This document shows positions 1 to 64,000 of a stretch of 64,000 nucleotides of DNA, one piece after another. The DNA is from Candidatus Binatia bacterium (GTDB taxonomy: Bacteria > Desulfobacterota > Binatia > Bin18), in NCBI GenBank assembly GCA_965231775.1, contig OZ246888.1, positions 3,741,590 to 3,805,589 of the forward strand. Direction: 5' to 3'. Numbering within the stretch: the first letter of the stretch is position 1; each line of letters begins with the position of its first letter. The notes beneath the pieces were generated by a model, which made no database searches, was not told where the DNA came from, and worked only from the letters and a program-made list of their open reading frames with translations. Position numbers and translations under genes: made by a program.

Positions 1-1038
1 CTGTGGGGCATGACCGTGCCCAAAGCCTATGGCGGCGCTGAGGTCTCCTATGTCACGGTGGGCGAGGTGATTAAAATCATCTCCGCGGCCGACCCGTCGC
101 TCGGGCAAATCCCGCAAAACCATCTTGCCGTCCTCGATATGATTCGTCTGAGCGCCAGCGAGGAGCAGAAGCGGTTTTTTTTCGGCGAGGTCCTGAAGGG
201 CCTGCGTCTGGGCAACGCCTTTTCCGAACGAGGGAGTAAAACCGCCGGTCATTTTGAGACACAGGTCCGTCGCCAGGGAGAGGGCTATGTAGTCAATGGA
301 CAGAAATTTTATTCCAGCGGCGCGCTCCTCTCACACCTGGTACCGGTGTCCGCTATGGATGAGCACGACAAAACCCTGATCGCCTTTGTTGAGCGCAACA
401 ACCGGGGGCTGCGCATTATTGATGACTGGTCGAGTTTCGGCCAACGTACCACGGCCAGCGGGACCGTTCTCCTGGAGAACGCCTTCGTCCCGGCCAGCCA
501 CGTCATCCCGGCCCATCTCGCCTACGATGTCCCAACCGCCAACGGCCCGGTCGCCCAGATTATTCACGCCGGCGTCGATCTCGGTATCGCCCAGGCCGCC
601 GTTGATGAGACCATCCACTTTGTCCGCAGCTATACCCGACCGTGGATCGATAGCGGTCAGGAGCACGGCTATGAGGACATGTACTCTATCGCCCAAATAG
701 GAGACCTCAGCATGCGCCTGCACGCGGCAGAGGCCCTCCTGGCCCGGTCCGGCCGTGCGGTCGATGCCGCTATTGCCGACCCGAATGAAGACAGCGTGGC
801 CGCAGCCTCGATTGCCGTGGCCGAAGCAAAAGTCGTGACCACGGAAATCGCCATTCAGGCGACCAATAAATTGTTTGAACTCGCCGGTACTCGATCGACA
901 TTGGAGGAGTACAACCTGGACCGTCACTGGCGCAACGCCCGTACCCATACGCTGCACGACCCCGTCCGCTGGAAGTTTCAGGCAATCGGCAATTATTATC
1001 TGAATAATATCAAGCCGCCCCGCCACGCGTGGATATAA
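1..1038 (+). CDS. SfnB/DszC-like acyl-CoA dehydrogenase-family flavin oxidoreductase (5' end cut by window edge)
   Basis: The ORF runs to the window start. The protein (PKAYGGAEVS...NHLAVLD...RPWIDSGQEHGYED...LEEYNLDRHWRN) is about 55% identical to the adjacent downstream paralog. The ACAD fold with a C-terminal 'NLDRHWRNARTHTLHDP' tail is typical of the SfnB sulfur-acquisition oxidoreductase family. Confidence 0.7.
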   Translation: MWGMTVPKAYGGAEVSYVTVGEVIKIISAADPSLGQIPQNHLAVLDMIRLSASEEQKRFFFGEVLKGLRLGNAFSERGSKTAGHFETQVRRQGEGYVVNGQKFYSSGALLSHLVPVSAMDEHDKTLIAFVERNNRGLRIIDDWSSFGQRTTASGTVLLENAFVPASHVIPAHLAYDVPTANGPVAQIIHAGVDLGIAQAAVDETIHFVRSYTRPWIDSGQEHGYEDMYSIAQIGDLSMRLHAAEALLARSGRAVDAAIADPNEDSVAAASIAVAEAKVVTTEIAIQATNKLFELAGTRSTLEEYNLDRHWRNARTHTLHDPVRWKFQAIGNYYLNNIKPPRHAWI

Positions 1039-1060
1039 AGAAACAGGCCAAGGAGAATAT

Positions 1061-2320
1061 ATGAGCCAGGCGCCCTCGCAAGCCACAGCTCCACCGGACC
1101 ACGATATTCGAGTCGCCGCGCCAATGGCGCGGGTCGAGGCTCCGGCCCACATTATTCGTGACGCTCAGGAAGCCCTGGCAGTGGCTCAGCGTCTGGCCGA
1201 GCGCTTTCAGCAGGAGTCGTCCGAGCGCGACCGCGAGCGCCGCCCGCCGCGTAAAGAATTGGACGAGTTCTCACAGAGCGGCTTATGGGGCATCACCATC
1301 CCGAAAGCCTACGGTGGGGCGGAAGTGTCTTTCTCGACCGCAGCCGAAGTCATGGCCATCATCTCCGCCGCAGATTCCTCTTTAGGCCAGATTCCACAGA
1401 ACCATTATTATATGGTTGAAGCCGTCCGGCTGGATGGCACCGAGGAGCAAAAGCGATTCTTTTTCAAGCGGGTGCTGGAGGGCGATCGCTTTGGGAATGC
1501 CTTTGTCGAGCGGGGCACCAAAACCGTTTTTGACTTCCAGGCGCGTCTCACGGCCTCCGGCGACACATTCCTCCTGAACGGCAAGAAATTCTATTCCACG
1601 GGTGCGGTGTTTGCCCACTGGGTGCCGGCTGTGGCCAAGGACGACCAGGGTCGGATTGCCATCGTCTTTGTCAGGCGGGATGCGCCGGGGGTCACCATCA
1701 TCGACGACTGGTCGGGTTTCGGCCAGCGGACCACCGCCAGCGGAACCGCACTGTTCGAGAATGTGGTGGTCGAGCCTTTTTATATTATTGACCACCAGGC
1801 CGCGTTTGACCGTCCCACCTCGATGGGCGCCGTCGCCCAGCTCTTTCATACCGCGGTCGATGCCGGCATCGCCCGCGCAGCCCTGGCCGAGACGCTCGCC
1901 TTTGTCCGCCAGTATACGCGGCCGTGGATCGATAGCGGCCAGGAGCACGGCTACGAGGACCCGTACACTATCCATCAGATTGGCGAGCTTGAGGTCCGGG
2001 TGCACGCCTCGGACGCCCTGCTCGAACGGGCGGGTCGTTTTGTGGATGCGGCGGTCGCCTCACCCACCCAGGAGCATGTCGCTCAAGCCTCGATTGCCGT
2101 GGCTGAGGCCAAAGCCCTGGCTACGGAAGTCTCTCTGTTGACAACAAACAAGCTGTTTGAGTTGGCCGGCACCCGCTCAACCCTGGAGGAATACAACCTG
2201 GACCGGCACTGGCGCAACGCCCGCACCCATACTCTGCACGACCCCGTGCGCTGGAAATATCACGCCATTGGGAACTATTGGCTGAACGGCGTACAGCCGC
2301 CGCGACACGGAGCGAGTTAG
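1061..2320 (+). CDS. SfnB/DszC-like acyl-CoA dehydrogenase-family flavin oxidoreductase (tandem paralog)
   Basis: Full-length 419 aa. It shares the same motifs as the upstream gene (GLWGITIPKAYGGAEVSF, QIPQNHYY, YTRPWIDSGQEHGYED). An RBS-like GGAGAA lies upstream of the ATG. Confidence 0.75.
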   Translation: MSQAPSQATAPPDHDIRVAAPMARVEAPAHIIRDAQEALAVAQRLAERFQQESSERDRERRPPRKELDEFSQSGLWGITIPKAYGGAEVSFSTAAEVMAIISAADSSLGQIPQNHYYMVEAVRLDGTEEQKRFFFKRVLEGDRFGNAFVERGTKTVFDFQARLTASGDTFLLNGKKFYSTGAVFAHWVPAVAKDDQGRIAIVFVRRDAPGVTIIDDWSGFGQRTTASGTALFENVVVEPFYIIDHQAAFDRPTSMGAVAQLFHTAVDAGIARAALAETLAFVRQYTRPWIDSGQEHGYEDPYTIHQIGELEVRVHASDALLERAGRFVDAAVASPTQEHVAQASIAVAEAKALATEVSLLTTNKLFELAGTRSTLEEYNLDRHWRNARTHTLHDPVRWKYHAIGNYWLNGVQPPRHGAS

Positions 2321-2369
2321 CCTCGGCCCGTGCCGCCTGCAAAAGACAGACGGCGCACCGCAAGGGATA

Positions 2370-3092
2370 TTACCTCGGTGTATGCTCGGCCAGAAAGCGC
2401 TCGACCGCCTGCTTGGCAGTCGGGATATGCTCGGGCTCTTTCCAGTGCTCAACCAGCGGGGCCCTGGGGGCGAGCGCGGCAATCTCTCGGGAGGTCTCTT
2501 GGGGGTGATAGAGATCGTCCCCCAGGAGAACTAAGAGTGGCGTTTGACACTCTGAGACAAACTCTTTCGAGACGTTGAAGAGAAAGTCGCCGCTATACAT
2601 ATTTGTTTTGAACGACTCCCACACCTCGGCATCGACGTCGGGCCGGCCAGGTTTCAGCTCGGCAGCCCAGCCATCAAACATGTCAAAAAACGCCTGACGG
2701 TTATCGGACAGACCAATCGTCTGAAAGAGCATGGCCGACGCAACCCGCTGCGGCGCGGCCTGGATGAGGCCCATGCAGTAGGGTCCGCCAATGCACATGC
2801 CGGCCACATGGAAGCGCTCAACTCCCAAATGATCCATCAATGCCAGTTGGTCTTCCGTGTAGGTATGCCAGCTATCCGCGGCACTGACCGGGGCGGTTGA
2901 TTGTCCGGCGTTGCGCTGATCCATTGCGATAACGCGATAGCTGGGGGCAAGCTGCTCAATCGGGTTCCAGGGGGTTTTCTCCCAAAAGGACACGGAAGAG
3001 CGCATGCCGCCCGGTGCGATGAGTAAGATCGGAAATCCGGCGCCCTGCTCTTCGTAATACAACTTGGTCTCGCCACGTTCGAATATCGGCAT
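2370..3092 (-). CDS. alpha/beta hydrolase fold protein
   Basis: 240 aa with a nucleophile elbow HVAGMCIGG and 'LLIAPGG' after the N-terminus, i.e. alpha/beta hydrolase-family motifs. Confidence 0.65.
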   Translation of the reverse strand: MPIFERGETKLYYEEQGAGFPILLIAPGGMRSSVSFWEKTPWNPIEQLAPSYRVIAMDQRNAGQSTAPVSAADSWHTYTEDQLALMDHLGVERFHVAGMCIGGPYCMGLIQAAPQRVASAMLFQTIGLSDNRQAFFDMFDGWAAELKPGRPDVDAEVWESFKTNMYSGDFLFNVSKEFVSECQTPLLVLLGDDLYHPQETSREIAALAPRAPLVEHWKEPEHIPTAKQAVERFLAEHTPR

Positions 3093-3263
3093 ATCTGTTT
3101 CCCTTCACTTTTTTACCGGAGGATAGAAACTTCCGGCTCCCTTTGCAAGTTGTGCCCGGCTCCGATCAGGCCGGACGCTTGACATGGGCATACGGCAATG
3201 GGGTAGAGTGAGCCTCAATTGATCGGGAATCCTCAGTCTTCCGGACAAAGGAAGGAACGGACA

Positions 3264-4391
3264 ATGAAACAGTATCGCGTCATATCGGCCGACTCGCACG
3301 CCATCGAACCGCCTGAGCTGTGGCAACATTACCTGCCCCACGCCTATAAAGACCGTGGGCCGCGTGTCATTGCGGAACCCACGGGAGATATCTGGGTGTG
3401 TGAGGGTATGCCGTCGCATATCGCAAAACGTCCGATGGGCGCGGTGGCAAAAAACAGAGAGAAAGCCTACGCCGCGGCAGCAGCAGGCGATAAACGCTAC
3501 GCCACGGATACGAACGATTGGAACCCGGACGCCCGGGTGCGGTATATGCGTCAGGACGGGGTGGATGCCGAGGTACTGTATCCGAATTACGCCATGCGGG
3601 CCTTTGGCATCTCCGACCCGGACCTGCAACAGGCCGTCTGCCAGGCGTATAATGACTGGCTAAGTGATTTTTGCAGCACCCATCCACAGGAATTGTTCGG
3701 CATTGCCGTCATACCGATCTTTGATGTTGACTGGGCGATACGGGAATGCCGACGAGCCAAGGAAAAGGGGCTGGTTGGGGTGCTGTTGCCGCAGGATACC
3801 CCCGACGGCTCGCGCTACTCGGCGGCCCAATGGGACCCGCTGTGGGCGACGCTGGCCGAACTCGGTATGCCGCTCAGTCTGCATATTATTGCCTCCGGCC
3901 ACGCCAACACCAATTGGACGCGGGATGAGACGGGCGAAGAAAGTGCGGCGGTCGGCTACGCGGTCCTGCCGGTACGCATGGCGCGGGCATTTGGCACGTT
4001 TATCCTGGAGGGCGTGTTTGACCGCCATCCGGGCCTGAAGCTGATTTCGGCCGAGAATGAACTGTCGTGGGCCGCCAATTTTCTGGGTCGCCTGGACTGG
4101 GGCTATCATCGCCGTACTATGGCCAAGGACCCCATGGTCAGGTGCAAACGCCTGCCCAGCGAGTATTGGCATGAGCACTGTTATCTGACATTTATTGATG
4201 ACCTGCCGGGCGTCATGCTGCGCGAGTTCATCGGGGTGGATCGCATCATGTGGTCGTCGGACTTTCCCCACCTCGACAGCAGTTGGCCCGAATCCCGGCG
4301 CTTCCTGGAGAAACATCTGGCCGCTGTCCCCGCAGATGAGGCCCGGCCGATTGTCGCGGAAAATTGTATGCGTTTGTATGGTTTAGGGTAA
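3264..4391 (+). CDS. amidohydrolase-2 family metal-dependent hydrolase (ACMSD-like)
   Basis: The start at internal ATG 3264 is preceded by GGAAGGAA. The signature 'ISADSHAIEP' (H-x-H) near the N-terminus and 'WSSDFPH' near the C-terminus resemble the other four paralogs in the window. Confidence 0.75.
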   Translation: MKQYRVISADSHAIEPPELWQHYLPHAYKDRGPRVIAEPTGDIWVCEGMPSHIAKRPMGAVAKNREKAYAAAAAGDKRYATDTNDWNPDARVRYMRQDGVDAEVLYPNYAMRAFGISDPDLQQAVCQAYNDWLSDFCSTHPQELFGIAVIPIFDVDWAIRECRRAKEKGLVGVLLPQDTPDGSRYSAAQWDPLWATLAELGMPLSLHIIASGHANTNWTRDETGEESAAVGYAVLPVRMARAFGTFILEGVFDRHPGLKLISAENELSWAANFLGRLDWGYHRRTMAKDPMVRCKRLPSEYWHEHCYLTFIDDLPGVMLREFIGVDRIMWSSDFPHLDSSWPESRRFLEKHLAAVPADEARPIVAENCMRLYGLG

Positions 4392-4474
4392 TGGAGGCCG
4401 AACGGTTTTCCTGGAGCGAGACAGAACAAGGTTCTCCGAGAAATCCGGTTGCCAATTCGGGAGGAGAAAGACGT

Positions 4475-4756
4475 TCAGTAGACCTCGTCATGGGTGCCAA
4501 CCGTCTGTAACAGGATCGCCTCAACTCCTTCATGTTGGACAAATTCAAAGATAATCCTCAGGTCGTAACCTGCGCTACATGCCCAAGAGCCTTCTAGGTC
4601 TCCTTTCAGCTTGTGAGTTCTCAGCCTGGGATGAAAAGCATCCACAGAGAGCAACTCCAACGTCGAACACAGGTCTTCCACAAGGTGGGGGCGCTTTTTG
4701 ATTGCGCGTCTGGCCGCTCGGACAAAAGCGGTGGAGCGGACGAGAGCTCGATTCAC
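4475..4756 (-). CDS. type II toxin, RelE/ParE family
   Basis: 93 aa with '...FHPRLRTHKLKGDLEGSWACSAGYDLRIIFEF...GTHDEVY', typical of the RelE/ParE toxin fold. It overlaps the upstream small ORF by 4 nt (ATGA). Confidence 0.65.
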   Translation of the reverse strand: MNRALVRSTAFVRAARRAIKKRPHLVEDLCSTLELLSVDAFHPRLRTHKLKGDLEGSWACSAGYDLRIIFEFVQHEGVEAILLQTVGTHDEVY

Positions 4757-4968
4757 GAAAGGATTTCTTTCATAAGCTCACCCACGGACGAAGAGTGTCC
4801 TTGTCCCTCAGCGAACTCCTTTCGAGCTGCTTGTATTTCTGCTGCGAGCCTTTTGCGCTCCTGTTCGACTATGCGACGTTGCAGTATCTCGATCAGAGTC
4901 TCCTGTTCCTCTGGCGATAAGCCGTCAATCGCTTCTAGCACTTCCCCAAAAAGCATTGCTTGTTCCAT
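4753..4968 (-). CDS. putative antitoxin partner of RelE/ParE toxin
   Basis: About 71 aa from ATG 4968 (MEQAMLFGEVLEAIDGLSPEEQETLIEIL...). It is a small acidic protein immediately upstream of, and translationally coupled to, the toxin. I do not recognise the family. Confidence 0.45.
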   Translation of the reverse strand: MEQAMLFGEVLEAIDGLSPEEQETLIEILQRRIVEQERKRLAAEIQAARKEFAEGQGHSSSVGELMKEILS

Positions 4969-5005
4969 GACTTTCTCCACGTTCCATAGTTTTGAGAGCC
5001 ATAAT

Positions 5006-5467
5006 CTACGAATCGGCACTCAACAATTCGGCCAAACGCTCGTCGGCGTAATACACAACAATCGCCCGTTCGGCGAAGTACCACTCCCCACCGTCACGGA
5101 CAAAACGGTCGTCATAGCGACCGATTGCCTGGCGGGGTGTGGTTTCGTCTTTAGCGATAAGGTCGGCGTCCATATAGGACACCACCTGCGCCTCGTCTCC
5201 GTTCAGATCAATCTGGATGTTGGAGATCTTGTGGCGGAGGTGGGTCAGTTTCGCCCGGAAATATTTATGGTAGTTCGCATACCATTCGCGCACGGCCTCA
5301 CGACCGTTATAGCCGTCGTTGTCTTCAAGGCTGACCACCAGCCGCCCGTTGGGATGAAAGAGCGCGGCCACATCATCCGCGCTGCCACGATCGACTGCAT
5401 GACAGTAGCGATCAATCACCCGGCGGATTGCGGCTTCGTCCACGACCCGACGCATTTCGTCACTCAT
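5006..5467 (-). CDS. SnoaL-like / NTF2-fold protein
   Basis: 153 aa. 'RRVIDRYCHAVDRGSADDVAALFHPNG' is an NTF2-like polyketide-cyclase-type N-terminus. Confidence 0.55.
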   Translation of the reverse strand: MSDEMRRVVDEAAIRRVIDRYCHAVDRGSADDVAALFHPNGRLVVSLEDNDGYNGREAVREWYANYHKYFRAKLTHLRHKISNIQIDLNGDEAQVVSYMDADLIAKDETTPRQAIGRYDDRFVRDGGEWYFAERAIVVYYADERLAELLSADS

Positions 5468-5486
5468 TGGCTTACCTCCTTATGTT

Positions 5487-6110
5487 TTAAGAGCACACGC
5501 AAATATTCTCTTTGAATTGACCTTCACCCTGTGAGTCTTTGTAGATATTCCACAGTTCCCGTCCGGGTTCGTCCCACTGCGGATGCGACGCTTTCTGATC
5601 TTCATACTTATGGAAACGACGGTATATAAACCCAAGCACTTCTGGCCATAAAATCTGAGGAACCTTAGAGTAGTCTTCAGCTACTTCATGATTGCGCTCT
5701 CGACCGAACCACAGTAATGACACGTGGTAGAGTTCGTTCTCATAACGCCCTTCGTCGTAGAGGGCATCTGCTACCAAGCCACATTCACATTCTGGGAAAG
5801 TACCGATCGCACGTACTATTCGGAGCATGTTCCGGCGCTCAGGATTCGTCCATGATTCATTGAAGGGCTCATTCCCACTCTTTACCTCCGCAATAATGAC
5901 AAAAGGCTTATCACAAACTGTGGTAAAATGGCCGTCGTCCACCATCGGATTCTCTAAGTTTTCCGCACGGTGTGGAAACCGAACCCCCAACACATCTACT
6001 TCGGTTTTTTGATTGCTTCCCCTGTCTGGATGTACAACAAAATTCGGAATTGTCAGAAAGCCGTTAAGTCGCAAATACCAATAAGCAAGGTGTTCAGCTT
6101 GGATGTTCAT
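5487..6110 (-). CDS. hypothetical protein, possible PD-(D/E)xK nuclease fold
   Basis: 207 aa. The D in 'TEVDVLGVRF' followed by 'FVIIAEVKSG' (E-x-K) fits a restriction-endonuclease-like core. Local GC is visibly lower than the flanks. Confidence 0.3.
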   Translation of the reverse strand: MNIQAEHLAYWYLRLNGFLTIPNFVVHPDRGSNQKTEVDVLGVRFPHRAENLENPMVDDGHFTTVCDKPFVIIAEVKSGNEPFNESWTNPERRNMLRIVRAIGTFPECECGLVADALYDEGRYENELYHVSLLWFGRERNHEVAEDYSKVPQILWPEVLGFIYRRFHKYEDQKASHPQWDEPGRELWNIYKDSQGEGQFKENICVCS

Positions 6111-6133
6111 AGCGACGTAACGAATTAAGATAC

Positions 6134-6595
6134 CTACTCCGCCGCCGGCTCTAACACCACCACCGGAATCTCGCGCTCGGTCTTGGCCTGATAGTCAATA
6201 TAGGGTGGATAAATGACCGCCATTTTTTCCCACAGCGCAGCCCGCTCTTCTCCACTGGCGGTTCGTGCCTTGGCCTTAAAACGTCTGTCCAGCACCTGCA
6301 CCTCAACCTCCGCGTTGGCGGCCAGATTCAGATACCAGCCGGGATGCTTGGGGGCGCCGCCTTTGGAGGCGACGATAACGTAGTTTCCATCAGCCTCGCC
6401 ATAAATTAAGGGCATGATGCCCGTCTTGCCCGACCGACGACCGGTTGTGGTCAGCAACAGTGTCGGGAGGAGCCCTGGGCCGCCAACCGGCGCGGAGTCC
6501 CACATATGCCCGTCGGCGCCATCCGTATCGAGGTAGCGCTGTAAATGGTCTGCAATCCAGCTTGGCAGATTATCCGGTATTTTGACATCACTCAT
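6134..6595 (-). CDS. deazaflavin (F420)-dependent nitroreductase family protein (DDN/DUF385)
   Basis: 153 aa. 'PLIYGEADGNYVIVASKGGAPKHPGWYLNL' is the hallmark of the Ddn/Rv3547-like split-barrel family. Confidence 0.7.
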   Translation of the reverse strand: MSDVKIPDNLPSWIADHLQRYLDTDGADGHMWDSAPVGGPGLLPTLLLTTTGRRSGKTGIMPLIYGEADGNYVIVASKGGAPKHPGWYLNLAANAEVEVQVLDRRFKAKARTASGEERAALWEKMAVIYPPYIDYQAKTEREIPVVVLEPAAE

Positions 6596-6639
6596 ACTAT
6601 TCTCCTTTTCTTTTGTTTGACGGTCTTACACACTGAAAC

Positions 6640-7035
6640 TCACTGTTCCGGCAGGTCTTCCAATAGCAGGGTTCGAGCCGCCATGATGACATGCTTTTCA
6701 ACTCCGTTCCGCCGATGTTCGTTTGCCGCTAAAAACTCCTTGCTTTCCACCATATCAATAAACGCTGCGCGGCTTGGATAATAGACGAGGATCGCCCAAT
6801 CCCAGTCCACATCGCCACCTTCGTGCAGCGCTGCTTCTGCCACCGGCCCGGCCCACAGCACCCGGCCACCGCGCTCCTCAACCAGCTTCTGGACCGGTTT
6901 GGTGTACCGAGCGTAGGCTTCCCGGCCCGTTCCGTCTCCGTCCAGCGACTGCGTGCGATACTTGATCAGATTAATCATGGTGACCAGGCCGTCGTCAGAC
7001 GACTCACGGAGCAAATCGACGTTGAATGTGCTCAT
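6640..7035 (-). CDS. DUF1330 domain protein
   Basis: I chose ATG 7035 (MSTFNV...) to avoid overlap with the upstream gene. It is a small protein with 'INLIKYR...VLWAG' similar to the second DUF1330 gene at 15970. Confidence 0.55.
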   Translation of the reverse strand: MSTFNVDLLRESSDDGLVTMINLIKYRTQSLDGDGTGREAYARYTKPVQKLVEERGGRVLWAGPVAEAALHEGGDVDWDWAILVYYPSRAAFIDMVESKEFLAANEHRRNGVEKHVIMAARTLLLEDLPEQ

Positions 7036-7054
7036 AGGCTTTCTCTTGTAATGC

Positions 7055-7471
7055 TCAGAACAGGTCGAGTTGTTGCTTCTCTTCACTCTCGTTTTTCAGG
7101 GGATGGAAACCGTGCGCCACGGCCCAATCCGGGTCGGGCCCCTGCCAACCGAAGCGTCCGAGATCGGTCACGCCTTTGACACTAAAAGTGACCCCTTCCT
7201 GCTCAAGTAAAGTCTGCTGACGTTGCCCGGTACTCACTCTGCCCTGCGCATTAATGACCCGCTGCCACGGAACGGGCGGGTCCGGCTGTCCGTCCCGTAG
7301 AGCGGCCATGGCGTCACCAACCTCCCGGGCGGTCACCGGCGGTCCCATGACTTGGGCGATGTGGCCGTAGGTGGCGACACGCCCGTATGGAATTTGCCGG
7401 GCAATCTCGTAAACGCGCGCAAACACCGAACGCGGTCCGTCTGCTTCTCCGGCTCGATCAGGCTGCTGCAT
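7055..7471 (-). CDS. alkyltransferase-like protein (ATL; MGMT-family DNA-binding domain lacking the Cys acceptor)
   Basis: It has an MGMT C-terminal-domain pattern (IPYGRVATYGHIA...AREVGDA...PWQRVINAQGRVS). The canonical P-C-H-R-V active site reads P-W-Q-R-V, so Trp replaces the alkyl-acceptor Cys. Confidence 0.6.
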   Translation of the reverse strand: MQQPDRAGEADGPRSVFARVYEIARQIPYGRVATYGHIAQVMGPPVTAREVGDAMAALRDGQPDPPVPWQRVINAQGRVSTGQRQQTLLEQEGVTFSVKGVTDLGRFGWQGPDPDWAVAHGFHPLKNESEEKQQLDLF

Positions 7472-7489
7472 CCGGCTTCCTCTCCGTCA

Positions 7490-8617
7490 CTATCCGGCAA
7501 AGCGCGGCATCACTTTCGTAGCGAAGAGCTCGAAGCTGCGCAGAATGGTATCACGCGGCAGAAGCCCATCGCCCAAGAGGAAAAACATTTCGTCCGTCCC
7601 GATTTTCTGGGCCAACTCGATTTTGCGCGACACGCTGTCCGGGTCCCCGATCAAGGGTTCGGCAACACCCAGTCCGAACGGAATACCCCACTTTTCCCAA
7701 AACCAGCGGGTGTCTGCCATGATCTGGGGCGTTTCCGAGGGGTTCTCCGTGAGTACGAGTTGGCCGCCCAAGGCCAGCTCGGTGCCGGGTTTGACCGTCC
7801 GGCCCACCTTTTCCGCCTCCTCCCGATAGACACTCTGGAGGCGGGCGCACAGCTCCTCGTGCAGAAGAATGATAATCGGCTTCCCGCCTTCCCGGCCCCA
7901 ATAGCGAATGGATTCCGTATTATGGGTAAAGCCGGCATACAGCGGCGGGTGTGGATTCTGGTACGGTCGTGGCGCGATGCCGATCTCTTCGATGCTCATG
8001 TCGTCCTTCACCCCGGCGCCGAACTGCGTGTACGCTTCCATGGGATGCGGATTTTTTGCGCCTTCGGGTGGAAACTGCCAGAACTCGCCGCGATGGGAAA
8101 ACGTATCGCTGCTCCAGGCCTTCTTGATGACCGCGACCGCTTCTTCAAACGCCCGGCGGTTTTTGAGATCGGAGGCTTGTTTTTTATTCCAATGGCCGAC
8201 GGCTTCGACGCCGGGCAAGCTGCCGTAATTCTGGACCCAGCGCGCCTGATAGCCCCGCACGAAGGCCACGTTCAGGCGGCCCTCCAGCATATGATCCAGC
8301 ATGGCCACATCTTCAGCCACGCGCAGGGGGTTGTGGGTGTTGAGGACATAGCCAAGGATGTCCACTTTGAGGCGCTTTGAGTTTTGCCCAATAAACATGC
8401 TCAGCAAACCGGGGCTGCCGGTGGCTTCCATACCCTCAATCTGGAGGTGGTGCTCGGGGTGGCCGAAGCCTTCAAAACCGGCTTGGTCACACACCGTGAC
8501 GTATTCTTTGAGGTCTTTGAGCATGCGCTGGTAGAGCTCGGGTCGCTTGCCAGCCATGCCGCCTTCGAGCTCTTTCCGGGTCCCCACCGTACAATAGGCA
8601 ATCGCGTGAAATTTCAT
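7490..8617 (-). CDS. luciferase-like monooxygenase (LLM) family flavin/F420-dependent oxidoreductase
   Basis: 375 aa TIM-barrel LLM pattern (EGFGHPEHH, LGYVLNTHNP). Confidence 0.7.
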   Translation of the reverse strand: MKFHAIAYCTVGTRKELEGGMAGKRPELYQRMLKDLKEYVTVCDQAGFEGFGHPEHHLQIEGMEATGSPGLLSMFIGQNSKRLKVDILGYVLNTHNPLRVAEDVAMLDHMLEGRLNVAFVRGYQARWVQNYGSLPGVEAVGHWNKKQASDLKNRRAFEEAVAVIKKAWSSDTFSHRGEFWQFPPEGAKNPHPMEAYTQFGAGVKDDMSIEEIGIAPRPYQNPHPPLYAGFTHNTESIRYWGREGGKPIIILLHEELCARLQSVYREEAEKVGRTVKPGTELALGGQLVLTENPSETPQIMADTRWFWEKWGIPFGLGVAEPLIGDPDSVSRKIELAQKIGTDEMFFLLGDGLLPRDTILRSFELFATKVMPRFAG

Positions 8618-8669
8618 ACAGTTTGTACTCCAGCCTTTCGCCTCGTCAGCCTACCCCATATACCCCCAC

Positions 8670-8698
8670 AAAAAAAAGGTGGGTCCAGTGGACCCACC
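8670..8698 (-). terminator. intrinsic terminator after the TauD-like gene
   Basis: On the minus strand a perfect 10-bp stem (GGTGGGTCCA/TGGACCCACC) is followed by a run of 8 T (the A-run at 8670-8677 on the plus strand). It lies about 60 nt after the TauD stop. Confidence 0.6.
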
Positions 8699-8753
8699 CT
8701 CCGAGGCAATAGTAGCGACGGAAAGAGAGCGTATGAAGCGGTTGTTCGTCTCT

Positions 8754-9602
8754 CTACACTGGGGCCGAGCCCTTGAGCAGGATACGTTGATGGATACGGC
8801 GTTGGCCCGGAGGAAAGTCCATATTGACCGAGTGCGTCACGCTGCGGTTATCCCACATGAGCACGTCCCCGACCCGCCAGACATGATGATACTGATATTG
8901 TGGCTGAGTCATATGGGTATGGATTTGATCGAGCAACGCGTCACTTTTTTCTCGTTCCATCTCCAGGAGGCGGTCAGTCCGGTTCGAGTTGAAATAAATC
9001 GCTTTTTGGGCCGTCTCATCATGCGTCCGAATCAAGGGATGAACGACATCCGGCGTTTCGGCCGCTTCTTCCTTGGTACGCTTCACGGCTCGGGCCGGGG
9101 CACGCAGGGTGTCATAGCTGTGAATGGCTCGCAGTCCGTCGAGACGGGCTTTCATGTCTGCGGATAAATCTTCGTAGGCCGCGCGCGCATTGCAAAAGCG
9201 GGTTTCCCCACCATGTTCAGGGATTTCCAGGGCCTGCAAGAGCGTCACTTTTGCCGGAACCACAAAATAGGAATCATCCGTATGCCAACCCGAGCGCCGG
9301 TCGAGGAGCAAGTCGGCTGGTTTGTCTTCCGCCTTTTTATATGTGCTATTAAAGACCGAGACTTCCGGGGCCTCCTCAACCCGCATATTCCGCAGTAGTT
9401 GGATCTGGGGCTCTCCAAAATACCGGCCGACCTGGGCAAAGGCCGCCGGCGCCAGCGGTTCTGATCGCAAACACACGAGGTGATAGGTCAAAAAGGCGTC
9501 TTTAATGGCCGCGACGGTCGTGTCGCTGACTGGCCGGGTCCAATCGACACCGGCTACCTCAGCCCCAAGGGCATCACTTAACGGACGAATATGCAGTGTC
9601 AT
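8754..9602 (-). CDS. TauD/TfdA-family alpha-ketoglutarate-dependent dioxygenase
   Basis: Start MTLHIRPL. 'WHTDDSY' (H-x-D) and the C-terminal 'VTHSV' belong to the TauD family. Confidence 0.75.
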   Translation of the reverse strand: MTLHIRPLSDALGAEVAGVDWTRPVSDTTVAAIKDAFLTYHLVCLRSEPLAPAAFAQVGRYFGEPQIQLLRNMRVEEAPEVSVFNSTYKKAEDKPADLLLDRRSGWHTDDSYFVVPAKVTLLQALEIPEHGGETRFCNARAAYEDLSADMKARLDGLRAIHSYDTLRAPARAVKRTKEEAAETPDVVHPLIRTHDETAQKAIYFNSNRTDRLLEMEREKSDALLDQIHTHMTQPQYQYHHVWRVGDVLMWDNRSVTHSVNMDFPPGQRRIHQRILLKGSAPV

Positions 9603-9692
9603 CGCTCTTCCTCCCACAGCGCCGGACCGCTTGGCCGCGGCTCACGCGTTCGCCCTCTCTTTATGCCAGGCGGACGAGAAAAAAATCAAGCA

Positions 9693-10472
9693 TCAGAAAT
9701 GTGCCAGGTAGCCACCGTCAACCGCCAGCACCTGTCCGGTGATATACGAGGCCGCCGGCGAGGCCAGGAAGACTGCCGCCCCCGCGATTTCCGCAGGCTC
9801 GCCCCAGCGTCCGAGAGATGTTCGTCGTTTCAGCATACTGGCGATTTTCCGGTCCGCGACAAGCGCGCTGTTTGTCTCGGTGGCAAAAAATCCCGGCGCG
9901 ATGGCGTTGACGGTAATACCAAATGGTCCCAGCTCAGCCGCCAGCGCCCGCGTCAGCGCTTCGAGGCCACCCTTGGTCGCGGTATACGCGGCATCCCCAC
10001 TATTGGCAATCGGGCCGGCGATGGAGGTGATATTAATCATACGACCGCCGCCCTGCTCGATCATCAGGCGACCCGCTTCCCGGCTCACATTAAACGGCGC
10101 AAGCAGGTTCACGTCGATCATCTGGCGGACCGCGTCCAGCTCGAAGTCAAAGAGTTTGCGACGATCGCGCCGGCCAACGTTGTTCACCAGAATATCGAGC
10201 CGACCGTAGGTAGCTCGAATGTATTGGAAGGCGGCAGACACGGCCCCTTCGTCGGCAATATCACATACCAGCGCCTCGGCCCGGCCACCCTCAGCGGTAA
10301 TGGCGGCCAGCGCCGGCTCAAGCCGGTCCCGACTGCGACCGTTGACCAGCACCAGGGCGTCATGCCGCCCAAAGGCCCGGCCGATTTCCAGGCCCAACCC
10401 ACGTCCCCCGCCGGTAATCAGCGCGATTTTTCCCTCAAGCGAAAAGGCGGATGGTGTCACGACCGTCGGCAT
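9693..10472 (-). CDS. SDR family oxidoreductase
   Basis: 'KIALITGGGRGLGLEIGRAF' is a Rossmann TGxxxGxG motif, with 'YTATKGG' as the YxxxK motif. Its start overlaps the stop of the downstream-on-plus neighbour. Confidence 0.75.
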   Translation of the reverse strand: MPTVVTPSAFSLEGKIALITGGGRGLGLEIGRAFGRHDALVLVNGRSRDRLEPALAAITAEGGRAEALVCDIADEGAVSAAFQYIRATYGRLDILVNNVGRRDRRKLFDFELDAVRQMIDVNLLAPFNVSREAGRLMIEQGGGRMINITSIAGPIANSGDAAYTATKGGLEALTRALAAELGPFGITVNAIAPGFFATETNSALVADRKIASMLKRRTSLGRWGEPAEIAGAAVFLASPAASYITGQVLAVDGGYLAHF

Positions 10473-11305
10473 CAGGCGCTGTGGTCGCAGCCCCACTCGA
10501 TGCCATTGCGGAGCAGTTGTTCAAACGGCCGGGTATCCCATGAACCGCGAAAAACCTGAGGCGTTGTGCTCCCAGCATCGACACTCGCATCAACAAACGG
10601 CTGCATATTGCTGGTCGTTGAATGGCAGTGTCCCAGCGCAATATAGGCGACCCCCCCCCGGCCTAAGGCGCGGGAAAAACCCAGCACGCGCGTTTTTCCA
10701 TCCGCTTGCAGAGCAGAGTCCTCATCGTACACAAAGCCAAAGCCCGGAGGGGACGGGTCTTTTGCCAGCTCAGTGGTCAACAGGACCTCTGAAGCCGCCG
10801 GCTCCTGGAGTTCAATCAGATACAACTCGTCCATGACCTCAAACGAGGCAGGCAGACCCCTGGTCAGGCTATGCTGCTGATTGACCACATCAACCCGGAA
10901 CTTGCGCAGCGGCGGATGGTTCAGAAAGAAGCCGCCCAGGGTCGCGTGGTGGTCGGCCTTGACCATCTTGCGCACGCGCCGATCATCGCCGACCGGCGCA
11001 GCCTTTCCGCCGCTCGTGCCGTGCAGCCCCAGCCAACGACCGCCGTCTTCGATCCACTGCCGGAGGAAGATGTTTTGTTCTGTGTTGGGGAACGGGCCGG
11101 CGACATAGGTTATTAGCAATTGACACCCAGGCAGCCATTTGTCGATGTCGATGAAGTCGCCGCTGACCGAGGCCGTAACATTGGGCCGCTCGTGTAAAAG
11201 CTGAAGAAGCCGCAGCCGGGCGTAGTCCATATCGTGCCCAGCCGGAGAGCCCACCGGAAACCCACCGGTAATCAGGTGGACGCGAACGGGTTGGGAATTA
11301 CTCAT
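10472..11305 (-). CDS. ThuA-like (class I glutamine amidotransferase-like) protein
   Basis: The start at ATG about 11305 (MSNSQPVRVHLITGG) avoids an unlikely 47-aa leader. 'HGTSGG' and 'IALGHCHS' occur in the ThuA-like fold. Confidence 0.6.
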   Translation of the reverse strand: MSNSQPVRVHLITGGFPVGSPAGHDMDYARLRLLQLLHERPNVTASVSGDFIDIDKWLPGCQLLITYVAGPFPNTEQNIFLRQWIEDGGRWLGLHGTSGGKAAPVGDDRRVRKMVKADHHATLGGFFLNHPPLRKFRVDVVNQQHSLTRGLPASFEVMDELYLIELQEPAASEVLLTTELAKDPSPPGFGFVYDEDSALQADGKTRVLGFSRALGRGGVAYIALGHCHSTTSNMQPFVDASVDAGSTTPQVFRGSWDTRPFEQLLRNGIEWGCDHSA

Positions 11306-11494
11306 AAGACGATCTCCTTTTTCCGGGTCCTTGCCAAACCTCCCAGTAGCCGTCACCCTACCAAACCTTTTGCGAACACAACACAGCCCCTCTTTTGACG
11401 GCCTGGAAAAACCCATACTATTTCGGCGGCCGTAAAAGAGCCACACTTTCCTCGTCCAAAAGAAACAGAGAAATAGAGGAATACGAGGAGCACG

Positions 11495-12781
11495 ATGTCA
11501 ACGCAAACCATTGAGACAACCCGCTTTCTTTCTCACAACGCCGTGCGGACAATCGCGCACCGGTTCGGGACACCGGTATATGTCTACGACGAGGCGCGAC
11601 TCACGCAGGCGGCCCAAGAGGTGTTACACTTTCCAAACGCCTTCGGCCTGACCGCGCGCTACGCCATGAAGGCCCTGCCCAACGGCAATATTCTCCGTTT
11701 GTTTGACCGTTTGGGACTGCACTTTGACGCCAGCTCCGGCTTTGAGGCCGAACGGGCCATGCAGGCCGGCATCGCCGCGCATAAGATTGCCCTGACCGCC
11801 CAGGAACTCCCGCAGAACTTTCCGACTTTGCACGCCGCCGGCGTAGCCCTCAACGCCTGTTCGCTGGCGCAGTTGCGCTATTTTGGCGAACATTTTCCGG
11901 GCCAGGAACTCGGCATCCGTTTTAACCCCGGTCTCGGCTCGGGCGGGACGAACCGGACCAATGTTGGTGGCCCGGCGGCCAGTTTCGGTATTTGGTACGA
12001 AGACAGAGCCGCCGTCCAGGCCATTGTGCAACAGAATGCGCTCAAGGTCATTCGTATTCATACCCATATCGGCTCAGGCTCAGACCCCGGGGTATGGCAG
12101 CATGTGGCCGGCATGAGTATCGGCTTGTTAGAGCATTTTCCGGACGCTCATACGCTCAACCTCGGCGGTGGGCATAAGGTGGGACGGATGCGCCACGAAA
12201 CCTCAACCGACCTGCAGGAGGTCGGCCAGCCCGTGGTTCAGACCTTTGTGGCCTTTGGGGAAGCAACAGGCAGAAGAATCCAACTGGAAGTCGAGCCGGG
12301 GACATATCTGGTCGCCAATGCTGGCTGCGTGATTACCACAATCCAGGACCGGACCCGCACGGGCAAAGACGGCTATGATTTTCTCAAGATCGACAGCGGC
12401 ATGACCGAGGTGCTGCGCCCTAGCATGTATGGCGCTCAGCATCCTCTCGTTGTCGTCCCGGCAACAGCGGCAGCCGAGCAGGAGCAACGGCCGACCCTGG
12501 ACGCCATTGTTGCCGGCCACTGCTGTGAGTCTGGCGATATCCTCACGCCTTCGGCCGGCGACCCGGAAGCGCTGGAACCCCGCGCGCTCCGTGACTCCGC
12601 CATCGGCGACTATCTGGTCATTGAAGGCTCGGGCGCATATTGCTCCGGCATGAGTTCCAAAAACTACAACTCGTTTCCGGAAGCGCCGGAGGTGCTCTAC
12701 CGCGGGCCGGACCAAGAGCCCATGCTCATTCGCAAGCGGCAGACGCTGGACCAGATCATTCAGAACGAGGTGTTGGTATAA
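11495..12781 (+). CDS. PLP-dependent decarboxylase, diaminopimelate/ornithine decarboxylase family (fold III)
   Basis: 'GTPVYVYDE', the PLP-lysine context 'ARYAMKALPN', 'HIGSG', and 'GHCCESGD' are Orn/DAP/Arg decarboxylase family-2 signatures. Confidence 0.7.
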   Translation: MSTQTIETTRFLSHNAVRTIAHRFGTPVYVYDEARLTQAAQEVLHFPNAFGLTARYAMKALPNGNILRLFDRLGLHFDASSGFEAERAMQAGIAAHKIALTAQELPQNFPTLHAAGVALNACSLAQLRYFGEHFPGQELGIRFNPGLGSGGTNRTNVGGPAASFGIWYEDRAAVQAIVQQNALKVIRIHTHIGSGSDPGVWQHVAGMSIGLLEHFPDAHTLNLGGGHKVGRMRHETSTDLQEVGQPVVQTFVAFGEATGRRIQLEVEPGTYLVANAGCVITTIQDRTRTGKDGYDFLKIDSGMTEVLRPSMYGAQHPLVVVPATAAAEQEQRPTLDAIVAGHCCESGDILTPSAGDPEALEPRALRDSAIGDYLVIEGSGAYCSGMSSKNYNSFPEAPEVLYRGPDQEPMLIRKRQTLDQIIQNEVLV

Positions 12782-12800
12782 CGTAGGCGGGGCGCTGTCG

Positions 12801-13628
12801 TCAGCGTTGGTCGGCCTCCAGGTTCTTCTGTAGCGAATCGCCGATAAACGGTCGCAACCAATACGGGTTGAGAAACTCCTGTTCAATAAAACGCGGGTCG
12901 TCGCTCAGCGACGGACCGTGGTCCACCGTGGTCCAGTAGGCATAGAACTGCGTGTGCAGGAGCGGGTCGGAGATCGTAAAATCCCCCCTCTTCTCACGCT
13001 GCTTCAGCCAGGTGTGCATGGCGTCAAAGGCTTCAAGCCCGGCTTGTTGCCATAAGACCCGCCCACCGCCGTACTCCTGGTATAAATGACGCTGGAGTTT
13101 CCAGTTGGCGACCATCCAGCCGGCAAAACGTCGTCCGGGCGGTTTGAGCTGGCTATCAATCGCCTGGCGTTCGTCCTCAAGCCGTTGTCTCTCCTCCGCA
13201 GCCAGCTCCGGCTGGACCAGCGCCTGTTCAACCTCCACCCGGCGATCTTTGAGCGGATGGTCCTGGGCCTTGAGGCGTTCGTTATGCCAACCGTTAAAAT
13301 GCGCCATCGCAGTCGAGACCTCGCGCTCCGTGGGTTGGAGCTTATCCTTGTGGGCTACGCGATACTGCTGCATCACCGGGTGGCTGAACAGATTGTGCAG
13401 TTCGTTCGAGAGCGCGACGCCCCCGGTCGCCGTGAGTTGGTCTCTGTACACAGGCTGTCCCAGTACTACGCCGATCGGCTCACGCGGTGATTCTTCGGCT
13501 GGAGCGAGAACGGGCGCACTCAGCAACAGACCGAGGAGGAATAGTCTCGGCCATTGCCCCCCGGACCTCCGCTTCCCTGGCACTCCGCTTTTCATCGTCA
13601 AAGAACGTGCGGCTGTGTGATTTTTCAT
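12801..13628 (-). CDS. secreted hypothetical protein
   Basis: The N-terminal signal-like segment (RLFLLGLLLSAPVLAPAEE) has no recognisable domain. The start codon is uncertain. Confidence 0.4.
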   Translation of the reverse strand: MKNHTAARSLTMKSGVPGKRRSGGQWPRLFLLGLLLSAPVLAPAEESPREPIGVVLGQPVYRDQLTATGGVALSNELHNLFSHPVMQQYRVAHKDKLQPTEREVSTAMAHFNGWHNERLKAQDHPLKDRRVEVEQALVQPELAAEERQRLEDERQAIDSQLKPPGRRFAGWMVANWKLQRHLYQEYGGGRVLWQQAGLEAFDAMHTWLKQREKRGDFTISDPLLHTQFYAYWTTVDHGPSLSDDPRFIEQEFLNPYWLRPFIGDSLQKNLEADQR

Positions 13629-13773
13629 TGCTTGCTAACATGGCAGAAAACTTGAGGAGAGAAAACTCCGCTCGCGGTACGGATCTGTACCGGCATACCG
13701 CAGTTTTCTCATTCACTTGTGCCTGACCGCATGATAGACCTCTTTTCACACCGCTCCAGAGGAAAGGAAACGC

Positions 13774-14784
13774 GTGGCCTATCAATATACCGTCTACGGC
13801 CTGGAACTCAGCCTGTTCACCCGCAAGCTTGAAGCGGCCCTGATTTTTTATGGCGCACCGTTTGTCCACAAGCCAAAAACCCAGGCTAACCGGCAGGAGA
13901 TTGAGCACCGTTCAGGTACCCATCAAGTCCCGGTCTTACATACGCCCGAGAACTGGATGATCGGCGATACGACCCCCCTCATGATGCTGCTGGACAATCG
14001 GTATCCCGCCCGAGCGATGTTTCCTCACGGCCCGCTTGGCGTCCTCGCGCATGTCATTGAAGAATTCCTGGACGAGTGGGTGGCACGGGTGATGGTCCAT
14101 TACCGGTGGCATTATGAAGAGAGCAGCCGCTTTGCCGCCGAGCGGATTACCCGAGCGACTATGCCGGACGCGGACGAGGCAACCATTGCCGCAGCGCTCA
14201 CAAACGCGCCGATTGCAGAATGGGGAAAGCGCGCCTGTCGTGCCACCGGCACCGCTTCCGAGCAACAACAACGCGCCGCAGAGACCGAATATACCCGCAT
14301 TCTTGATGCCATAGACCAACAACTTCAGCAGACGCCCTATCTGTTAGGCAGTCGTCCGTGCGCGGTCGATACCATCGTCTTGGGCGGCCTGCGGGCGCAT
14401 ACCTATATGGACCCCGCCCCAAAGAAGCTCGTCTCTCAGTATCCTCGTATTGTGGAGTGGTGCGAGCAGGACGCAGGCCGCTGGGACGGGACTGGAGAGC
14501 TGGCGCCGTTCCCGCAATCGACTCCCTTTGCGCAAATGATACTCGCGGAAATGCCAACAACCTATAAGCCCTACATCCTGGCGAACTCCCAGGCCCAAGC
14601 CAGCGGCACGAAAGCCTTTGTTGTGACAACCTATGCAGAGGAGGTCAGCTACCTCTCCCGCCCCTATCCCGAGTTGTCCCGGCACATGCTCGTCAACCGC
14701 ATTGCGAATCAAATCAACGCAGAAGAACGCCGAACCGTCCAAGACTGGCTGGCCGCGGTCGGGCTGGCAGAATGTTTTCGCTGA
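13774..14784 (+). CDS. glutathione S-transferase-like protein (divergent)
   Basis: It has an N-terminal thioredoxin-like betaalphabeta segment with a 'HQVPVL' cis-Pro context and a C-terminal helical domain. The assignment is weak. Confidence 0.45.
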   Translation: MAYQYTVYGLELSLFTRKLEAALIFYGAPFVHKPKTQANRQEIEHRSGTHQVPVLHTPENWMIGDTTPLMMLLDNRYPARAMFPHGPLGVLAHVIEEFLDEWVARVMVHYRWHYEESSRFAAERITRATMPDADEATIAAALTNAPIAEWGKRACRATGTASEQQQRAAETEYTRILDAIDQQLQQTPYLLGSRPCAVDTIVLGGLRAHTYMDPAPKKLVSQYPRIVEWCEQDAGRWDGTGELAPFPQSTPFAQMILAEMPTTYKPYILANSQAQASGTKAFVVTTYAEEVSYLSRPYPELSRHMLVNRIANQINAEERRTVQDWLAAVGLAECFR

Positions 14785-14827
14785 GTTTTCATCGTTTGGC
14801 CTGGTCCGCTCTGAAGGAGAATTTCCC

Positions 14828-15922
14828 ATGCCCAGGAAAAAGATGTTGGTGGCGGGTGCGTCCGGCTTGGTTGGCTACGCTGCGGTCGAGTACTTCGCAC
14901 AGCAGGACGATTGGGATGTGGTTGGGGTTTCGCGTCGTATCCCCGACGGGCTCGCGGGCGCTGAGGTCATCTCGGTCGATCTGACGGATACGGCGCGCTG
15001 TGCGGAGGTCTTTGGTCGTATGTCAGACGTGACTCATCTGATCTATGCGGCGCTGTACGAAAAGCCGGGGCTGGTGGACGGCTGGTTTCAGCAAGACCAG
15101 ATGGAAACTAATCTGGCCATGCTGGATAATCTCTTCTCTCCACTCGAAGCCACCGCGCAGAACCTTCAGCACGTGTCCTTACTCCAAGGTACAAAAGCCT
15201 ATGGCGTCCATATTGAACCCTTTCCCGTTCCGGCCCGCGAACGCTGGCCGCGCCATCAACACGAGAACTTCTATTTTCTGCAAGAAGATTATTTACGTGC
15301 GCGGCAGCCCGGCAAAAACTGGCATTGGACAGTCTGGCGACCGCAGCTCATCCTGGGACAGTCGCTGGGCAGCCATATGAACGTCATTCCTGCTCTGGGA
15401 GTGTATGCGGCACTACGCCGTGAGGCCGGGCTGCCGTTATCATTTCCCGGTGGCCCGCCTTTTGTTGTCGAGGCAATTGATGCCGGCATGATTGCCCGAG
15501 CGTGCGAGTGGGCCGGGATGTCCGAGAACGCGCATAACGAAATTTTTAATATCACGAACGGCGATGTTTTTGTGTGGCAAAATGTGTGGCCGGCTATCGC
15601 TGACGCGCTAGGCATGGAGGTAGGCCCACCGGAGCCCCTGTCTCTTGCGGAAGAGATGCCCAAGCATGAAGCCGAGTGGACAGCGATTGTAAAAAAATAC
15701 GATCTACGTGCCCCCACCAGCTTGAAAGAATTTGTGGGCCAGTCCTTCATCCTGGCTGATTTTACCTTCGGCTATGGCAGCAGAAATCAGTCTCCGCCCC
15801 CCATGCTGGTGAGTACCATCAAACTGCGGCAGGCGGGCTTTCACGAATGCATGGATACGGAGGACAATTTCCGGGCGTGCTTCAAACGCTTCCAAGACGC
15901 CCGGCTATTGCCACCGCTGTAG
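14828..15922 (+). CDS. NAD(P)-dependent epimerase/dehydratase-type SDR (PRISE-like)
   Basis: The start at ATG 14828 follows AGGAGA. 'MLVAGASGLVGYAAVE' is Rossmann-like, with an atypical-SDR layout. Confidence 0.6.
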   Translation: MPRKKMLVAGASGLVGYAAVEYFAQQDDWDVVGVSRRIPDGLAGAEVISVDLTDTARCAEVFGRMSDVTHLIYAALYEKPGLVDGWFQQDQMETNLAMLDNLFSPLEATAQNLQHVSLLQGTKAYGVHIEPFPVPARERWPRHQHENFYFLQEDYLRARQPGKNWHWTVWRPQLILGQSLGSHMNVIPALGVYAALRREAGLPLSFPGGPPFVVEAIDAGMIARACEWAGMSENAHNEIFNITNGDVFVWQNVWPAIADALGMEVGPPEPLSLAEEMPKHEAEWTAIVKKYDLRAPTSLKEFVGQSFILADFTFGYGSRNQSPPPMLVSTIKLRQAGFHECMDTEDNFRACFKRFQDARLLPPL

Positions 15923-15969
15923 AATTGAGACATACAGGGTGAAGCAATTCGGAATACAGGAGATATCAC

Positions 15970-16254
15970 ATGTCAGCATACATGATCGTTCAGGCAGAGA
16001 TTACGAATCCCGAGAAGTTTCCCGAATACCAAAAACTTGCTCTCCCTGCCGTGCAGAAATACAAGGGTAAGATTCTCGGTCGGGGAGCACCGGACACAGT
16101 CGAGGGCCAATGGGCTGCCCCACTCGCCCTCATTATCGAGTTTGAGTCGGTCGAAGTCGCGAAGGACTTCTTCAATTCTCCGGAGTATACCGCCGCCCGC
16201 GAGGCGCGTGCGAACACTGCCAATTTCGTCATGTCTATTATTCCGGGCGCGTAG
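15970..16254 (+). CDS. DUF1330 domain protein
   Basis: 94 aa. 'MIVQAEITNPEKFPEYQKLALPAVQKYKGKIL' is characteristic of DUF1330, and this is the second copy in the window. Confidence 0.65.
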   Translation: MSAYMIVQAEITNPEKFPEYQKLALPAVQKYKGKILGRGAPDTVEGQWAAPLALIIEFESVEVAKDFFNSPEYTAAREARANTANFVMSIIPGA

Positions 16255-16297
16255 TAAACCAACGCGCAGGGTCGGGTCGCTCTGGCCCGCCCCTGCT

Positions 16298-16912
16298 TTA
16301 TTCTTCCTTTTTCGGCACCGAGGCCTGAAAGGCTGGGCGTTCTCTCAGCCGGTCGTAATACTGCATCGCCGTGGGGAAGGCGTCAAAGCTGAGGAACTGA
16401 TCTCCCAGGTAGATACTATAACCGACGTTCACATCGGCGGCGGAAAATCCACTGGTGAGTAAGTAGTCCCGATCTTTGAGGTGGTTATCCAACACCTCAA
16501 CCGCCTTTTCCAATCGACGCGATTCCAATTTCTGAACAATGGGCGAACGTTGTTCTTCGGGAATAAAGACCGACTGCTGGACTAGGCTGGCACCATGAAC
16601 GGCGACGGTTTCGGCGTAGTGTATCCACTGCAACCATTCATATCGCTCCGGATGATCCGGGCCGCGACCAAGCCTGCCCGCGTCGTATTTTTCGCATAAA
16701 TACTGTGCGATCGCGCCCGACTCGAAAATCGTTTGCCCCGCGTCAACCAGACAGGGAACCCGGCCGAGCGGATGGATCGCGAGATACTCAGGCGCACGCA
16801 GCACCTTGAGGTCAAAGGACATCTCAACCAGTTCAAACTCAACACCGAGTTCATGCAACAGCCACACAGAACGCGTCGAACGCGCGCCGGGGACATGGTA
16901 GAGCGTAATCAT
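16298..16912 (-). CDS. glutathione S-transferase
   Basis: 'MITLYHVPGARSTRSVWLLHELG...HPLGRVPCLVD...ESGAIAQYL' is a canonical GST N-terminal domain. Confidence 0.75.
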   Translation of the reverse strand: MITLYHVPGARSTRSVWLLHELGVEFELVEMSFDLKVLRAPEYLAIHPLGRVPCLVDAGQTIFESGAIAQYLCEKYDAGRLGRGPDHPERYEWLQWIHYAETVAVHGASLVQQSVFIPEEQRSPIVQKLESRRLEKAVEVLDNHLKDRDYLLTSGFSAADVNVGYSIYLGDQFLSFDAFPTAMQYYDRLRERPAFQASVPKKEE

Positions 16913-17084
16913 TTCTCCTCCTTCATATAAAAGCAGCCTGTGTTGAGCCTACGATGATATAGGTAGCAGGTAGGCCGCGTTCTGAAAGGAGAGGTAACGC
17001 GGAAGGGAATAATTTTCAGGATGGTAAAGCTGTTGACAGCGACCGCAGCCTTGCTTATGCCCTATTCCAAAAAGGAGCCTCCGT

Positions 17085-18212
17085 ATGTCAATAGAAGTAA
17101 CGGGCGGTTATGTCTCTGCCGACGGCCACGTTGTTGAGCCGGCCAACCTGTGGACAACCAGGATGGACAAACGCTTTCGCGACCGGGCGCCGCGGGTCGA
17201 GTCGCGCCCGGACGCCGACTATTATGTGATTGACGGCCTGGCACCCCTCCCGGTGGGTCTCGAAGGCGTCATGATAGAAGATAAAATTGCCGGAGCAATC
17301 ACTTCTGCTCTCGGACATCGGCACGCCGACACACGGCCCGGAGCGTGGGACCCGCAGGCGCGTTTGGCCGATCAGGACTTGGATCATATCCAGGCCGAGG
17401 TGATTTACCCCGGCATGTTGGGCCTGCACTTCTTTTATATTCGTGACGCAGCATACCAACGAGCAGTCATGCGGGTGTATAACGACTGGCTGAGCGAGTT
17501 CTGCGCGACCGCCCCGAACCGACTCTTAGGCGCTGGATTCTTACCCTTGCGCGGACCGATTGAATGGGCCTGCGAAGAAGCTGAGCGGGTAGCCAAGAAA
17601 GGGCTCCGTTCCGTATCCATTCCAACTGAGGTTGAGGAACGCCCGTACGCCCATCCAGACTATGCGCCACTGTGGGCGACGCTACAGGATCTGAACCTGC
17701 CGATTTCTGCCCACGCCGGGACAGGCACGGGAGAGGAGTTGCTGGTCAAGTTCGAGCGGATTGGCTTTGGCGTGGGACTCGTTGACGGCAAGGTCGGTAT
17801 GACCATGCGGGCCATGGCCGATCTGATTTGGAGTGCCGTCCCACAACGCTATCCCACACTCCGCTTTGTTATTGTCGAGGGCGGAGTCGGCTGGATTGCC
17901 TCCGTGCTGACCTATATGGATCACTGGTGGCAGGATCATCGGCGTTGGATGGAGCCTCGGCTCGAGGCGGCTCCAAGCACCTATTTTCGGCGTCAGTTCT
18001 GGGCCACTTTTGAAGATGATCGGGCCGGAATCCTGACCCGCGAAATGCTTGGCATTGATCGGCTCATGTGGGGTGCGGACTATCCGCATACAGAGGGGAC
18101 CTTTCCCTACTCCCAGAAACAGATTGACAAAGACTTTGCCGGGGTGCCCGAGGCGGAGGTCTATCAAATGGTGGCCGGCAACGCGGCGCGGCTGTACGGC
18201 CTGGACATCTGA
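17085..18212 (+). CDS. amidohydrolase-2 family metal-dependent hydrolase
   Basis: 'VSADGHVVEP' is an H-x-H-type start, with 'WGADYPH' near the C-terminus. It is paralogous to 3264, 30916, 37285 and 53448. Confidence 0.75.
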   Translation: MSIEVTGGYVSADGHVVEPANLWTTRMDKRFRDRAPRVESRPDADYYVIDGLAPLPVGLEGVMIEDKIAGAITSALGHRHADTRPGAWDPQARLADQDLDHIQAEVIYPGMLGLHFFYIRDAAYQRAVMRVYNDWLSEFCATAPNRLLGAGFLPLRGPIEWACEEAERVAKKGLRSVSIPTEVEERPYAHPDYAPLWATLQDLNLPISAHAGTGTGEELLVKFERIGFGVGLVDGKVGMTMRAMADLIWSAVPQRYPTLRFVIVEGGVGWIASVLTYMDHWWQDHRRWMEPRLEAAPSTYFRRQFWATFEDDRAGILTREMLGIDRLMWGADYPHTEGTFPYSQKQIDKDFAGVPEAEVYQMVAGNAARLYGLDI

Positions 18213-18223
18213 ACCGCAACGGC

Positions 18224-19063
18224 TCAATCTTCTTTCAGAAACAGGCCCTCCATCAACTGTGATGCCAAGGCGGTCATCGGCAGCGCGGCCCCAACGTCAT
18301 GGCCGACGGTCACCGCCAGCGAGATGTCTTTATAGCCGACTTTCGCCATGCCCGCGGGCCCACCAGGATAGTCTACGGCGAGGTCACGCAGCAGCTCCCA
18401 ATTCCGAGCGGCCCAGCTATCGCCCGAACTGGCCCTGATGACCTCAAGCATCTTTTTCGGCTCGATTCCGGCCAGCCGAGCGAGCCGCAGGCCCTCGCGC
18501 GTACTGTGTTGATTGACAATCACCATGAGGTTGTTCGCGATCTTGGCCACCTCACCCATCCCCACGTCACCGACGTGAAAGAGCGTCTGACCAATAACGT
18601 CAAACACCGGACGGCAGGTCTCCACCAGGGCGGCCTCCCCACCGATCATGATGGAGAGGGTTCCGGCCTGGGCGCCGGACTCCGCTCCGCTCACACAGGC
18701 ATCCAGGACACCGACGCCTTTCTCTTTGGCCGCCGCCGCGATCCGCTGGCAGGTTTTGGGATGAACGGTACTATGAATCACAATAATGGAGCCCGGACGG
18801 GCTGCGGCTAACACCCCAGTGCCGGCTGTACCAAAAACAACTGCTTCGACCTGCGCATCATCGACCACAATAGTCTCGATAATGTCACACTGTTCCCCGA
18901 CCTCTTGCGCCGAGCGCGCCGCCGTGGCCCCGAGCTTTTCGAGCTCCTGCATGGGCTCAGGACGAATATCATACACCGTCAGGTTAAATCCGGCCTTGAC
19001 CAGATTCGTGGCCATAGGCTTCCCCATAGCGCCCAGACCGATAAAGCCAATCTTCTTATCCAT
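18224..19063 (-). CDS. NAD(P)-dependent 3-hydroxyisobutyrate dehydrogenase-family oxidoreductase
   Basis: 'KIGFIGLGAMGKPMATNL' is an N-terminal Rossmann motif, and 'GDVGMGEVAKIANN' is an HIBADH-family catalytic-region pattern. Confidence 0.75.
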   Translation of the reverse strand: MDKKIGFIGLGAMGKPMATNLVKAGFNLTVYDIRPEPMQELEKLGATAARSAQEVGEQCDIIETIVVDDAQVEAVVFGTAGTGVLAAARPGSIIVIHSTVHPKTCQRIAAAAKEKGVGVLDACVSGAESGAQAGTLSIMIGGEAALVETCRPVFDVIGQTLFHVGDVGMGEVAKIANNLMVIVNQHSTREGLRLARLAGIEPKKMLEVIRASSGDSWAARNWELLRDLAVDYPGGPAGMAKVGYKDISLAVTVGHDVGAALPMTALASQLMEGLFLKED

Positions 19064-19219
19064 ATACGCCCTCCTTTGAGATGCGTGCGGTAGTGTACAC
19101 GGGTTCGTCTTTCATAAACTATTCCGGTCCTGGCGTCACGAGACCAGAGATACTGAAAAGTTCCCCTTGCTTCCCCACCCTCGGAAGAGGTACACACAGG
19201 CTGAAAAGGAGGGAGTGTT

Positions 19220-19798
19220 ATGGCGCATGTCAGTCCGGTCCCATTTGAGCATATCGACCCTGAGGTTCAGCAGATCATGCAGACCTATGACAAGGAGTAT
19301 GGCGGCTCGGCGTTCTTGCAGGCGTTCGCCCATGCTCCCGAGGTCTTCAAGTCTTTCGCCAACTATTACTTCCCGCTCATCTTCGAGACCCGCGGCAGCA
19401 TCGATATGCAGCTGACCGAGTTGGTGCGCCTGAAGGTTGCGGAGCGCAACGACTGCGCCCTGTGAATCAACGGGCGCGTTGCTTTGGCAAAGCAACAAGG
19501 TCTGACGGAAGAACAAATCGGGGAGCTGTCAATCTATGCTGACAGCACGATTCTCACCCCGCGCGAAAGGGCTGCCGTCCGCTATGCCGACGTGTTGGCC
19601 GGAGATCATACCCAGGCATCACCAGAGCTGTTTGACGAACTGCGCCAGCACTTTACCGAGCCGGAGATCATAGACCTCGGGTTTCGGATTACGGCTTTTG
19701 TCGGCTATGGGCGTTTTATTCGCGCGCTCGGCTTAGAGAGAGGCGGCGTGTGTCCGCTGTCGGAGGCGCATACCAACGGGGCTGAGCAGGTCGCCTGA
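19220..19798 (+). CDS. AhpD-like / carboxymuconolactone decarboxylase-family protein with in-frame UGA (candidate selenoprotein)
   Basis: Two same-frame ORFs (19220-19465 and 19484-19798) are separated only by TGA 19463-19465. The joined protein aligns to the CMD/AhpD core, and the TGA falls on the second Cys of the C-x-x-C motif (ERNDCAL-TGA-INGRVALAKQQG). A stem-loop follows 12 nt downstream. Confidence 0.6.
19478..19496 (+). promoter_or_regulatory. SECIS-like stem-loop downstream of in-frame UGA
   Basis: GTTGCTTTGGCAAAGCAAC has a 7-9 bp perfect stem with a G-containing apical loop (UGGCA). The loop lies about 20-25 nt 3' of the UGA. Confidence 0.5.
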
Positions 19799-19817
19799 CT
19801 CGGGCCCGCGGCCCATG

Positions 19818-20681
19818 CTAGGCGTCTGTCTCAGACTGCATCGCCCGGCGCGCCGACCGATAGCCGCGTTGGGCGAGAGAAAATTCCAAGGCTGGTGAGA
19901 GGCGACTGATCCACCACAACAGCCTCCACCAGCCCGGCACGATGATCAGCGCTTTGTTCCGAGCAAGCGCGTCCAACACTTTTTCAGCAAACACAGCCGG
20001 ATCCATGGGCCGGTATTGCCGGATGAATTTTTCCTGGACCTCCGGCGGCATGGGCTGCAACTGCTTGCCGTATTTCCCGCCGTACAGGATGGGCGTCCGA
20101 ATAAACCCAGGGCAGAGCACACTGACGCGGACACCGTAGGGCGCGGCTTCAACCCGGAGGGATTTGGAAAGACCGACCACCGCATGTTTTGTGGTCGCAT
20201 AGCTGACAGCCGCTGGCATGGGCAGCAGACCGGCCATGGAAGCGGTATTGACAATATGGCCGTAGCCCTGGCTGAGCATAACCGGATAGGCCGCCTGTAC
20301 CCCGTTGACCACACCGTGCAGGTTGACGTTCAGGACACTGTCCCAGTCCTCAATCTGACAGACCCGTACCTCTCCTCCGATCGCAATGCCGGCATTGTTG
20401 AACATATAGTCCAGCCGACCCTGATCTTGGGCCGTCGCCCGGACGAGTTGGTCTACCGCGGCGAAGTCTGTGACATCCAGTTCGACCGCGGACGCTTGAC
20501 CCCCGCTTTCCCGGATGCCGGCCGCGACCTCTTGGGCAAGCACTATCTGACGGTCGGCTAAGATGACACACGCCCCACGCCGGGCCAGCGCCTCACTCAA
20601 CGCGCGCCCAATACCCGAGGCCCCACCGGTCATAATCGCCACCGCGCCGTCAAAGATGCGAAGGGTGTTGTCGTGTTCCAT
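19818..20681 (-). CDS. SDR family oxidoreductase
   Basis: I chose start MEHDNT. It has 'VAIMTGGASGIGRALSEALA' and the 'YATTKHAVVGL' YxxxK motif. Confidence 0.7.
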   Translation of the reverse strand: MEHDNTLRIFDGAVAIMTGGASGIGRALSEALARRGACVILADRQIVLAQEVAAGIRESGGQASAVELDVTDFAAVDQLVRATAQDQGRLDYMFNNAGIAIGGEVRVCQIEDWDSVLNVNLHGVVNGVQAAYPVMLSQGYGHIVNTASMAGLLPMPAAVSYATTKHAVVGLSKSLRVEAAPYGVRVSVLCPGFIRTPILYGGKYGKQLQPMPPEVQEKFIRQYRPMDPAVFAEKVLDALARNKALIIVPGWWRLLWWISRLSPALEFSLAQRGYRSARRAMQSETDA

Positions 20682-20694
20682 GTCTGTCTGAAAG

Positions 20695-21033
20695 TCAGTC
20701 GGCCACCGGCACAACACCGACCACCGCCGGACCGTCTCCGACCACACGGGTGGTGTGCCCGCTACCGGTCAGGTCTGCGGCGAGCACGGCATCCCCCGCT
20801 CCACAACGCTGGACCGACCCGTCCTTAAAGCCGATTTCCATCTGGCCCCGTAACACAATCACATACTGGCGTCGGGGAGCGTTATGCCAATCCATAGCGG
20901 TTCCGGCCGGGAGTTCCCGAAAGAAAATCTCCTGGGTCGCCTGTGGCGCTTCCTGGCTCGGTTGGGCGCTCAACGCCGGCTCTTCGATATGCGATTGTCC
21001 GTCATCCCCTGTATACATGTGGAAAATGCTCAT
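20695..21033 (-). CDS. cupin-domain protein
   Basis: 112 aa. The beta-rich 'DWHNAPRRQYVIVLRGQMEIGFKDG...GDAVL' looks like a cupin. Confidence 0.5.
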   Translation of the reverse strand: MSIFHMYTGDDGQSHIEEPALSAQPSQEAPQATQEIFFRELPAGTAMDWHNAPRRQYVIVLRGQMEIGFKDGSVQRCGAGDAVLAADLTGSGHTTRVVGDGPAVVGVVPVAD

Positions 21034-21091
21034 GCTCTTCCTCCTTCAGAAGGGCTGGCAGGAAGGCTCAAAACGGCCCAAAGCGGTCGCT

Positions 21092-21547
21092 CTATGGGGT
21101 GCTTGCCTGAACCGCCTTTAGGGCACAGACACAACCCGCAATCGCAGCGATGGTTCTGACCCAATGCACCGTTTGCCATTGGCTAAGTGCATTAGATATC
21201 TCCGCTACAGGGACCGCCCCCTCAGATAGCGCAGCATTGGCGCCGCTGAAATAGATGGGAAACGTCGCAAGCATACAAAGCGCGCAGACAGATGCCGCGA
21301 TGAGCCAGTTTCGGCTCGGGGTCTTTTTCCAGATGGCCAACCCCAAGGCCAACCAGGTTAAGCCCGTCGCACTAAACCCAAGCGGCATCATGAAGCTGGC
21401 GATGTGAGCGGAGTTATCACGAAAAATCGGCACAAACGATGCAGGATCGAGCGCCTGCCAGTAGGGCACCAGCCCCATGGCGAGAAGCAACAGAGCACCC
21501 GCCAAGAAGCCCAGGAGCACCGTTGCGATTTGTGTCGGTATGTTCAT
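21092..21547 (-). CDS. DUF1772-like small membrane protein
   Basis: There are four predicted TM helices from MNIPTQIATVLLGFLAGALLLLAMG. The assignment is weak. Confidence 0.4.
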   Translation of the reverse strand: MNIPTQIATVLLGFLAGALLLLAMGLVPYWQALDPASFVPIFRDNSAHIASFMMPLGFSATGLTWLALGLAIWKKTPSRNWLIAASVCALCMLATFPIYFSGANAALSEGAVPVAEISNALSQWQTVHWVRTIAAIAGCVCALKAVQASTP

Positions 21548-21672
21548 TTCTCTTTCCCTCTTATTGCGGAAGATAGGGTGCAATGATGCTCCCAGATTTG
21601 TCAAGGCATCAACGTCAAGACCTTAAACTAGGAAATTCCGTCCTCCTTTTACTCCCCGATGTGGATGGAGTC

Positions 21673-22179
21673 CTATACTTTCATCCCTACCACAGGTCGT
21701 CGGATACCTAAATCTGCGACAACCTCAGCTCCCAGCCTGTGGAACACTTCTGGCGAAATCCCAATCTTGAGACTGCGCCCACCACCACCCAGGATAACGG
21801 TTTCCAGCTCCATCACCCGACTATCAACATATAAGGGCATATCCACAGGCAACGAAAACGGGGTCACGCCGCCGACTTCCATCCCCGTCAGCGCCTGCAT
21901 CTCCTCGGCCGAGGCAAACGACGCTTTAGACACGCCCATGAGTTTGCGCACCCGTTTGTTCACATCGAGCTGGGTTGTGGCCAGGACCACACAGGCCACA
22001 AATCGCTTGGGCTCTTTCTTGGAGGCCACAATGATCGTGTTGCCGGACGTCTCCGGCGGATAACCATACTGAGCGCAAAACACGGCCGTATCGGCATGGG
22101 CCGGGTCTATACGTATCCGTTCAAAGGACAGCCCGAGTTTTTCAAGCGCATCAATCACTCGTTGTTCCGAAGACGTCAT
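21673..22179 (-). CDS. YbaK/ProX-like aminoacyl-tRNA deacylase domain protein
   Basis: Start MTSSEQ. 'VFCAQYGYPPETSGNTIIVASKK...GGVTPF' is similar to Cys/Pro-tRNA editing domains. Confidence 0.55.
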   Translation of the reverse strand: MTSSEQRVIDALEKLGLSFERIRIDPAHADTAVFCAQYGYPPETSGNTIIVASKKEPKRFVACVVLATTQLDVNKRVRKLMGVSKASFASAEEMQALTGMEVGGVTPFSLPVDMPLYVDSRVMELETVILGGGGRSLKIGISPEVFHRLGAEVVADLGIRRPVVGMKV

Positions 22180-22302
22180 GCTCCACACTCCTCCTTGAGA
22201 GACAAAGAAGCGGAATGCTCGCTGCATACCAAAACGCCGGGTCGAAACCCGGCGTTTTGTTCTCGGTGCAAGCCGAGGGTGAGTCGCTGACTTCTTTATG
22301 CG

Positions 22303-24054
22303 TTATCCGGCGGCCATATCATAACTGCGCAGCATTTTACCCGGCAGGGCGCCGCTGCACTGACCGTCTTCAAACGTAATCTGCCCATTGATAATCGAAT
22401 ACCGATAGCCGTCGGCCTTCTGCACCCGCCGCCAGTCGCCGTCGGGCAGGTCGCTGATCGTCTCCATCGGTCGCACGGCCAGCTTTTCCAGGTCGTACAC
22501 CACGATGTCCGCGGGCATGCCCTCGCGCAGCCAGCCTCGGTCCCGGATGCCTATCGCCCAGCCCACCATGGTCGACAGCCGCCAGTGCGCCTCTTCCAGG
22601 GTCATGATCTGCTTGTCGCGCACCCAGTGGGTCAGGAAGTGGGTCGGATAGCGGCCCAGGGTCAGGAACTTGGTATGCGCGCCGCCGTCTGAGGCTCCGA
22701 CCAGACACAGCGGGTGTTTGAGAATGGTGGTCAGGGCTTCTTCATCGTTGTTGATGAAGCCCTGCATGGCAAACTCGGTCTTGAGCTCTTCTTCTACGGA
22801 CAGATCGAGCAGCGCGTCGATCGGATGTTTACCTTGCTCCTGGGCCAGTTCGGCAACGGTGCGGCCCTTGAGATGAGCGTTCTTTTCCAGGTGGACATCA
22901 TCGATAAACGTCTCCTCCCAGCGGAACATCCGCAACTGACCCTGCTCCCCGTCGGGATTCTCGCCCGGCATGACGGTCGGCGCCTTCTCCATATCGGCCT
23001 TGAGGGCCGCCCGCCGACCGGGGTCGGCCAACTTCATGCGGCGCTCTTCCAGGCTGCCGACCGTGGCCTCGTTCCAGGCCGGGAGCTGATCAAACAAGCC
23101 CATGGTTTCCAGCGTGAACTCAAACTCAATCGGCATGCAGATGTTGACCGGCAGGACCGGTGCTTCTTTATTTGCCCGTTCGGTCCAGGCCAGTTGCTCG
23201 CGCCAGGTATCGGGTGAGGACGGATCGTGGATAATCGCGTTCCAGTTCACCGGCCGGCCACTCGTCTTGGCCAACTCCAATAAGAAGTCCATCCCCAGCC
23301 CTTGCAGGGCATGGCCCATCGTCCACTCGATAGAGCCGCGGTTGAACTCGCGCATGACGGACGCCATTTCGAGAAACTCTTCACGCGGTGCCACATGGGT
23401 CGGGAGATAGCCGCCATCATAGTCGCGGTTGGCCATACTGAAGCTGGCGGAAAAACCAAAGCCGCCGGCCTGCAAGCCCTCCCGCAGCAGATGTTTCAGC
23501 TCCGCAATCTGATCCGAGTTGGTCTTATAGTCCGGGTCGCGCGCCGCGTCGTTGCCCAATACCCAGGCGCGTAGCGGGGAGTACGGCACGAGGGAAGCAG
23601 CATTGATACCCAGTCCGCCACGGTCCAGGCTGTCCAGATATTCGGGGAAGGTCTCCCAGTCCCAGCGCATGCCGGCCTGCATACAGGACAACGGAATGGA
23701 CTCGGTTCGTTCCATACGACGCATCGCCCGGTCGCGATCTGCCGGACGCACCGGCGCAAAACCAAAGCCACAGTTGCCGATCGCCACCGTGGTCACGCCG
23801 TGCCAGCCGGACAGGGTGGCATACGGGTCCCAGGTCGTACCACCGCTGAGCGCGGCGTCGTAATGGGTATGGATATCCATAAACCCCGGGGCGACGATCA
23901 TACCGGTCGCATCAAGCACACGCGTGGCCGAGCCTTGAATATTCCCCATGGCAACGATCTTGCCGTCACGAATTGCAACATCGCCCCGATAGCGGGGAAC
24001 CTGCAATCCGTCGATGATCGTGCCGTTTTTGATAAGCAGATCGTACTCTGCCAT
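22303..24054 (-). CDS. D-aminoacylase / N-acyl-D-amino-acid deacylase-family amidohydrolase
   Basis: Start MAEYDLLIKNGTIIDG. 'GFMDIHTHYD' is a metal-binding H-x-H motif. The protein is about 580 aa, typical for the family. Confidence 0.7.
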   Translation of the reverse strand: MAEYDLLIKNGTIIDGLQVPRYRGDVAIRDGKIVAMGNIQGSATRVLDATGMIVAPGFMDIHTHYDAALSGGTTWDPYATLSGWHGVTTVAIGNCGFGFAPVRPADRDRAMRRMERTESIPLSCMQAGMRWDWETFPEYLDSLDRGGLGINAASLVPYSPLRAWVLGNDAARDPDYKTNSDQIAELKHLLREGLQAGGFGFSASFSMANRDYDGGYLPTHVAPREEFLEMASVMREFNRGSIEWTMGHALQGLGMDFLLELAKTSGRPVNWNAIIHDPSSPDTWREQLAWTERANKEAPVLPVNICMPIEFEFTLETMGLFDQLPAWNEATVGSLEERRMKLADPGRRAALKADMEKAPTVMPGENPDGEQGQLRMFRWEETFIDDVHLEKNAHLKGRTVAELAQEQGKHPIDALLDLSVEEELKTEFAMQGFINNDEEALTTILKHPLCLVGASDGGAHTKFLTLGRYPTHFLTHWVRDKQIMTLEEAHWRLSTMVGWAIGIRDRGWLREGMPADIVVYDLEKLAVRPMETISDLPDGDWRRVQKADGYRYSIINGQITFEDGQCSGALPGKMLRSYDMAAG

Positions 24055-24203
24055 GTGATCCCTCCTTTGGCTCATGGGAGCCAGTTACGGTTACATACCA
24101 TCCTCCCCATAGCCACCCGGTTCATGCCCTCGGTGCAAGATGTTGATGAGTCTCCCCATCCTGCAACGGAATGCGTCGCAATTGCAAGAGTTGCCACCCG
24201 CTG

Positions 24204-24620
24204 CTACGCAAGCGCGCCGAGTCCGGCTTGGGCGCATTCGATATCTTGTTCAACCGAACCACCACTGACACCGATTGCTCCGACCACTCTATCCCCAATT
24301 CGGATCGGCAAGCCGCCGCCAAAGGTCACGATGCGCGGAATATGCGGCACCCCTGCCAAGAGCGCCGGATCATCCTTAATAAAGTTAAAAAACTCGTGTG
24401 ACGGCATCCCAAAAAGGGCAGTATAGGCTTTGTTCTGAGACACCTCGATACTGACTAACGGTGTTCCATCCATCCGGCAAAACGCCTTGAGCAGCCCACT
24501 CTCGTCCAGCACGGCCACAACTTGGGGCACCCCGAGTTCCTTTGCTTTGGCAACAGCCGCGGCCACCATCTGTTGCGCGAGTTCGTCTGTCACACTCTGT
24601 TTTTCAAAGGTCTGGGCCAT
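24204..24620 (-). CDS. GlcG/HbpS-like (DUF336) heme-binding-fold protein
   Basis: 138 aa. 'GGLPIRIGDRVVGAIGVSGG' is the family signature. Confidence 0.65.
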   Translation of the reverse strand: MAQTFEKQSVTDELAQQMVAAAVAKAKELGVPQVVAVLDESGLLKAFCRMDGTPLVSIEVSQNKAYTALFGMPSHEFFNFIKDDPALLAGVPHIPRIVTFGGGLPIRIGDRVVGAIGVSGGSVEQDIECAQAGLGALA

Positions 24621-24723
24621 TGCGTCCTCCTGGTGTTGTTTTCACTGGAGTATAGGAGGAAAGAAGTGTAGGAGTAAAGAGACAATAGTCACCGCAGACG
24701 AGTAGAGTTCGGAGGAGGCTAGA

Positions 24724-26163
24724 ATGAAACACTCGCTTGCACTCATCCCATTCCTGTTGGCGGTGAGTCTACACGCTCTTCAAGCGGAGCAGGACGATTC
24801 CTCCCCCCTCGCTCCTGTCGTCTTTACCAACGTAACGGTGATAGATGCGACCGGGACGCCAGCCCAGCCCGACATGACCGTTGTGCTCACTCAGGATCGT
24901 ATTAGCGCCCTGGGGGAAACCGGGACGGTCGCCATCCCCTCAGGTGCTCACGTTTTCGAGGCCGCGGGTTATTTTCTCATACCCGGCCTGTGGGATATGC
25001 ATACCCATATCGCCTATATTGAGACGTATCCGAGAAGCAAGGATATTTTTCTGCCGCTGCTCATCGCCCACGGAGTCACGGGCATCCGTGATATGGGCGG
25101 CGACCTGGCAGCCCTCACCCAGTGGCGTGAGGAGATCACGGCAGGCAAGCGGACCGGTCCCCGCATTATCGCCTCTGGTCCTATGCTGGATGGCCCCAAT
25201 CCGCCCTTCCCTCAGTCGGTCAGTGTGAACAGTGCAACCGAAGGGCGCCAAACCGTATTAGAGCTCAAGCAGCAAGGGGCAGACTTTATCAAAGTCCAGT
25301 CGCTCATTCCGCGCGATGCCTATTTCGCCGTCATACGCGAGGCCCGCCAGCAGGGCTTGCGAGTTGCCGGCCATCTGCCGGATCAGATCACGGCCACGGA
25401 GGCGTCCGAGGCCGGGCAACACAGTATGGAACACTTCATTGGCTGGCTCAAAAGCAGCTCAACAGTGGAAGAAGAACTGATCCGGACAGTGTCGATTTTT
25501 GACCTGTTCCAAAAAAAAGGACCCGTTCAACGCCTCCTCGGTACCCAGAGTAAAGAGAAAGAAGAAGCGCTGTTTGCGCGCCTGGCGCACAAGAGCATGT
25601 GGCAGTGCCCGACGATCGTGTGGATGCGGGGCTTATCGCATATCGACGAAAACACATTTCCGGCTGACCCGCGCCTGGACTATATTCCCCCCTCGTGGGT
25701 TGCGGCTTGGCGCGTGATAAAGGAAGAACGCTTGCTCGCAGGCCGCTCTGCCGAGGATATTGCAGCGGGCAAGCAGTATTTCCGGACGCTGTTTGACTTG
25801 ATCAAAACGGCGCACGGGGCAGGCGTACCCTTCTTGGCCGGAACAGATACGCCCGCCCCATATGTCTTCCCTGGCTCATCCTTACACGAAGAATTAGCTC
25901 TACTGGTCGAGGCGGGCCTGACACCCATGGAAGCCTTACAGACCGCGACCCGCAATCCTGCCCTATACCTTGACCAACAAGACCTGCTGGGCACCATCGA
26001 AGTGGGCAAGATTGCCGATCTCGTCCTTCTCGAAGCGAATCCCTTGGAGGATATCACCAACACCCAGAAAATTGCAGCAGTGGTTGTGGGTGGCAAGCTC
26101 TTCTCTCGCAGCGCCTTACAAGCCCTGCGAACTGCGGCCGCTAGCAGTGCGCAGCAGGGGTAA
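24724..26163 (+). CDS. secreted amidohydrolase-family protein (family-1 type)
   Basis: It has a signal peptide (MKHSLALIPFLLAVSLHA), 'GLWDMHTHI' (H-x-H), and 'AGTDTPAP'. Confidence 0.7.
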   Translation: MKHSLALIPFLLAVSLHALQAEQDDSSPLAPVVFTNVTVIDATGTPAQPDMTVVLTQDRISALGETGTVAIPSGAHVFEAAGYFLIPGLWDMHTHIAYIETYPRSKDIFLPLLIAHGVTGIRDMGGDLAALTQWREEITAGKRTGPRIIASGPMLDGPNPPFPQSVSVNSATEGRQTVLELKQQGADFIKVQSLIPRDAYFAVIREARQQGLRVAGHLPDQITATEASEAGQHSMEHFIGWLKSSSTVEEELIRTVSIFDLFQKKGPVQRLLGTQSKEKEEALFARLAHKSMWQCPTIVWMRGLSHIDENTFPADPRLDYIPPSWVAAWRVIKEERLLAGRSAEDIAAGKQYFRTLFDLIKTAHGAGVPFLAGTDTPAPYVFPGSSLHEELALLVEAGLTPMEALQTATRNPALYLDQQDLLGTIEVGKIADLVLLEANPLEDITNTQKIAAVVVGGKLFSRSALQALRTAAASSAQQG

Positions 26164-26174
26164 CGGATAGCACC

Positions 26175-26669
26175 TCAAAAAGACCGCTCACTGCGGCAGG
26201 CGTCGCTGCCGGCCGGGTGGTGGTCCGTGACGAGCGACGCTCCAGCCGGGCAACTGACCGCAACATCGTCTCCGAAGGGATTTGAGCACACGTCTTTCCC
26301 GGTCAGCGATTTGAGATAGTGCATGCTCGGGCAGTCCGGTTGTTCATACACCCACTTGGCAGCCTCGTCGGTTTCGTGTTGCAGAATTTGCAGAGCCGCT
26401 TCCTTGCTCGTGTAGTCCGGTTCCTGCGGCGGCAGTGCGGCTGCCGCCGGGGCGGGGGAACGCTGCGGCACTGCCACGGCTGCCTCCACGGGAGCATTCT
26501 CTGACTGACGGTTTGACTGCTCAGAAGCTGGCGGGTTCAGGTCTTCCCACTGACCCGTATACGGATTAAACGATTTTCCCCATTCCTGAGACGACACCTG
26601 CGTGCACAGCGGGACAAAGCAAAAGCCGAGCATGAGGAAGAATATGATGTCCCGCCGGACCTGACGCAT
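26175..26669 (-). CDS. secreted Cys-containing hypothetical protein
   Basis: There is a signal-like N-terminus and no recognisable domain. Confidence 0.35.
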   Translation of the reverse strand: MRQVRRDIIFFLMLGFCFVPLCTQVSSQEWGKSFNPYTGQWEDLNPPASEQSNRQSENAPVEAAVAVPQRSPAPAAAALPPQEPDYTSKEAALQILQHETDEAAKWVYEQPDCPSMHYLKSLTGKDVCSNPFGDDVAVSCPAGASLVTDHHPAGSDACRSERSF

Positions 26670-26681
26670 GGAGTTTCCTTG

Positions 26682-27563
26682 TTAGAGATGTGTTTCAAAC
26701 CATTCTTTGATGAGCGGCAGACTCTGGTCAAGCCCAGGACCAGAGAGAATATCGCTGTGGCCAAGGCCGGGCAGAATCACAATCTTCTTGGGCTCTCCAG
26801 CCTTTTCATACATGGACTGTGACTCTTCCATGGATACGCGCTCATCTGCGTCGCCGTGCAGCCATAGCATCGCCCGGGGTGATATCTGATGCACGACGGA
26901 CTCGGGCCGATACGCAATCAAGGCTTCACCCGAGGTCAGCGTGATCTCTCGGCTCCACTGCGGATGCTGGTCGAGAATCTGTGCAAACAGGGCGGTCGTA
27001 CTCTCCGGCTCGGGCACAATCTCACTGGCTTGAACATACTGCTCCTGCCCGGTCAGGACGCGCTCGCGTCAGTTGTCTGCCAGGCGTCGGAGTAATGCCT
27101 GCCATTCCCAGAAATGACAGGCGTCACGCGTCCAACGCCCACAGTCGCCGATGCCACAGACGCTCACCGTGGCTTTGACCCGCTCTTCTACCCCGGCAGC
27201 ATAACTGACGTTGGCCCCACCGAGACTGACGCCGAGCAGTCCAATCCGGTCCGGGGCGACCTCGGGCTGTTGCTGCATGAACGTGACCGCATTTTGGATA
27301 TCTTCGATCTGCCGCATAGGGATGATCTGGCGACGGGGTTCTCCGCCACTCGCACCCAGGAAGCGGTAGTCAAACGTCAGGACGACATACCCGGCCTGAG
27401 CCACGCACCGGGCAATATCGGGCAACAGGACTTCTTTCACCGCGGTAAAGCCGTGGCATATGACAATGCCGGGTCTTGGCCTGTCGGAAGGGCTGTCCTC
27501 AGGTAGAAAAAGGACGCCTGCCATGGGGACACTTTCACTGTAGAATTGAACTGACTTTTCCAT
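26682..27563 (-). pseudogene. alpha/beta hydrolase (dienelactone-hydrolase-like) interrupted by an in-frame TGA
   Basis: Two ORFs in the same frame, 27069-27563 and 26682-27017. The upstream part carries GVSLGG (Ser nucleophile). The downstream part carries LHGDAD (Asp) and GLGHSD (His). They are separated by TGA at 27069-27071 with no frameshift. Confidence 0.45.
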
Positions 27564-27573
27564 ACTCCTCCCT

Positions 27574-28164
27574 TTAGCGTTTGGGCATCTTGGGGACAAA
27601 ACGCGGCACCCGCTGTTGATACTGCCGGTATGCCTGCCCAAAGCGTTCGACCAGCTCGCGCTCTTCCATCAGCGTGATGCCATACAGCACCAGGCAGGCG
27701 AGAGGACACAGGAGATACACGGCCAGATAGTTCGTACAAAGCGCAAGCGCGAAGACACTCAGGATCACGACGACATAACGAGGATGCCGCAACCGCGCAT
27801 AGATGCCCTGGTCCAAGAGCGGCTGGCCGGGCGGCGTGGGCGACAGTTCGGGAATGCCGACCAGAGTGCGCAGGGTCAGATGTTTTCGACACTGCACCTC
27901 AACCACCAGGGCAGCGACAAAGCACAGCACGGCCGGCCAGCCCAACCAGCCGGGCGGCCCGAATTCGACGGCCAGGAGCGTCTGCCGCAGCACAAAGACG
28001 CCAGCGCCGATGGCAATGAGCATCATCCCCAACACGGAGTACGAGATCACAAGCCCAAGTTGTCGCCAGCTATGGACCAGACCGTGAGCAAACGGCCAGA
28101 ACAAGATACCTGGGATAAAGGCCACCAGCGTGAGGAGAGCCAGGTTATAGCGGACGGTATCCAT
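27574..28164 (-). CDS. isoprenylcysteine carboxyl methyltransferase (ICMT)-family membrane methyltransferase
   Basis: It is multi-TM. The C-terminal 'RHPRY...LEERELVERFG' matches the ICMT/PEMT family. Confidence 0.55.
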   Translation of the reverse strand: MDTVRYNLALLTLVAFIPGILFWPFAHGLVHSWRQLGLVISYSVLGMMLIAIGAGVFVLRQTLLAVEFGPPGWLGWPAVLCFVAALVVEVQCRKHLTLRTLVGIPELSPTPPGQPLLDQGIYARLRHPRYVVVILSVFALALCTNYLAVYLLCPLACLVLYGITLMEERELVERFGQAYRQYQQRVPRFVPKMPKR

Positions 28165-28188
28165 GAGAGCGCTGGCCGACTTCTCCTA

Positions 28189-28695
28189 TTACACAACGCT
28201 ATACGAGACGTTGAGTTCCGGTTTATTCTGTATGGTCTGGAAGACGACGCAGTAGCGTTCGGTCAGGCGAATCAGGGTTGCCAACTGTTCCGCATCGGCG
28301 TCCGTGTCCAGATCAAACCGGAGACGAATGTCGCGAAAGCCGACCGGGGCTTCTTTTGAAACGCCGAGGGTCCCCCTGAAATCCAGGTCGCCTTCCGCGA
28401 TCACCTTGCCATCGCGCAGCTCCACCCCGATCGCCGTAGACACCGCTTGCAGGGTCACGCCGGCACACGCCACCAGCGCCTCCAGCAACATATCGCCGGA
28501 GCAGGCCGCCAGCCCGTCCCCGCCGGTCGCCGGGTGCAGCCCGGCTTCGACCAACGCCTTGCCCGTTTCGACGCGGCAGGTAATGCCTGCGCCAATCCGG
28601 CCTTCGGCATTCAGCGTCACCACTGCCTTTTCGGGCACGTCTTTATAGGCATGCTTGAGCGGTGCCTGGAGGGTGCGGAGTTCTTCTGCTTTCAT
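28189..28695 (-). CDS. OsmC/Ohr-family peroxiredoxin
   Basis: 168 aa. 'LAACSGDMLLEALVACAG' carries the two-Cys OsmC motif. Confidence 0.7.
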   Translation of the reverse strand: MKAEELRTLQAPLKHAYKDVPEKAVVTLNAEGRIGAGITCRVETGKALVEAGLHPATGGDGLAACSGDMLLEALVACAGVTLQAVSTAIGVELRDGKVIAEGDLDFRGTLGVSKEAPVGFRDIRLRFDLDTDADAEQLATLIRLTERYCVVFQTIQNKPELNVSYSVV

Positions 28696-28719
28696 GGTTC
28701 TTGTTCTCCTTCTTGCTGT

Positions 28720-29475
28720 TTACTGCTCCATGCGGGCTAACGCGTCTTGCGTACTGCCCGCGTCGCTATAATTAGCATCCTGGTCAAAGCTCATAAAAAT
28801 CATGCTCACCCCTTCAGGACCGGCGGTGAACGAAGCGGCATGTTCGCCACCAGGAATGAAACGCAGCGCTTTCGGTTCCAGCCGCCTGCCGAGCAGAGAG
28901 GCCGAACCCGAATAGACCACCTCATACCGACCATACTCTGGAACCGGGGGAGTAAACTCGACACCGGCCGGAAACGCGACCAACTCCGCAGTGGGACCGA
29001 AGCTCGGCGGGATCAGCAGCTTGCGTCGAGCGTGTGGACAGCCGGGCATGGGCTGCCACTCGACCTCATGGGCGCAGCGCGTCAGCTCGCGTCCACGCAC
29101 GTTTGCCTGCCAGCGCCGTTTTTTATCGCGCATGACAGCCAAACCACCCGGCCTGGTATGCAGCACAAGCATATCGTGCCCAGCACTGACCGTGAACGGA
29201 CCGTAGGGCGTGTTATGTTCCGTATAGTGCACGGCTGGCGCATCGAGCCGGACCAGCGGGAAGGCCATTGAGCCTTCGAGCAGGACTTGGAATTGCGCCG
29301 CATAATGAAAATGCGGCTCCACCGTATAGTCTTCCGAGATTTGCGCCCGTATGGCTTCGGGTCCACCGTCTCTGCCTTTCAAATACATTTGAAGCTGGGT
29401 TTCCCCTCCGCCCTCAAGGGCTAAGGTTTTCCACGGTACGGTTGAGGGCTCTACGATATACTGATGTGGGTCCAT
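28720..29475 (-). CDS. cupin-like hypothetical protein
   Basis: 'EPHFHYAAQFQVLLEG' is a cupin motif-1-like element. Confidence 0.4.
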   Translation of the reverse strand: MDPHQYIVEPSTVPWKTLALEGGGETQLQMYLKGRDGGPEAIRAQISEDYTVEPHFHYAAQFQVLLEGSMAFPLVRLDAPAVHYTEHNTPYGPFTVSAGHDMLVLHTRPGGLAVMRDKKRRWQANVRGRELTRCAHEVEWQPMPGCPHARRKLLIPPSFGPTAELVAFPAGVEFTPPVPEYGRYEVVYSGSASLLGRRLEPKALRFIPGGEHAASFTAGPEGVSMIFMSFDQDANYSDAGSTQDALARMEQ

Positions 29476-29540
29476 GTCGTCCCTCCTTGTTTGCGTCATT
29501 CACTCCCCATGGGCAGTCTCGTTTCCCGTGCCTTCCCAAT

Positions 29541-30761
29541 CTACTCCACAACCGCTTGATACGTCAAAACCCGCAGCTCACGCCGGATCGGATACGAAGA
29601 GGACGGCATCAGTTGTGTGAGAAAGATGACGATCAAGTCTTCCACTGGATCAACCCAAAAAGTTGTGCTGGCAGCCCCACCCCATGAATACTCACCGGAT
29701 GAGCCAAGAATCTGGGCTTTGACCGGATCAAGCGTAACGGAAAAGCCCAGACCGAACCCAATCCCATCAAAAGGCATCTCACTGAACACCTTCTGGCCCA
29801 TACGGCTCAGATCAACATTGCCCGGCAGATGATTCACGGTCATGAGTTCAACGGTCTTACGGCCAAGGAGGCGTTCACCGTTCAATACGCCTCTATTTCT
29901 AAGCATGAGTAAAAACTTGAGATAGTCACTCGCTGTTGAGACCAGCCCGCCCCCACCTGAGAGAAACGTCGGCTGTCCGCGATACCTACTCTTCGTTGGG
30001 CTATCAATGAGACGAAAGTCCCCCTTTTGATACTCATAGTTTGCGGCCAAGCGGGGTACATCTTCATCCGCAACCGCAAAGGCAGTGTCCCGCATACCCA
30101 GCGGCCCCCAAATATGCTCGCTGAAATAGGCAGCGAGCGACTGCCCTGACAGCAGCTCAACAAGATATCCCAACACGTCAGTGGCCACACTATAACTCCA
30201 GCGCGTTCCCGGAGAGAAAAGTAGCGGGAGTGTACTGAGCTTTTGCACCATGTCGTGTAAACTTCCCTTGGAACTCGACCCTTCAACTCCTTGGGCGCGG
30301 TACAGAGCGTCAACCGGATGAACGTTCATAAAGCCGTAGGTGAAACCGGCTGTATGTGTCAGCAGATCGCGAATCGTTATTTCACGTTCAGCTAGCGTGG
30401 TGTGGTACTGCTGAGCATCTCCGGATTCAAAGACTTCCAAGTGTTTAAATTCAGGAATGAAGGCTGACACTGGGGTATCGAGCTGAAACAATCCTCGCTC
30501 ATACAGCGTCATAAGCGCCACACTGGTGATGGGCTTGGTCATGGAATAGATACGAAAAATGGTGTCTTCTTCAACCGGTGTATGTGCTTCTACATCGCGT
30601 AGTCCGTAACGATTCAGATAAGCTGGCTGGCCACGCCGGGCCACCAGCACCAGATAACCGGGAATTCTCCCGTCATCGACATAGCCCTTGAGATGCTCGG
30701 AGATACGGTTCAGACGGATGCTACTCAGCCCGACGCTTTCTGGGGAAACGGTTTCAATCAT
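29541..30761 (-). CDS. serine hydrolase, class C beta-lactamase-related family
   Basis: 'IYSMTKPITSVALM' is the S-x-x-K active-site motif, and the ~400 aa size is typical. Confidence 0.75.
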   Translation of the reverse strand: MIETVSPESVGLSSIRLNRISEHLKGYVDDGRIPGYLVLVARRGQPAYLNRYGLRDVEAHTPVEEDTIFRIYSMTKPITSVALMTLYERGLFQLDTPVSAFIPEFKHLEVFESGDAQQYHTTLAEREITIRDLLTHTAGFTYGFMNVHPVDALYRAQGVEGSSSKGSLHDMVQKLSTLPLLFSPGTRWSYSVATDVLGYLVELLSGQSLAAYFSEHIWGPLGMRDTAFAVADEDVPRLAANYEYQKGDFRLIDSPTKSRYRGQPTFLSGGGGLVSTASDYLKFLLMLRNRGVLNGERLLGRKTVELMTVNHLPGNVDLSRMGQKVFSEMPFDGIGFGLGFSVTLDPVKAQILGSSGEYSWGGAASTTFWVDPVEDLIVIFLTQLMPSSSYPIRRELRVLTYQAVVE

Positions 30762-30915
30762 GAATGTGCTCCTGAGGACAATCTATGTCCAAGTCTGCCG
30801 CGCTACCTTATTCCATTAGGCAGATAAGCAAAACAGAATGCCCTGGAGTTCGCTAGCTTCCGTTGACTAAAATTGATACTGGTCTGTTCAATCCAATCCA
30901 GACGAAGGAGTCCTG

Positions 30916-32073
30916 ATGGCATACGCAACCGGACGCATATTTTTTGACGCAGACAGCCATATTATGGAGTTGCCGGACTTTCTGACGGCTAACGCGGACC
31001 GTGATGTCGCCGACCAGCTTCCCCCGTTTAATTTTGAAGCCGCAGGGGTGCTCGCTCAGCATGTGAGCCAGTACGTCAACAACGGTCGTCCCGAACAAGA
31101 AGCGCAGAAATTGCGCGACCTGGGCGACCGCTTGATTAGCGGTCCCAAGGGCTATGACGCGCTCGGCGCGTTTGACGCATCCGAACGGACGGATGCGCTC
31201 GACCGCTTGGGCTTTGCCAAACAGTTTGTCTTCTCCTCGCTGAGCACCTCCGTGTTGTTTGACCCAAACGTTGCTCCCGACATTGCCTATGGCGGCTGTC
31301 GGGCGCATAACCGCTCCATGGCGGAATTCTGTGCGGACGAGCGTCTGGTCGGCGTGGGCCTCCTCCCCATTGACGATGTGGAGCGGTCGATTACAGACCT
31401 CGACTATGCGGTGAGTCTTGGGCTGGAAGCCATATGGATTCCCCATCGCTTAGCCAACGGGCATTCGCCCGGTCACACCGACCTCGATCCCCTCTGGGCT
31501 CGCTTTGTTGAACATCAGGTGCCGTTCCTCCTGCACGTGGGCGGGGCCGCGCTCAAAGTCGAGCCAGGCTGGCTCGATAACGGCCGTCCGATTCCCAAGG
31601 ACTGGCTCGGCGGCGGTGAGAACATCCGCAGTAAAGACATGATGGGCCTGCATCATCTGCCCGAGCAGTTCCTGTCCACGATGGTGCTGGACGGCGTGCT
31701 GGAGCGCTTTCCCGAACTGCGCGGTGGGGTCATCGAACTCGGTGCCGGTTGGGTGCCGTCCATGCTGGACCGTCTTGATCTGGTCGCCGGCATCTGGAGT
31801 CGGAGCGAGCCTTTACTCAAAGACTTGCAGCGCACACCTAGCCAGCAAATTATCGATCAGGTCCGCTTCACGCCGTTTGTGTTCGAGGATGTAGGGGCCA
31901 TTATCAATGCCTCTGACCTGCGCCTCTATATGTTCTCCAGCGACTACCCACATCCCGAGGGCGGTCGTGACCCCCTGGGACGTTTCGGTCGGTCATTGGA
32001 AGGACAGAACGCAGAGACCTTGGATCGGTTCTATACGCAGAACTTTGCGGACCTGATGGGGATGAGCGCGTAA
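30916..32073 (+). CDS. amidohydrolase-2 family metal-dependent hydrolase
   Basis: 'FFDADSHIMELPDF' is the N-terminal motif, with 'FSSDYPHPEG' near the C-terminus. Confidence 0.75.
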   Translation: MAYATGRIFFDADSHIMELPDFLTANADRDVADQLPPFNFEAAGVLAQHVSQYVNNGRPEQEAQKLRDLGDRLISGPKGYDALGAFDASERTDALDRLGFAKQFVFSSLSTSVLFDPNVAPDIAYGGCRAHNRSMAEFCADERLVGVGLLPIDDVERSITDLDYAVSLGLEAIWIPHRLANGHSPGHTDLDPLWARFVEHQVPFLLHVGGAALKVEPGWLDNGRPIPKDWLGGGENIRSKDMMGLHHLPEQFLSTMVLDGVLERFPELRGGVIELGAGWVPSMLDRLDLVAGIWSRSEPLLKDLQRTPSQQIIDQVRFTPFVFEDVGAIINASDLRLYMFSSDYPHPEGGRDPLGRFGRSLEGQNAETLDRFYTQNFADLMGMSA

Positions 32074-32320
32074 CGCCTCATTCACGGCATAGGGTGGGTT
32101 TTATCGACCCACCCTACTCTCGGAGGGAGTCCCGTGAGACCCCCTCCTCCTTCAACCCGAAGAGCTGACGCAGAGTAAAAAAACGTTCAGTTCTTCGACT
32201 TCATTCCAGTCGTCAAGGCCAGCGCTGTTTCTCTCCGATTGGCCCACAAAACTGTCAGGTGAAAGTCTGCCTCCTGAGGGCCAGAGGAGTAAATTACCTG
32301 ATTTTCTCCGCCCCATATTA

Positions 32321-32330
32321 TTATTTAACT
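32321..32330. repeat. 10-bp direct repeat TTATTTAACT, left copy flanking the low-GC island
   Basis: An identical 10-mer recurs at about 35565-35574 on the other side of the Fic-OLD gene pair. Confidence 0.4.
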
Positions 32331-32547
32331 ATCTGTTTTTACTCAGAAAACAAAATATGCTTGACATACTGTCAGTTTTACACACATACTGTAAGTATAT
32401 CCCAATTAAAGCACGATTTAAAAAGTGCTTGTCGTTCCTATCCACACGTGGAGTCTACAAATTTCCTCCCCCCCTGGAGTCCGGGAGTCCCCCCTCTCGG
32501 GCTCCCCTTCCTTTTTCGTCATATACACCCGTTTGCTAAATCAGCTT

Positions 32548-34269
32548 TCAAGCATTCCAGGATTTTATACGCTCGACGATTTCCCTCATCTGCTCTCCCC
32601 AATCAAATCGCCCTGCCATGAGGTCCTTTGTCATGTGTGGAGCGCTCTGGATAGCCAAGCGCATCTTATCAAAGTGCTTTCGACTCAGGCGCACTTCGAT
32701 ATACGACGATGTTTCGTTTCGGGGAAAGAAGGACTCATACTGCTCAGGGTCGGGCAGCGACGGCAAGTCTAAGGCTTTCTCAAGAACAGAGCCGGGAAGG
32801 TAATTCTCAATTTCCCTAGCGGTGGTTATCCAAATATGCGCACCGGGTATGTTCTCGACTTCCATGCGAATCCTCAACACCCTGACCTTTAGAGGAGAAT
32901 CCTCGGAAGCGCGGTCTCCGTCACACATAACAACGATGTTCGGATTCACCCGGAACAAATTCGCAAGCTCGGTTTCTTTCTCGGAAGGCTGAAATTCGAT
33001 CTGCGCCAAAAGCGCTCCGCCATAGAAGGCGCATTGATAGTCACGCCCCTCTCGAAGAGCGCCTTCGCTATAGAGTTGAATCCAGCGATTAAGATACGCA
33101 CGGTCCGAAGGCCCCTCCACCCAAACGATGCCGTTTGCCTGAAGCAAATCCGACGGCTTTGCACCTAACTCGGAGACGACTCCAAGGCGATCAAAATGCG
33201 CGGAAACCGTTGTTGTGCGAGCAGTCTCGCCATCATGAGTAACATGGATGATCTGCGCATCCTCCGACATTCCGAAAAGGTCGAGGGCCGTGCTTGAATG
33301 AGTCGTCAGAAAGATCGAGGCTTTTTCGTTAAGAGCGTAATCTTCAAGATACTGAAAAAGTCGTCGTAAGAGTGCCGGGTGAAGATTGTTTTCAAGTTCC
33401 TCAAACGCGAATACGAATTGGGACTTCTCTTTGTTCTCAACTTTGGGAATAACCAATAGGTTCAGCAGCACCAAAAGAACAGTCTTCAGACCACTTCCCG
33501 ATTTGCTGAGTGGAATTAGCCCCTTCTTCTCCTCGCCAAGGTAGACCTCCCAATGGTTTCTTGGTCCAGGTGCTTTTTCATCGTCATGAGATTTTATCTG
33601 GATCCCCGAAAACTTCCCGTCGTCTCTAAAGATCGAATTCAGTACCCCCAGAAGATCATGCTGGATAACCTCACTCGGGTACTGAGGGTTCACACTAGTT
33701 ATGAAACGCCTCATTATATTGGAGGCCCCACTCCCGTCGTGGCCGAGTGCTAGTTCGAGTTCTGGTAGCTCGGTCTTAATGTCGCGATCAGCAAGAAGTC
33801 TGCGGAATGACTTCCCGCTGAGATAGTGAGTTGGGTGACTCACCACCCTTTCAATTGCTGAAATCCTCGCGTTGGTCGAGCGCTCACCAAAAGATGACTC
33901 GAATGTGAAGCCGTCGGGAAAACCCACGTTGTTCGCTGTATACCCATTTGCTTCAATTTCCCACGTTATCTTAGTATCGACAAAATGTTTTCCGTGATCA
34001 TGCCAGTGATTCCTTTCAAGTTCACTGCCTCTTACATGGGCGCCAAACTGCCTTCCCAGAGACACCTCGTCTAACACGCCACGGCATCGATATTGCCAAC
34101 CACGATTGCCGAGTTCGCCTTGGCTTAATGCTTCAACCAAATCCAGTAGATGTGATTTTCCAGAGTTATTCCGTCCGATGATGACGTTGATCGGCTTAAC
34201 AGTATCGAAACCAGCCCACTCTTTTTGAAAACAGAGATGTCCCTTGAAGTATACGGAGTCAGCTTTCAC
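32548..34269 (-). CDS. OLD-family ATP-dependent endonuclease (ABC ATPase + C-terminal TOPRIM)
   Basis: 573 aa. Walker A 'GRNNSGKS', signature-like 'LSKSGSGLKTV', Walker B/D-loop 'FVFAFEELENNLHP', and H-loop 'LTTHS'. The C-terminal TOPRIM has 'IVWVEGPSDRAYL' (Glu) and 'VVMCDGDRA' (DxD). Local GC is clearly below the flanks. Confidence 0.7.
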   Translation of the reverse strand: MKADSVYFKGHLCFQKEWAGFDTVKPINVIIGRNNSGKSHLLDLVEALSQGELGNRGWQYRCRGVLDEVSLGRQFGAHVRGSELERNHWHDHGKHFVDTKITWEIEANGYTANNVGFPDGFTFESSFGERSTNARISAIERVVSHPTHYLSGKSFRRLLADRDIKTELPELELALGHDGSGASNIMRRFITSVNPQYPSEVIQHDLLGVLNSIFRDDGKFSGIQIKSHDDEKAPGPRNHWEVYLGEEKKGLIPLSKSGSGLKTVLLVLLNLLVIPKVENKEKSQFVFAFEELENNLHPALLRRLFQYLEDYALNEKASIFLTTHSSTALDLFGMSEDAQIIHVTHDGETARTTTVSAHFDRLGVVSELGAKPSDLLQANGIVWVEGPSDRAYLNRWIQLYSEGALREGRDYQCAFYGGALLAQIEFQPSEKETELANLFRVNPNIVVMCDGDRASEDSPLKVRVLRIRMEVENIPGAHIWITTAREIENYLPGSVLEKALDLPSLPDPEQYESFFPRNETSSYIEVRLSRKHFDKMRLAIQSAPHMTKDLMAGRFDWGEQMREIVERIKSWNA

Positions 34270-34333
34270 TCTGAGTGTCCTCCCGCACGTCCAGCTTACA
34301 ATTCAACGTGTTGGTGATGAACAGCACCGGTTA

Positions 34334-35500
34334 TCACGGCACTTCGGTTCCTTCATTGATGATAGAAAGATACCTGTCGTAAACGAACACTCGGCCGCGG
34401 CGTTTACCGGTAATCTCACGCGCAACTCCATTCTGGACGAGTAGTTCCATTGCCTTAGAAGCCGTTGCAAAGGAAAGCTGCGTACTGCTACACGCTGCGG
34501 ACAATGAGAGAATCGGCCGTGCCTTGAGTGCATCGTGTATGCGGAGCGCCGACCCGGCCCGTCGGCCTTCGGTTGTCTCGATTCGGCTGCGGTCGTCCTG
34601 AAACATGTGGGCGAGACGTTGGGCAGTCGAGACCGCACTGGTGGCAGTCAGGCGCACGCCTTCGAGGAAGAAGGCAAGCCAAGACTCCCAGTCCCCTGTC
34701 TGGCGCACCTGCTTAAGCAGCTCATAGTAGGTGGCGCGGTTCTGCTTGAAATACAGACTCAGATACAAAAGTGGCTGGTGGAGTACATCAGCGTGGCATA
34801 ACAGAAGGGTTACGAGCAATCGTCCTACACGCCCGTTTCCGTCAAGGAAAGGGTGAATGGTCTCGAACTGCACATGCGCAAGACCGGCACGAAACAGCAC
34901 AGGGAGTCCGTCTTCCTCGGCGTGCAGGAAACGCTCAAACCTCGCCAGGCAGTCAGGTACGGCTGTATGCGGAGGCGGGACAAAGACGGCATTACCGGGG
35001 CGGGTACCGCCGATCCAGTTCTGTGAACGGCGGAACTCGCCAGGGGTTTTATCGTCCCCCCGCCCACGTGATAGCAGCACGCCGTGAATCTCACGGAGTA
35101 AGCGATTTGACAGCGGGAAGTTCTCCCGCAGGCGGCGCAATCCGTGGTTGAGCGCCGCTACGTAGTTCGAGACTTCGACCACATCATCGAACGGAACTCC
35201 AGGCGCTTCGTCCAACTCGAAAAGCAAGAGGTCGGACAGCGATGACTGTGTTCCCTCTATCTGAGAGGAGAGTACCGCTTCCTTCCGCACATACGCGTAG
35301 AGAAAAAGTGCCTCATCCGGCAGAAGGGTCGAGACACTATCTAACCGGCCCAAGGCAAGCACCGCTGATTCAAGGGCCTGCTGCAAAGGGCCGTCCAGAA
35401 CCAGCGCTGGGTTTGGCGGGAGCGGTGCCGGAATGAAGGCTCTGACCTGCTCACCTCCGACGCTCGTCACCTCATATATGCCAATCTCTCCGCGTCGCAT
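34334..35500 (-). CDS. Fic-family protein (Fic_N + Fic core HPFLDGNGRVGR + C-terminal winged helix), class II with N-terminal inhibitory SxxxEG motif
   Basis: It has the perfect Fic motif HPFxDGNGRxxR. The N-terminal 'SSQIEGTQ' matches the [ST]xxxE[GN] autoinhibition motif. The C-terminal 'ITGKRRGRVFVYDRYL' is wHTH-like. It lies 64 bp upstream of, and co-directional with, the OLD gene. Confidence 0.8.
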   Translation of the reverse strand: MRRGEIGIYEVTSVGGEQVRAFIPAPLPPNPALVLDGPLQQALESAVLALGRLDSVSTLLPDEALFLYAYVRKEAVLSSQIEGTQSSLSDLLLFELDEAPGVPFDDVVEVSNYVAALNHGLRRLRENFPLSNRLLREIHGVLLSRGRGDDKTPGEFRRSQNWIGGTRPGNAVFVPPPHTAVPDCLARFERFLHAEEDGLPVLFRAGLAHVQFETIHPFLDGNGRVGRLLVTLLLCHADVLHQPLLYLSLYFKQNRATYYELLKQVRQTGDWESWLAFFLEGVRLTATSAVSTAQRLAHMFQDDRSRIETTEGRRAGSALRIHDALKARPILSLSAACSSTQLSFATASKAMELLVQNGVAREITGKRRGRVFVYDRYLSIINEGTEVP

Positions 35501-35507
35501 AATAGCA

Positions 35508-35550
35508 GACGTTTATCTTACTTTTGTCGGACGTTTATTTTACTTTTCTC
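35508..35550 (-). promoter_or_regulatory. tandem ~21-bp direct repeats in the Fic upstream region (putative promoter/operator)
   Basis: GACGTTTATCTTACTTTTGTCG is followed by GACGTTTATTTTACTTTTCTC, 8-50 nt upstream of the Fic ATG. Each copy carries a -10-like TAAGAT or TAAAAT on the coding strand. Confidence 0.4.
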
Positions 35551-35564
35551 AATAACGCGTTTCG

Positions 35565-35574
35565 TTATTTAACT
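35565..35574. repeat. 10-bp direct repeat TTATTTAACT, right copy flanking the low-GC island
   Basis: It matches 32321-32330, and the two copies bracket about 3.25 kb. Confidence 0.4.
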
Positions 35575-35727
35575 TTAATAGCTAAAACTAAAATAACAAG
35601 GGCAGCTACCAGCTCATTCTTCGATTGAAATTTAATACAGCCTCCGAATACGATGTACCGGGTTTTCTTGAACCACGGTTCGGAGTACAGAGGAAAGCGC
35701 CAGAAAACTTAGTAAGGAGGAGAGCAT

Positions 35728-36585
35728 ATGGATATTGGCGTATTCTATTTCACGTCCGGCGAGTCGGCAGACCCTGCGGTTGTAGCGAAAAAGGCCGAAG
35801 AACTGGGCTTTGCCTCGTTTTGGGTGCCGGAACATCCGGTCCTGCCGGTGCATACCACCGTGGGCTATCCCGCGGCCCCGGACCAGCCGATTCCGAGAAC
35901 GGTCGGGATTATTTCCGACCCGTTTGTGTCGCTGGCGCGGGCCTCGGCCACGACCACGAAGATCAAGCTGGGCACCGGGATTTGCCTCGTGCCGGAACGC
36001 AACCCGTTGTTGCTGGCCAAGGAGATCGCCACGCTGGACCACTATTCGGGCGGACGTTTTCTGTTTGGCATCGGGGCCGGTTGGCAAAAAGAAGAGTGTG
36101 AGATCATGGGCGGCGACTTTCCGCACCGCTGGACCCAGACCCGCGATTCGATTCTAGCGATGAAAGAGCTGTGGACCACGGACGAATCCGAATATCACGG
36201 CCGGTATTACGACTTCCCCGCGGTCAAGTGCTTTCCCAAGCCGGCCCAAAATCCGCATCCGCCCGTTATTCTGGGTGGCTCGGCCAAGAATGTGTTCAAA
36301 CGGACGGTGGAGTGGGGGGACGGCTGGATGCCAGTCAGCATCTCGCCCGATGAGATTCGACGCGGACGCGAGACCCTGAACGAGCTAGCTGCCCAGGCCG
36401 GGCGCGATCCCCAGTCCATCTCCGTGCTCGCCTTTGGGCAGCCGGGGCAGTTGCGCAGCCGTGACCAGGCCCAGGCACTCGGAGAGGCCGGTGCGGAACA
36501 CGCCATTATTTGGCTCAATAAATCTCAGGAAGAAGAAGTCATTGCGGAGTTAGAGGGATTAGCCGCAGAAATGCTGGGCGCATAA
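35728..36585 (+). CDS. LLM-class F420-dependent oxidoreductase
   Basis: 285 aa. 'FASFWVPEHPVLP' and 'GGRFLFGIGAGW' are luciferase-like TIM-barrel motifs of the short F420-type subgroup. Confidence 0.75.
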   Translation: MDIGVFYFTSGESADPAVVAKKAEELGFASFWVPEHPVLPVHTTVGYPAAPDQPIPRTVGIISDPFVSLARASATTTKIKLGTGICLVPERNPLLLAKEIATLDHYSGGRFLFGIGAGWQKEECEIMGGDFPHRWTQTRDSILAMKELWTTDESEYHGRYYDFPAVKCFPKPAQNPHPPVILGGSAKNVFKRTVEWGDGWMPVSISPDEIRRGRETLNELAAQAGRDPQSISVLAFGQPGQLRSRDQAQALGEAGAEHAIIWLNKSQEEEVIAELEGLAAEMLGA

Positions 36586-36710
36586 AAACGCAGGGGGGAG
36601 CCGCAGCATGGAAAACATAACGCTGGAGCGGGGCAAGCTTGACGCCATATTTGACGCTCAGAGAGCATCTGGGGCAGCAGGCGTGTGGGTGAAAGTCGGA
36701 TTCCCTCTTG

Positions 36711-36788
36711 CCCCCTCGCCCCTTGGGGGAAAGGGCCGGGGTGAGGGGGATAACGGGTCCAGAAAAGGGCAACCCCCTGTGGTTGCCC
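36711..36788. terminator. two GC-rich hairpins between convergent genes (REP-like palindrome plus stem-loop)
   Basis: CCCCCTCGCCCC...GGGGTGAGGGGG is a 12-bp stem with one G-U pair. It is followed by GGGCAACCccctgtGGTTGCCC, an 8-bp perfect stem. Both sit in the 230-bp gap between the convergent LLM and DUF3237 genes. Confidence 0.4.
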
Positions 36789-36818
36789 TTACATAGGAGG
36801 TGGCGGCGTGCTCACAAG

Positions 36819-37274
36819 TTAATCCGGCACGACGGCGTACACCCGATAGGTCACCTCGTTGGGCTTGAGTTTGCCCTCACCCACCGCCATCAGGTTGTTG
36901 AGCCAGGCATAGCGCTCGTCACCGGTCTCAAACTGGATCTGTGAGATAAAATAATTATCCCCGAAATTGGTCGAGCCGCCACCCTCAAGCGCTTTCCGAA
37001 TCCCCTCGGTGGCTTCCATACGCGCCCGGTAGGTGACGTAGACCGCCGCCCCATCGTCGCTTTCAAAGACCGCCCGCACGTCGAGGCGCAGGTTGCCGTC
37101 CGGGCCGACCAGGGCCCAGTCAGCCCCGCTGGCCCGGACCTTGCCCTTCATCCGTGGGCCCTCGAAGTGGCCACCGGTCAGGTCGGCTACAATGCGCTCG
37201 CCGAGCGGTCCTTTGCCGACGCTGATCGGGGTGATGAAGGTGGCGGTGTAATCGCACAGATATTCGAGTTTCAT
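36819..37274 (-). CDS. DUF3237-domain protein
   Basis: Start MKLEYLCDY. It has a beta-barrel-like 'DWALVGPDGNLRLDVRAV...YVTYRARM' pattern. Confidence 0.5.
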   Translation of the reverse strand: MKLEYLCDYTATFITPISVGKGPLGERIVADLTGGHFEGPRMKGKVRASGADWALVGPDGNLRLDVRAVFESDDGAAVYVTYRARMEATEGIRKALEGGGSTNFGDNYFISQIQFETGDERYAWLNNLMAVGEGKLKPNEVTYRVYAVVPD

Positions 37275-37284
37275 CGCCGGCTCC

Positions 37285-38442
37285 CTACAGACCGTAGACC
37301 TGCGCCGCGTTCTGGCCGATGACCTTCTGCCGCGTGGTGTCGGACATGGGCTCAACCAGCTCGGCCAGCTCGGTCATATAGTTGTCCGGATGGTCGGGGT
37401 GCGGAAAGTCCGAGGCCCAGAAGAATTTGTCGGCGCCCACAAAATCCACCACATGCCCGAAGGCTTTCTCGTCGGGATCGCCGGAAATCCAGCAGTTGCG
37501 ATAAAAATAATAGCTGGGTTTTTCTTTGAGCCGGACGGTATCGCCCAAGGGGCTGTCAAACACCGCGTCCATACGATTGAGCAGATAGCCGGCCCAGCCC
37601 GCGCCCGATTCCAGCACAACCACTTTGATCTTGGGGAAACGCTCAAACAATCCGTACTGGAACATCGCCGTAAACGCCTGGAGCGGTCCCTGCGCGCCGT
37701 GCACATTATAATGCCACAGCGCCCATTTCTGCATATCCTTGAAGCGTTGGTGCACCCGCTTGGAAGGTGGCTCACCGCTCGGGTGGATGCCGACCGGTAC
37801 ATCGAGTTCCTGGGCCTTGGCCCAGAACGGGTCATAGTCCGGATGGGCGTGAGATTTATTGGTTGGCGTAAACGGCACGAAGAAGGCACCCTTGGCCCCG
37901 GCGCGCACGGCCCGCTCCAATTCCTGGGCCGCCACATTCCCATCTCCCATTGAGATATGGGCAATCGGGAGCAGCCGTCCATCGGAGTCGGAACAGAAAT
38001 CAACCACCCAGCGGTTATACGCCTCGGCGTAGGCCGCCTGGAGTTCCAGGCTTTCCAGCTCTTCGGTTTCCCATAAGAGGCCGATGCTGGGGTAGATGAT
38101 GGCTTTCTCCAAGCCCTCCTGGTCCATGCGTGCCAGCCGCTCTTTGGGATACATCGAGCCAAAGGGCGCTTCGCCCACATAGGTCCGGTCCGGATGGGGG
38201 GCAGTTTCTTCTTCCGATTTCTTTCCCATCGCCCCGAACTGGGCCAGTTGTCCCGGCTGGGAATACTTCGAGGGGCGCCCATCCAGTTCCAGGACCTCCA
38301 GCCCATCCTCATTGGTACGCAGGCGGATGGTCCGGTCCTTGTATCTCGGATCAATATATTTTTCCCAGGTATCAGGTGGCTCAAGGATATGTCCGTCGGC
38401 ATCAACCGTCCCGCTATAGGGAAAATTTCCGTTTGCCGCCAT
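37285..38442 (-). CDS. amidohydrolase-2 family metal-dependent hydrolase
   Basis: 'VDADGHILEPPD' is the N-terminal motif, with 'WASDFPHPD' near the C-terminus. Confidence 0.75.
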   Translation of the reverse strand: MAANGNFPYSGTVDADGHILEPPDTWEKYIDPRYKDRTIRLRTNEDGLEVLELDGRPSKYSQPGQLAQFGAMGKKSEEETAPHPDRTYVGEAPFGSMYPKERLARMDQEGLEKAIIYPSIGLLWETEELESLELQAAYAEAYNRWVVDFCSDSDGRLLPIAHISMGDGNVAAQELERAVRAGAKGAFFVPFTPTNKSHAHPDYDPFWAKAQELDVPVGIHPSGEPPSKRVHQRFKDMQKWALWHYNVHGAQGPLQAFTAMFQYGLFERFPKIKVVVLESGAGWAGYLLNRMDAVFDSPLGDTVRLKEKPSYYFYRNCWISGDPDEKAFGHVVDFVGADKFFWASDFPHPDHPDNYMTELAELVEPMSDTTRQKVIGQNAAQVYGL

Positions 38443-38640
38443 TATGCACTCCCTCCGTTTTTCTGTGGTGTGAATTGAAACTTGGAAGTATCATTCCTAA
38501 CCTACACAGTTCGCTTCGGCAAGAGTTTTGGGGCGGGGGTGGGTTCCCGCTGCCCAACCTGACAACGACCAGCCCTCCCCCTACGCTGCACCTTTTCCAA
38601 GGGGGCGTAGCGGGGCGTTCTAATCCCTGCGCAACGGCTT

Positions 38641-39699
38641 TTATCCGCAGGCCAGGGTGTAGACGTTCTGACAGCCGTCCGGCAACGTAGATTCGCTCCA
38701 GGTCGTGCCGCCGTCCTGGGTGCCGAACACCTGGCCCTCCCGCGTGCCACAGTACACGAGTTGCGGGTCCTGACGGCTGAGAGCGACGGTCATCATCGTA
38801 CTCCGGGGGGAGATACCATGATCAAAGCGTTGCCAGGTCTGGCCCAGGTCCGGGCTGCGATAAACCGAGCCGTTCAGGCTGAGCGCCCCCGGACTCAGCG
38901 CGGCGTACAGCGTCTGGGGGTCCCCTGGGGCGACCTGGATATCGCGCGCGTAGGTCAACGGCGAAGAACGCCAGATCTCCATATCGGCCCAGGATTGCCC
39001 CTGGTCCGTGCCGTGGAACAGACCCATGCGCGTGGCCAGAAAGACGCTGCCCGACTGGGCGGCGCTCAGCACCAGGGCGTGGGTGTCCATCATGCCTTCG
39101 GCATCGGTGTTGCTCAGAATACGACTCTTCAAATAGTCCTGCTCGGCAAACCCCAGCAGCGCTGCGGTGCAGTCCTGCCAGGTGTCGCCACCGTCTGTAC
39201 TGCGGATGACTCCGCCGACCTCCAGACCGGCATACACCGCAGCCGGGTCATTCGGGTCAGCCGCCATGCCGATAATGCGGCACGGAAAACCCATTTCAAC
39301 CATGCCGGCCGGCTGGGCAAAGGTCAGCCGTTTCCAGCTATCGCCGCCATCCTCGCTCCGATAGATGGCCGCCGGTGCGGTGCCACAGTACACGACCTGG
39401 GGATCATCCGGGCGAAACAGCAAGGACCAGACCGCCATCCCGGTATCCGGAAAATCCAGCCCCTCCCAGTGCGCCCCGCCATCCGTACTGCGGTACGGCC
39501 CGTGTTGGGTGCCGACATACAGCAGCTGCGGATTGTCGGTATGGACAAGAATGGCCCGAATCTCAGCCCGCTCCGGGAGACCCTGGCTCAAAATCTGCCA
39601 CTCCGTTTCTCCGACTCTCTGCCGACACAGACCGCTGGACGGAGTCGTGTGTCCGTTCTTGGAAAACTGCGACGCCCCGGCGTAGACATACTGAGCCAT
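38641..39699 (-). CDS. BNR/Ycf48-like beta-propeller repeat protein
   Basis: Start MAQYVYAG. It has repeated 'S-x-D-G-G-x-T-W' BNR motifs (STDGGAHW, SEDGGDSW, STDGGDTW, TDQGQSW, PDLGQTW, TQDGGTTW). Confidence 0.65.
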   Translation of the reverse strand: MAQYVYAGASQFSKNGHTTPSSGLCRQRVGETEWQILSQGLPERAEIRAILVHTDNPQLLYVGTQHGPYRSTDGGAHWEGLDFPDTGMAVWSLLFRPDDPQVVYCGTAPAAIYRSEDGGDSWKRLTFAQPAGMVEMGFPCRIIGMAADPNDPAAVYAGLEVGGVIRSTDGGDTWQDCTAALLGFAEQDYLKSRILSNTDAEGMMDTHALVLSAAQSGSVFLATRMGLFHGTDQGQSWADMEIWRSSPLTYARDIQVAPGDPQTLYAALSPGALSLNGSVYRSPDLGQTWQRFDHGISPRSTMMTVALSRQDPQLVYCGTREGQVFGTQDGGTTWSESTLPDGCQNVYTLACG

Positions 39700-39933
39700 G
39701 GCTTTCTCCCTTCTTTTTCGCGCTAGAGTCTCCTTATTGGGTCGGGGGCAAATATTCAACCCAAGCCGCACAATCTTCGGAGCGGCAATTGATCGACACA
39801 GAGAATGTGTATGCCTTGTCTCCACGGGTGCTCTTAGGCTATCAGGACAAACACAGGAGGGCATGTGACACACGCATCTCGGGTTCTCACGACGGCAGCG
39901 GCGCACTAACGCAGGCAAGGAGTAAAGACAGCC

Positions 39934-41868
39934 GTGCTGATATCCGTTCTGTCCGTTCTCATCCTGATCGCCCTGCTGTGGTCTCTGGGCTGGTATGCCA
40001 AACGCTGGGTTTCGACCGATGCCGATTATTTGCTGGCCGGCCGCCAGGTCAGTTTGCTCCCCGGCATTGCCGGGATCTGCGGGATCGCGTTTGCCGGTAG
40101 CGTGACCAGCATTATTCCGGGCCTGACCATTCAATACGGTTTTTTTGGCTGGGTGTGGGGCATCAGTCTGCCGGCGGTCATCGGCTATTGGATATACGGT
40201 CTGCTGGCCTGTCCGTATATTCGTCGCTCCGGTGCCTACACCCTGCCGGAGTGGTTGGAGATGCGCTTTGATGCCCGTACCCGTCTGGTCGTCAGCATTG
40301 CCACCCTGCTCGGCGTGACCGGCCTGGTCGCCATGAACGTCATTGCCATGGCGCTGATTATGACCGGCTTTCTTGAGGCCCCGCTGTGGCTGATGGTGAC
40401 GCTGATTCTCGGCGGCCACGTCATGTTTCTCCTGCTCGGCGGCCTGTGGGCCTTGACCCTGACCGATGTCGTGCAGGTCATTCTGGGCTTCATCCTGCTA
40501 CCGGCGCTGGTCGGCTACTGCGCGTGGACGTTTGGTGGCTGGGAGATGATTCAGGCCCAGTTCGTGTCCCCGGCTCCGTTGACCCAGGGGACGGCGGGGA
40601 CGTTTCCGTGGTTGCGCCTGAGCTATCCCAGCATTATCACCGTCTCTCTGGTGGTCGGTATGTTCATTCAGTGGGGCGGCAACTACTACTGGCTGCGCGC
40701 TGCGGCGGCCCGCACCGAGTTTGTCGCCCGCTGGCAATATCTGATTGGTGGGGTCGTAGTCGTCGTGATCGTCCACGGTGCCTTGGGCCTGATCGGATTG
40801 TACGCGGGCAGCGTGTACCGCACAGCCTTTCTGGGTGGGGCCAACCCCATGAGTGCGTATGGCATGCTGATGCGCGACCTGCCCTCAGGGGTGGCGCTTT
40901 TCGGCTTGGTGGCGGCATTAGCCGCTACCATCTCAACCACCAGCAACGCCCACCTGGGAATTACCTCAACCCTGGTACGCGACCTGTATCAACGCTTTCT
41001 GCATCCGGAGGCAACCCGCGAGCAGGTCTTGCGTATCAGCCGGCTGCTCACCGTCGTCACCGGCGGCGGCATCTGGCTGCTCAGTTTTTATCCCGGCGGG
41101 CCCTATTTTCTGCTGGCCATCAGCTGCGCGATGTTGGGGCCGGCGGCGCTGATTTTTTTACTGGGGCATCGCTGGTCGCGGGTAACCGCCGCGGGCGCGT
41201 TTTGGGGGACGCTCATCGGGATGCTGGTCATGCTCGTATACGAGGGATTACAACTGACGGGAGTGACCGCCTGGTCAACCCATACGGTTATTATCGGCAC
41301 CCTCGTCACCCTGCCCCTGATCGTGCTGATCTCGCTGGCAACCTCACCACCGGTAAACCAACGGGACGGGCGCGTAGGAGTTGACCAAGAACCCTCCCCC
41401 CTCACCGCCGAGCATGAACAGTTCCTGGAGCTGCTATATCACGGCTATGGACAGATGGTTGAGCTAACCGATTTTCTCGGGCTGGACACTGCGCACGGGA
41501 ACCGCTTGGTCGATGAACTGATAGCCGCGGGCCTGGTCCGGCGTCAGGCGCAATCGGGCCCGGACTTTTTCACCCTCGGCCTCACACCCCAGGGAGCCCA
41601 ACGCTGGGAGAAGAAGGATGAACCCGAAGCGGCTATACCTTCCCCCTCTTCGGTCTACACACTTGAGCTCCACATCCTCAGACAGCTTGAGGGCGGTCCG
41701 CAGACCCTGCGGTCCCTCGGGCGAGCGATTGAGGCCAACGCCTCGACGCTCGGCGTGGTCGTCAGTCGCCTGGAACGGCGTGGCCAGGTACACAGCCACG
41801 GCATATGGGAACGGCGCCTCACCTTGTCCGACACGGGCCGCGCGGCCCTCCGCGCAGCCCGGAGCTAA
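39934..41868 (+). CDS. sodium:solute symporter-family transporter fused to C-terminal tandem winged-helix-like domains
   Basis: The first ~480 aa are a multi-TM SSF-like core. The last ~160 aa are soluble, with two wHTH-like segments (...LVDELIAAGLVRRQ... and ...LRSLGRAIEANASTLGVVVSRLERRGQV...). Confidence 0.6.
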   Translation: MLISVLSVLILIALLWSLGWYAKRWVSTDADYLLAGRQVSLLPGIAGICGIAFAGSVTSIIPGLTIQYGFFGWVWGISLPAVIGYWIYGLLACPYIRRSGAYTLPEWLEMRFDARTRLVVSIATLLGVTGLVAMNVIAMALIMTGFLEAPLWLMVTLILGGHVMFLLLGGLWALTLTDVVQVILGFILLPALVGYCAWTFGGWEMIQAQFVSPAPLTQGTAGTFPWLRLSYPSIITVSLVVGMFIQWGGNYYWLRAAAARTEFVARWQYLIGGVVVVVIVHGALGLIGLYAGSVYRTAFLGGANPMSAYGMLMRDLPSGVALFGLVAALAATISTTSNAHLGITSTLVRDLYQRFLHPEATREQVLRISRLLTVVTGGGIWLLSFYPGGPYFLLAISCAMLGPAALIFLLGHRWSRVTAAGAFWGTLIGMLVMLVYEGLQLTGVTAWSTHTVIIGTLVTLPLIVLISLATSPPVNQRDGRVGVDQEPSPLTAEHEQFLELLYHGYGQMVELTDFLGLDTAHGNRLVDELIAAGLVRRQAQSGPDFFTLGLTPQGAQRWEKKDEPEAAIPSPSSVYTLELHILRQLEGGPQTLRSLGRAIEANASTLGVVVSRLERRGQVHSHGIWERRLTLSDTGRAALRAARS

Positions 41869-41953
41869 ACCGCTCCACTCCTTCGACCTCCGGCCCTGAC
41901 AGTCCTCTTCGGAACGGATACACTCCGGTATCACTCCTATTCGAGGTGAGCGT

Positions 41954-43315
41954 ATGCCGAGCACCAAGCCGCCGAGCGGCACCCGAGATTACTTACCCGA
42001 GACTGTGGCAAAACGACGCTACGTTGTGGCGAAGATAGAGAATGTCTTTCAGCGCTATGGGTTTCTGCCCCTCGAAACGCCGGCCATCGAAAATCTGACC
42101 ACACTGTTGGGCAAGTATGGCGAGGAGGGCGACCAACTCCTCTTTCGACTCCTCCACCGGGGCGACAAACTCACCCGCGCCCTGGAAAAAGAGTCTCCCG
42201 AAGCCGGGGACTTGGCCGAGCTGGGCCTGCGCTATGATCTCACCGTTCCGTTAGCCCGCGTCGTGGCCCAGTACGGCAACAGCCTGCCCAGGATGTTCAA
42301 GCGTTACCAGATTCAACCCGTCTGGCGGGCGGACCGACCGGCGAAGGGTCGCTTTCGTGAGTTTTATCAGTGCGATGTTGACCTGACCGGCACAACCTCG
42401 CTGCTGGCCGAAGCGGAGGTGATAAACGCAGTCAGCAGCGCGCTGCGTGAGCTCGGCTTTTCGAACTTCTCCATTGCGCTCAACCACCGGGTGATTCTGC
42501 GTAGCATGATAGCGGCGGCCGGCATTGACCCCGGCCTTGAGGCTTCCGCCCTGGTTGCCATCGATAAGCTGGACAAAATCGGCGTTGACGGCGTGCAGGC
42601 GGAACTCACGCAACGCGGGATTGCTCAGGAGTCGGCCCACCGTCTGCTCGCTCTGACCTCAACAGCGGCCGACAATCCCGGCGTATTACAGACCTTACGC
42701 GAACAATTATTACAGCCCGAGGCACAGCAGGCGCTCAGTGAGCTTGAAACGCTTATAGCCTTGACGGGAGACGCCCCGGCAGGTTCGCATATCCGCCTGA
42801 CCCCGGCGCTGGCCCGCGGGCTGAGCTATTATACCGGTCCCATCTTCGAGGTCGTCTCAACCGACTTCAGCGGCTCCTTGGGCGGCGGCGGACGCTACGA
42901 CAACCTGGTCGGCATGTTCAGCAACAAGCAGGTTCCGGCGGTCGGCTTTTCCCTGGGTTTGGAACGTATTCTGCTCTTAATGGAAGAGCGGAACATGTTT
43001 CCGGCCCTGCAACTGACGGCCCAGGTGATGATCTGTATCCTGCCGGATACCCCGCTGCCACCGGCGGTCGGACTGGCCTCGCGCCTGCGTCAGGCCGACA
43101 TTACGGTTGAGGTCTATCCGGAGCAGAGCAAGCTCAAGCGCCAGCTCTCGGCCGCCGACGCCCAGCAGATTCCCTATGCGCTTATTCTCGGACCTGACGA
43201 AGTCGAACGCCGGCGCTATACTCTGAAGGACCTGGCAACCGGAGAGCAGCAAGCGCTGGGTGAAGACGATCTCATCGCCGCGCTCCGGCCTAAAACACCA
43301 CCTCAAGCTGCGTAA
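41954..43315 (+). CDS. hisS: histidine--tRNA ligase
   Basis: Class II aaRS motifs (LRYDLTVPLAR, FKRYQIQPVWRADRP, FREFYQCDVD, GGGRYDNLV) plus a C-terminal anticodon-binding domain. Confidence 0.85.
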   Translation: MPSTKPPSGTRDYLPETVAKRRYVVAKIENVFQRYGFLPLETPAIENLTTLLGKYGEEGDQLLFRLLHRGDKLTRALEKESPEAGDLAELGLRYDLTVPLARVVAQYGNSLPRMFKRYQIQPVWRADRPAKGRFREFYQCDVDLTGTTSLLAEAEVINAVSSALRELGFSNFSIALNHRVILRSMIAAAGIDPGLEASALVAIDKLDKIGVDGVQAELTQRGIAQESAHRLLALTSTAADNPGVLQTLREQLLQPEAQQALSELETLIALTGDAPAGSHIRLTPALARGLSYYTGPIFEVVSTDFSGSLGGGGRYDNLVGMFSNKQVPAVGFSLGLERILLLMEERNMFPALQLTAQVMICILPDTPLPPAVGLASRLRQADITVEVYPEQSKLKRQLSAADAQQIPYALILGPDEVERRRYTLKDLATGEQQALGEDDLIAALRPKTPPQAA

Positions 43316-45108
43316 TCAAATTGTCCCGATCCCGCAGCAGGCCGATGCCGTTGTACTGGCCATCGAGGTAGTTGTACTGGAGCGTCAGTCGAAACGGATC
43401 GCGCGTCAGGGTGATCCCCGGCTGGACCAGCCAGGAACCCTGCCAGTCGTAGAAGAAGACCAACTGGGGTTTAATCACCCCGGAGCGGAAGGAGGTTGAG
43501 ATACTCAGCGTATTCACGAATTGGTGCTGATCGATATTGACCAGGGAGCTGTTCTGGCGGCCCGGCTCACTGACCGGAATCGCAAAATGGCCAAAGCCGT
43601 ACGGCCCGGCTGAGGCCAGCGAGGTGTCGTTAAAATCGACGATATGCGTGCCGAACATCTGCCCGCTGATAATAAAAGACTGCTGGGGATTGAGGGCGCG
43701 AATATAGCGATTAATATCGATGCCCAGCACCCAGCGCACAACGTGTGAGTGGGCGATATCGTTCTCATACGACAGCAGCGGTGAGCCGCTGGCGGGATCG
43801 ATCCCGACCTGGCGGTAGCCGGGTGTGATCTGACCGCCGGACAAGACCGGTCCGAGGAGCTGCGTAGCACCCGAGTTCTTGAAGAACGGCTCGTCCCAGA
43901 AAACAGCCGCCTCGCTGCGGATGATCGCATACCACTTCGGTATGGGAAACGAGGCGGTCAGACCGGAGATCGCAATTTTCGGATACAGTACATTAGCCTG
44001 GAAGTTATCGACGATGAACTGAGAGGCCAGCCCGGCGTTGACCGCCTGCTCAAACGCCGCCAGGCTGATCGGGGGATTCTTTCTGGGCGTGACAATACGC
44101 ACCTCGGGCGCATCCAGAAAGGTGTAGTAGTGCGCCGCGGAGAGCGTCAGCTCGCCCATTCTGGCGGTGACGCGAAAGCCGCCTCGGGTATCCTTGAAAT
44201 TCTGCGCCGGCTTTTTGACGACACTCCGCATCCCCGGCGGGTTCGGGGTGGACCAGGGCGAGCCAGCCGGTGTCGGGCTGGAGATATTCTTGTCAAAGGC
44301 GCCGTAGCCCTCAAGGTTGAGCTCGGAGAAGGGCCCGACATCCTCGAAGCTGTACACGGCCCGGACCATGTCCAGGGGCACGCGGCGATCATCCAGGGAA
44401 ACCAGGAAGCCGCCAAAGCTGGCGTCGAGCGGGTTGATCTGATCCAGGAGTCGAAAGGCGTCGGTCTCTCCCCAGGACAGGTTCTGGCGTCCAATGCGCA
44501 AAAAGAGCGCCTCCCACGACAGGTCAACATAGGCTTCAAACAGCCGATGGCGCTGGCGCAAGCTGCGGCGCGTGTTGACGCGCGAGCAGTCGGCAAACTG
44601 ACGCGGACTGGTCCGTTTTCGTTTACTGGGCTGCCCGCAGTTGGAGAGCAGCGGAAAGCGCTCGCGGAACACGTCGGGTCCATAGTCCCAGACGCCGTCG
44701 TACTCCCCTCGGTAGGTCATGAAATAACTGATGTCTTCAAGCTGGAGCCACTGCAGCGGCTTGAGCAGCGGCGCCAGTACGCTGAGATGGCCCTCATAGC
44801 TGCCCTCAACCAGGTCCACCAGATCGTGCCGCATTTCGACTTGGACGAAGGTCCGGTTCTGGAGCATATTGAAGGCGTTATACGGCGTCTGGAGACGGGT
44901 ATTCCCGCCCGCGTTCTCCACCGCCAGCGCCGTCCGGTTATACACCCGGCCGTTAAAGCGCAGCGTTTGGGATTCGTCCAGAAAGCGAGCGTATAGCAGG
45001 GTCGGCCAGAGCAGGACGCCCGCAACCAGGCCGCCCAGGCACAACAGCCCGGCCTGTCTCAGACGCGCCGCAGCGCGTTCATGCGTCGTCGCTTGCCTCC
45101 CCTGCACG
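43290..45108 (-). CDS. DUF1302-family outer-membrane protein
   Basis: It is a large beta-rich secreted protein ending in Phe. I chose a GTG start near 45108, after GGGGGAA. It is paired with the upstream DUF1329 gene as in proteobacterial loci. Confidence 0.55.
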
Positions 45109-45135
45109 CTGTTCCCCCTGGCCGTTAGCTCGCCG

Positions 45136-46401
45136 TCACTTCCCCAGACGGACCATCTCTTTGACCGTAAACTTTCTGGGTTTGAGCGGTTTGTTGACCA
45201 GGACTTCGTCGGCGGTCCACAGGGCGGCACGGTTGCTTTTGTAGTCTATCCAGACATTGCCGAGATGGAGATGCGTGCCCTTTACCTCAGCATTGTCCGG
45301 ATCGTCGGCCGGGTCGCCAAAGGTGTGCAGCAAGGTCCGCCAATGCTGGCCCTCACGGTCATACACCACGACGCAAAAGACCGAATAAATCTGCCGGTCA
45401 ATATAAAGGCGCCGCATACCATACGGATGGCTGTCGTCATTGGGGGTGGCCTCCAAAACGACGATCTGGCGCAACTCCCACGGCGACTGGGGATACCAGC
45501 CAGCGCGGCCGCCATACTCCGGGGGCACTCCGCCAACGAAACCCGGCATCAGCATCACCTGCTCGCCCACATACTTCCAGGTATAGTTGTGGAGATAACC
45601 CTGAAACCCGGCATGATCTTCGACGAGAAAATTCGCCTCGAATGAGGACGAGTGATGATTAACGACGATACTCCGCGTGCGGCGACTCTGCGGATCGTAG
45701 GCCCAGCCCTTCTGGTTGGCGGTGTCCGCCGCGTAGTGAAAAGTGAGACTCTGGGCTCCCTCAAGGTCCTGGGGGCTCATGACAATCGAGTGCTCTCGCC
45801 ACCAGGTGCCTTCCTTTTCCCACTTCGCTACGTTGAATTCCGGATTCGGACGGAACATGCCGTACCTACGCGAATAGCGGGTGTCCACCGCCCGTTCGGT
45901 ATTACCAGAGCTGTTGACCGTGCGCAGTACGCCCTGGGTTGTCATGGTATCACCCATATAGCGCATGCGATAATTCCAGGCGGCTTTGAGCCCGGCCTGC
46001 GGGTCGGCCGGATCGATCAGGGGGAAAGGCTGGCCAAGAGTGTAGTTCTGGAGTTCTCCATCCGCGCCGAGTTGGACTTGGCCGGCATGTTTGATCGACG
46101 CCTGCATATAGGCATCAAGGATAGGGAAATCCGTGGTCGCCTGCACAGGAATCTCAAACTCTCCGGCCTGGACAACGCGGACGATCTCCGGCGGCAATAC
46201 CTTTTCGGCAAGCTGGACATTCTCCTTGGTCAGCGTCATGCCGGGCGTAATCCCCTCAATCTGGGGGCTGTCGTTGCGGTACGGCAGAAAGCCGTCCAGC
46301 AGTTGCTGATCTCCGTCCTGGGCATACCCGCCTGCCGACAACAGGCCCACCAGGCTCAGTATGCCGGTGAGAGAAAGAACGCTCCGGTTTCTTATTCGCA
46401 T
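45136..46401 (-). CDS. DUF1329-family secreted protein
   Basis: It has a signal peptide (MRIRNRSVLSLTGILSLVGLLSAGGYA), and its size and composition fit DUF1329. Confidence 0.55.
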   Translation of the reverse strand: MRIRNRSVLSLTGILSLVGLLSAGGYAQDGDQQLLDGFLPYRNDSPQIEGITPGMTLTKENVQLAEKVLPPEIVRVVQAGEFEIPVQATTDFPILDAYMQASIKHAGQVQLGADGELQNYTLGQPFPLIDPADPQAGLKAAWNYRMRYMGDTMTTQGVLRTVNSSGNTERAVDTRYSRRYGMFRPNPEFNVAKWEKEGTWWREHSIVMSPQDLEGAQSLTFHYAADTANQKGWAYDPQSRRTRSIVVNHHSSSFEANFLVEDHAGFQGYLHNYTWKYVGEQVMLMPGFVGGVPPEYGGRAGWYPQSPWELRQIVVLEATPNDDSHPYGMRRLYIDRQIYSVFCVVVYDREGQHWRTLLHTFGDPADDPDNAEVKGTHLHLGNVWIDYKSNRAALWTADEVLVNKPLKPRKFTVKEMVRLGK

Positions 46402-46564
46402 ACGGCCCCCTCATCTGAGTGAATGTTCATTTTCTTGTAGAGACTCGCCGCTTCACACGCAAGAGGTAGGCTTGAGAAGCGCCTTATCTCTTGACAGCCC
46501 TGAGTGCTCTCAGATAAGACGGCTGCATATTCATTCCTAATAATTTGGAGGCAAGGAGGGCCTT

Positions 46565-47485
46565 ATGGCAACACCCCAACCAGCAGTTCTCAATAGAAAC
46601 ATGGGCCAGCACCAGTGGTATGTTCACCTCAGCCGCCTAGATGGCGCTGATATGGGCGTAATCAAATCTGCGGTCCAGCAGTTGCGCAAAGACTGTGCCG
46701 ACAAAGGCATCAATCTGACCGTCGGTCTCGGACCATCACTCCTCTCGGACCTCACGGCCGATGTGCCCAACGACTTCCAGCCCTACGAAACGTTCCAGTC
46801 GATTGATGGCAGCGGCAAGGAAGCCAAGGGCACCCAGGAAGAACTCCTGTTCTGGCTGAACAGCGAAAAAAAGGACGAGGTCTGGAAAGCCCAGTGGGAT
46901 GCCCGGGAAGCCCTGAAAGGGCATATGCGGGTGGCCCGCGAGACCATGACCTTCATCTTTGGCGACTCGCTCGACCTGTCCGGCTTCAAAGATGGCACCG
47001 GCAACCCCGAGCCCGAGCGAGATGTTGAAGTCGCCGTCGTTCCGGATGGTGAACCGGGCGCGGGCGGGAGCTTCATTATCGCCCAGCGTTGGATTCATGA
47101 CCTGGAAGCCTTTAATCTCCTGCCCGTTGAGGAGCAGGAAAAAGTCTTTGGCCGGACCAAGGCGGACTCAACCCGCCTGTCTCCCCAACCCTCGCCTTCT
47201 CACCTCTCGCACGTCGAGCTGAGAGAGGGCAGAACCGGCAACGACAGTACCCCCAAGCGGGATGAGATTTCGCGCCGTTCGACCCCGTACGCCTTCCACG
47301 ATGGCACCGTTGGCCTGTACTTCATGGCCTTCTGTAAGAGCCAAGCCCCGCTACGCGAGCGGATGCGGGCCATGTACGGCATGGACGGTCAGGAACGCGA
47401 CCGGCTTACCTCGTATAGCAACCCGGCCTCCGGTTCGTTCTACTTTGCCCCGTCGGTGGAAACGCTCGACGCCGCGCTATCGTAA
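46565..47485 (+). CDS. DyP-type peroxidase
   Basis: 'GFKDGTGNP' is the GxxDG hallmark, and 'FIIAQRWIHDL' is the distal Arg region. No Tat signal is evident. Confidence 0.75.
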   Translation: MATPQPAVLNRNMGQHQWYVHLSRLDGADMGVIKSAVQQLRKDCADKGINLTVGLGPSLLSDLTADVPNDFQPYETFQSIDGSGKEAKGTQEELLFWLNSEKKDEVWKAQWDAREALKGHMRVARETMTFIFGDSLDLSGFKDGTGNPEPERDVEVAVVPDGEPGAGGSFIIAQRWIHDLEAFNLLPVEEQEKVFGRTKADSTRLSPQPSPSHLSHVELREGRTGNDSTPKRDEISRRSTPYAFHDGTVGLYFMAFCKSQAPLRERMRAMYGMDGQERDRLTSYSNPASGSFYFAPSVETLDAALS

Positions 47486-47573
47486 ACAGTCTTCTGACGC
47501 TCTTGTCGAAATGAAGCGGGACGGGCCGTGTGGCTCGTCCCGCTTTTTGTTTGTCATGCCCTGTGAGTCATGC

Positions 47574-48113
47574 TTACTCGGCATAGACCTCGGGCCGTAA
47601 GACGGCAATGTACGGCAGGTTGCGATAACGGCCGGCAAAGTCGAGCCCATAACCCACCACAAACACGTCTTCGATGACAAACGCGCGAAAGTCGGCTTCA
47701 TACGCCACTGTCCGCCGGGCGGGCTTGTCGAGCAGCACACAGGTTTTAACTTCACGGGCTCCTTGTTTTAAAAGTGCTGTGCGGAGAAACTCCAGCGTCC
47801 GGCCCGTATCGAGGATGTCATTGACCAGGAGAATGCGCTGTTCTCGGATTTCCTGGTCGGTCGGGAAATAATCCAGGCTCAGCCTGCCACCCGTTGTCCC
47901 GTCTCCATAGCTCGATACCGCAGCAAAGCTCAGCCGGAGCGGAAAGGGAAGCCGGCGGATGATATCAGCCGTAAAGAGGCAGCCGCCCTTAAGCACCGAC
48001 ACCACAGTACAGGGCGCGTCCCGATAATAGGCCGCGACTTCCTGGGCAACGCGGCTCAGGCCGACTCGGATATCCGTCTCGGTGAACAGGATACGTTCAA
48101 TATCCTTTGCCAC
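47574..48113 (-). CDS. hpt: hypoxanthine phosphoribosyltransferase
   Basis: 'ILLVNDILDTGRTL' is the PRPP-binding motif, and 'VVGYGLDFAGRYRNLPYI' the C-terminal Hpt motif. I chose a GTG start (VAKDIERILF) with GGAG upstream. Confidence 0.75.
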   Translation of the reverse strand: MAKDIERILFTETDIRVGLSRVAQEVAAYYRDAPCTVVSVLKGGCLFTADIIRRLPFPLRLSFAAVSSYGDGTTGGRLSLDYFPTDQEIREQRILLVNDILDTGRTLEFLRTALLKQGAREVKTCVLLDKPARRTVAYEADFRAFVIEDVFVVGYGLDFAGRYRNLPYIAVLRPEVYAE

Positions 48114-48210
48114 GTCGGTCGCTCCTGGGCCACGCTTTGTCTCCAGCCGGTAAATGCCTCGCTGCTCAGGAGCTTTTACCGACCTACAAGGCTCCACATT
48201 ATGGTGAATT

Positions 48211-49064
48211 GCTAGGCTCAGGACTCATAACCAGAAGATAACAGTAGCGGCAAGACAGATGGCGCTGAAGAACGTATGTGCACAGCGGTCATAGCGGGTG
48301 GCGATGCGCCGCCAGTCCTTGAGCCGGCCGAACATGCGTTCAATGCGATTGCGTTGCTTGTAGAGCTCAGCATCATAGGAGATCGGCTGTTTGCGGTTGG
48401 TCCGACCTGGGATACAGGGCGTGATCGCCCGCTGGGCCAGGGCCGTGCGGAACCGGTCGCTGTCATACCCCTTATCGGCGATCAGGACCTCCGCGTCCGG
48501 TAGGGCGGGCAGCACCGTGGCAGCCCCCCGGTAATCGCTGACCTGCCCGGCCGTCAGGAGCAGAATCAAGGGTTTGCCGTCGCGGTTACAGACGGCATGG
48601 AGTTTCGAGTTGAGCCCGCCCCGGGTGCGCCCAATGCAGCGCGAAAGCGCCCCTTTTTGAGCAGACTGGCCGCAGTCCGGTGCGCCTTCAAGTGCGTCGC
48701 GTCGATCATCACGGTGGCCGTCGCGCCTCCGTCACTAGCCAAGGCCGCGAAGAGCCGATTGAAGATACCAGCTTGGCTCCAGCGCACGAAGCGATTATAG
48801 AGCGTCTTGTGTGGCCCGTAGCAGGCGGGGGCATCGCGCCACCTCAAGCCGTTCCGAATGACGTGGATGATCCCGGAGATGACGCGCCGGTCATCGACCC
48901 GCGGTACCCCGCGCACCTTCGTGGGCAACAACGGCTGGAGCCGGGCGAATTGGGCTTCAGACAGCCAGAAATGATGGTCAGCCATGACAATCCCCCTCAC
49001 ATAGGGGCCAATTGAAGCATACGACCGCCTCCGGTAAAAGCCCGTTTATAGGTCCTGAGCCTAG
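48211..49064 (-). mobile_element. IS5-family insertion sequence (IS427/IS1031-like group), ~0.85 kb, terminal inverted repeats CTAGGCTCAGGAC
   Basis: The 13+ bp perfect IRs sit at about 48212-48224 and 49052-49064. The element encodes a two-ORF DDE transposase and lies between hpt and a GFA gene. Its terminal TAG supplies the stop codon of the GFA gene. Confidence 0.75.
48225..49000 (-). CDS. IS5-family DDE transposase (orfA/orfB, joined by probable -1 frameshift at CAAAAAGG)
   Basis: orfA (MADHHFWLSEAQFARL, DUF4096-like) and orfB (ILLLTAGQVSDYRG...DKGYDSD...NRIERMFGRLKDWRRIATRYD) overlap. An A6G-type slippery run lies near 48650. Confidence 0.75.
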
Positions 49065-49474
49065 TCCATCGGCGGGTTTTGGGCCATTTGCGCGATGTCG
49101 TCGTCCAGCTTGAGCCAGGACTGGGCGCTGTCGCACCAGAACTGAACTTCGGGTTTGAGCCAGGAGGTATCATCGAGCGTGCCGGCCTTGAGAAAATCCA
49201 TGTTTGGTATGGCTGCCACGTCAGACATGATCGGTGAACCACACTGACCGCAGAATTTCCGCAGCACGGCCTGGCCGCTCGATCCCCGGTCGTTATAGGC
49301 CGACAGCTCGCCCTCAATTTTGAGCGACCCCTTCGGCACCGCAACCAGAATTGAGAAGGACGTGCTGGTCTGCTTTTGGCAATTTTTGCAGTGGCAGACC
49401 CCGACCAGCATCGGTTCCTCATCGCAGCGATAACGGATATTGCCGCACAGACAGCCGCCAACGATCTCTGACAT
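49061..49474 (-). CDS. GFA (CENP-V/glutathione-dependent formaldehyde-activating) family protein
   Basis: The Cys-rich Zn-binding pattern is CLCGNIRYRC...CHCKNCQK...CGQCGSP. Confidence 0.65.
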   Translation of the reverse strand: MSEIVGGCLCGNIRYRCDEEPMLVGVCHCKNCQKQTSTSFSILVAVPKGSLKIEGELSAYNDRGSSGQAVLRKFCGQCGSPIMSDVAAIPNMDFLKAGTLDDTSWLKPEVQFWCDSAQSWLKLDDDIAQMAQNPPMD

Positions 49475-49598
49475 GTGAATACCTCCTGTCTTTGCTATGC
49501 GCCGCCTATATCACGCCGGGGGTGGGGGATGAAGAGGTGGAGGGCGACCGACGCGCCAGAGCGACCAGCCTATAAGTGAGCGGAAAGACCACTTACGA

Positions 49599-50003
49599 TC
49601 AGCGTTTGTCAGGACCCTCGTCAAAGCGGGGCAGGTCATCCCGGATCTCGTACCAGGGCGCTTGATGACTCACCCATATATGGCCCGTGGGGCGTACGCC
49701 CGGATCATCGTCCAAGGTTCCGATACGAAGGAGTATGGTCTGTGGATCACGGTCAAAATACGCATACACGTGCGAGCCGCAGCGAGAACAAAAACAGCGC
49801 TTTTTTCCGGACGACGACTCATAGGCGGTCAGCGCGTCCTGGCCGGTAATAATGCGGAACCCCGCCCTCGTCACCAGCGCACTCGACCCATACAGCGTGC
49901 CATTGATCTTGCGACACGTATGGCAATGGCAGTGCATAAAGCCACGAATCTCCGCGGTGATTTCAAATCGAACAGTCTGGCAGTGACAGCTTCCTGTGAC
50001 CAT
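49599..50003 (-). CDS. GFA family protein (paralog)
   Basis: The Cys-rich Zn-binding pattern is CHCQTVRF...CHCHTCRK...CSRCGSH. Confidence 0.65.
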   Translation of the reverse strand: MVTGSCHCQTVRFEITAEIRGFMHCHCHTCRKINGTLYGSSALVTRAGFRIITGQDALTAYESSSGKKRCFCSRCGSHVYAYFDRDPQTILLRIGTLDDDPGVRPTGHIWVSHQAPWYEIRDDLPRFDEGPDKR

Positions 50004-50018
50004 ATCTACCCCTCCGGC

Positions 50019-50864
50019 TTACTCTCCTCCTGGAGCGTTGGGAAAAAAGAGCGGCTGACCGGCGATGGTATAGCCGGCAATCAGGCTTTGGCCTTCCGGC
50101 CCGATCAGCCAGTCGATGAACTGCTGGCCCAGGCCAGCTTTCACATGCGGGTGTTTGGCCGGATTCACCAGGATCACCCCGTATTGATTAAAAAGATGCG
50201 GGTCACCTTCCACCAGGATAGTGTAGTCAGCCTTGTTCCGAAAACTCAACCAGGTGCCGCGGTCGGTCAGCGTGTAGGCCCGCATCCCGACCGCGGTGTT
50301 CAGGGTTGCCCCCATGCCGGCGCCGGCCTCTCGATACCACGTCCCGCCGGTCTCCAGCGGATCAACCGTCGCGACTTTCCATAATGCCTGCTCCTTTTTA
50401 TGGGTGCCGCTTTCATCTCCGCGCGAGACAAACGCGGCCTGGGTTTGGGCAATTTTTCTGAGCGCCGCACTGGCCTGCCGCAGACCACCAATGTCTGCCG
50501 GATCGGTCGCCGGTCCAATGATCACAAAATCGTTGGACATGACGTCATAGCGTTTCACCCCCCAGCCCTCGGCAACGAAGTCTTCTTCCTCAGGTTTGGC
50601 ATGCACCAGCAGCACGTCGCCATCGCCGTTGCGGGCGTTCTTGAGCGCCTGACCCGTCCCGACCGCAACCACGCGTACTTCAATTCCTGTCTTGGTTTGA
50701 AAACGGGGCAGTATGGCGTCAAACAAGCCGGAATTCTGGGTCGAGGTTGTTGACTGGAGAATAATAAAGCGCTCCTCGGCCTGTCCTGTCCCGCCGAAGG
50801 GTAGCCCCAGCGTCAGGCTGAGGACAATCCGCGCGCACCACAGTCGAACTGTTGGCATACGCAT
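50019..50864 (-). CDS. tupA: tungstate/molybdate ABC transporter substrate-binding protein (TupA/WtpA-like)
   Basis: It has a signal peptide and a PBP fold. 'TTSTQNSGL' is an oxyanion-binding-type N-terminal motif. It is the last gene of the tupBCA-like operon. Confidence 0.6.
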   Translation of the reverse strand: MRMPTVRLWCARIVLSLTLGLPFGGTGQAEERFIILQSTTSTQNSGLFDAILPRFQTKTGIEVRVVAVGTGQALKNARNGDGDVLLVHAKPEEEDFVAEGWGVKRYDVMSNDFVIIGPATDPADIGGLRQASAALRKIAQTQAAFVSRGDESGTHKKEQALWKVATVDPLETGGTWYREAGAGMGATLNTAVGMRAYTLTDRGTWLSFRNKADYTILVEGDPHLFNQYGVILVNPAKHPHVKAGLGQQFIDWLIGPEGQSLIAGYTIAGQPLFFPNAPGGE

Positions 50865-50873
50865 TCTTCTCCC

Positions 50874-51644
50874 TTATAGAACGACCCGGCTACTGCCATA
50901 GATGTGGGCTACCGCCGCGTTGGACTGCTGAAAAAACTGAGGTGCGGAAGCCTGCGCAACGACCCGCCCCTGCTGGAGAAGAACAACTTCGTCGGCCAGA
51001 CGACGGGCCTGAGCCATATCGTGGGTCACCAGGATAATCTTCGTCCCGCGCTTATGCGCGGCAAGCATCAACTCTTCAATCGCTGCGGCGGAGACCGGGT
51101 CCAGGCTGACGGTCGGTTCGTCGAGCAATAATACCTCCGGCTCCAGGACCAGGGCGCGCGCCAGGGCGACCCGTTGTTGCTCGCCTTGGGAGAGGACCCG
51201 GGCCGAACGGTTCACGAGGTGGGAGAGGTCGGCAAGTTCCAGGATGTGCCGCAGGCGCTCTTCTCTTTCAGCCCGCGCATACTTGCGCAGCTTGAGCACG
51301 AAGCGCAGGTTGGCTGCCACGGACCGCCGCAGTAAAACCGGGTGCTGGAACACGAGCGCTTGGCGCCGCCGAGCCTGGTCTACCCGTGGGGTTTCCCCCC
51401 AGCAGACTTCCCCTGCGGTTGGGGTCAGCAGGCCATGCAGAAGTCGCAACAGCAGGCTCTTGCCGGCTCCGTTGGGACCCATGATGATCGTGCGGCTGCC
51501 CTGCTCGATGGTCAGATCGATGCCATCAATGAGGCGTTGTTTGCCCACGCTATACACGAGCCGACGAACCTTGAGCGGGAACAAGGACTGAGCGCTATCG
51601 GTCGCTGCGCTCTCTCGTTGCAGGGTCTCGACGGCGCTAGGCAT
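50874..51644 (-). CDS. tupC: ABC transporter ATP-binding protein (TupC-like)
   Basis: Walker A 'GPNGAGKS', ABC signature 'LSQGEQQR', and Walker B 'LLLDEP'. The start was chosen at the internal ATG, overlapping tupB by 8 nt. Confidence 0.7.
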   Translation of the reverse strand: MPSAVETLQRESAATDSAQSLFPLKVRRLVYSVGKQRLIDGIDLTIEQGSRTIIMGPNGAGKSLLLRLLHGLLTPTAGEVCWGETPRVDQARRRQALVFQHPVLLRRSVAANLRFVLKLRKYARAEREERLRHILELADLSHLVNRSARVLSQGEQQRVALARALVLEPEVLLLDEPTVSLDPVSAAAIEELMLAAHKRGTKIILVTHDMAQARRLADEVVLLQQGRVVAQASAPQFFQQSNAAVAHIYGSSRVVL

Positions 51645-52344
51645 AGGCTCGGTTGGATGCGCTGAAGTGCAGGAGCGACACGGTGGCATTGACGCTCAGC
51701 GCAATCAGGATGAGAATCAGACCCAGGGCCAGGGCAAGAGCCAAGTCCCCTTTCGAGGTTTCCAGCGCAATGGCGGTGGTCATGACCCGCGTGACGTGTT
51801 TGATATTTCCGCCCACGATGATGACCGCGCCCACCTCGGCTACGGCCCGCCCGAAGCCGGCCAGGGCAACCGTTAATAAACTATACCGAGCGTCCCACAC
51901 CAGGGCGGCAACGGCCGTCTTCGGCGGAACACCCAGCGATACGAATTGCTCTCGGTATTCGACGTAGAAGTCCGCTATCACCTGGCGTGACAGGCTGGCG
52001 ATAATGGGCGTGACCAGAATGGTCTGGGCAATGATCATCGCGGTCGGAGAATACAAGAGGTGGAGCCAGCCGAGCGGTCCCGCGTGAGACAGCGCCATAT
52101 AGACCAGCAGGCCGACCACAACCGGGGGGAGGCCCATCAAGGCGTTGAAGAAGACGATGACCACACTCCGACCGGGAAAACGGGCCAGGCCGAGGGTGGC
52201 GCCAATGCACAGCCCCAGCCCACTCGCCAGCACGACCGCGCTGATACTCACTCTCAGTGAAAGGAGAACGATTTCACTCAGCATGGGGTCCGTCGAGACG
52301 ATGAGTTGAAAGGCCAGACTGAAGGCTTGTCCAAAATCCTGCAT
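51637..52344 (-). CDS. tupB: ABC transporter permease (TupB-like)
   Basis: It has 5-6 TM helices. The order and overlaps are consistent with tupB-tupC-tupA. Confidence 0.6.
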   Translation of the reverse strand: MQDFGQAFSLAFQLIVSTDPMLSEIVLLSLRVSISAVVLASGLGLCIGATLGLARFPGRSVVIVFFNALMGLPPVVVGLLVYMALSHAGPLGWLHLLYSPTAMIIAQTILVTPIIASLSRQVIADFYVEYREQFVSLGVPPKTAVAALVWDARYSLLTVALAGFGRAVAEVGAVIIVGGNIKHVTRVMTTAIALETSKGDLALALALGLILILIALSVNATVSLLHFSASNRAYA

Positions 52345-52351
52345 GAGATTG

Positions 52352-53269
52352 CTATATGACGAACGCGATTTTACCCGCCTCGCGCACCTCATAGCCCCCG
52401 AGTGAGGCCGCGCGTTCTTTTAATTCGGGCGAAGTCACGACGTCCAACAGAGCCTGGACCGGTTTGGCGAAATACAGCTCTTTGGAGACCAGCAAATCAA
52501 ACCGCTCCTCGACTATTTCGGTAAATGCGAGGCCCAAGAGCTCGGCCACCGACTGGACGGCCAGCCCGACATCCGCCCGTCCCTGGAGCACGTGTAAGCC
52601 AACCTCCCAGTGCGTCCTGGCTTCGACGTCATAGCCCGCGATCTGCTCCGGCTTGAGCCGGGCCTGGCGGAGCTGCTGATCGAGGAACCAGCGCACCCCG
52701 GACCCGGCCTGACGGTTCACCAGGCGTTTCTTCTGACGCGGCAGTTCGGCCAGCGAGCGTATGGGTCGGCTGTCAGGCCGGGCAATCAATCCGAGCCGGC
52801 GGTGCCAGAGGGTCACCGCCACCAGGTCGGGCTGTCCGGCTTGCGACGCAAACGGCGCATTGTATTCGCCGGTCTCGGGGTCCAACAGATGGGCCAGAGC
52901 CACATGGGTCTTCGACTGTTTGAGGGCTTCCAGACCACCAAAACTGCCCAGGTTGGTCGTGTAAAAAAGGTGTTCGGGGAAACGCTGGCCGGCCAGGTCA
53001 ATCAGGGTATCAAGCAAGAGGTCGTTGCTGCCCGCGATTAAGAGCCCCCGTTCAGGTTCGAACTGCCCCGTTTCTGACGACGCGACTCCTGGTTCGCGTA
53101 CCTGCGTACTCCGTTTCACCCAATCCTCCACCAGGCTTTGGGGAAACAGCCATTTGCCGGTGACGCGCGTACACGGAATCGTGCCGTTTCGGATTAAACG
53201 GTAGACCTGCTTGTCGTTGATATGCAGGTAGGCGGCTACTTCGCGCGTGCTCAACAGGGTTTCGGGCAT
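52352..53269 (-). CDS. transcriptional regulator: excisionase-type HTH fused to a PBP-like oxyanion-binding domain (TunR-like)
   Basis: The N-terminus 'LSTREVAAYLHINDKQVYRLIRNGTIP' is an HTH_17-type motif. The ~240-aa C-terminus is a periplasmic-binding-protein-like fold. It sits immediately upstream of tupBCA on the same strand. Confidence 0.5.
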   Translation of the reverse strand: MPETLLSTREVAAYLHINDKQVYRLIRNGTIPCTRVTGKWLFPQSLVEDWVKRSTQVREPGVASSETGQFEPERGLLIAGSNDLLLDTLIDLAGQRFPEHLFYTTNLGSFGGLEALKQSKTHVALAHLLDPETGEYNAPFASQAGQPDLVAVTLWHRRLGLIARPDSRPIRSLAELPRQKKRLVNRQAGSGVRWFLDQQLRQARLKPEQIAGYDVEARTHWEVGLHVLQGRADVGLAVQSVAELLGLAFTEIVEERFDLLVSKELYFAKPVQALLDVVTSPELKERAASLGGYEVREAGKIAFVI

Positions 53270-53447
53270 GATTTTTCTCTGAGAAAAAACTAACGAATTA
53301 TTACTTATTCAAACATATTATGTCAAATACAGATCGTACTCTCACACTCTTTGCCTCTCCCATAAGGCTGTGAGTACGTTTCATCCGACAGCCTGGCTGG
53401 TGCGTAACACGCAAAAATACGTTATATGCGATAGGCAAGGAGGGAGC

Positions 53448-54587
53448 ATGCTGCACGGAAAAATCATTGATGCGGACGGACACATACTGGAACCTGTCGA
53501 TCTGTGGCAGAACTACCTGGAGGCCAGGTTCAAAGATCATGCCATTCGGATGGACACCGGCGCTGATGGCGTTGAATATCTCGTGGTTGAGAATAAACCG
53601 CTGCCCATTACCCGCGGCATAGGCCCGACCGCGGCGGGCATCGGTCAGCCCCTGCGCTCGATTTTTGAGCCGGGCCGTTTTGGCTATCATGACGGCCCGC
53701 CGGGAGCCTACGATGCGCGGGCGCGTCTGCAACGCATGGATGCGGACAGCATCGATATCTCGGTGCTCTTTCCCACCCTCGGGCTCATCTGGGAGCCCGG
53801 CATCACCGATGTCGAACTCTCGTCCGCCTACTGTCGCGCCTACAACAACTGGATTCTCGATTTCTGTTCCGCTGACCCAAGCCGACTCATCCCGGTCGCT
53901 CACCTCGTCCTGCTGGACATTGATGCAGCCATTAAGGAGGTGAAGCGGGTGGCAAAGCTCGGGCATAGAGGCGTGTTCGTGTGCGCTGCTCCGGCCAACA
54001 AGCGTGCCTTTTGGGACCGCGCCTACGATCCGTTATGGGCCGTGTTGCAGGAGTATGATTTGTCCATCGGTTTCCACACCGCGGTACACGAAGACTTTCT
54101 CGGTCATCAGTGGATTGCCCAGGAAAATACCGACTTCATGGATTCATCGTTTGTGTATTTCCAGTGTCTGCCGCTCGTGGCTGACGTTCAGGCGGCCTTT
54201 GCCGCGCTCTTTCAGGGGGCAGTCTTTGATCGTTTTCCCAGCCTGAAAGTGAATCTTCTGGAGGTCGGCGCCGGCTGGATTCCGCACGCCCTGGACCGCT
54301 GGGACTCCAAGTATAAGAAAATCGGCTATAAGACCGGCCTCAAGCATCTGCCGAGTGAGTACTTCACCCGGCAGTGCTGGATTTCGTTTGACCCGGATGA
54401 AACCACGATCGCCTATATGGCCCAGCGCTATGGTGCCGAGCACTTTCTGTGGGCCTCGGACTTTCCGCACTGGGACGGCAGTCTTGACGCGCTGGGCGAG
54501 ACAAAAGAAGCCATTGCGTCCTTATCTCCAGACGCTCAGCAGTGTGTACTCGGGGACAATGTAGCGCGGTTGTATAATCTGGCGTGA
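53448..54587 (+). CDS. amidohydrolase-2 family metal-dependent hydrolase
   Basis: The start at ATG 53448 follows GGAGGGAG. 'IDADGHILEP' is the N-terminal motif, with 'WASDFPHWDG' near the C-terminus. Confidence 0.75.
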   Translation: MLHGKIIDADGHILEPVDLWQNYLEARFKDHAIRMDTGADGVEYLVVENKPLPITRGIGPTAAGIGQPLRSIFEPGRFGYHDGPPGAYDARARLQRMDADSIDISVLFPTLGLIWEPGITDVELSSAYCRAYNNWILDFCSADPSRLIPVAHLVLLDIDAAIKEVKRVAKLGHRGVFVCAAPANKRAFWDRAYDPLWAVLQEYDLSIGFHTAVHEDFLGHQWIAQENTDFMDSSFVYFQCLPLVADVQAAFAALFQGAVFDRFPSLKVNLLEVGAGWIPHALDRWDSKYKKIGYKTGLKHLPSEYFTRQCWISFDPDETTIAYMAQRYGAEHFLWASDFPHWDGSLDALGETKEAIASLSPDAQQCVLGDNVARLYNLA

Positions 54588-54637
54588 GTCCCGTAGGGCG
54601 GGTTTGCGGCGCGTGCCCCGCCCTCCATGTCATCTTG

Positions 54638-55678
54638 CTATCGAAACTCGGGCATGACCTGGGTCGCGAACAGCTCCATCGACTTCATGACCTTCTCATG
54701 TTCCAGGCCGCCAAAGTGCATGAACAACAGCACGTGTGAGACCTTGCACTCGTCTCGGAGCCAACGGATTCTATTCCGGATCGTTTCGGGATCGCCAAAC
54801 CAGACCAGGTCCTCGGCAATCACTTTGTCGTAGCTCAGCGAGCGAATATACTCGGCCCACGGCTCGAAGAACCGATACGTCTCCGGCCAGGTCTCTCCCT
54901 CGGGCAGGGTAAACATCGTGGCAAAGTCGTCCAGAAACCACTGCATGCCTTGGCGGGCTTCTTCCTGCGCTTTTTTGGTCGTATCGCTCACGTAGATGAA
55001 GGGGTGGCCGACCCGCGGCAGGTCGGTCCGACCCGTCTTTTTCATGGCCGTGTCAAGCCGCCCAAACAACTGCTTGAGGTCGGCCAGGGGGGTGAGTGAG
55101 GCTCCCAGAATAGGCGTAATCCCCCGCCGCAGGGCTTTTTCCATGGTCGAGGGACTCAGGCAAGGCTGCCACAAGGGCGGGTGTGGTTCCTGGAGCGGTT
55201 TGGGCATCACGCTCACTTCCGGGATGCTGAAAAACTTACCCTCATACGAAAAGGGCTCGCCGGTCCAGGCTTTGAGAATAATATCCAGGCTCTCGTTAAA
55301 GCGCTCCTCGGCTTCGCCCCAGGGGATGCCATAGCCGTCGAACTCGCCTTTGAACAAGCCCCGGCCCACCCCAAAATCCAGCCGGCCGTCGGACAGCAGA
55401 TCGACCGTGGCGTAATCCTGGGCGACCTCGATCGGGTTATGCCACGGCAGGACGCTGACCGCCGTGCCCAGGCGAATCCGTTTGGTCCGCGCCGCGATAT
55501 TGCCCAGCAGCACGTGCGGGGACGGTTTGCCGTGATGATAAAAGGCGTGCTCGGCCAAAAAGACGGTATCGTAACCGAGCCGGTCGCCCCATTCGATCTG
55601 CTCCAGACTCTCGTCGTAGGTCTGTTTCATGGAAGAGCCGGCCGGCGTTTGGTTGATGATAAAAAACGAGAAGTCCAT
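54638..55678 (-). CDS. LLM-class flavin/F420-dependent oxidoreductase
   Basis: 'GYDTVFLAEHAFYHHG' and 'GRLDFGVGRG' are luciferase-like motifs. Confidence 0.7.
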   Translation of the reverse strand: MDFSFFIINQTPAGSSMKQTYDESLEQIEWGDRLGYDTVFLAEHAFYHHGKPSPHVLLGNIAARTKRIRLGTAVSVLPWHNPIEVAQDYATVDLLSDGRLDFGVGRGLFKGEFDGYGIPWGEAEERFNESLDIILKAWTGEPFSYEGKFFSIPEVSVMPKPLQEPHPPLWQPCLSPSTMEKALRRGITPILGASLTPLADLKQLFGRLDTAMKKTGRTDLPRVGHPFIYVSDTTKKAQEEARQGMQWFLDDFATMFTLPEGETWPETYRFFEPWAEYIRSLSYDKVIAEDLVWFGDPETIRNRIRWLRDECKVSHVLLFMHFGGLEHEKVMKSMELFATQVMPEFR

Positions 55679-55735
55679 GCTCGTCTCCTCCTGTCGGGCG
55701 CTACGTCAGCGCTCCGCCTGTCGGCCCAGCCGCTC

Positions 55736-56791
55736 TCAGGCGCTCGGTTTCAGCGTCGGCTCGACAATAGCGCCGTTTTCAACAATCGGTTGCCCATCAA
55801 GAAACACGCTACAGTTGCGCATCGGGATATCGAAATGGCATAGCGTGTGCCGGCCCGCCGCCGGGTTCGGCCCCGTGGACAACAGGAAGTTGCCCGCAAA
55901 CGCACGACCGTCAACGCCGATGGCTTCATCTTTGCCGTACAGGCTGAGGGCGTGCCATAACGCTTTCTCGTGCATCCCCCAGCCCACATGAGAAATCCCG
56001 CGGGCGGCCCGGTCTTCCCAGCGGTCCAGGTAATCCCGCATCAGGGCCGCATCAACGCCAGCACCTTCAACCCCGGTCACGAATCCGTCGCTGAAGTACA
56101 GATGCACCGGGCTTTCGACATATTTATAAAAGGGAAAGACAATATCGCCGGGGGCCAGCACCGCCGACCCGTTCACATCCAGTGAGGCCGGAAAGACGGC
56201 GATCAACCCCTGCCCCCAGTTGGCCCAACTGCCCGGCTCGGCACAAAACCCGCGCGAGCCCGTCACCAGACTGCCCGCCAGGTCCACGCGCAGATCCGTA
56301 CCCGCCGGCGAGGTCACCCTCATCGTTTTTGCGGCTTGGGCGAGTGTGACCGCGCGGTCGATGCGCTGTGCCCGCTCCGCGGTTGGCAGCAGCCGGGCGA
56401 GGGCATCCGCGGGTTCTCGGATGTACAGCATACGCGGGCCGTGCTTGAGAATCTCGCCGCGTTCCTCGGAGTGGATCAGCCCTTCGACCGAGAGGTCAAC
56501 GATGAAGTCCACCTGCTTCAGCATCTCCACCACCTCGGGAAAGCCGTGCAGCAGCGTGGAGCAGGCATTGCCGCGGTTCACCGCGGTGTCGTTTTGCTGC
56601 GTCAGGTCAATCGGCAGCATGAGCTGAAACGGCCGCGCCCCGCAGGCGCTCAGACTGGCCAGACTCGTCGCCAGGTACTGCGCCGAGGAGTCCGGTTCGG
56701 TCAGAATCGCCGCGGTCTGGCCGGCCTGCACCTGGCACCAGGCAAACTCCTGAGCAAACAACGATGTCAAAGCAGGATTGGGTTGCAACAT
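55736..56791 (-). CDS. aminopeptidase-T-like (M29 fold) protein, NicX (2,5-dihydroxypyridine dioxygenase)-like
   Basis: 351 aa. It is about 40% identical to the paralog at 58930-59982. Its size and N-terminal layout fit the M29/NicX family. Family assignment is from memory only. Confidence 0.4.
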   Translation of the reverse strand: MLQPNPALTSLFAQEFAWCQVQAGQTAAILTEPDSSAQYLATSLASLSACGARPFQLMLPIDLTQQNDTAVNRGNACSTLLHGFPEVVEMLKQVDFIVDLSVEGLIHSEERGEILKHGPRMLYIREPADALARLLPTAERAQRIDRAVTLAQAAKTMRVTSPAGTDLRVDLAGSLVTGSRGFCAEPGSWANWGQGLIAVFPASLDVNGSAVLAPGDIVFPFYKYVESPVHLYFSDGFVTGVEGAGVDAALMRDYLDRWEDRAARGISHVGWGMHEKALWHALSLYGKDEAIGVDGRAFAGNFLLSTGPNPAAGRHTLCHFDIPMRNCSVFLDGQPIVENGAIVEPTLKPSA

Positions 56792-56862
56792 GCGGCCGGC
56801 CCTCCTCGAAATACACTCTGAAAACGCAGCCGGGCCAGGGGGCGATAGCGTCCCCTGGCGGT

Positions 56863-57330
56863 CTAGTTGGCGGCCGGTCGTGACACCCCGGCCATGGCGC
56901 CTTTGATGGTCGTCTTGAGCGGGTATTGGGAATAGTCCGCCTTCAGCTCCAGGGTATGGCCGTTCGGGTCGGTGATATACACTGAGGTGCCATAGCCGGT
57001 TGCGCCGTACAGCTCGACGGGTCCGAAGGTAATCGGCACGGCGTTGTCCTTCAGATACTGGACAATGGCGTCAAAATCACCGTGCATATGCAGACAGACA
57101 TGATCGACCCCACGCTGGTCTTTTTCCGCCAGGGTGCTGCCTGCCGGCAGGACCCGCAGGTCAATCAGATTGCGGCCGCACCGGACCTGGTACAACCCCA
57201 TGTCCTCGATGACCCGCTCGACGCTCAGACCCAGGACCGTCGTATAGAAGTGCAAAGTATTTTCGACATCCGTGACTTGCAGCACGACATGATCGATACC
57301 GTGAAACTGAATCGGGCACTCGGATTTCAT
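56863..57330 (-). CDS. VOC family (glyoxalase/bleomycin resistance/extradiol dioxygenase fold) protein
   Basis: 'IDHVVLQVTDVENTLHFYTTVLGL' is the VOC N-terminal module. Confidence 0.65.
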   Translation of the reverse strand: MKSECPIQFHGIDHVVLQVTDVENTLHFYTTVLGLSVERVIEDMGLYQVRCGRNLIDLRVLPAGSTLAEKDQRGVDHVCLHMHGDFDAIVQYLKDNAVPITFGPVELYGATGYGTSVYITDPNGHTLELKADYSQYPLKTTIKGAMAGVSRPAAN

Positions 57331-57668
57331 ATATCCTCCACTGGCGTAAAGCGTTTGACGTCAAAGCCGTTAATCACGGCTGGATTTTGAAACATCTCCA
57401 CGGCGTTGGCCACTTCCATTAGGGACAGACTCAGATGGAACAGCCGCTCCGCCTCGGGCGGCAGGGCGTCGAGCGGCAAGGCGTTCAGATAGGCCATAGC
57501 GGCTTCCACGCGCACAGACATGCGGTCATAGAATGCCTGGATATCCTCCATGCTGCTGGTCAGGCGTTTGCTGGTCCGCTCGGGTTCCGTGGCGAGCGCC
57601 CAGTCGATAAAAGGCTCAAGATCGGCAAACTCGGCGGGCAGTGTCTGTGAGGTCACGGTCTGTTTTAC
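57327..57668 (-). CDS. hypothetical protein downstream of the Rieske oxygenase gene
   Basis: About 113 aa from a GTG start (VKQTVTSQTL). There is no recognisable domain. The long upstream ORF extension overlaps the Rieske gene and is unlikely to be translated. Confidence 0.3.
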   Translation of the reverse strand, partial: VKQTVTSQTLPAEFADLEPFIDWALATEPERTSKRLTSSMEDIQAFYDRMSVRVEAAMAYLNALPLDALPPEAERLFHLSLSLMEVANAVEMFQNPAVINGFDVKRFTPVEDI

Positions 57669-57714
57669 CCCCTCTCCCTCGCTCCGCTCGGTCGGCCCCC
57701 CAAGGGAAGGGGGG

Positions 57715-58893
57715 CTACGCCTCGGCGTAAAAGCGCTCCAGTACGGTGTGGAAATACCGGATCTGCATTTCTTCGTCCTGGAAATACAGCTCCTTCTTGG
57801 CCCGCGAGGCCAGCCCGATATGAATCTGTTCGTGGGCAGTGGCATCCTCTTGCAGAAGATCCCGGAGCAGGCATTTGAAATACTCCTGGCCGACGCGCTG
57901 GCCGGCGTTTTCGGCCGGACGAAAATAGATCTTGATATCCCAGTCGGTTCGATCGACCGCCTGTGGCCAGAAATTATAGGTCATATAGAAGTCGTGCGAG
58001 ACGCCGCGAAAGAGCAGCAGCGCCATATTGGGAAAGATCGTATAAAAGTCAAAAGAACCGATGCGGGGCAGGCGAGATTCGGCCTCGGCCACGCTGAACT
58101 GGGCGGCCAGCTTTTCGGTGGCCGGACCGACGCGACCCTCGTGCGGATCTGACGAATACACGCTGTGATGGTTGAACAGGCGGACGTCGAGCAGGCGCGT
58201 GAACTGCCCGTCTTTCAGCACGCAGAACTCGGGAATGGTCCGGCGGTGCTGAAACGGCAGATGATACAACTCGTTCTGAGCGTCAAGGGCGATTTTCCAG
58301 TTGGCGTGCTCGTCCACTTTATATCGTGTGCTCAGCGCCAGTTCTCCAAAGCCGCCACCCTCAAGCTGGTCGGCCACCCCGCCCAGATATTCCCGCAGGC
58401 TCTCGGGTGGACGCTCGGCCAGATGAATAAAGATAAAGCCTTCAAACACCTCGGTGTGGATGGGGGTCAGGCCCAGGTCGCACTTGGGCAGATCGAAAAA
58501 GTTCTCCTCATCCGGCACCCAGGTGAGGTCGCCCTTGGTGTTATACGCCCAGGCGTGAAAGCCGCAGGTGAGCGTGCCTTTACACGTACCCTTCTCATCC
58601 CAGACGAGCTTATTGCCGCGGTGTGAACACACGTTGTGAAAGCCGCGGACCTCGCCGTCCCTGCCCCGAATAATCAGGACCGAGGCGCGACACATAGTCA
58701 GGTCTTTGGCAATATAATCACCGGGGTTCGGAATCTCCTCGACCCGTCCGATATTCAGCCAGGTGCGTCGAAAAATTTTCTCCCGCTCCAGTTCAAAATG
58801 CTCCGGTGAAATCAGCGGCTCGGCCGCAACCGGGCCGGTGCCGATGTCCGGGTATTTTTCCGCCCAGCGTTTGTCAGCAACTACGGTTTGCAT
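57715..58893 (-). CDS. Rieske non-heme iron aromatic-ring-hydroxylating oxygenase alpha subunit
   Basis: The Rieske motif is 'CSHRG...CGFHAW' (CxH-X17-CxxH). A C-terminal catalytic domain follows. Confidence 0.75.
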   Translation of the reverse strand: MQTVVADKRWAEKYPDIGTGPVAAEPLISPEHFELEREKIFRRTWLNIGRVEEIPNPGDYIAKDLTMCRASVLIIRGRDGEVRGFHNVCSHRGNKLVWDEKGTCKGTLTCGFHAWAYNTKGDLTWVPDEENFFDLPKCDLGLTPIHTEVFEGFIFIHLAERPPESLREYLGGVADQLEGGGFGELALSTRYKVDEHANWKIALDAQNELYHLPFQHRRTIPEFCVLKDGQFTRLLDVRLFNHHSVYSSDPHEGRVGPATEKLAAQFSVAEAESRLPRIGSFDFYTIFPNMALLLFRGVSHDFYMTYNFWPQAVDRTDWDIKIYFRPAENAGQRVGQEYFKCLLRDLLQEDATAHEQIHIGLASRAKKELYFQDEEMQIRYFHTVLERFYAEA

Positions 58894-58929
58894 GCGACTG
58901 TCTCCTTACTGGCTCCTCCTGGCTCCTTC

Positions 58930-59982
58930 TTATCCGGCTACGGCCCGCATCTCGGTGGGGATCACGTCGCCGTCCTGCACAATGAGTTCGTCATCAAGAT
59001 ACAGCGTACAGCCCTTCATGGGCAGGTCCATATGGCAGGCCGTGTCGTTGCTCCCGCCGAGCTCGGTGTTGGGACCGGTAGAGAACAGGACGTTGCCGTA
59101 AAAGGCCCGCCCGTCCATGCCGACCGTGGGCGCGCCGGTGGCGAGGTAATCCCAGCGCGCGAGATCGTTCAGGCCCCAGCCGATGTGCGAGATGGCAAAC
59201 GCCCTGGGATCGTGAAAGCCATCCATATAATTCTTGACCAGCATGGCGTCAAAGCCACCGTTGATATCGACGATCATGCCGTCCCGAATGGTGAACGTGA
59301 CCGGCTCCTGGACGTATTTATTAAACGGAAACAGGATATCGCCGCGGTCCATGACGACCGTACCGTTGACCCCGGTCTCGCTGCCCTGGGTCGCCAGAAA
59401 TCCACCCGGCCAGTGGTCCCAGCGACCGGGGGTGTCCGTAAAGCCGTATTCGGTCAGAATCGGGAATTGCCCCAACTCGTAGCGCACGTCCGTTCCGGCC
59501 GGGTTGGTAAAGCGCAGATTTTGGGCTGTGGCCAAACGCGCTTCGGCCGCCTCGACACGCTCACGCAGGTCCTGGCTGGGAAAGAGACGCGACAGAACCT
59601 CAAAGGGTTCAACCACCAGCAGAATGCGGGTGTCCGCGGCCTGTATCTCCAGTTGCTCTTTTGAAAACAGCAGAAAAATGAGGTCCACGACCAGGTCCGC
59701 GCTTTTGAGGGCCTCAATGGCCGGCCGGTTCCCGGCCAAGGCATTCTGCCCCACCTCGCCGGACACGTTTTGCGTCCCGCCCGCGCCCCGTGCCGGCAGG
59801 TTGACGTTGAACACATCCACCCCCAACTCACGCGCCGCAATCATAAACGCCGACGCATACTCAAGCGCTTGTTCCGCCTCCGACAAAACCGCAATAGTTT
59901 CTCCCGGCTTCACTTTGCACAGTTCGAGTTCCTGCCGAAACAGACTCACCATCGTATTGGTCTGACTGATTGAGAGTGACAT
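58930..59982 (-). CDS. aminopeptidase-T-like (M29 fold) protein, NicX-like (paralog)
   Basis: 350 aa, collinear with 55736-56791. Confidence 0.4.
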   Translation of the reverse strand: MSLSISQTNTMVSLFRQELELCKVKPGETIAVLSEAEQALEYASAFMIAARELGVDVFNVNLPARGAGGTQNVSGEVGQNALAGNRPAIEALKSADLVVDLIFLLFSKEQLEIQAADTRILLVVEPFEVLSRLFPSQDLRERVEAAEARLATAQNLRFTNPAGTDVRYELGQFPILTEYGFTDTPGRWDHWPGGFLATQGSETGVNGTVVMDRGDILFPFNKYVQEPVTFTIRDGMIVDINGGFDAMLVKNYMDGFHDPRAFAISHIGWGLNDLARWDYLATGAPTVGMDGRAFYGNVLFSTGPNTELGGSNDTACHMDLPMKGCTLYLDDELIVQDGDVIPTEMRAVAG

Positions 59983-60206
59983 GACATTGCTCCTTTTATG
60001 AAAAACGTGAGGCGACCTGGGGTAGACAGCCTGTCCGCCTGCGGTTTCCGCCAGGCTGTTCGGGTGAGCGGGCCGGTAAGCCGCCGCCTTATGCTGTGGC
60101 GTACACCGTTCGCTTATGCTCTGTCAAGCAAAAGTCTTGACACCTTTTTCCCACACTGCCAGACTCACGCCGGAGAGTTGGCTCCCTCTTCAACGGGGAG
60201 AGGGGA

Positions 60207-62615
60207 ATGATGAGGGAACACACTATGGCAACCAGTCTGGCGGGTACGGGCAAGATGGTCGGCGCGGAGGTCAAGCGGGTTGAAGACCCGCGCATGCTCC
60301 TGGGCAAGAGTCAGTATGTGGACGATATCCACCTGCCCGATACTCTGGCGGTCGCCTTTGTCCGCAGCCCGTATGCCCACGCGCGGATTCTCGGCATTGA
60401 TACGAGTGCGGCTACGGCCCACCCCGGCGTCCAGGCGGTCATCTCCGGTGAGGATGTCGCAGATGCCATACCGCCGCTCCGGGTCGAGTTTGACCCAACA
60501 AATGCGCCCACTCACAAGTCCTGCGACTGGCCGGTCCTGGCTCGGGGAAAAGTCCGCTTTGTGGGTGAGATGGTGGTCGCCGTTATTGCCACCGATCGCT
60601 ATGTCGCCGAGGATGCCGCCGCGCTGGTCGAGGTCGAGTACGACCCGCTCGACACTCTCTGGGACATGGAACAGGCGCTGGAGCCGGACGCCCCGCTGGC
60701 ACATGAAGACTGGGGCGACAACGTCATGCAGACCCTGGAAGCCAGCATGGGCGAGGTCGATGCCGCGTTTCGGGCGGCTGACTGTGTGGTGGCTGAACGT
60801 TTTACAACAGGGCGTCACATGTCCCTGCCCATGGAGACGCGTGGCTGTCTGGCTACTTTTGATTCAGTGACGGACTCGCTGACGATCTGGTCCTCGACCC
60901 AAGTGCCGCATGTCCTCCGTTCAAACCTGGCGCTCTTATTAGACTTTCCCGAACACCATATCCGGGCCATCGCCCCGGACGTAGGCGGCGGTTTTGGACC
61001 CAAGGCGCATGTGTTTCCCGAGGAAGTCCTGACCGCCTTCTTCGCCCGTCGGTTTGGCTGCCCGATCAAGTGGATTGAAGATCGGCGCGAAAATCTGGCC
61101 GCCGCCATGCACGCCAAGCATCAAATTGTCGAGGCCGAACTCGCCCTGAAAAACGACGGGACCATCCTCGGTGTGAAAGCGCGCTTTCTGAACGACGTTG
61201 GTGCGTATTCCTGCTTTCCGTTTAGTTCTGCCCTGGAAGCCGGGCACGCAGCATCAGGGCTGCCCGGTCCGTATAAGCTCCCGGCCTATCGCTACGAGGC
61301 CGTCTCCATTGTCACCAATAAAGTCACCCTGGGTGCCTACCGCGGCGTGGGCCTGCCGATTGCCATCCTGGTCATGGAACGCTTGCTGAATCTTGGCGCG
61401 CAGCGGCTGGGGCTTGATCCGGCAGAACTCCGCCTGCGGAATATGATCCGCCAGGAAGATCATCCCTACACCACGATTGCCGGCGCAAAGATCGAAAGCG
61501 GGAGCCATCAGGAGTCCTTACAAAAGGCACTCGATATGCTGGGGTATGACAACTTCCGAGCGGAGCAGGAACAAGGCCGAAAAGCCGGCCGCTATCTTGG
61601 CGTGGGCCTGGGCTGTTACATAGAAGGTACGGCTCCTGGCTCTTCGTTTTTCAACCTCATGGGGATACAGGTGGGCGGCTATGAGTCGGCCACCGTCCGG
61701 ATGGATGTCAATGGGAAAGTCACCGTTTTGACCGGCTCTTCTTCACATGGTCAGGGTCATCAAACCACCCTCGCCCAAGTGGCAGCCGACGAATTAGGCG
61801 TGGCCGTGGCCGATGTGAAAATCGTGCAAAGCGACACCGCTCTTGTTCCCTATGGCTGGGGAACCTGGGGGAGCCGAACGGCGGTGACCAGTGGTGGGGC
61901 TATTATCAGAGCAGCGACGAAAATCCGGGAGAAGATTCTGCGGACGGCCTCACGGCTCAGCGAAATTCCTCCAGACGACCTGGAATTGGCGGGCGGCATG
62001 GTGGTCCGCAAACAGGACGGGACCACGCTCATGCCGATTAAGACGATCGCCTACCACGCCATCGTCGCACCCAGCAATTTAGCCCCAGAAGACGAACCAG
62101 GGCTGGAGGCAACCACGAATTATGAACCCCCGCCGGCAACGCATTCCAATGCGACTCACTTGGCAACGGTTGAGGTGGATGTTGAAACCGGGCAGATCAG
62201 CCTGCTGCGCTATATCGTTGTTGAGGACTGCGGCCGGATTATTAACCCCATCATTGTCGATGGACAAATTCAGGGCGGGGTCGCCCAGGGGATCGGCACG
62301 GCCATGTATGAACATGCCATCTACGACGAGAATGGACAGTTCTTAACCGGCACACTCATGGATTATCTCGTCCCTACAGCGCTAGACGTTCCGCGCGTCG
62401 AGATCGGTCACTTTGAAACGCCTTCACCCAACAGCCAGGGAGGAATCAAAGGGATAGGCGAAGGCGGGGCCATTGCGCCGCCGGCCGCGATTGCGAACGC
62501 GGTCGCCGATGCGCTCTCCCCGCTCGGGGTCCAGGTGAACGACATCCCGCTCACGCCGGAGCGGGTGTTGGCCGGTATCGAACGGGCGAGAAACGCGGCC
62601 GGGACACCCAACTAG
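60207..62615 (+). CDS. xanthine dehydrogenase/aldehyde oxidase-family molybdopterin-binding large subunit
   Basis: 802 aa. The N-terminus 'VKRVEDPRMLLGKSQYVDDI' and the Mo-centre motifs (GGGFG, CYIEGT, 'SSHGQGHQT') are present. No FAD or 2Fe-2S subunit genes are adjacent. Confidence 0.75.
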   Translation: MMREHTMATSLAGTGKMVGAEVKRVEDPRMLLGKSQYVDDIHLPDTLAVAFVRSPYAHARILGIDTSAATAHPGVQAVISGEDVADAIPPLRVEFDPTNAPTHKSCDWPVLARGKVRFVGEMVVAVIATDRYVAEDAAALVEVEYDPLDTLWDMEQALEPDAPLAHEDWGDNVMQTLEASMGEVDAAFRAADCVVAERFTTGRHMSLPMETRGCLATFDSVTDSLTIWSSTQVPHVLRSNLALLLDFPEHHIRAIAPDVGGGFGPKAHVFPEEVLTAFFARRFGCPIKWIEDRRENLAAAMHAKHQIVEAELALKNDGTILGVKARFLNDVGAYSCFPFSSALEAGHAASGLPGPYKLPAYRYEAVSIVTNKVTLGAYRGVGLPIAILVMERLLNLGAQRLGLDPAELRLRNMIRQEDHPYTTIAGAKIESGSHQESLQKALDMLGYDNFRAEQEQGRKAGRYLGVGLGCYIEGTAPGSSFFNLMGIQVGGYESATVRMDVNGKVTVLTGSSSHGQGHQTTLAQVAADELGVAVADVKIVQSDTALVPYGWGTWGSRTAVTSGGAIIRAATKIREKILRTASRLSEIPPDDLELAGGMVVRKQDGTTLMPIKTIAYHAIVAPSNLAPEDEPGLEATTNYEPPPATHSNATHLATVEVDVETGQISLLRYIVVEDCGRIINPIIVDGQIQGGVAQGIGTAMYEHAIYDENGQFLTGTLMDYLVPTALDVPRVEIGHFETPSPNSQGGIKGIGEGGAIAPPAAIANAVADALSPLGVQVNDIPLTPERVLAGIERARNAAGTPN

Positions 62616-62629
62616 AAGGAGGACAGATC

Positions 62630-63709
62630 ATGCAGTTCGGTGTGTGTGTAGCCACGAAAATCGACGACTGGCAGATGATCCAATATGCCGAAGAGCTGGG
62701 TTATGACCGAGCCTGGATTCCCGACTCGCAGATGATCTGGTCGGACTGCTACGCCACCCTGGCCCTGGCCGCCCAGCACACCTCACGTATCCGTATCGGG
62801 ACGGGCGTGGCCATCCCTGGGACGCGGCTCGCCCCGGTCACCGCCCACTCCATTGCTTCCATTAACCGCCTGGCGCCGGGCCGCGTCTTTTTGGGGATTG
62901 GCACCGGACATACGGCCATGCGGGTCATGGGTATGCAGCCGATGCGGATTCGAGACTTCCGCGAATACCTGCGGGTGGTCAGAACCCTCCTGCGGGGGGA
63001 AGAAGTCGAATACACCTATCATGACACGACGCGCACGATCCGTTTTCTGCATCAGGACTTACACTTCCTGAATCTGGACGATCCGATTCCGCTGATTGTC
63101 GCCGCCAACGGTCCCCGCGCCCTGAAAACCGCGGGCGAGCTCGGGGACGGCTGGGTCGCAGGGGTGAAACCCGGACCGGAGGCCTTTCTCGGCGACTGGT
63201 CCCAGGTCCAAACCGGGGCGGAACAGGCGGGCCGGACCCTGCCTGACGACTTCCATACCGCGGCTTTTACCACGGCCGTCGTACTGCAACCCGGAGAGTC
63301 ACTGACCTCGGAGCGGGTCATCGAGATGTGCGGTTCTCAGGTCGCCGCCATCATCCACTTTGTGTACGAAATCTATCAACAAACCGGCAGTGAGGAAGTC
63401 ATCCCCGCCGGCTATAGAGGCATCTGGGATGAATACTGCGCCCACGTCGAGCGGATGCAGACGCCGCCGGACAAGCGCTACCTCCAGCTTCACAACGGCC
63501 ACTGCACCTTTCTGGTGCCCGAAGAGCGCCGCTTTGTCACCCCTGAGGCAATCCAGGCAACCTGTCTGATCGGTGAGCCGGCGGCTATCATCGAGCAGCT
63601 CCGGGCGGTCGAAAAGGCCGGCCTGAAGGAAGTCACGCTCTTACCCCCCATGGCCGCCGCGCGCACGGTGTTCAAGGATTTCTCCGAGCAGGTCATGGCG
63701 CGCTACTAG
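62630..63709 (+). CDS. LLM-class F420-dependent oxidoreductase
   Basis: 'MQFGVCVA...YDRAWIPDSQ' and 'GRVFLGIGTGH' are luciferase-like TIM-barrel motifs. Confidence 0.7.
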   Translation: MQFGVCVATKIDDWQMIQYAEELGYDRAWIPDSQMIWSDCYATLALAAQHTSRIRIGTGVAIPGTRLAPVTAHSIASINRLAPGRVFLGIGTGHTAMRVMGMQPMRIRDFREYLRVVRTLLRGEEVEYTYHDTTRTIRFLHQDLHFLNLDDPIPLIVAANGPRALKTAGELGDGWVAGVKPGPEAFLGDWSQVQTGAEQAGRTLPDDFHTAAFTTAVVLQPGESLTSERVIEMCGSQVAAIIHFVYEIYQQTGSEEVIPAGYRGIWDEYCAHVERMQTPPDKRYLQLHNGHCTFLVPEERRFVTPEAIQATCLIGEPAAIIEQLRAVEKAGLKEVTLLPPMAAARTVFKDFSEQVMARY

Positions 63710-63773
63710 CGCCCGCGTCTGCACCGCTGCGCTTTTCGGCTGAGCCCGCATAAACATGCTATAAACTCGGGCA

Positions 63774-64000
63774 TGAAGCGGAAGAGACCCTTTGGTCCCG
63801 GCTTGCTCGTTGCGGCTGCTTTTATCGGCCCCGGGACGGTCACGACCGCCAGTGTCGCCGGAGCGCAGTTTGGGTTTGCCCTGGTGTGGGCGGTCGGGTT
63901 TTCCGTTTTTGCCACCCTCGTCCTACAGGAAATGGCGGCCCGACTCGGTATTGTTGCGCGCAGCGGACTGGGCGAAGCGCTGCGGACGGCTATTCAAACT
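63774..64000 (+). CDS. mntH: Nramp-family divalent metal transporter (3' end beyond window)
   Basis: 'GPGLLVAAAFIGPGTVTTASVAGAQFGFALVW' is the Nramp N-terminal consensus. The gene is truncated by the window edge. Confidence 0.6.

Follow-up and report, generated by a model that had tools for sequence, protein, structure and literature searches.

An AhpD-like gene in a Candidatus Binatia bacterium is interrupted by a single in-frame TGA, which raises the question of whether this codon terminates translation or directs the insertion of selenocysteine (Sec). The gene lies in a 64,000-nucleotide stretch of DNA (GCA_965231775.1 OZ246888.1:3741590-3805589), referred to here as the window; all positions are counted from its first letter. 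The original prediction, made from the sequence alone, held that two ORFs share one frame and are separated only by TGA 19463-19465. Inspection of the sequence and its translation confirms this arrangement: a single reading frame on the plus strand extends from 19220 to 19798 and comprises 192 codons plus a stop, with one internal in-frame TGA at 19463-19465. The residues that surround the internal TGA are VAERNDCAL on the N-terminal side and INGRVALAKQQG on the C-terminal side. The features of the gene are as follows.

19208..19212 (+), Shine-Dalgarno sequence GGAGG, 7 nt 5' of the ATG, read from the sequence
19220..19798 (+), coding sequence of a 192-residue AhpD-like/CMD-fold predicted selenoprotein, with ATG at 19220, UGA as codon 82 and the stop TGA at 19796-98
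19418..19420 (+), codon for Glu67, an invariant column located 12 residues before the first Cys, corresponding to Glu36 in PA0269 and to Glu118 in Mycobacterium tuberculosis AhpD (MtbAhpD)
19454..19456 (+), TGC codon for Cys79, which opens the C-x-x-U redox motif and is invariant in the homologue alignment
19463..19465 (+), in-frame UGA, putative Sec codon (residue 82), which aligns to Cys in Cys-type homologues
19475..19477 (+), codon for Arg86, invariant, at the +4 position occupied by the proton-relay His in AhpD and PA0269

The assignment of a single coding sequence is based on the translation, on a carboxymuconolactone decarboxylase (CMD) domain that crosses the UGA and on collinear full-length Cys homologues (P0001-P0007). 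Consistent with this view, tblastn matches in 80 loci span residues 1-192 of the joined protein. The GGAGG-ATG layout at the start of the gene is also present in the orthologues L001, L002 and L003. The flanking genes are both on the opposite strand, and thus the CMD gene stands alone; simple scans for a sigma-70-like promoter and an intrinsic terminator gave no match at the gene.

The joined 192-residue protein belongs to the CMD/AhpD fold, as originally proposed. In profile searches, for which Cys was placed at the position of the stop, the Pfam CMD family (PF02627) matched residues 40-124, across the UGA, with an E-value of 3.8e-14 and a score of 52.9 bits against a gathering threshold of 23. 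Full-length homologues of ~190 aa are 57-60% identical to the joined protein in the protein search (56-59% in the alignment), align collinearly with it and contain C-R-L-C at the motif. In the alignment the TGA occupies column C82, the second Cys of C-x-x-C, which is nearly invariant in the full-length homologues, in agreement with the position first assigned to it. The nearest solved structure identified by the family profile is Pseudomonas aeruginosa PA0269 (2O4D/2IJC; E 5e-18). Glu67, Cys79, codon 82 and Arg86 align to Glu36, Cys48, Cys51 and His55, respectively, of the PA0269 proton relay, the assignment of Glu67 being derived from the profile alignment and the roles of the residues from PMC3141380. 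The Glu-x11-Cys-x-x-Cys active-site helix pair of the AhpD-like family (PMC3141380) is represented by E67, C79 and U82. By contrast, the proton-relay His at +4 after the second Cys, described as invariant in AhpD-like structures (PMC3141380), is not found in the window protein. Its place is taken by Arg86, which lies opposite the His of C-A-Y-C-V-N-M-H, the PA0269 motif, and is invariant throughout the clade, in Sec and Cys forms alike. The AlphaFold model of the Cys homologue P0001, which is 59% identical to the window protein, is all-helical (pLDDT 75.5) and superposes on 2PRR, 6K40, 2OYO, 3C1L and Bmp8 (6OHJ) with TM scores of 0.72-0.76, those for 2PRR and 6K40 being about 0.75. The model of this homologue thus displays an all-helical AhpD-like fold.

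Public gene calls describe the locus differently. Every public record examined divides the gene into two 'hypothetical' ORFs, of 81 aa and ~105-114 aa, neither of which has a Pfam match on record. The protein search returned, in addition to the full-length homologues, dozens of fragments of ~105-116 aa that start directly after the TGA column, and other fragments that stop just before it, at ...C-N-L or ...C-Q-L. Read literally, such calls correspond to two small genes, one encoding an 81-aa protein ending at the TGA and the other a 104-aa protein starting from TTG 19484, and the automatic annotation in ENA, NCBI and JGI has exactly that split. Two separate genes are, however, extremely improbable, as the TGA lies within both the CMD domain recognized by Pfam and the pair of active-site helices, while the Cys-type homologues are single chains of 190 aa. 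Furthermore, the codon that follows the TGA is ATC, ATT, ATA, CTG, CAG, AAG, AGG or CGC in many orthologues, showing that there is no conserved restart codon, and TTG 19484 is not preceded by a Shine-Dalgarno sequence.

The behaviour of codon 82 across species bears on whether the TGA is a lesion in a formerly intact gene. A tblastn scan in which each GTDB species was represented by one genome identified 80 loci from different species genomes, mainly Candidatus Binatia, the others being from "delta proteobacteria", Methylomirabilota and Gammaproteobacteria, with protein identities down to 56%. The closest loci are 98% identical to the window gene, and L001 is syntenic with the window. Codon 82 is TGA in 77 of the 80 species-level loci and TGC in three. 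The DNA of three orthologues showed the same TGA, each with a related hairpin downstream. No other stop occurs in any of 84 distinct TGA-containing DNA sequences over 450 nt (150 codons). Synonymous sites in the orthologues vary freely (~1.1-1.4 bits per codon) while the protein is conserved, indicating that both halves of the gene are under purifying selection.

A single base change would suffice to convert a Cys codon, TGC or TGT, into TGA, and the gene could in principle be a pseudogene in which the hairpin is coincidental. The split made by public gene callers is in keeping with such a history, and the same window holds a real nonsense-interrupted gene, a hydrolase with a CGA-to-TGA change at 27069-71. 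In that gene the orthologue has CGA (Arg), as expected of a real nonsense mutation, which contrasts with the pattern at the CMD gene, where the TGA is shared by 77 of 80 loci, no further stop has accumulated in 84 distinct sequences, and the protein is conserved on either side of the codon despite divergence at synonymous sites. A mutation that inactivated the gene would not last across phyla under purifying selection, and the divergence of the loci excludes their being assembly copies of one sequence. On these comparisons the pseudogene reading is effectively refuted, and its probability is negligible. A single wrong base in what is really a Cys codon, whether from sequencing or from assembly, is scarcely credible either. 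Although metagenome assemblies do have single-base errors, and the neighbouring hydrolase TGA could be one, the TGA of the CMD gene recurs in assemblies produced independently by many projects and with many technologies, some of them multi-megabase records whose titles denote chromosome assemblies. The original prediction had regarded pseudogene and sequencing error as the less likely readings, a judgement that the wider sampling upholds.

Several variations in copy number and motif were observed among the orthologues. A second tandem copy is present in two loci, and that copy also contains the TGA. These tandem paralogues, from two 'delta proteobacterium' genomes, are ~600 nt apart (L029, 3244 and 3834; L042, 3244 and 3880), have the TGA at the same column and possess their own covarying hairpin each (UCGCGCU-GGC-AGCGCGA and AUGCCUC-GGC-GAGGCAU). 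Two unlinked gene copies, both with TGA and encoding proteins that are ~62-64% identical, occur in several Candidatus Binatia chromosomes (L015/L026 in OY761159.2, L005/L034, L006/L038, L016/L046 and others); at least 12 of the sampled Candidatus Binatia assemblies carry two unlinked copies. In three Candidatus Binataceae orthologues (L003, 3140; L004, 485; L084, 3244) Cys79 is replaced by Ala, the motif being A-K-A-U or A-K-P-U, and the UGA and hairpin are kept. The sequences of these three orthologues suggest a one-selenol variant of the protein.

The decoding of UGA as Sec in bacteria depends on a stem-loop, the SECIS element, and the original prediction included a perfect stem starting 12 nt after the UGA with the distance and shape of such an element. 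The RNA features at this position are listed below.

19478..19496 (+), putative SECIS upper stem-loop: GUUGCUUU at 19478-85, loop GGC at 19486-88 and AAAGCAAC at 19489-96
19471..19504 (+), possible lower helix extending the SECIS, in which 19471-75 pair with 19500-04; tentative, present in the minimum-energy fold

The hairpin, GUUGCUUU-GGC-AAAGCAAC, consists of eight Watson-Crick pairs capped by a 3-nt loop. A spacer of 12 nt precedes the stem, and 20 nt separate the UGA from the loop. Published rules for bacterial SECIS elements specify a loop of 3-9 nt, a stem of 4-16 bp, a G in the first two loop positions, a location 16-37 nt from the UGA and a minimum free energy of no more than -7.5 kcal/mol (PMC13188914). 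The window hairpin conforms to all four rules, with its GGC loop, 8 bp, distance of 20 nt and energy of -13.3 kcal/mol in a 48-nt context; the bare 19-nt hairpin yields only -6.6 kcal/mol. A perfect hairpin of at least 8 bp in bacterial-SECIS geometry accompanies just 2 of the 1,957 TGA trinucleotides on the two strands of the window, and only the example at the CMD gene has long open frames on either side (86 and 110 codons). Folding energy alone is unremarkable: the 66-nt region has a z-score of -0.54, and 57 of 200 shuffles were at least as stable. As the shuffle z-score is uninformative, the geometry count and covariation were used instead. A search of the whole window against Rfam at gathering thresholds gave no match.

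Among 44 distinct Binatia/delta-type sequences 90.9% of the cells in the upper helix are paired, and two-sided changes are found in five of the eight pairs, while sliding the partners by 1-3 columns reduces pairing in this main group to 37-54%. Pair 21-29, which couples the third (synonymous) position of an Ala codon with the middle base of a Lys, Arg or Ala codon, is formed in all of them: 29 sequences have C-G, 11 have U-A and 4 have G-C. The covariation score was reached by 0 of 500 shuffles. For the lower helix (19471-75/19500-04), 67.7% of cells are paired across the orthologues and pair 12-39 is mostly unpaired, which makes this extension doubtful. The hairpin of ten gammaproteobacterial orthologues occupies another register, its loop being GGUC, AGGU or AGUU; here 93% of cells are paired and two-sided changes occur in three of nine pairs. 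Across both groups the structures as tested are 82-93% paired, compared with 30-54% for the slid controls.

The stem lies wholly within conserved codons, and the sequence GCN-UUG-GCA-AAG-CAA is partly self-complementary by nature, so the hairpin might be no more than a by-product of encoding the peptide A-L-A-K/R-Q-Q, devoid of RNA function. This explanation is highly unlikely in view of the compensatory changes, which tie a synonymous to a non-synonymous site with pairing never lost at pair 21-29, and of the restricted synonymous choice within the stem, where UUG encodes Leu89 in 66 of 71 cases and GCA encodes Ala90 in 76 of 83, CAA being the predominant codon for Gln92 and Gln93. In addition, the gammaproteobacterial orthologues encode a different peptide over the hairpin (A-R-L-A-V-A-R-Q-E) and still form one in another register, whereas the three Cys-type loci, which encode F-A-H-A-Q/E-K-R, lack a hairpin in the register of the window gene. 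On this comparative evidence the hairpin is a conserved RNA structure kept by compensatory changes.

A recoded UGA does not necessarily specify Sec. The codon could be reassigned to Trp or Gly, and SECIS-dependent insertion of Cys by a tRNA with a UCA anticodon is a mechanism described in the literature. A JGI metagenome protein, P0008, carries Trp at the Sec column (KNDCFLWLHARL), and no Sec machinery was seen in the window or the fetched loci. The Trp in P0008, however, looks like UGA translated as Trp by the annotation pipeline. TGA terminates 15 of the 49 genes in the window and is thus an ordinary stop, showing that the code is not reassigned; moreover, the corresponding residue in the homologue alignment is Cys and in no instance Trp or Gly, and the documented state in the AhpD-like fold is C-x-x-U. 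Recoding to a residue other than Sec is consequently very improbable.

With regard to the Sec machinery, tRNA scans of the window and 60 loci revealed no tRNA whatsoever, none of the 20 window ORFs of SelA, SelB or SelD size was identified by Pfam as selA, selB or selD, and tblastn with approximate Escherichia coli SelA, SelB and SelD queries returned no matches in the window or any of the fetched loci. Thus, tRNA-Sec, selA, selB and selD were not found in the 64-kb window or in 84 related loci (~0.5 Mb). It is very unlikely that the machinery is absent from the genome, because the module of UGA and hairpin has been kept across 77 species, and we infer that the source genome encodes it and that Sec is inserted at codon 82. 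A screen of the window for same-frame ORF pairs split by TGA and for SECIS-like hairpins identified no other selenoprotein gene. Collectively, the sequence data indicate that the CMD gene is very probably a real Sec-decoding AhpD-like gene, whose product is a 192-residue protein with a Cys79-Ala-Leu-Sec82 redox centre.

If decoding follows the pathway established for bacteria, the intragenic hairpin, whose GGC loop lies 20 nt after the UGA, would act as a bacterial SECIS. SelB carrying Sec-tRNA(Sec) would bind the hairpin and bring Sec to the ribosome, such that release factor 2 would not terminate translation at codon 82. Homology with AhpD and PA0269 points to a catalytic scheme in which Sec82, taking the place of the exposed Cys that attacks in those proteins, would react with an oxidised substrate or partner (possibly a peroxide, a sulfenate or a disulfide), and Cys79 would resolve the adduct by forming a selenenylsulfide. 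In the AhpD proton relay, the positions of the Glu and His would be taken by Glu67 and Arg86. Sec at the attacking position is usual in selenoenzymes, and the orthologues that lack the first Cys and contain Sec (A-K-A-U and A-K-P-U) fit the reading of Sec82 as the attacker. In this respect the original prediction, which described the second Cys of the motif as the resolving residue, is probably wrong. In MtbAhpD the second Cys, Cys133, is exposed and attacks AhpC via a disulfide, while Cys130 is its partly buried partner (PMC6626918); by this comparison Sec82 would replace the attacking residue rather than the resolving one. Gene context offered no conserved neighbourhood as a clue to function: the adjacent genes vary from lineage to lineage, and neither ahpC nor any other peroxiredoxin gene was found linked in the four contexts examined. 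The sole peroxidase-like neighbour in these is an OsmC gene ~6 kb away in L001.

AhpD-like proteins are, as originally stated, an established bacterial selenoprotein family. The Sargasso Sea survey of 2005 (PMC1088965) included C-x-x-U proteins of the AhpD-like (COG2128) and CMD-domain types among its selenoprotein families; in the GOS data of 2008 they were among the commonest selenoproteins, with 299 AhpD-like and 70 CMD-domain sequences (PMC2398784), and a 2026 review lists them under TIGR01926, PF02627, NF041047 and NF041238 (PMC13188914). The window protein resembles the AhpD-like selenoproteins of COG2128/TIGR01926 ('AhpD-like 1') in its size of ~190 aa, a CMD/AhpD core that follows an N-terminal extension, Sec in place of the second Cys of C-x-x-C, a SECIS with a G-containing loop just downstream and the existence of Cys homologues. 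It falls outside the TIGR01926 ('peroxidase-related enzyme') subfamily, however, scoring 50.7 bits against a curated cut-off of 81.8 (other clade members score 31-58 bits), and its lineage is mainly Candidatus Binatia. The balance of Sec and Cys forms also differs, the Sec form being the rule in the clade of the window gene (77 of 80) compared with 299 Sec and 902 Cys AhpD-like sequences in the GOS data (PMC2398784). The protein is likewise similar to the CMD selenoprotein 'AhpD-like 2' (PF02627), in that it passes the Pfam threshold and has the same C-x-x-U motif; the 'AhpD-like 2' label is defined by the Pfam domain alone, and the likeness is one of domain and motif. The best NCBIfam match is to NF053654 ('GroundWater_YciW, YciW-related (seleno)protein'), a model that allows Sec and aligns end to end with the window protein (residues 1-170 to profile positions 1-169 of 179). 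The score of 77.4 bits is nevertheless well below the cut-off of 310, six other clade members reaching 50-71 bits. The window gene thus belongs to a different orthologous group, and the NCBI pipeline would neither name nor repair it.

Comparison with characterized proteins places the window protein in a similar position. It shares with MtbAhpD and PA0269 the helix-turn-helix active site with Glu-x11-Cys-x-x-Cys, but differs from both in the invariant Arg in place of the +4 His, in the predicted Sec in place of Cys and in having no ahpC neighbour in the four contexts. Foldseek ranked Bmp8, a tetrabromopyrrole debrominase (6OHI/6OHJ) and thiol-dependent CMD-fold enzyme, first among the matches to the P0001 model (TM 0.73). 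With an identity of only ~20%, and no halogenation genes nearby, Bmp8 is a structural relative only. The hairpin, like the E. coli fdhF-type SECIS and the bSECISearch consensus, is a stem-loop in the coding sequence located 16-37 nt from the UGA, and agrees with them in its small apical loop, which starts with G followed by G or U, some gammaproteobacterial orthologues having a GGUC loop. It is distinguished from them by a loop of only 3 nt (GGC) and the lack of an evident bulged U, and SelB would be expected to bind it.

The window gene thus joins a known kind of selenoprotein, the AhpD/CMD C-x-x-U proteins, and possibly represents a new subfamily, as no clade member reaches the cut-offs of the NCBIfam (seleno)protein models and the signature His is absent. 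The broader proposal of a distinct, unmodelled subfamily of AhpD-fold selenoproteins, defined by near-obligatory Sec, Arg in place of His, A-x-x-U members, two gene copies and a shift in SECIS register, is tentative and somewhat doubtful. No literature on selenoproteins in Binatia was found in open-access text; the protein, if a genuine selenoprotein, would be among the first documented in this uncultured class. It would imply the use of Sec in Candidatus Binatia and several related uncultured lineages, and a Sec-dependent thiol/selenol oxidoreductase kept there under strong selection. The data also expose a systematic annotation gap, in that public gene calls split the gene: with neither ORF matched by Pfam and no NCBIfam model at its cut-off, automated pipelines keep missing it. 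It should be noted that no concept is changed by these findings, as both the AhpD-like C-x-x-U selenoproteins and the SECIS elements of bacteria are textbook knowledge in the field.

Other features of the window were recorded in the course of the analysis. The hydrolase gene mentioned above (26682-27641, minus strand) encodes an alpha/beta-hydrolase that is Peptidase_S15/DLH-like in L001. Its in-frame TGA (27069-27071) is located between the nucleophile and the Asp/His regions, and the L001 orthologue, which is 94% identical, has CGA (Arg) at this position. This TGA was attributed to a nonsense change from C to T, or to an error in the assembly, and recoding was rejected. An IS5-like transposase fragment that ends at a TGA (48225-48731, minus strand) shares its frame with the next gene (47574-48197, minus strand), which from its sequence looks like hypoxanthine phosphoribosyltransferase (hpt). 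The pair was rejected as a selenoprotein gene, the frame sharing being due to chance. An AAA_15/AAA_21 (AbiEii-like) ATPase gene adjoins a Fic/DOC gene at 32548-35500 (minus strand). The third-position GC of the ATPase gene is 0.53, compared with ~0.7 in most window genes, and the pair may therefore be a mobile or defence islet. Finally, the large subunit of a molybdenum hydroxylase of the xanthine dehydrogenase family is encoded at 60207-62615 (plus strand), beside genes for a luciferase-like monooxygenase and a Rieske oxygenase; some enzymes of the molybdenum hydroxylase family use a labile selenium cofactor.

What the first reader, a model, noticed from the sequence alone, without database searches (positions are those of the whole stretch)
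32074..35727. Compact low-GC island carrying a Fic-family protein followed by an OLD-family ATPase-TOPRIM nuclease, a two-gene module not matching a named system
Over 32.1-35.7 kb the base composition drops sharply (AT-rich runs, many A/T codons) against 62-65% GC flanks made of paralogous metabolic genes.

The island holds exactly two genes on the minus strand, 64 bp apart. The first is a class II Fic protein (Fic_N, HPFLDGNGRVGR, wHTH). Directly downstream is a 573-aa OLD-family nuclease (ABC ATPase with GRNNSGKS and EELENNLHP, plus a TOPRIM with the VEG and DGD acidic motifs).

Both domain families are established residents of phage-defence and toxin islands: OLD in P2 Old, Gabija GajA and PARIS AriA/B; Fic/Doc in toxin-antitoxin and abortive-infection contexts. 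The established partners are missing here. There is no UvrD-like helicase (Gabija), no separate DUF4435 gene (PARIS) and no reverse transcriptase. Instead the OLD gene is paired with an AMPylator-type enzyme.

I am not aware of a described Fic-OLD system. The tight spacing, shared strand, shared anomalous composition and flanking repeats suggest one horizontally acquired functional unit, possibly a defence or toxin-effector module.
Basis: partly seen in the sequence, partly recalled or inferred. Interest (0 to 1): 0.8.

Follow-up and report, generated by a model that had tools for sequence, protein, structure and literature searches.

The report
Two defence genes, fossil restriction locus
A SoFic-type Fic enzyme and an OLD-like ATPase-nuclease lie side by side here only because the type I restriction-modification genes that once separated them were deleted, so this is the remnant of a known kind of defence island and not a new two-gene system.

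Summary
The two genes are real: Fic at 34334-35500 and an ABC-ATPase/TOPRIM protein at 32548-34269, both on the minus strand, 64 bp apart.

The "new Fic-OLD system" reading does not hold.
- The Fic protein matches the named single-gene defence system SoFic (PADLOC E 2e-117).
- The ATPase belongs to a large family of single-gene, OLD-like proteins (1156 clusters at 50% identity). It has no conserved partner.
- Fic lies within 6 kb in only 6 of 80 other loci, and five of those six are inside a type I restriction-modification (R-M) operon.
- None of 80 loci holding close Fic homologues carries the ATPase.

Sister Binatia genomes hold a complete operon at the same chromosomal site: hsdM-Fic-...-hsdS-ATPase-...-hsdR. 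The window's 64-bp gap is a fossil of the last ~20 codons of hsdS (…CKLDVRED…, against …VTGKLDVRED… in intact genes). The adjacency therefore comes from loss of the hsd genes.

Both survivors remain under purifying selection (dN/dS 0.16-0.24).

Only the ATPase gene and the spacers are low in GC. The Fic gene is not, and there are no flanking repeats.

The TOPRIM call rests on a predicted structure and six invariant acidic residues. No sequence profile detects it.

Verdict: an ordinary kind of locus with an instructive history.

The parts
34334..35500 (-). SoFic-type class II Fic protein (388 aa). It has Fic_N, a Fic core with HPFLDGNGRVGR (residues 216-227), the inhibitory motif SSQIEG (78-83), and a C-terminal region that aligns with SoFic to residue 382.
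   Evidence: Pfam Fic_N E 3.5e-26 and Fic E 5.6e-18. PADLOC SoFic E 2.3e-117, covering 5-359 of 361 profile positions. PDB SoFic chains 9vjc, 9tcl, 3eqx and 3zcn at E 1e-32 to 7e-39 over residues 24-382. Motifs. NCBIfam SoFic equivalog scores 153.6 bits against a cut-off of 550.
32548..34269 (-). 573-aa ABC ATPase fused to a C-terminal TOPRIM-like nuclease domain. It is a single-gene, OLD-like (Class 1-like) protein from a large family that has no Pfam or PADLOC model of its own.
   Evidence: Pfam AAA_15 and AAA_21. More than 120 full-length homologues at 65% identity or above. 1156 clusters at 50% identity with E <= 1e-30. AlphaFold model with pLDDT 86.3. The top 8 Foldseek hits are the retron Eco8 OLD nuclease and Gabija GajA, aligned over about 550-680 columns; Ts OLD 6p74 scores E 1.3e-8.
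34153..34176 (-). Walker A / P-loop GRNNSGKS (residues 32-39) of the ABC ATPase.
   Evidence: G32, N34, N35, G37, K38 and S39 are invariant in 71 homologues.
32794..33138 (-). TOPRIM-like core (residues 378-492). Order of elements: b1, E385, a1 (with D389), b2, a2, b3, D450-G-D452, a3, b4, E486-I-E488.
   Evidence: DSSP secondary structure of the model. All six acidic residues are invariant in 71 sequences spanning 35-80% identity. Their spacing equals that of the OLD metal A/B ligands: Ts E377/D381/D431/D433/S478/E480 and P2 E398/E402/D453/D455/D541/E543 (PMC7049728). No sequence profile detects the domain. The only PADLOC hit is PDC-M55B at E 2e-6.
34259..34330 (-). Fossil of the 3' end of hsdS. 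It is a 23-codon open stretch, PVLFITNTLNCKLDVREDTQSES, whose stop codon overlaps the ATPase start. It fills the '64-bp gap'.
   Evidence: Intact hsdS genes in L004, L006 and L013 (424-503 codons) end with ...YRxxLIxxVVTGKLDVRED...* in the same position and frame relative to the ATPase start. L003 carries the same fossil.
35501..35727 (-). AT-rich spacer (GC 0.38) upstream of Fic. It is the probable promoter region (inferred). It replaces about 3.2 kb that holds hsdM in sister genomes.
   Evidence: GC. Homologous only to L003. L004 has hsdM in this interval.
32074..32547 (-). 474-bp AT-rich non-coding stretch downstream of the ATPase. It replaces 4.9-8.6 kb that holds further cargo and hsdR in sister genomes. 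No function is assigned.
   Evidence: No Rfam match. Only short unconserved ORFs. Homologous only to L003. Comparison with L004, L006 and L043.
35728..36585 (+). Bac_luciferase-like oxidoreductase gene. It is the conserved left anchor of the variable site.
   Evidence: 90-94% DNA identity to L003, L004 and L006 right up to the island edge. Pfam annotation of the orthologues.
30916..32073 (+). Amidohydro_2 gene. It is the conserved right anchor of the variable site in the window, L003 and L004.
   Evidence: 92% DNA identity to L004 positions 20310-21540. Pfam annotation.

Best explanation
The locus is the eroded remnant of a type I restriction-modification (R-M) operon that carried nested defence genes.

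In the ancestor, as in sister Binatia genomes today, the site between the luciferase-like gene and the amidohydrolase gene held this order: hsdM, Fic, variable cargo, hsdS, ATPase-TOPRIM, variable cargo, hsdR. Three segments were then lost: hsdM; the cargo plus most of hsdS; and the downstream cargo plus hsdR. Two independent single-gene modules remained next to each other.

Module 1 is a SoFic-type AMP-transferase. By analogy with SoFic, it is held in check by its inhibitory helix and AMPylates cell proteins on infection, which stops growth.

Module 2 is a Class 1-like OLD nuclease. By analogy with OLD proteins, an ABC ATPase with a variable insert acts as sensor and switch, and a two-metal TOPRIM domain nicks or degrades DNA.

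Shown here: the genes, their families, the synteny, the hsdS fossil, purifying selection, and the absence of a conserved Fic-ATPase linkage. Inferred: that each gene still protects against phage, and the biochemical activities.
For: 1. Same site, full operon in sister genomes. In L004/L083 and L006/L085 the flanking genes match the window at 90-94% DNA identity. Between them lies hsdM - Fic - (TIR etc.) - hsdS - ATPase - (DarT/Macro, AAA_21+DUF4276) - hsdR. L043/L084 and L002 have the same order.

2. The hsdS fossil. The 64-bp gap encodes ...LNCKLDVREDTQSES*, ending on the same stop that overlaps the ATPase start. Intact 424-503-codon hsdS genes in L004, L006 and L013 end ...VTGKLDVRED...* at that position.

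3. No conserved partner. Among the 80 other loci the commonest neighbours are hsdS (14 loci), hsdR (14), hsdM (11) and Fic (6). Nothing else recurs beyond lineage synteny.

4. The Fic side. 0 of 80 loci hold the ATPase. Among the 22 loci with at least 3 kb on both sides, 8 hold hsd genes.

5. Each family stands alone elsewhere. The ATPase occurs solo in an integrase-bearing island with GIY-YIG, Mrr_cat and HEPN genes. It also occurs beside a filamentous prophage, and beside a transposase and a NACHT protein. SoFic is a described single-gene system (PMC12249575).

6. Both genes are maintained. dN/dS is 0.24 for the ATPase and 0.16 for Fic against L003. All family-invariant catalytic residues are present.

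7. Nesting of defence genes in type I R-M operons is a described phenomenon (bioRxiv 10.1101/2024.01.29.577857).
Against: - No phenotype was tested. Defence activity of either gene is inferred from family membership.
- The TOPRIM assignment rests on a predicted structure, on topology and on conserved acidic residues. The C-terminal domain alone gives no Pfam, PDB or hhalign match, and no domain-level superposition could be run.
- The Fic protein scores far below NCBIfam's SoFic equivalog cut-off, so it is a relative and not an orthologue.
- The same two genes survived three deletions and are kept in two genomes. Their 64-bp spacing with no predicted terminator allows co-transcription. This is compatible with some functional link.
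- Only 64 kb of the genome was visible, so a type I R-M system elsewhere cannot be excluded.
Confidence: 0.72

Rival explanations
1. This is a genuine two-gene Fic-OLD system. The two proteins would work together, for example the ATPase-nuclease sensing infection and the Fic enzyme acting as effector or regulator, and they would be inherited as one unit.
For: - Same strand, 64 bp apart, with no terminator predicted between them.
- Both genes were kept after loss of the hsd genes, and both are under purifying selection in the window and in L003.
- They co-occur in 6 other loci, including a distant one, L035 from a Pirellulaceae genome.
Against: - 74 of 80 other ATPase loci lack a Fic within 6 kb.
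- 0 of 80 Fic loci have the ATPase.
- In L002, L004, L006 and L043 the two genes are 1.6-3.9 kb apart, with hsdS, TIR and other genes between them.
- In L006 the Fic allele is only 50% identical while the ATPase is 77% identical. The two genes therefore do not co-evolve.
- The window and L003 share the same junctions, so they represent one event.
Confidence: 0.08
2. The genes are orphaned R-M guardians. In this reading the ATPase-TOPRIM protein, and perhaps Fic, normally monitor a type I R-M complex as PrrC and PARIS do. They would fire when a phage inhibits restriction. Here they would either guard a type I system encoded elsewhere in the genome or have become constitutive stand-alone sensors.
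For: - The ATPase sits between hsdS and hsdR on the same strand in 12 of the 16 loci that hold hsd genes (L002, L004, L006, L013, L016, L021, L033, L037, L042 and L043 with both genes flanking it; L005 and L029 with hsdS upstream only).
- In five loci the start is within 15 bp of the hsdS end, or overlaps it: L004, L005, L006, L016 and L042.
- hsdS fossils persist upstream of the ATPase in hsd-less loci L018, L023, L027 and L051, and also in L034 and L043, where hsd genes remain elsewhere in the locus.
- PrrC and PARIS are ABC-ATPase-plus-nuclease guardians of type I R-M systems (PMC12707154; bioRxiv 10.1101/2024.01.29.577857).
Against: - About 80% of loci have no hsd gene nearby.
- Members sit in unrelated islands and beside prophages, so the protein does not need a cognate R-M system in cis.
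- No interaction data exist.
- Nesting may reflect only a permissive insertion site.
Confidence: 0.15
3. The genes are decaying leftovers. After the R-M genes were lost, the two genes would be non-functional passengers on the way to deletion.
For: - The locus has clearly been eroded: three segments are lost and an hsdS fossil remains.
- In sister genome L083 both hsdM and hsdR are split into two ORFs, which shows decay in this island type.
Against: - Both ORFs are intact in two genomes that have diverged by dS 0.27-0.48.
- dN/dS is 0.16-0.24, well below 1.
- Every invariant catalytic residue is retained.
- A good Shine-Dalgarno sequence (GGGAGGA) lies 8 nt before the ATPase start.
Confidence: 0.05

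Closest known systems
SoFic (Shewanella oneidensis Fic; single-gene anti-phage system, class II Fic AMP-transferase)
   Same: Same architecture along the whole protein: Fic_N, Fic core and C-terminal domain. It has the catalytic motif HxFx(D/E)GNGRxxR and the inhibitory (S/T)xxxE(G/N) motif. The PADLOC SoFic model matches end to end at E 2.3e-117.
   Different: It scores 153.6 bits against NCBIfam's equivalog cut-off of 550. There is no small downstream ORF like the 47-aa AS1 antitoxin reported for E. coli Sofic (PMC12249575); the gap holds the hsdS fossil instead. In relatives it is often nested behind hsdM in type I R-M operons.
Class 1 OLD family nucleases (P2 Old, Thermus scotoductus OLD, Vibrio cholerae OLD, E. 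coli YbjD)
   Same: [quoted passage not shown] The pattern of six acidic metal ligands is the same. There is no helicase, reverse transcriptase or separate TOPRIM partner.
   Different: The TOPRIM domain is too diverged for Pfam, PDB-HMM or hhalign detection. Only the ATPase half aligns to P2 Old (E 1.5e-4). No basic residue lies at +7 from the E-x-E motif as in Ts R487 or P2 K550; an invariant K535 in the C-terminal helices may substitute, which is an inference. About one locus in five is nested in a type I R-M operon, whereas Class 1 OLDs are described as isolated genes (PMC10568477).
HEC-04 and the 'guilt-by-embedding' candidates (Payne, Hughes, Fineran, Jackson 2024)
   Same: A single-protein ABC ATPase plus TOPRIM found nested inside another defence system. 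The same logic applies, that nested genes are defence genes.
   Different: The PADLOC HEC-04 model matches only residues 273-330 (E 3.8e-10), so this is a different family. HEC-04 was found in Hma systems, while this family is found behind hsdS of type I R-M.
PrrC / PARIS (AriAB): guardians of type I R-M
   Same: An ABC-type ATPase coupled to a nuclease, encoded inside or beside type I R-M operons. The best PADLOC ATPase hits are AriA models at E about 1e-19 (PMC12707154).
   Different: There is no anticodon-nuclease domain as in PrrC. There is no separate DUF4435 AriB gene, since the nuclease is fused. No evidence was obtained for tRNA targeting or for activation by anti-restriction proteins.

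Membership tests
SoFic defence system | Fic_N plus Fic domains, with full-length similarity to SoFic | tested here: met
   Pfam Fic_N and Fic. PADLOC SoFic E 2.3e-117 over 5-359 of 361 positions. PDB SoFic chains aligned over residues 24-382.
SoFic defence system | Catalytic motif HxFx(D/E)GNGRxxR and inhibitory motif (S/T)xxxE(G/N) | tested here: met
   HPFLDGNGRVGR at 216-227 and SSQIEG at 78-83.
SoFic defence system | Orthology by NCBIfam equivalog NF046030 (cut-off 550 bits) | tested here: not met
   153.6 bits. It is a relative, not an equivalog.
SoFic defence system | Protects against phage as a single gene | not testable with these tools
   Needs plaque assays.
OLD family nuclease, Class 1 | N-terminal ABC ATPase (Walker A, signature, Walker B, H-loop) | tested here: met
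OLD family nuclease, Class 1 | C-terminal TOPRIM fold with metal A ligands (E, DxD) and metal B ligands (E/D at +4, S/T/D-x-E) | tested here: met
   The predicted topology is b1-E385-a1(D389)-b2-a2-b3-D450xD452-a3-b4-E486xE488. All six residues are invariant in 71 sequences. The spacing is that of Ts, Bp and P2 OLD. OLD proteins top the Foldseek list with full-length alignments. Caveat: this rests on a prediction, and no domain-level superposition was run.
OLD family nuclease, Class 1 | TOPRIM domain recognisable by sequence profiles of the OLD family | tested here: not met
   No Pfam hit at E <= 10. PDB hmmsearch with the C-terminal profile finds no TOPRIM. hhalign against P2 Old and YbjD gives probability below 1%.
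OLD family nuclease, Class 1 | Single gene of 500-600 aa without a helicase, reverse transcriptase or split TOPRIM partner | tested here: met
   573 aa. No conserved neighbour across 81 loci.
Gabija (Class 2 OLD) | [quoted passage not shown] | tested here: not met
   474 bp of non-coding DNA, then Amidohydro_2. No helicase cluster among the neighbours.
Retron-associated OLD (Class 3) | Adjacent reverse transcriptase and msr/msd non-coding RNA | tested here: not met
   No such ORF. No Rfam match in 31500-36200. NCBIfam retron Eco8 effector scores 33 bits against a cut-off of 250.
PARIS (Class 4 OLD) | Separate AriA ATPase and AriB DUF4435/TOPRIM genes | tested here: not met
   One fused ORF. 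AriA models match only part of the ATPase. No DUF4435 hit.
Defence genes nested in a type I R-M operon | hsdM, hsdS and hsdR around the gene in the same locus | tested here: not met
   The 64-kb window has no hsd genes, only a 23-codon hsdS fossil. The feature is met in sister loci L002, L004, L006 and L043.

The most novel reading that the evidence does not exclude
The ATPase-TOPRIM family may be an undescribed guardian of type I restriction-modification systems. It would be born directly behind hsdS, with its start codon overlapping the hsdS stop, and would be activated when phage proteins disable the restriction complex, like PrrC or PARIS but with an OLD-type nuclease. The window would then show an orphaned guardian, together with SoFic, that has outlived the system it guarded. 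The many hsdS fossils would record repeated escapes of this kind.
Probability: 0.15. Interest if true: 0.6.

Novelty: new member of a known kind. Interest (0 to 1): 0.3.

Why it matters
Gene adjacency alone can mislead defence-system discovery. Here a tight, same-strand pair of defence-type genes is a deletion scar and not a system.

The case also flags a large family of single-gene ABC ATPase-TOPRIM proteins (1156 clusters at 50% identity). No member has been characterised, current Pfam and PADLOC models do not describe it as a whole, and it is repeatedly found immediately behind hsdS. That makes it a reasonable candidate for experimental defence testing, and for asking whether OLD-type nucleases can act as back-ups to type I restriction.

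The hsdS fossil gives a simple marker for tracing how nested defence genes leave their host operons.

Tried and rejected
- First structure prediction, with a shallow alignment of 24 sequences at 65% identity or above. The C-terminal domain had pLDDT below 50 and the model was unusable. A profile search gave no extra diversity. Querying with a 36%-identical Alteromonas homologue did, and this raised pLDDT to 86.
- Sequence tests of the C-terminal domain alone all failed: Pfam at E <= 10, a PDB profile search, and hhalign against P2 Old and E. coli YbjD.
- I searched for hsdM or hsdR remnants in the two outer spacers with blastn-short and found none.
- I looked for flanking direct or inverted repeats, tRNA genes, an integrase, and a non-coding RNA or small conserved ORF in the 474-bp spacer. 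Nothing convincing turned up.
- I looked for an AS1-like small antitoxin ORF after Fic. There is no room for one in the 64-bp gap.
- The supplements of the guilt-by-embedding paper did not give a usable annotation for PDC-M55B.
- The idea that the pair is ancestral and that R-M genes were inserted around it is rejected because of the hsdS fossil.

Full report
**Observation.** The region 32074-35727 is exactly the space between an Amidohydro_2 gene (30916-32073, +) and a Bac_luciferase-like gene (35728-36585, +). It holds two intact minus-strand ORFs, 64 bp apart: a 388-aa protein at 34334-35500 and a 573-aa protein at 32548-34269. The composition claim is only partly right. The ATPase gene is 0.495 GC and the spacers are 0.48 and 0.38. 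The Fic gene is 0.58, equal to the window mean of 0.585, and the flanking genes are 0.59-0.61. No convincing flanking repeats, tRNA genes or integrase were found.

**The Fic protein.** Pfam finds Fic_N and Fic. PADLOC's SoFic model matches end to end at E 2.3e-117. Solved SoFic structures align over residues 24-382 at E 1e-32 to 7e-39. The catalytic motif HPFLDGNGRVGR and the inhibitory motif SSQIEG are present. SoFic is a named single-gene anti-phage system, so 'not matching a named system' is wrong for this gene. It is a relative and not an orthologue: NCBIfam's equivalog model gives 153.6 bits against a cut-off of 550.

**The ATPase-TOPRIM protein.** Pfam sees only AAA_15 and AAA_21. The last 240 residues give no Pfam hit even at E 10. 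PADLOC models (AriA, AbiLi, GajA, retron ATPase-Toprim, HEC-04) match parts of the ATPase only.
- The family is large and well conserved. More than 120 full-length homologues reach 65% identity or above across several phyla, and 1156 clusters at 50% identity score E <= 1e-30.
- A first model from a shallow alignment failed for the C-terminus. With 71 sequences spanning 35-80% identity the model reached pLDDT 86.3.
- The C-terminal core has TOPRIM topology. E385 follows strand 1, D389 sits four residues later, D450-G-D452 follows strand 3, and E486-I-E488 follows strand 4. All six residues are invariant in the 71 sequences.
- Sequence-only tests of the C-terminal domain fail. The OLD/TOPRIM call is therefore well supported but rests on prediction.

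**Is the pair conserved?** I fetched 80 species-level loci that encode the ATPase, each with 10-kb flanks.
- tblastn and unbiased clustering of neighbours show no universal partner. hsdS and hsdR occur in 14 loci each, hsdM in 11, and Fic in only 6.
- From the other side, 80 metagenomic loci with Fic homologues at 58-80% identity contain the ATPase in 0 cases. Among the 22 with at least 3 kb on both sides, 8 hold type I R-M genes.
- The common denominator of both genes is therefore type I R-M, not each other.
- Solo copies of the ATPase lie in an integrase-bearing island with GIY-YIG, Mrr_cat and HEPN genes. Others lie beside a filamentous prophage, and beside a transposase and a NACHT protein.
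- The ATPase gene is lower in GC than its flanks in 73 of 73 loci, with a median difference of -0.10.

**What happened here.** The closest relatives are Candidatus Binatia genomes.
- L003 is collinear with the window at about 91% identity and has the same two-gene arrangement.
- In L004/L083 and L006/L085 the same flanking genes (90-94% identity) enclose a full operon: hsdM - Fic - (ThsB_TIR and others) - hsdS - ATPase - (DarT/Macro, AAA_21+DUF4276) - hsdR. L043/L084 and L002 have the same order.
- Relative to L004 the window lacks three blocks: 3.2 kb with hsdM, 3 kb with cargo and hsdS, and 8.6 kb with cargo and hsdR.
- The direction of change is settled by a fossil. In L004, L006 and L013, intact hsdS genes of 424-503 codons end ...YRxxLIxxVVTGKLDVRED...* with the stop overlapping the ATPase start.
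- In the window the 64-bp gap reads PVLFITNTLNCKLDVREDTQSES* in the same frame and register. L003 has the same relic.
- Similar truncated hsdS tails precede the ATPase in L018, L023, L027, L034, L043 and L051.

**State of the survivors.** Against L003, dN/dS is 0.24 for the ATPase and 0.16 for Fic, compared with 0.06-0.10 for the flanking genes. Both are therefore maintained. The ATPase allele is more diverged (dS 0.48) than the flanks (0.21-0.28), which suggests cassette exchange. No terminator is predicted between the genes, so co-transcription is possible.

**Mechanism (inferred).** These are two independent modules.
- The Fic enzyme, by analogy with SoFic, is auto-inhibited and AMPylates host proteins on infection (PMC12249575).
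- The ATPase-TOPRIM protein, by analogy with Class 1 OLD nucleases and HEC-04, uses its ABC ATPase as a switch and its two-metal TOPRIM domain to nick or degrade DNA (PMC7049728, PMC12392090 and bioRxiv 10.1101/2024.01.29.577857).
- Its frequent position right behind hsdS leaves room for a PrrC/PARIS-like guardian role (PMC12707154). That was not tested.

**Comparison and verdict.** Nesting of defence genes in type I R-M operons is already described, as are SoFic and single-gene OLD nucleases. What is new is modest. It consists of a large, uncharacterised, sequence-divergent OLD-like clade tied to hsdS, and a clear example of an R-M operon eroding to leave its cargo. The proposed Fic-OLD system is not supported.

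Noticed in passing
L018, L023, L027, L034, L043 and L051, directly upstream of the ATPase start (about locus position 9930-10010): Truncated hsdS 3' tails (...VTGKIDMREKAAL*, 12-40 codons; 124 open codons in L051) precede the ATPase. Four of these loci have no detectable hsd gene, L034 keeps only hsdR, and L043 keeps its hsd genes elsewhere. This suggests repeated loss or displacement of hsdS next to this gene.
   Followed up: partly
window 32548-34269 compared with L003: The ATPase allele is much more diverged between the two syntenic genomes (83.8% nucleotide identity, dS 0.48) than Fic (dS 0.27) or the flanking genes (dS 0.21-0.28). It is as far from L003 as from L004, L006 and L043. This suggests replacement of the cassette by recombination.
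   Followed up: partly
73 loci among L001-L082 plus the window: The ATPase gene has lower GC than its flanks in 73 of 73 cases (median -0.10), across hosts ranging from 33% to 73% GC.
   Followed up: yes
L083 2793-18460, L084 13-16523, L085 3462-16452: The type I R-M operon at this Binatia site is a nest for many other defence-type genes. These include ThsB_TIR, DarT plus Macro, AAA_21 plus DUF4276, HicA, and PRTase-CE plus a NADAR/Methylase_S fusion. A conserved 128-aa antisense ORF lies between hsdM and Fic. In L083 both hsdM and hsdR are split into two ORFs, from either frameshifts or assembly errors.
   Followed up: no
window 29541-32073: The Amidohydro_2 gene plus the beta-lactamase-like gene (GC 0.52, also below the window mean) are absent at this position in L006 and L043. 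There the island abuts the orthologue of window 28720-29499. The right border of the variable site is therefore itself polymorphic.
   Followed up: partly
ATPase residues about 44-235 (window 33565-34140): Nearly all variation within the family lies in the insert between Walker A and the signature motif. Many representatives match the query only from about residue 150 onward, in two stretches. This hints at swapping of this presumed sensor region.
   Followed up: no
L169 1-8695 (Vibrio mimicus): A family member lies immediately after a filamentous-prophage module (Rep_trans, Zot). It may be prophage cargo.
   Followed up: no
L002 1979-2455, L004 8155-8736, L043 5158-5664, L105 3167-3574: A small ORF with faint similarity to the Y1 (IS200/RAYT-like) transposase recurs between Fic and hsdS in the nested operons. 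It is missing from the window.
   Followed up: no

Follow-up and report, generated by a model that had tools for sequence, protein, structure and literature searches.

A single-gene member of the OLD family is encoded in the 64-kb stretch of Candidatus Binatia DNA analyzed here (the window). Judged by its sequence, the protein belongs to clade U7, a "previously uncharacterized" bacterial group in the published OLD phylogeny (PMC12796447), and not to Class 1. The explanation that best fits the data, and one we hold to be quite probable, is that this single polypeptide, composed of an ATPase, a TOPRIM nuclease and a helical tail, is an autonomous anti-phage effector carried in defense islands. 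Effector nucleases of the OLD family are widespread in anti-phage defense, and least is understood about those encoded by a single gene.

The OLD gene and its ATPase region

The open reading frame is a real gene, because its product has >4,000 homologs and the C-terminal domain alone yields 2,664 cluster representatives. The top 120 homologs are full-length and share 65–81% identity with the window protein, and the distribution of the family is patchy and crosses phyla at 65–80% identity. A phage collection returned a single weak partial match to the family, giving no sign that the family is phage-borne.

The motifs quoted in a sequence-only reading of this DNA are all present in the translation of the ORF, which lies on the minus strand, a detail left unstated there (Table 1). 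The same reading held the catalytic set to be intact, and conservation bears this out: in an alignment of 78 sequences with 31–58% identity to the query, G32, G37, K38, E290, E291, H297, H324, E385, D450 and D452 are invariant, and D389 is at least 90% conserved. Every hallmark of an ABC-type ATPase that was sought, namely the Walker A Lys, the Walker B acidic pair, the D-loop His and the H-loop His, is present and invariant. The position of the Walker B Asp (P2 D299) is occupied by a Glu, E290, as it is by E276 in the OLD protein of T. scotoductus (TsOLD). E290/E291 align with P2 D299/E300, and E291 is the predicted catalytic Glu of the ATPase. A helical insertion at about residues 125–220 of the ATPase region lies where TsOLD has its dimerization domain.

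Table 1. Features of the OLD locus, in window coordinates
Feature	Position	Strand	Remarks
OLD-family (clade U7, by sequence) ATPase-TOPRIM gene	32548..34269	minus	573 aa, GTG start, stop included
Shine-Dalgarno-like GGGAGGA	34278..34284	minus	8 nt upstream of OLD GTG; read from sequence
N-terminal ABC-type ATPase region, residues 1–357	33199..34269	minus	Pfam AAA_15/AAA_21; AF2 pLDDT >90; hhalign to P2 Old
Walker A GRNNSGKS, residues 32–39	34153..34176	minus	K38 aligns with P2 Old K37
ABC-signature-like LSKSGSGLK, residues 254–262	33484..33510	minus	G258 invariant; S255, S259, G260 at least 90% conserved
Walker B / D-loop FVFAFEELENNLHP, residues 285–298	33376..33417	minus	E290 corresponds to P2 D299; H297 to P2 H306 (D-loop)
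H-loop TTHS, residues 322–325	33295..33306	minus	H324 aligns with P2 H332
TOPRIM core, residues 379–490	32800..33135	minus	AF2 model; PF20469 matches in relatives
VEGPSDR: E385 (putative metal A Glu) and D389 (putative metal B acidic residue, +4)	33100..33120	minus	GajA LIEGPSEK; P2 E398/E402
D450-G-D452, TOPRIM DxD (putative metal A), directly after strand 3	32914..32922	minus	invariant; PF20469 end column in one family member
E486-I-E488, candidate metal B pair, cf. Ts S478/E480, P2 D541/E543	32806..32814	minus	just after strand 4
K535, candidate equivalent of Bp OLD K562 / P2 K550	32665..32667	minus	invariant Lys starting tail helix 535–545; putative role
C-terminal helical tail, residues 491–573, absent from Class 1 TsOLD	32551..32799	minus	AF2 model; ~85 aa
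SoFic-type Fic/AMPylase gene, 388 aa, HPFLDGNGR	34334..35500	minus	Pfam Fic_N+Fic; PADLOC SoFic
21-nt tandem direct repeat, 22-nt spacing	35508..35550	unstranded	immediately upstream of Fic start
3.6-kb low-GC insert between amidohydrolase and LLM-oxidoreductase genes	32074..35727	unstranded	GC; sister-genome comparison

The TOPRIM domain and the C-terminal tail

Residues 382–393 of the window protein read VWVEGPSDRAYL and residues 446–457 read VVMCDGDRASED. These segments had been taken in the sequence-only reading as TOPRIM metal ligands of an OLD-family protein, with alignment to P2 Old and structure prediction proposed as checks. A profile of the family finds GajA (1.2e-11), Eco8 OLD (1.7e-11) and TsOLD 6p74 (8e-9) in the PDB; phmmer of the single window sequence against the same database gave nothing relevant. 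The best profile and fold matches are thus OLD proteins and not nuclease-less SMC or RecF ATPases, in agreement with that reading. The GajA profile alignment crosses the junction of ATPase and TOPRIM and places WvEGPSDr on LIEGPSEK, and the PADLOC GajA model aligns with residues 272–457, spanning E385 and the DxD. Against the P2 Old family, hhalign reports a probability of 96.3% (E=1.9e-9, 360 columns) and pairs K38/E290/H297/H324/E385/D389 with P2 K37/D299/H306/H332/E398/E402, all of which are required in vivo (PMC7049728). The named acidic residues therefore fall on TOPRIM metal-ligand positions, E385 and D389 through this alignment and the DxD as the end column of PF20469.

The C-terminal part is more divergent when taken by itself. 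A profile of this domain alone found no TOPRIM structure in the PDB, its hhalign comparison with the P2 Old family was not significant (E=0.11), and the window protein matches PF20469 (OLD-like_TOPRIM) below threshold (E=0.28–0.29). The DxD was for this reason mapped through Pfam transitivity and topology. Of 40 C-terminal domains taken singly from the family, 32 match PF20469 and 4 weakly match DUF4435, and one family member gives an end-to-end PF20469 match above the gathering score that finishes on the DxD column. When the input alignment was shallow, at identities of 65% or more, AlphaFold left the C-terminal domain at pLDDT 30–55, and that model was discarded. The retained AF2 model (pLDDT 91.7, pTM 0.87) contains a beta-alpha-beta-beta-alpha-beta TOPRIM core with four strands (381–384, 411–415, 445–449 and 478–481) and a variable, low-confidence loop at 419–436. 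E385 follows strand 381–384 and D450-G-D452 follows strand 445–449, as the TOPRIM fold demands, so that the predicted structure also agrees with the earlier assignment. Foldseek against the PDB ranks GajA and Eco8 OLD best, with ~600–690 columns aligned and an identity to GajA of about 14%, while the viral structures in BFVD give weak matches only, to giant-virus 'ATP-dependent endonuclease' entries and to generic ABC proteins.

Further candidate catalytic positions, missed in the sequence-only reading, are E486, E488 and K535. Across the 78-sequence alignment E488 is invariant and E486 at least 90% conserved; their order and their candidate role as a metal B pair are drawn by analogy from the OLD enzymes in PMC7049728. 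A conserved K/R near position +7 from E488 is absent from the same alignment; the Lys that is invariant there, K535, is found at +47.

Placement among the OLD classes

Entries of clade U7 in Dataset EV1 of PMC12796447 carry the signature motifs FEELENNLHP and WVEGPSDR; matches outside U7 in this dataset consist of a FVEGPSDR variant in clade U1 and a generic Walker A in Class 1. RefSeq accessions of cultured family members were not found in the dataset. BLASTP against the U7 entry MCH9051860.1 gives 36% identity (E=2e-85) over all 399 available residues of that entry, and against a Class 1 entry 17% identity over 159 aa (E=6e-4). Clade U7 proteins have the same length and architecture as the window protein, with no difference in kind, and the latter is a new member, from a Binatia-like genome.

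The Class 1 label given in the sequence-only reading is therefore to be replaced. Class 1 is defined by the lack of a C-terminal helical domain and by a catalytic K/R ~7 residues past the metal B Glu (Ts R487, P2 K550) (PMC7049728), whereas the present family falls in U7, carries the tail and has no K/R seven residues after its candidate metal B Glu. Class 1 proteins (P2 Old, TsOLD 6p74, Vc OLD, YbjD) are likewise single polypeptides of ATPase and TOPRIM, and the window family, like them, appears to need no partner gene, but they occur apart from defense genes, while the window family occurs in defense islands. In its layout the protein resembles Class 2: besides the helical tail it has the invariant K535, the K562 of Bp OLD likewise comes from a C-terminal helical region, and the role of the two lysines may be the same. 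The Class 2 protein of Gabija, GajA (8j4t, 8sm3, 8u7i), is the best match by both PDB profile and Foldseek, with EGPS(D/E) identical in register. Gabija itself was rejected: a GajB/UvrD helicase occurs once among 75 downstream neighbors and nowhere in the window, and the clade is separate.

A Class 3 retron effector was also rejected: the NCBIfam model retron_eff_Eco8 reaches 33 bits, where its cut-off is 250, the reverse transcriptase family is absent from the top neighbor families, and no Rfam match exists in the 28–40 kb interval of the window. PARIS (Class 4) shares an AAA_15/AAA_21-type ABC ATPase, a TOPRIM-clan nuclease and a thematic link to restriction, and a few C-termini weakly match DUF4435. 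It consists, however, of an AriA ATPase and a separate AriB DUF4435 TOPRIM protein, and was rejected because the window ORF is fused and its relatives match PF20469 over DUF4435 in the proportions given above; AriA is a weak PDB match to the family profile (2e-4). Genes of the PrrC/RloC type are embedded in type I restriction-modification (R-M) loci. PrrC is not related to OLD; it is an anticodon nuclease and its nuclease domain is of another kind. Relatives of the window gene are likewise often inserted between hsdS and hsdR, but the window copy is without any R-M genes.

A remnant of a type I R-M defense island

The OLD gene lies in an insert in which GC content dips to 0.49 in the OLD/Fic region; its downstream neighbor is the amidohydrolase gene, on the opposite strand. 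No tRNA, integrase or flanking repeats were found at the insert, and no Hsd genes across the 64-kb window. Between the same flanking genes, a sister Binatia genome (L007) has a 17.7-kb type I R-M defense island, of which Fic and OLD alone survive in the window. The two genes are the remnant of such an island, and both are still under purifying selection. In Binatia the island has the order HsdM-Fic-...-HsdS-OLD-...-HsdR.

The Fic gene is located upstream of OLD and reads in the same direction, ending 64 bp before the OLD start, and the two are probably co-transcribed as one transcription unit, of which the 21-nt repeat is a possible operator. PADLOC model PDLC03963 (SoFic) matches the Fic gene over its full length (residues 18–382, E=2e-117). 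The NCBIfam SoFic model scores 153 bits on it, below the 550-bit equivalog cut-off, and the gene is thus better called SoFic-like than an equivalog.

The neighborhood counts come from one round of profile search with the anchor proteins excluded, since iterated HMMs of the neighbor families drifted onto these. Hsd genes are present within 10 kb of OLD in 18 of 78 related loci (23%), in most of which OLD is on the same strand and between or adjoining hsdS and hsdR; close relatives (at least 60% identity) give 14 of 36. In the remaining 60 of the 78 loci this 10-kb range is free of Hsd genes, so the association with islands covers just part of the family. A conserved partner is absent among 145 immediate neighbors of OLD relatives, and the distant plasmid-borne relatives are lone genes. 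The description of the enzyme as standalone in the sequence-only reading is thus only partly right, as this locus has a SoFic-type gene in what is probably the same unit and originates from a type I R-M island.

The dN/dS of OLD is 0.24 without R-M genes versus 0.26–0.30 with them. This unchanged constraint suggests that the gene is probably autonomous. One chromosomal site carries a complete type I R-M island in one genome and just Fic and OLD in another, which likewise speaks for an OLD gene that functions independently of the R-M enzyme.

Proposed function and alternatives

Most likely the protein serves as a single-gene anti-phage effector, a two-metal TOPRIM nuclease under the control of ATP. 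Among known relatives, Vc OLD and GajA nick DNA, and P2 Old and AriB cleave tRNA. By analogy with the solved OLD enzymes we infer that the protein would oligomerize through the segment inserted in its ATPase, and that ATP binding or hydrolysis would gate the TOPRIM site, where nucleic acid would be cleaved by two-metal catalysis. E385, D450 and D452 would bind metal A, and D389, E486 and E488 metal B, with K535 of the helical tail stabilizing the transition state. The protein would serve as an effector of the abortive-infection type and travel as cargo of defense islands, above all within type I R-M operons; in the window, the R-M genes and the other cargo would have been lost, leaving Fic and OLD.

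Nothing already known is overturned by this finding. The locus supplies a residue-level map of the likely active sites of U7, and evidence that this clade unites an autonomy like that of Class 1 with a helical tail and lysine like those of Class 2. Clade U7 is therefore a tractable candidate for learning what single-gene OLD proteins sense and cut.

A more specialized role is conceivable, in which the U7 proteins form a distinct class of type I R-M cargo and, like PARIS and PrrC, provide a back-up able to sense that a phage interferes with restriction, for instance through DNA-mimic anti-restriction proteins; we regard this as unlikely. If it were true, the window would show the guard in a naturally 'orphaned' condition: together with Fic it would have outlived the system that it guarded, and it should also be able to sense something independent of HsdMSR. 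Slightly less likely still is the strict form of such a dependence, a second line of defense wired to the R-M system that fires once a phage disables restriction. Precedents are PrrC, which is kept latent by EcoprrI, and PARIS, for which the anti-restriction protein Ocr is the trigger and which owes its name to induction by anti-restriction proteins. The same-strand position beside hsdS and hsdR, the share of Hsd-bearing loci among close relatives and the ancestral Binatia gene order all agree with such wiring, but most loci of the family have no Hsd gene nearby, and the window copy is intact, with unchanged dN/dS, in the absence of any Hsd gene. Moreover, many unrelated defense genes (DarTG, TIR, AAA_21-DUF4276 and Fic) share the same R-M slot, and the embedding may merely reflect a cargo hotspot.

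The proximity of Fic raises the alternative of a two-gene system, in which Fic modifies or regulates OLD, or OLD is the antitoxin or partner of a toxic Fic. We consider it improbable. The genes do share a strand, a short gap and a single upstream repeat/promoter region, both outlasted the loss of the other island genes, in the window as well as in a further genome (L006), and the SoFic system that has been studied has a small antitoxin gene downstream. Yet Fic co-occurs in only 7 of the 78 loci and is missing from 71; HsdS and other genes separate it from OLD in 4 of 5 related loci with a clear Fic homolog; the Fic gene matches the PADLOC SoFic model full-length; and the divergence patterns differ, with dS of 0.45–0.50 for OLD versus 0.27–0.68 for Fic.

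Least probable of all, and in our view very much so, is a function driven by the ATPase, in binding or sensing or in a housekeeping role like that of Cran1, with a TOPRIM domain that is non-catalytic, dispensable and only structural. YbjD has phenotypes that do not need its TOPRIM, in Cran1 it is the ATPase and not the nuclease that counts, in a function other than defense, and the TOPRIM of the window protein stays under the Pfam threshold. Down to 31% overall identity, however, the seven candidate catalytic positions are all either invariant or conserved in at least 90% of sequences, which is unexpected of a purely structural domain, and a housekeeping role fits poorly with the patchy cross-phylum spread at high identity, the low GC content and the defense-island contexts of the family.

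The OLD gene and its ATPase half

The position proposed for the OLD gene by the sequence-only reading matches one minus-strand ORF exactly, and every string quoted there is present in its translation (see table). A Shine-Dalgarno sequence (GGGAGGA) lies 8 nt 5' of the start codon, and the OLD region has the lowest GC content in the window, with 0.494 at 32-34 kb vs ~0.59 elsewhere. The protein has more than 4,000 homologues, and the best 120 of these are full-length (~575 aa) with 65-81% identity. Used as a separate query, the C-terminal 219 residues retrieve 2,664 cluster representatives from 1.84 billion; for nearly all of the top 150 matches, the domain is terminal in proteins of 550-600 aa. 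Judging by the homologues of both the whole protein and its C-terminal domain, the ORF is a real gene. In ~6 of 78 related loci (L030, L038, L043, L054, L070, L084) the OLD-like gene is present as two ORFs or is interrupted (~1.1 kb of other sequence intervenes in L043); this minority of copies may be pseudogenes or reflect assembly frameshifts.

Features of the OLD locus and of its counterpart in a sister Binatia genome
Feature	Position	Strand	Remark
OLD-family gene	32548-34269	-	573 codons + stop, GTG start
GRNNSGKS	res 32-39	-	OLD translation
LSKSGSGLK	res 254-262	-	OLD translation
FVFAFEELENNLHP	res 285-298	-	OLD translation
TTHS	res 322-325	-	OLD translation
VWVEGPSDRAYL	res 382-393	-	OLD translation
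VVMCDGDRASED	res 446-457	-	OLD translation
Fic_N+Fic gene	34334-35500	-	64 bp upstream of OLD, same strand; HPFLDGNGR motif
Tandem 21-nt direct repeat	35508-35528, 35530-35550		22-nt spacing; GACGTTTATCTTACTTTTGTC / GACGTTTATTTTACTTTTCTC
GC-rich hairpin	32476-32505		12-bp stem; 43 nt 3' of OLD stop
L007 island	L007 2618-20310 (Binatia OZ243979.1)		orthologous to window 32078-35714

Pfam assigns the N-terminal part of the protein to AAA_15 and AAA_21. In a family alignment of 78 sequences (31-58% identity to the query), the invariant positions of this half are G32, N34, G37, K38, G258, E290, E291, N294, H297, P298, H324 and S325. Profile-profile comparison with a 49-sequence P2 Old family alignment (hhalign; probability 96.3%, E=1.9e-9, 360 columns) sets P2 K37 opposite K38, D299/E300 opposite E290/E291, H306 opposite H297 and H332 opposite H324. 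Mutation of these Walker A, Walker B, D-loop and H-loop residues abolishes killing by P2 Old (PMC7049728). The Walker B Asp is replaced by Glu in OLD from T. scotoductus (TsOLD), and the window protein carries the same swap.

The TOPRIM half

Five lines of evidence, from PDB profile searches, hhalign, Pfam, structure prediction and conserved residues, support assignment of the C-terminal half as a TOPRIM. A PDB search with the diverse family profile ranks OLD proteins first: GajA (1.2e-11), the retron-Eco8 OLD nuclease (1.7e-11) and TsOLD (6p74, 8e-9). The GajA alignment crosses the domain junction, with aNgiiWvEGPSDriY opposite AERVLLIEGPSEKIL. The hhalign comparison sets P2 Old E398 (metal A) opposite E385 and E402 (metal B) opposite D389. 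PF20469 is favoured by 32 of 40 isolated C-terminal domains of the family (best E=2.6e-5), and the other recurring matches all belong to the TOPRIM clan (DUF4435, DUF3226, Toprim, DUF4276). One member covers PF20469 end to end (model 3-67 of 67; 25.1 bits vs a gathering score of 23.2), its match stopping exactly at the D-S-D of the D450/D452 column. The (near-)invariant C-terminal residues of the 78-sequence alignment, E385, D389, D450, D452, E486, E488 and K535, run in the order published for OLD proteins: E-x3-(D/E), DxD, (S/T/D)xE, K/R (PMC7049728).

Given the diverse alignment as input, AlphaFold yields a model with mean pLDDT 91.7 and pTM 0.87. Its TOPRIM order is strand 381-384, helix 387-400, strand 411-415, variable loop 419-436, strand 445-449, helix 462-472 and strand 478-481, after which helices continue up to residue 572. 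Strand 1 leads into E385 and strand 3 into D450-G-D452, an arrangement that marks a TOPRIM. Foldseek against the PDB finds GajA and Eco8 OLD as best matches (~600-690 columns aligned). The loop (~32962-33015), which joins strands 2 and 3, is the only low-confidence segment (pLDDT below 50), and length varies most there in the family alignment.

The TOPRIM was the least secure element of the sequence-only reading, and its assignment carries caveats. The full window protein gives no TOPRIM match in Pfam, and its isolated C-terminus reaches only E=0.29 against PF20469. The C-terminal domain alone shows no significant similarity to the P2 Old C-terminus (E=0.11), and no significant match to solved TOPRIMs in an HMM search. 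The sequence-only reading had proposed an OLD-family protein with intact catalytic motifs, to be checked by alignment to P2 Old and by structure prediction. The P2 Old pairing of the ATPase residues, the PDB profile matches and motif conservation bear out the family and its motifs, and the confident model places E385 and the DxD as expected. The TOPRIM claim of that reading holds for the conserved acidic residues and the predicted topology, but not at the Pfam threshold for the window protein itself.

A member of clade U7

The published OLD phylogeny distinguishes Classes 1-4, adds a Class 5 and includes other clades that are uncharacterised, among them U7, in which diverse bacterial sequences predominate and which has no assigned function (PMC12796447). 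We searched its Dataset EV1 for WVEGPS, EGPSDR and ELENNLHP; the entries found are labelled U7, with the sole exception of a FVEGPSDR variant from clade U1. The window protein matches U7 entry MCH9051860.1 at 36% identity across the entry's whole available length (E=2e-85), and a Class 1 entry only locally (17%, E=6e-4). These comparisons add it as a new member to a clade that is recognised but uncharacterised.

The earlier assignment to Class 1 is thus replaced by U7, and the architecture also differs from that of TsOLD. In Class 1, TsOLD has no helical domain at its C-terminus and the residue it uses is R487, 7 residues past E480, whereas the window protein has a predicted ~85-residue helical tail and the invariant K535, 47 residues past E488. 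The latter spacing is nearer to that of Class 2 Bp OLD (K562, 54 residues past E508), and the modelled tail and aligned lysine appear closer to Class 2 than to Class 1. Known multi-component systems were also considered. Gabija is rejected, with a UvrD helicase downstream in one of 75 related loci and none in the window, as is a retron effector (no RT among the top neighbour families; no Rfam match at 28-40 kb; 33 bits vs a 250-bit cut-off for NCBIfam retron_eff_Eco8). PARIS is rejected because the window protein is fused and family C-termini favour PF20469 over DUF4435.

A probably reduced defence island

The description of the gene as standalone does not fully fit its surroundings: a SoFic-type gene lies just upstream, and relatives occur in type I R-M islands. 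We fetched 79 loci with relatives from Binatia, Latescibacterota, Verrucomicrobiota, Planctomycetota, Gemmatimonadota, Xanthomonadaceae and Methanothrix, the closest being Candidatus Binatia MAGs, which makes that lineage the probable origin of the window. When neighbours are clustered without bias, HsdS, HsdR and Fic rank with the families that recur most, the remaining recurrent clusters being ordinary housekeeping genes. On a clean recount, type I R-M genes lie within 10 kb of the OLD relative in 18 of 78 loci (14/36 at >=60% identity to the query, 3/22 at 45-60%, 1/20 below 45%), and Fic is nearby in 7 of 78. About 1% of random genes would be expected to have a type I operon within 10 kb, an estimate rather than a measured background. 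In most of the 18 loci the OLD relative is on the same strand, 3' of hsdS or hsdM and/or 5' of hsdR. Distant relatives on plasmids are lone genes. The 145 immediate neighbours include no conserved partner family, and defence or mobile functions are frequent among them (methylases, Schlafen/AlbA, TIR, AIPR, HNH, integrases, transposases).

No Hsd genes are present anywhere in the 64-kb window. By blastn, the window shares both chromosomal flanks with the sister Binatia genome L007 (LLM oxidoreductase 90.5%, amidohydrolase 92.2% DNA identity), and the interval between them is 17.7 kb in L007 vs 3.6 kb in the window. The gene order of the L007 island is HsdM (two ORFs), Fic, a hypothetical protein, a ThsB-like TIR protein, a Y1-transposase-like protein, HsdS, OLD (U7), DarT and a macrodomain protein (DarTG-like), an AAA_21 ATPase paired with DUF4276, and HsdR (two ORFs); the HsdM and HsdR splits appear to be decay or long-read assembly frameshifts. 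Compared with L007, three separate segments are absent from the window and from L006, a locus with Fic and OLD only: HsdM; the TIR protein, transposase-like protein and HsdS; and DarTG, AAA_21-DUF4276 and HsdR. The window Fic shares 89%, 85% and 78% identity with the R-M-embedded Fic of L007, L053 and L002, which indicates that the window Fic-OLD pair and the embedded versions have a common ancestry. Because the embedded order is found again in the more divergent L002, parsimony favours loss in the window lineage, and the window locus would then be what is left of a larger defence island.

Selection and mode of action

The OLD dN/dS is 0.24 between the two R-M-less genomes vs 0.26-0.30 among embedded copies (Fic 0.10-0.17; flanking genes 0.06-0.11). 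Constraint on the gene thus persists where the R-M enzyme is missing, an argument for autonomy over dependence on R-M. The dS values between the window OLD and its four Binatia relatives (L006, L007, L009, L053) are nearly the same (0.45-0.50); they are higher than those for flanking genes (0.21-0.35) and, in the closest pair, for Fic (0.27). This near-uniform elevation suggests allelic exchange or gene conversion at OLD, independent of the surrounding chromosome.

We consider it likely that the protein is an ATP-regulated two-metal TOPRIM nuclease serving as a single-gene anti-phage effector: ATP would regulate the predicted nuclease, and OLD would act alone. Its substrate may be DNA, which Vc OLD and GajA nick, or tRNA, which P2 Old and AriB cut. 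Recurrence beside type I genes might fit a PrrC/PARIS-like guard of type I restriction, but the persistent constraint in genomes without R-M genes makes such a role unlikely. That Fic and OLD form a two-gene system is more doubtful still, with Fic near 7 of the 78 relatives. An ATPase-only role with a dispensable TOPRIM seems very improbable beside the conserved acidic residues. The locus offers a motif map of U7 and a natural comparison of a full R-M island with its remnant.

The Fic gene and flanking elements

The match of the Fic protein to the PADLOC SoFic model is full-length (E=2e-117); it is by profile score SoFic-like rather than an equivalog, since its NCBIfam score of 153 bits is far under the 550-bit cut-off. 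SoFic is an AMPylating abortive-infection toxin. The 64-bp gap 3' of Fic is too short to hold a small antitoxin ORF such as AS1. The tandem repeat sits in an AT-rich stretch immediately 5' of the Fic start codon and may serve as an operator; L007, in which Fic is preceded by HsdM, does not conserve it. The 470-bp spacer 3' of OLD shows no homology to L007. Its hairpin looks like a terminator for the direction opposite to OLD, because the T-run is solely on the + strand. The motif GGGACTCCC (32476-32505 and 32100-32160) is repeated ~370 nt apart, and ACAGTATGT recurs twice around 32370-32400. Two Amidohydro_2 genes of equal length (385 aa) bracket the region (30916-32073, +; 37285-38442, -), as do genes for F420-dependent LLM oxidoreductase and beta-lactamase-fold esterase. 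The neighbourhood is housekeeping or catabolic, unrelated to defence.
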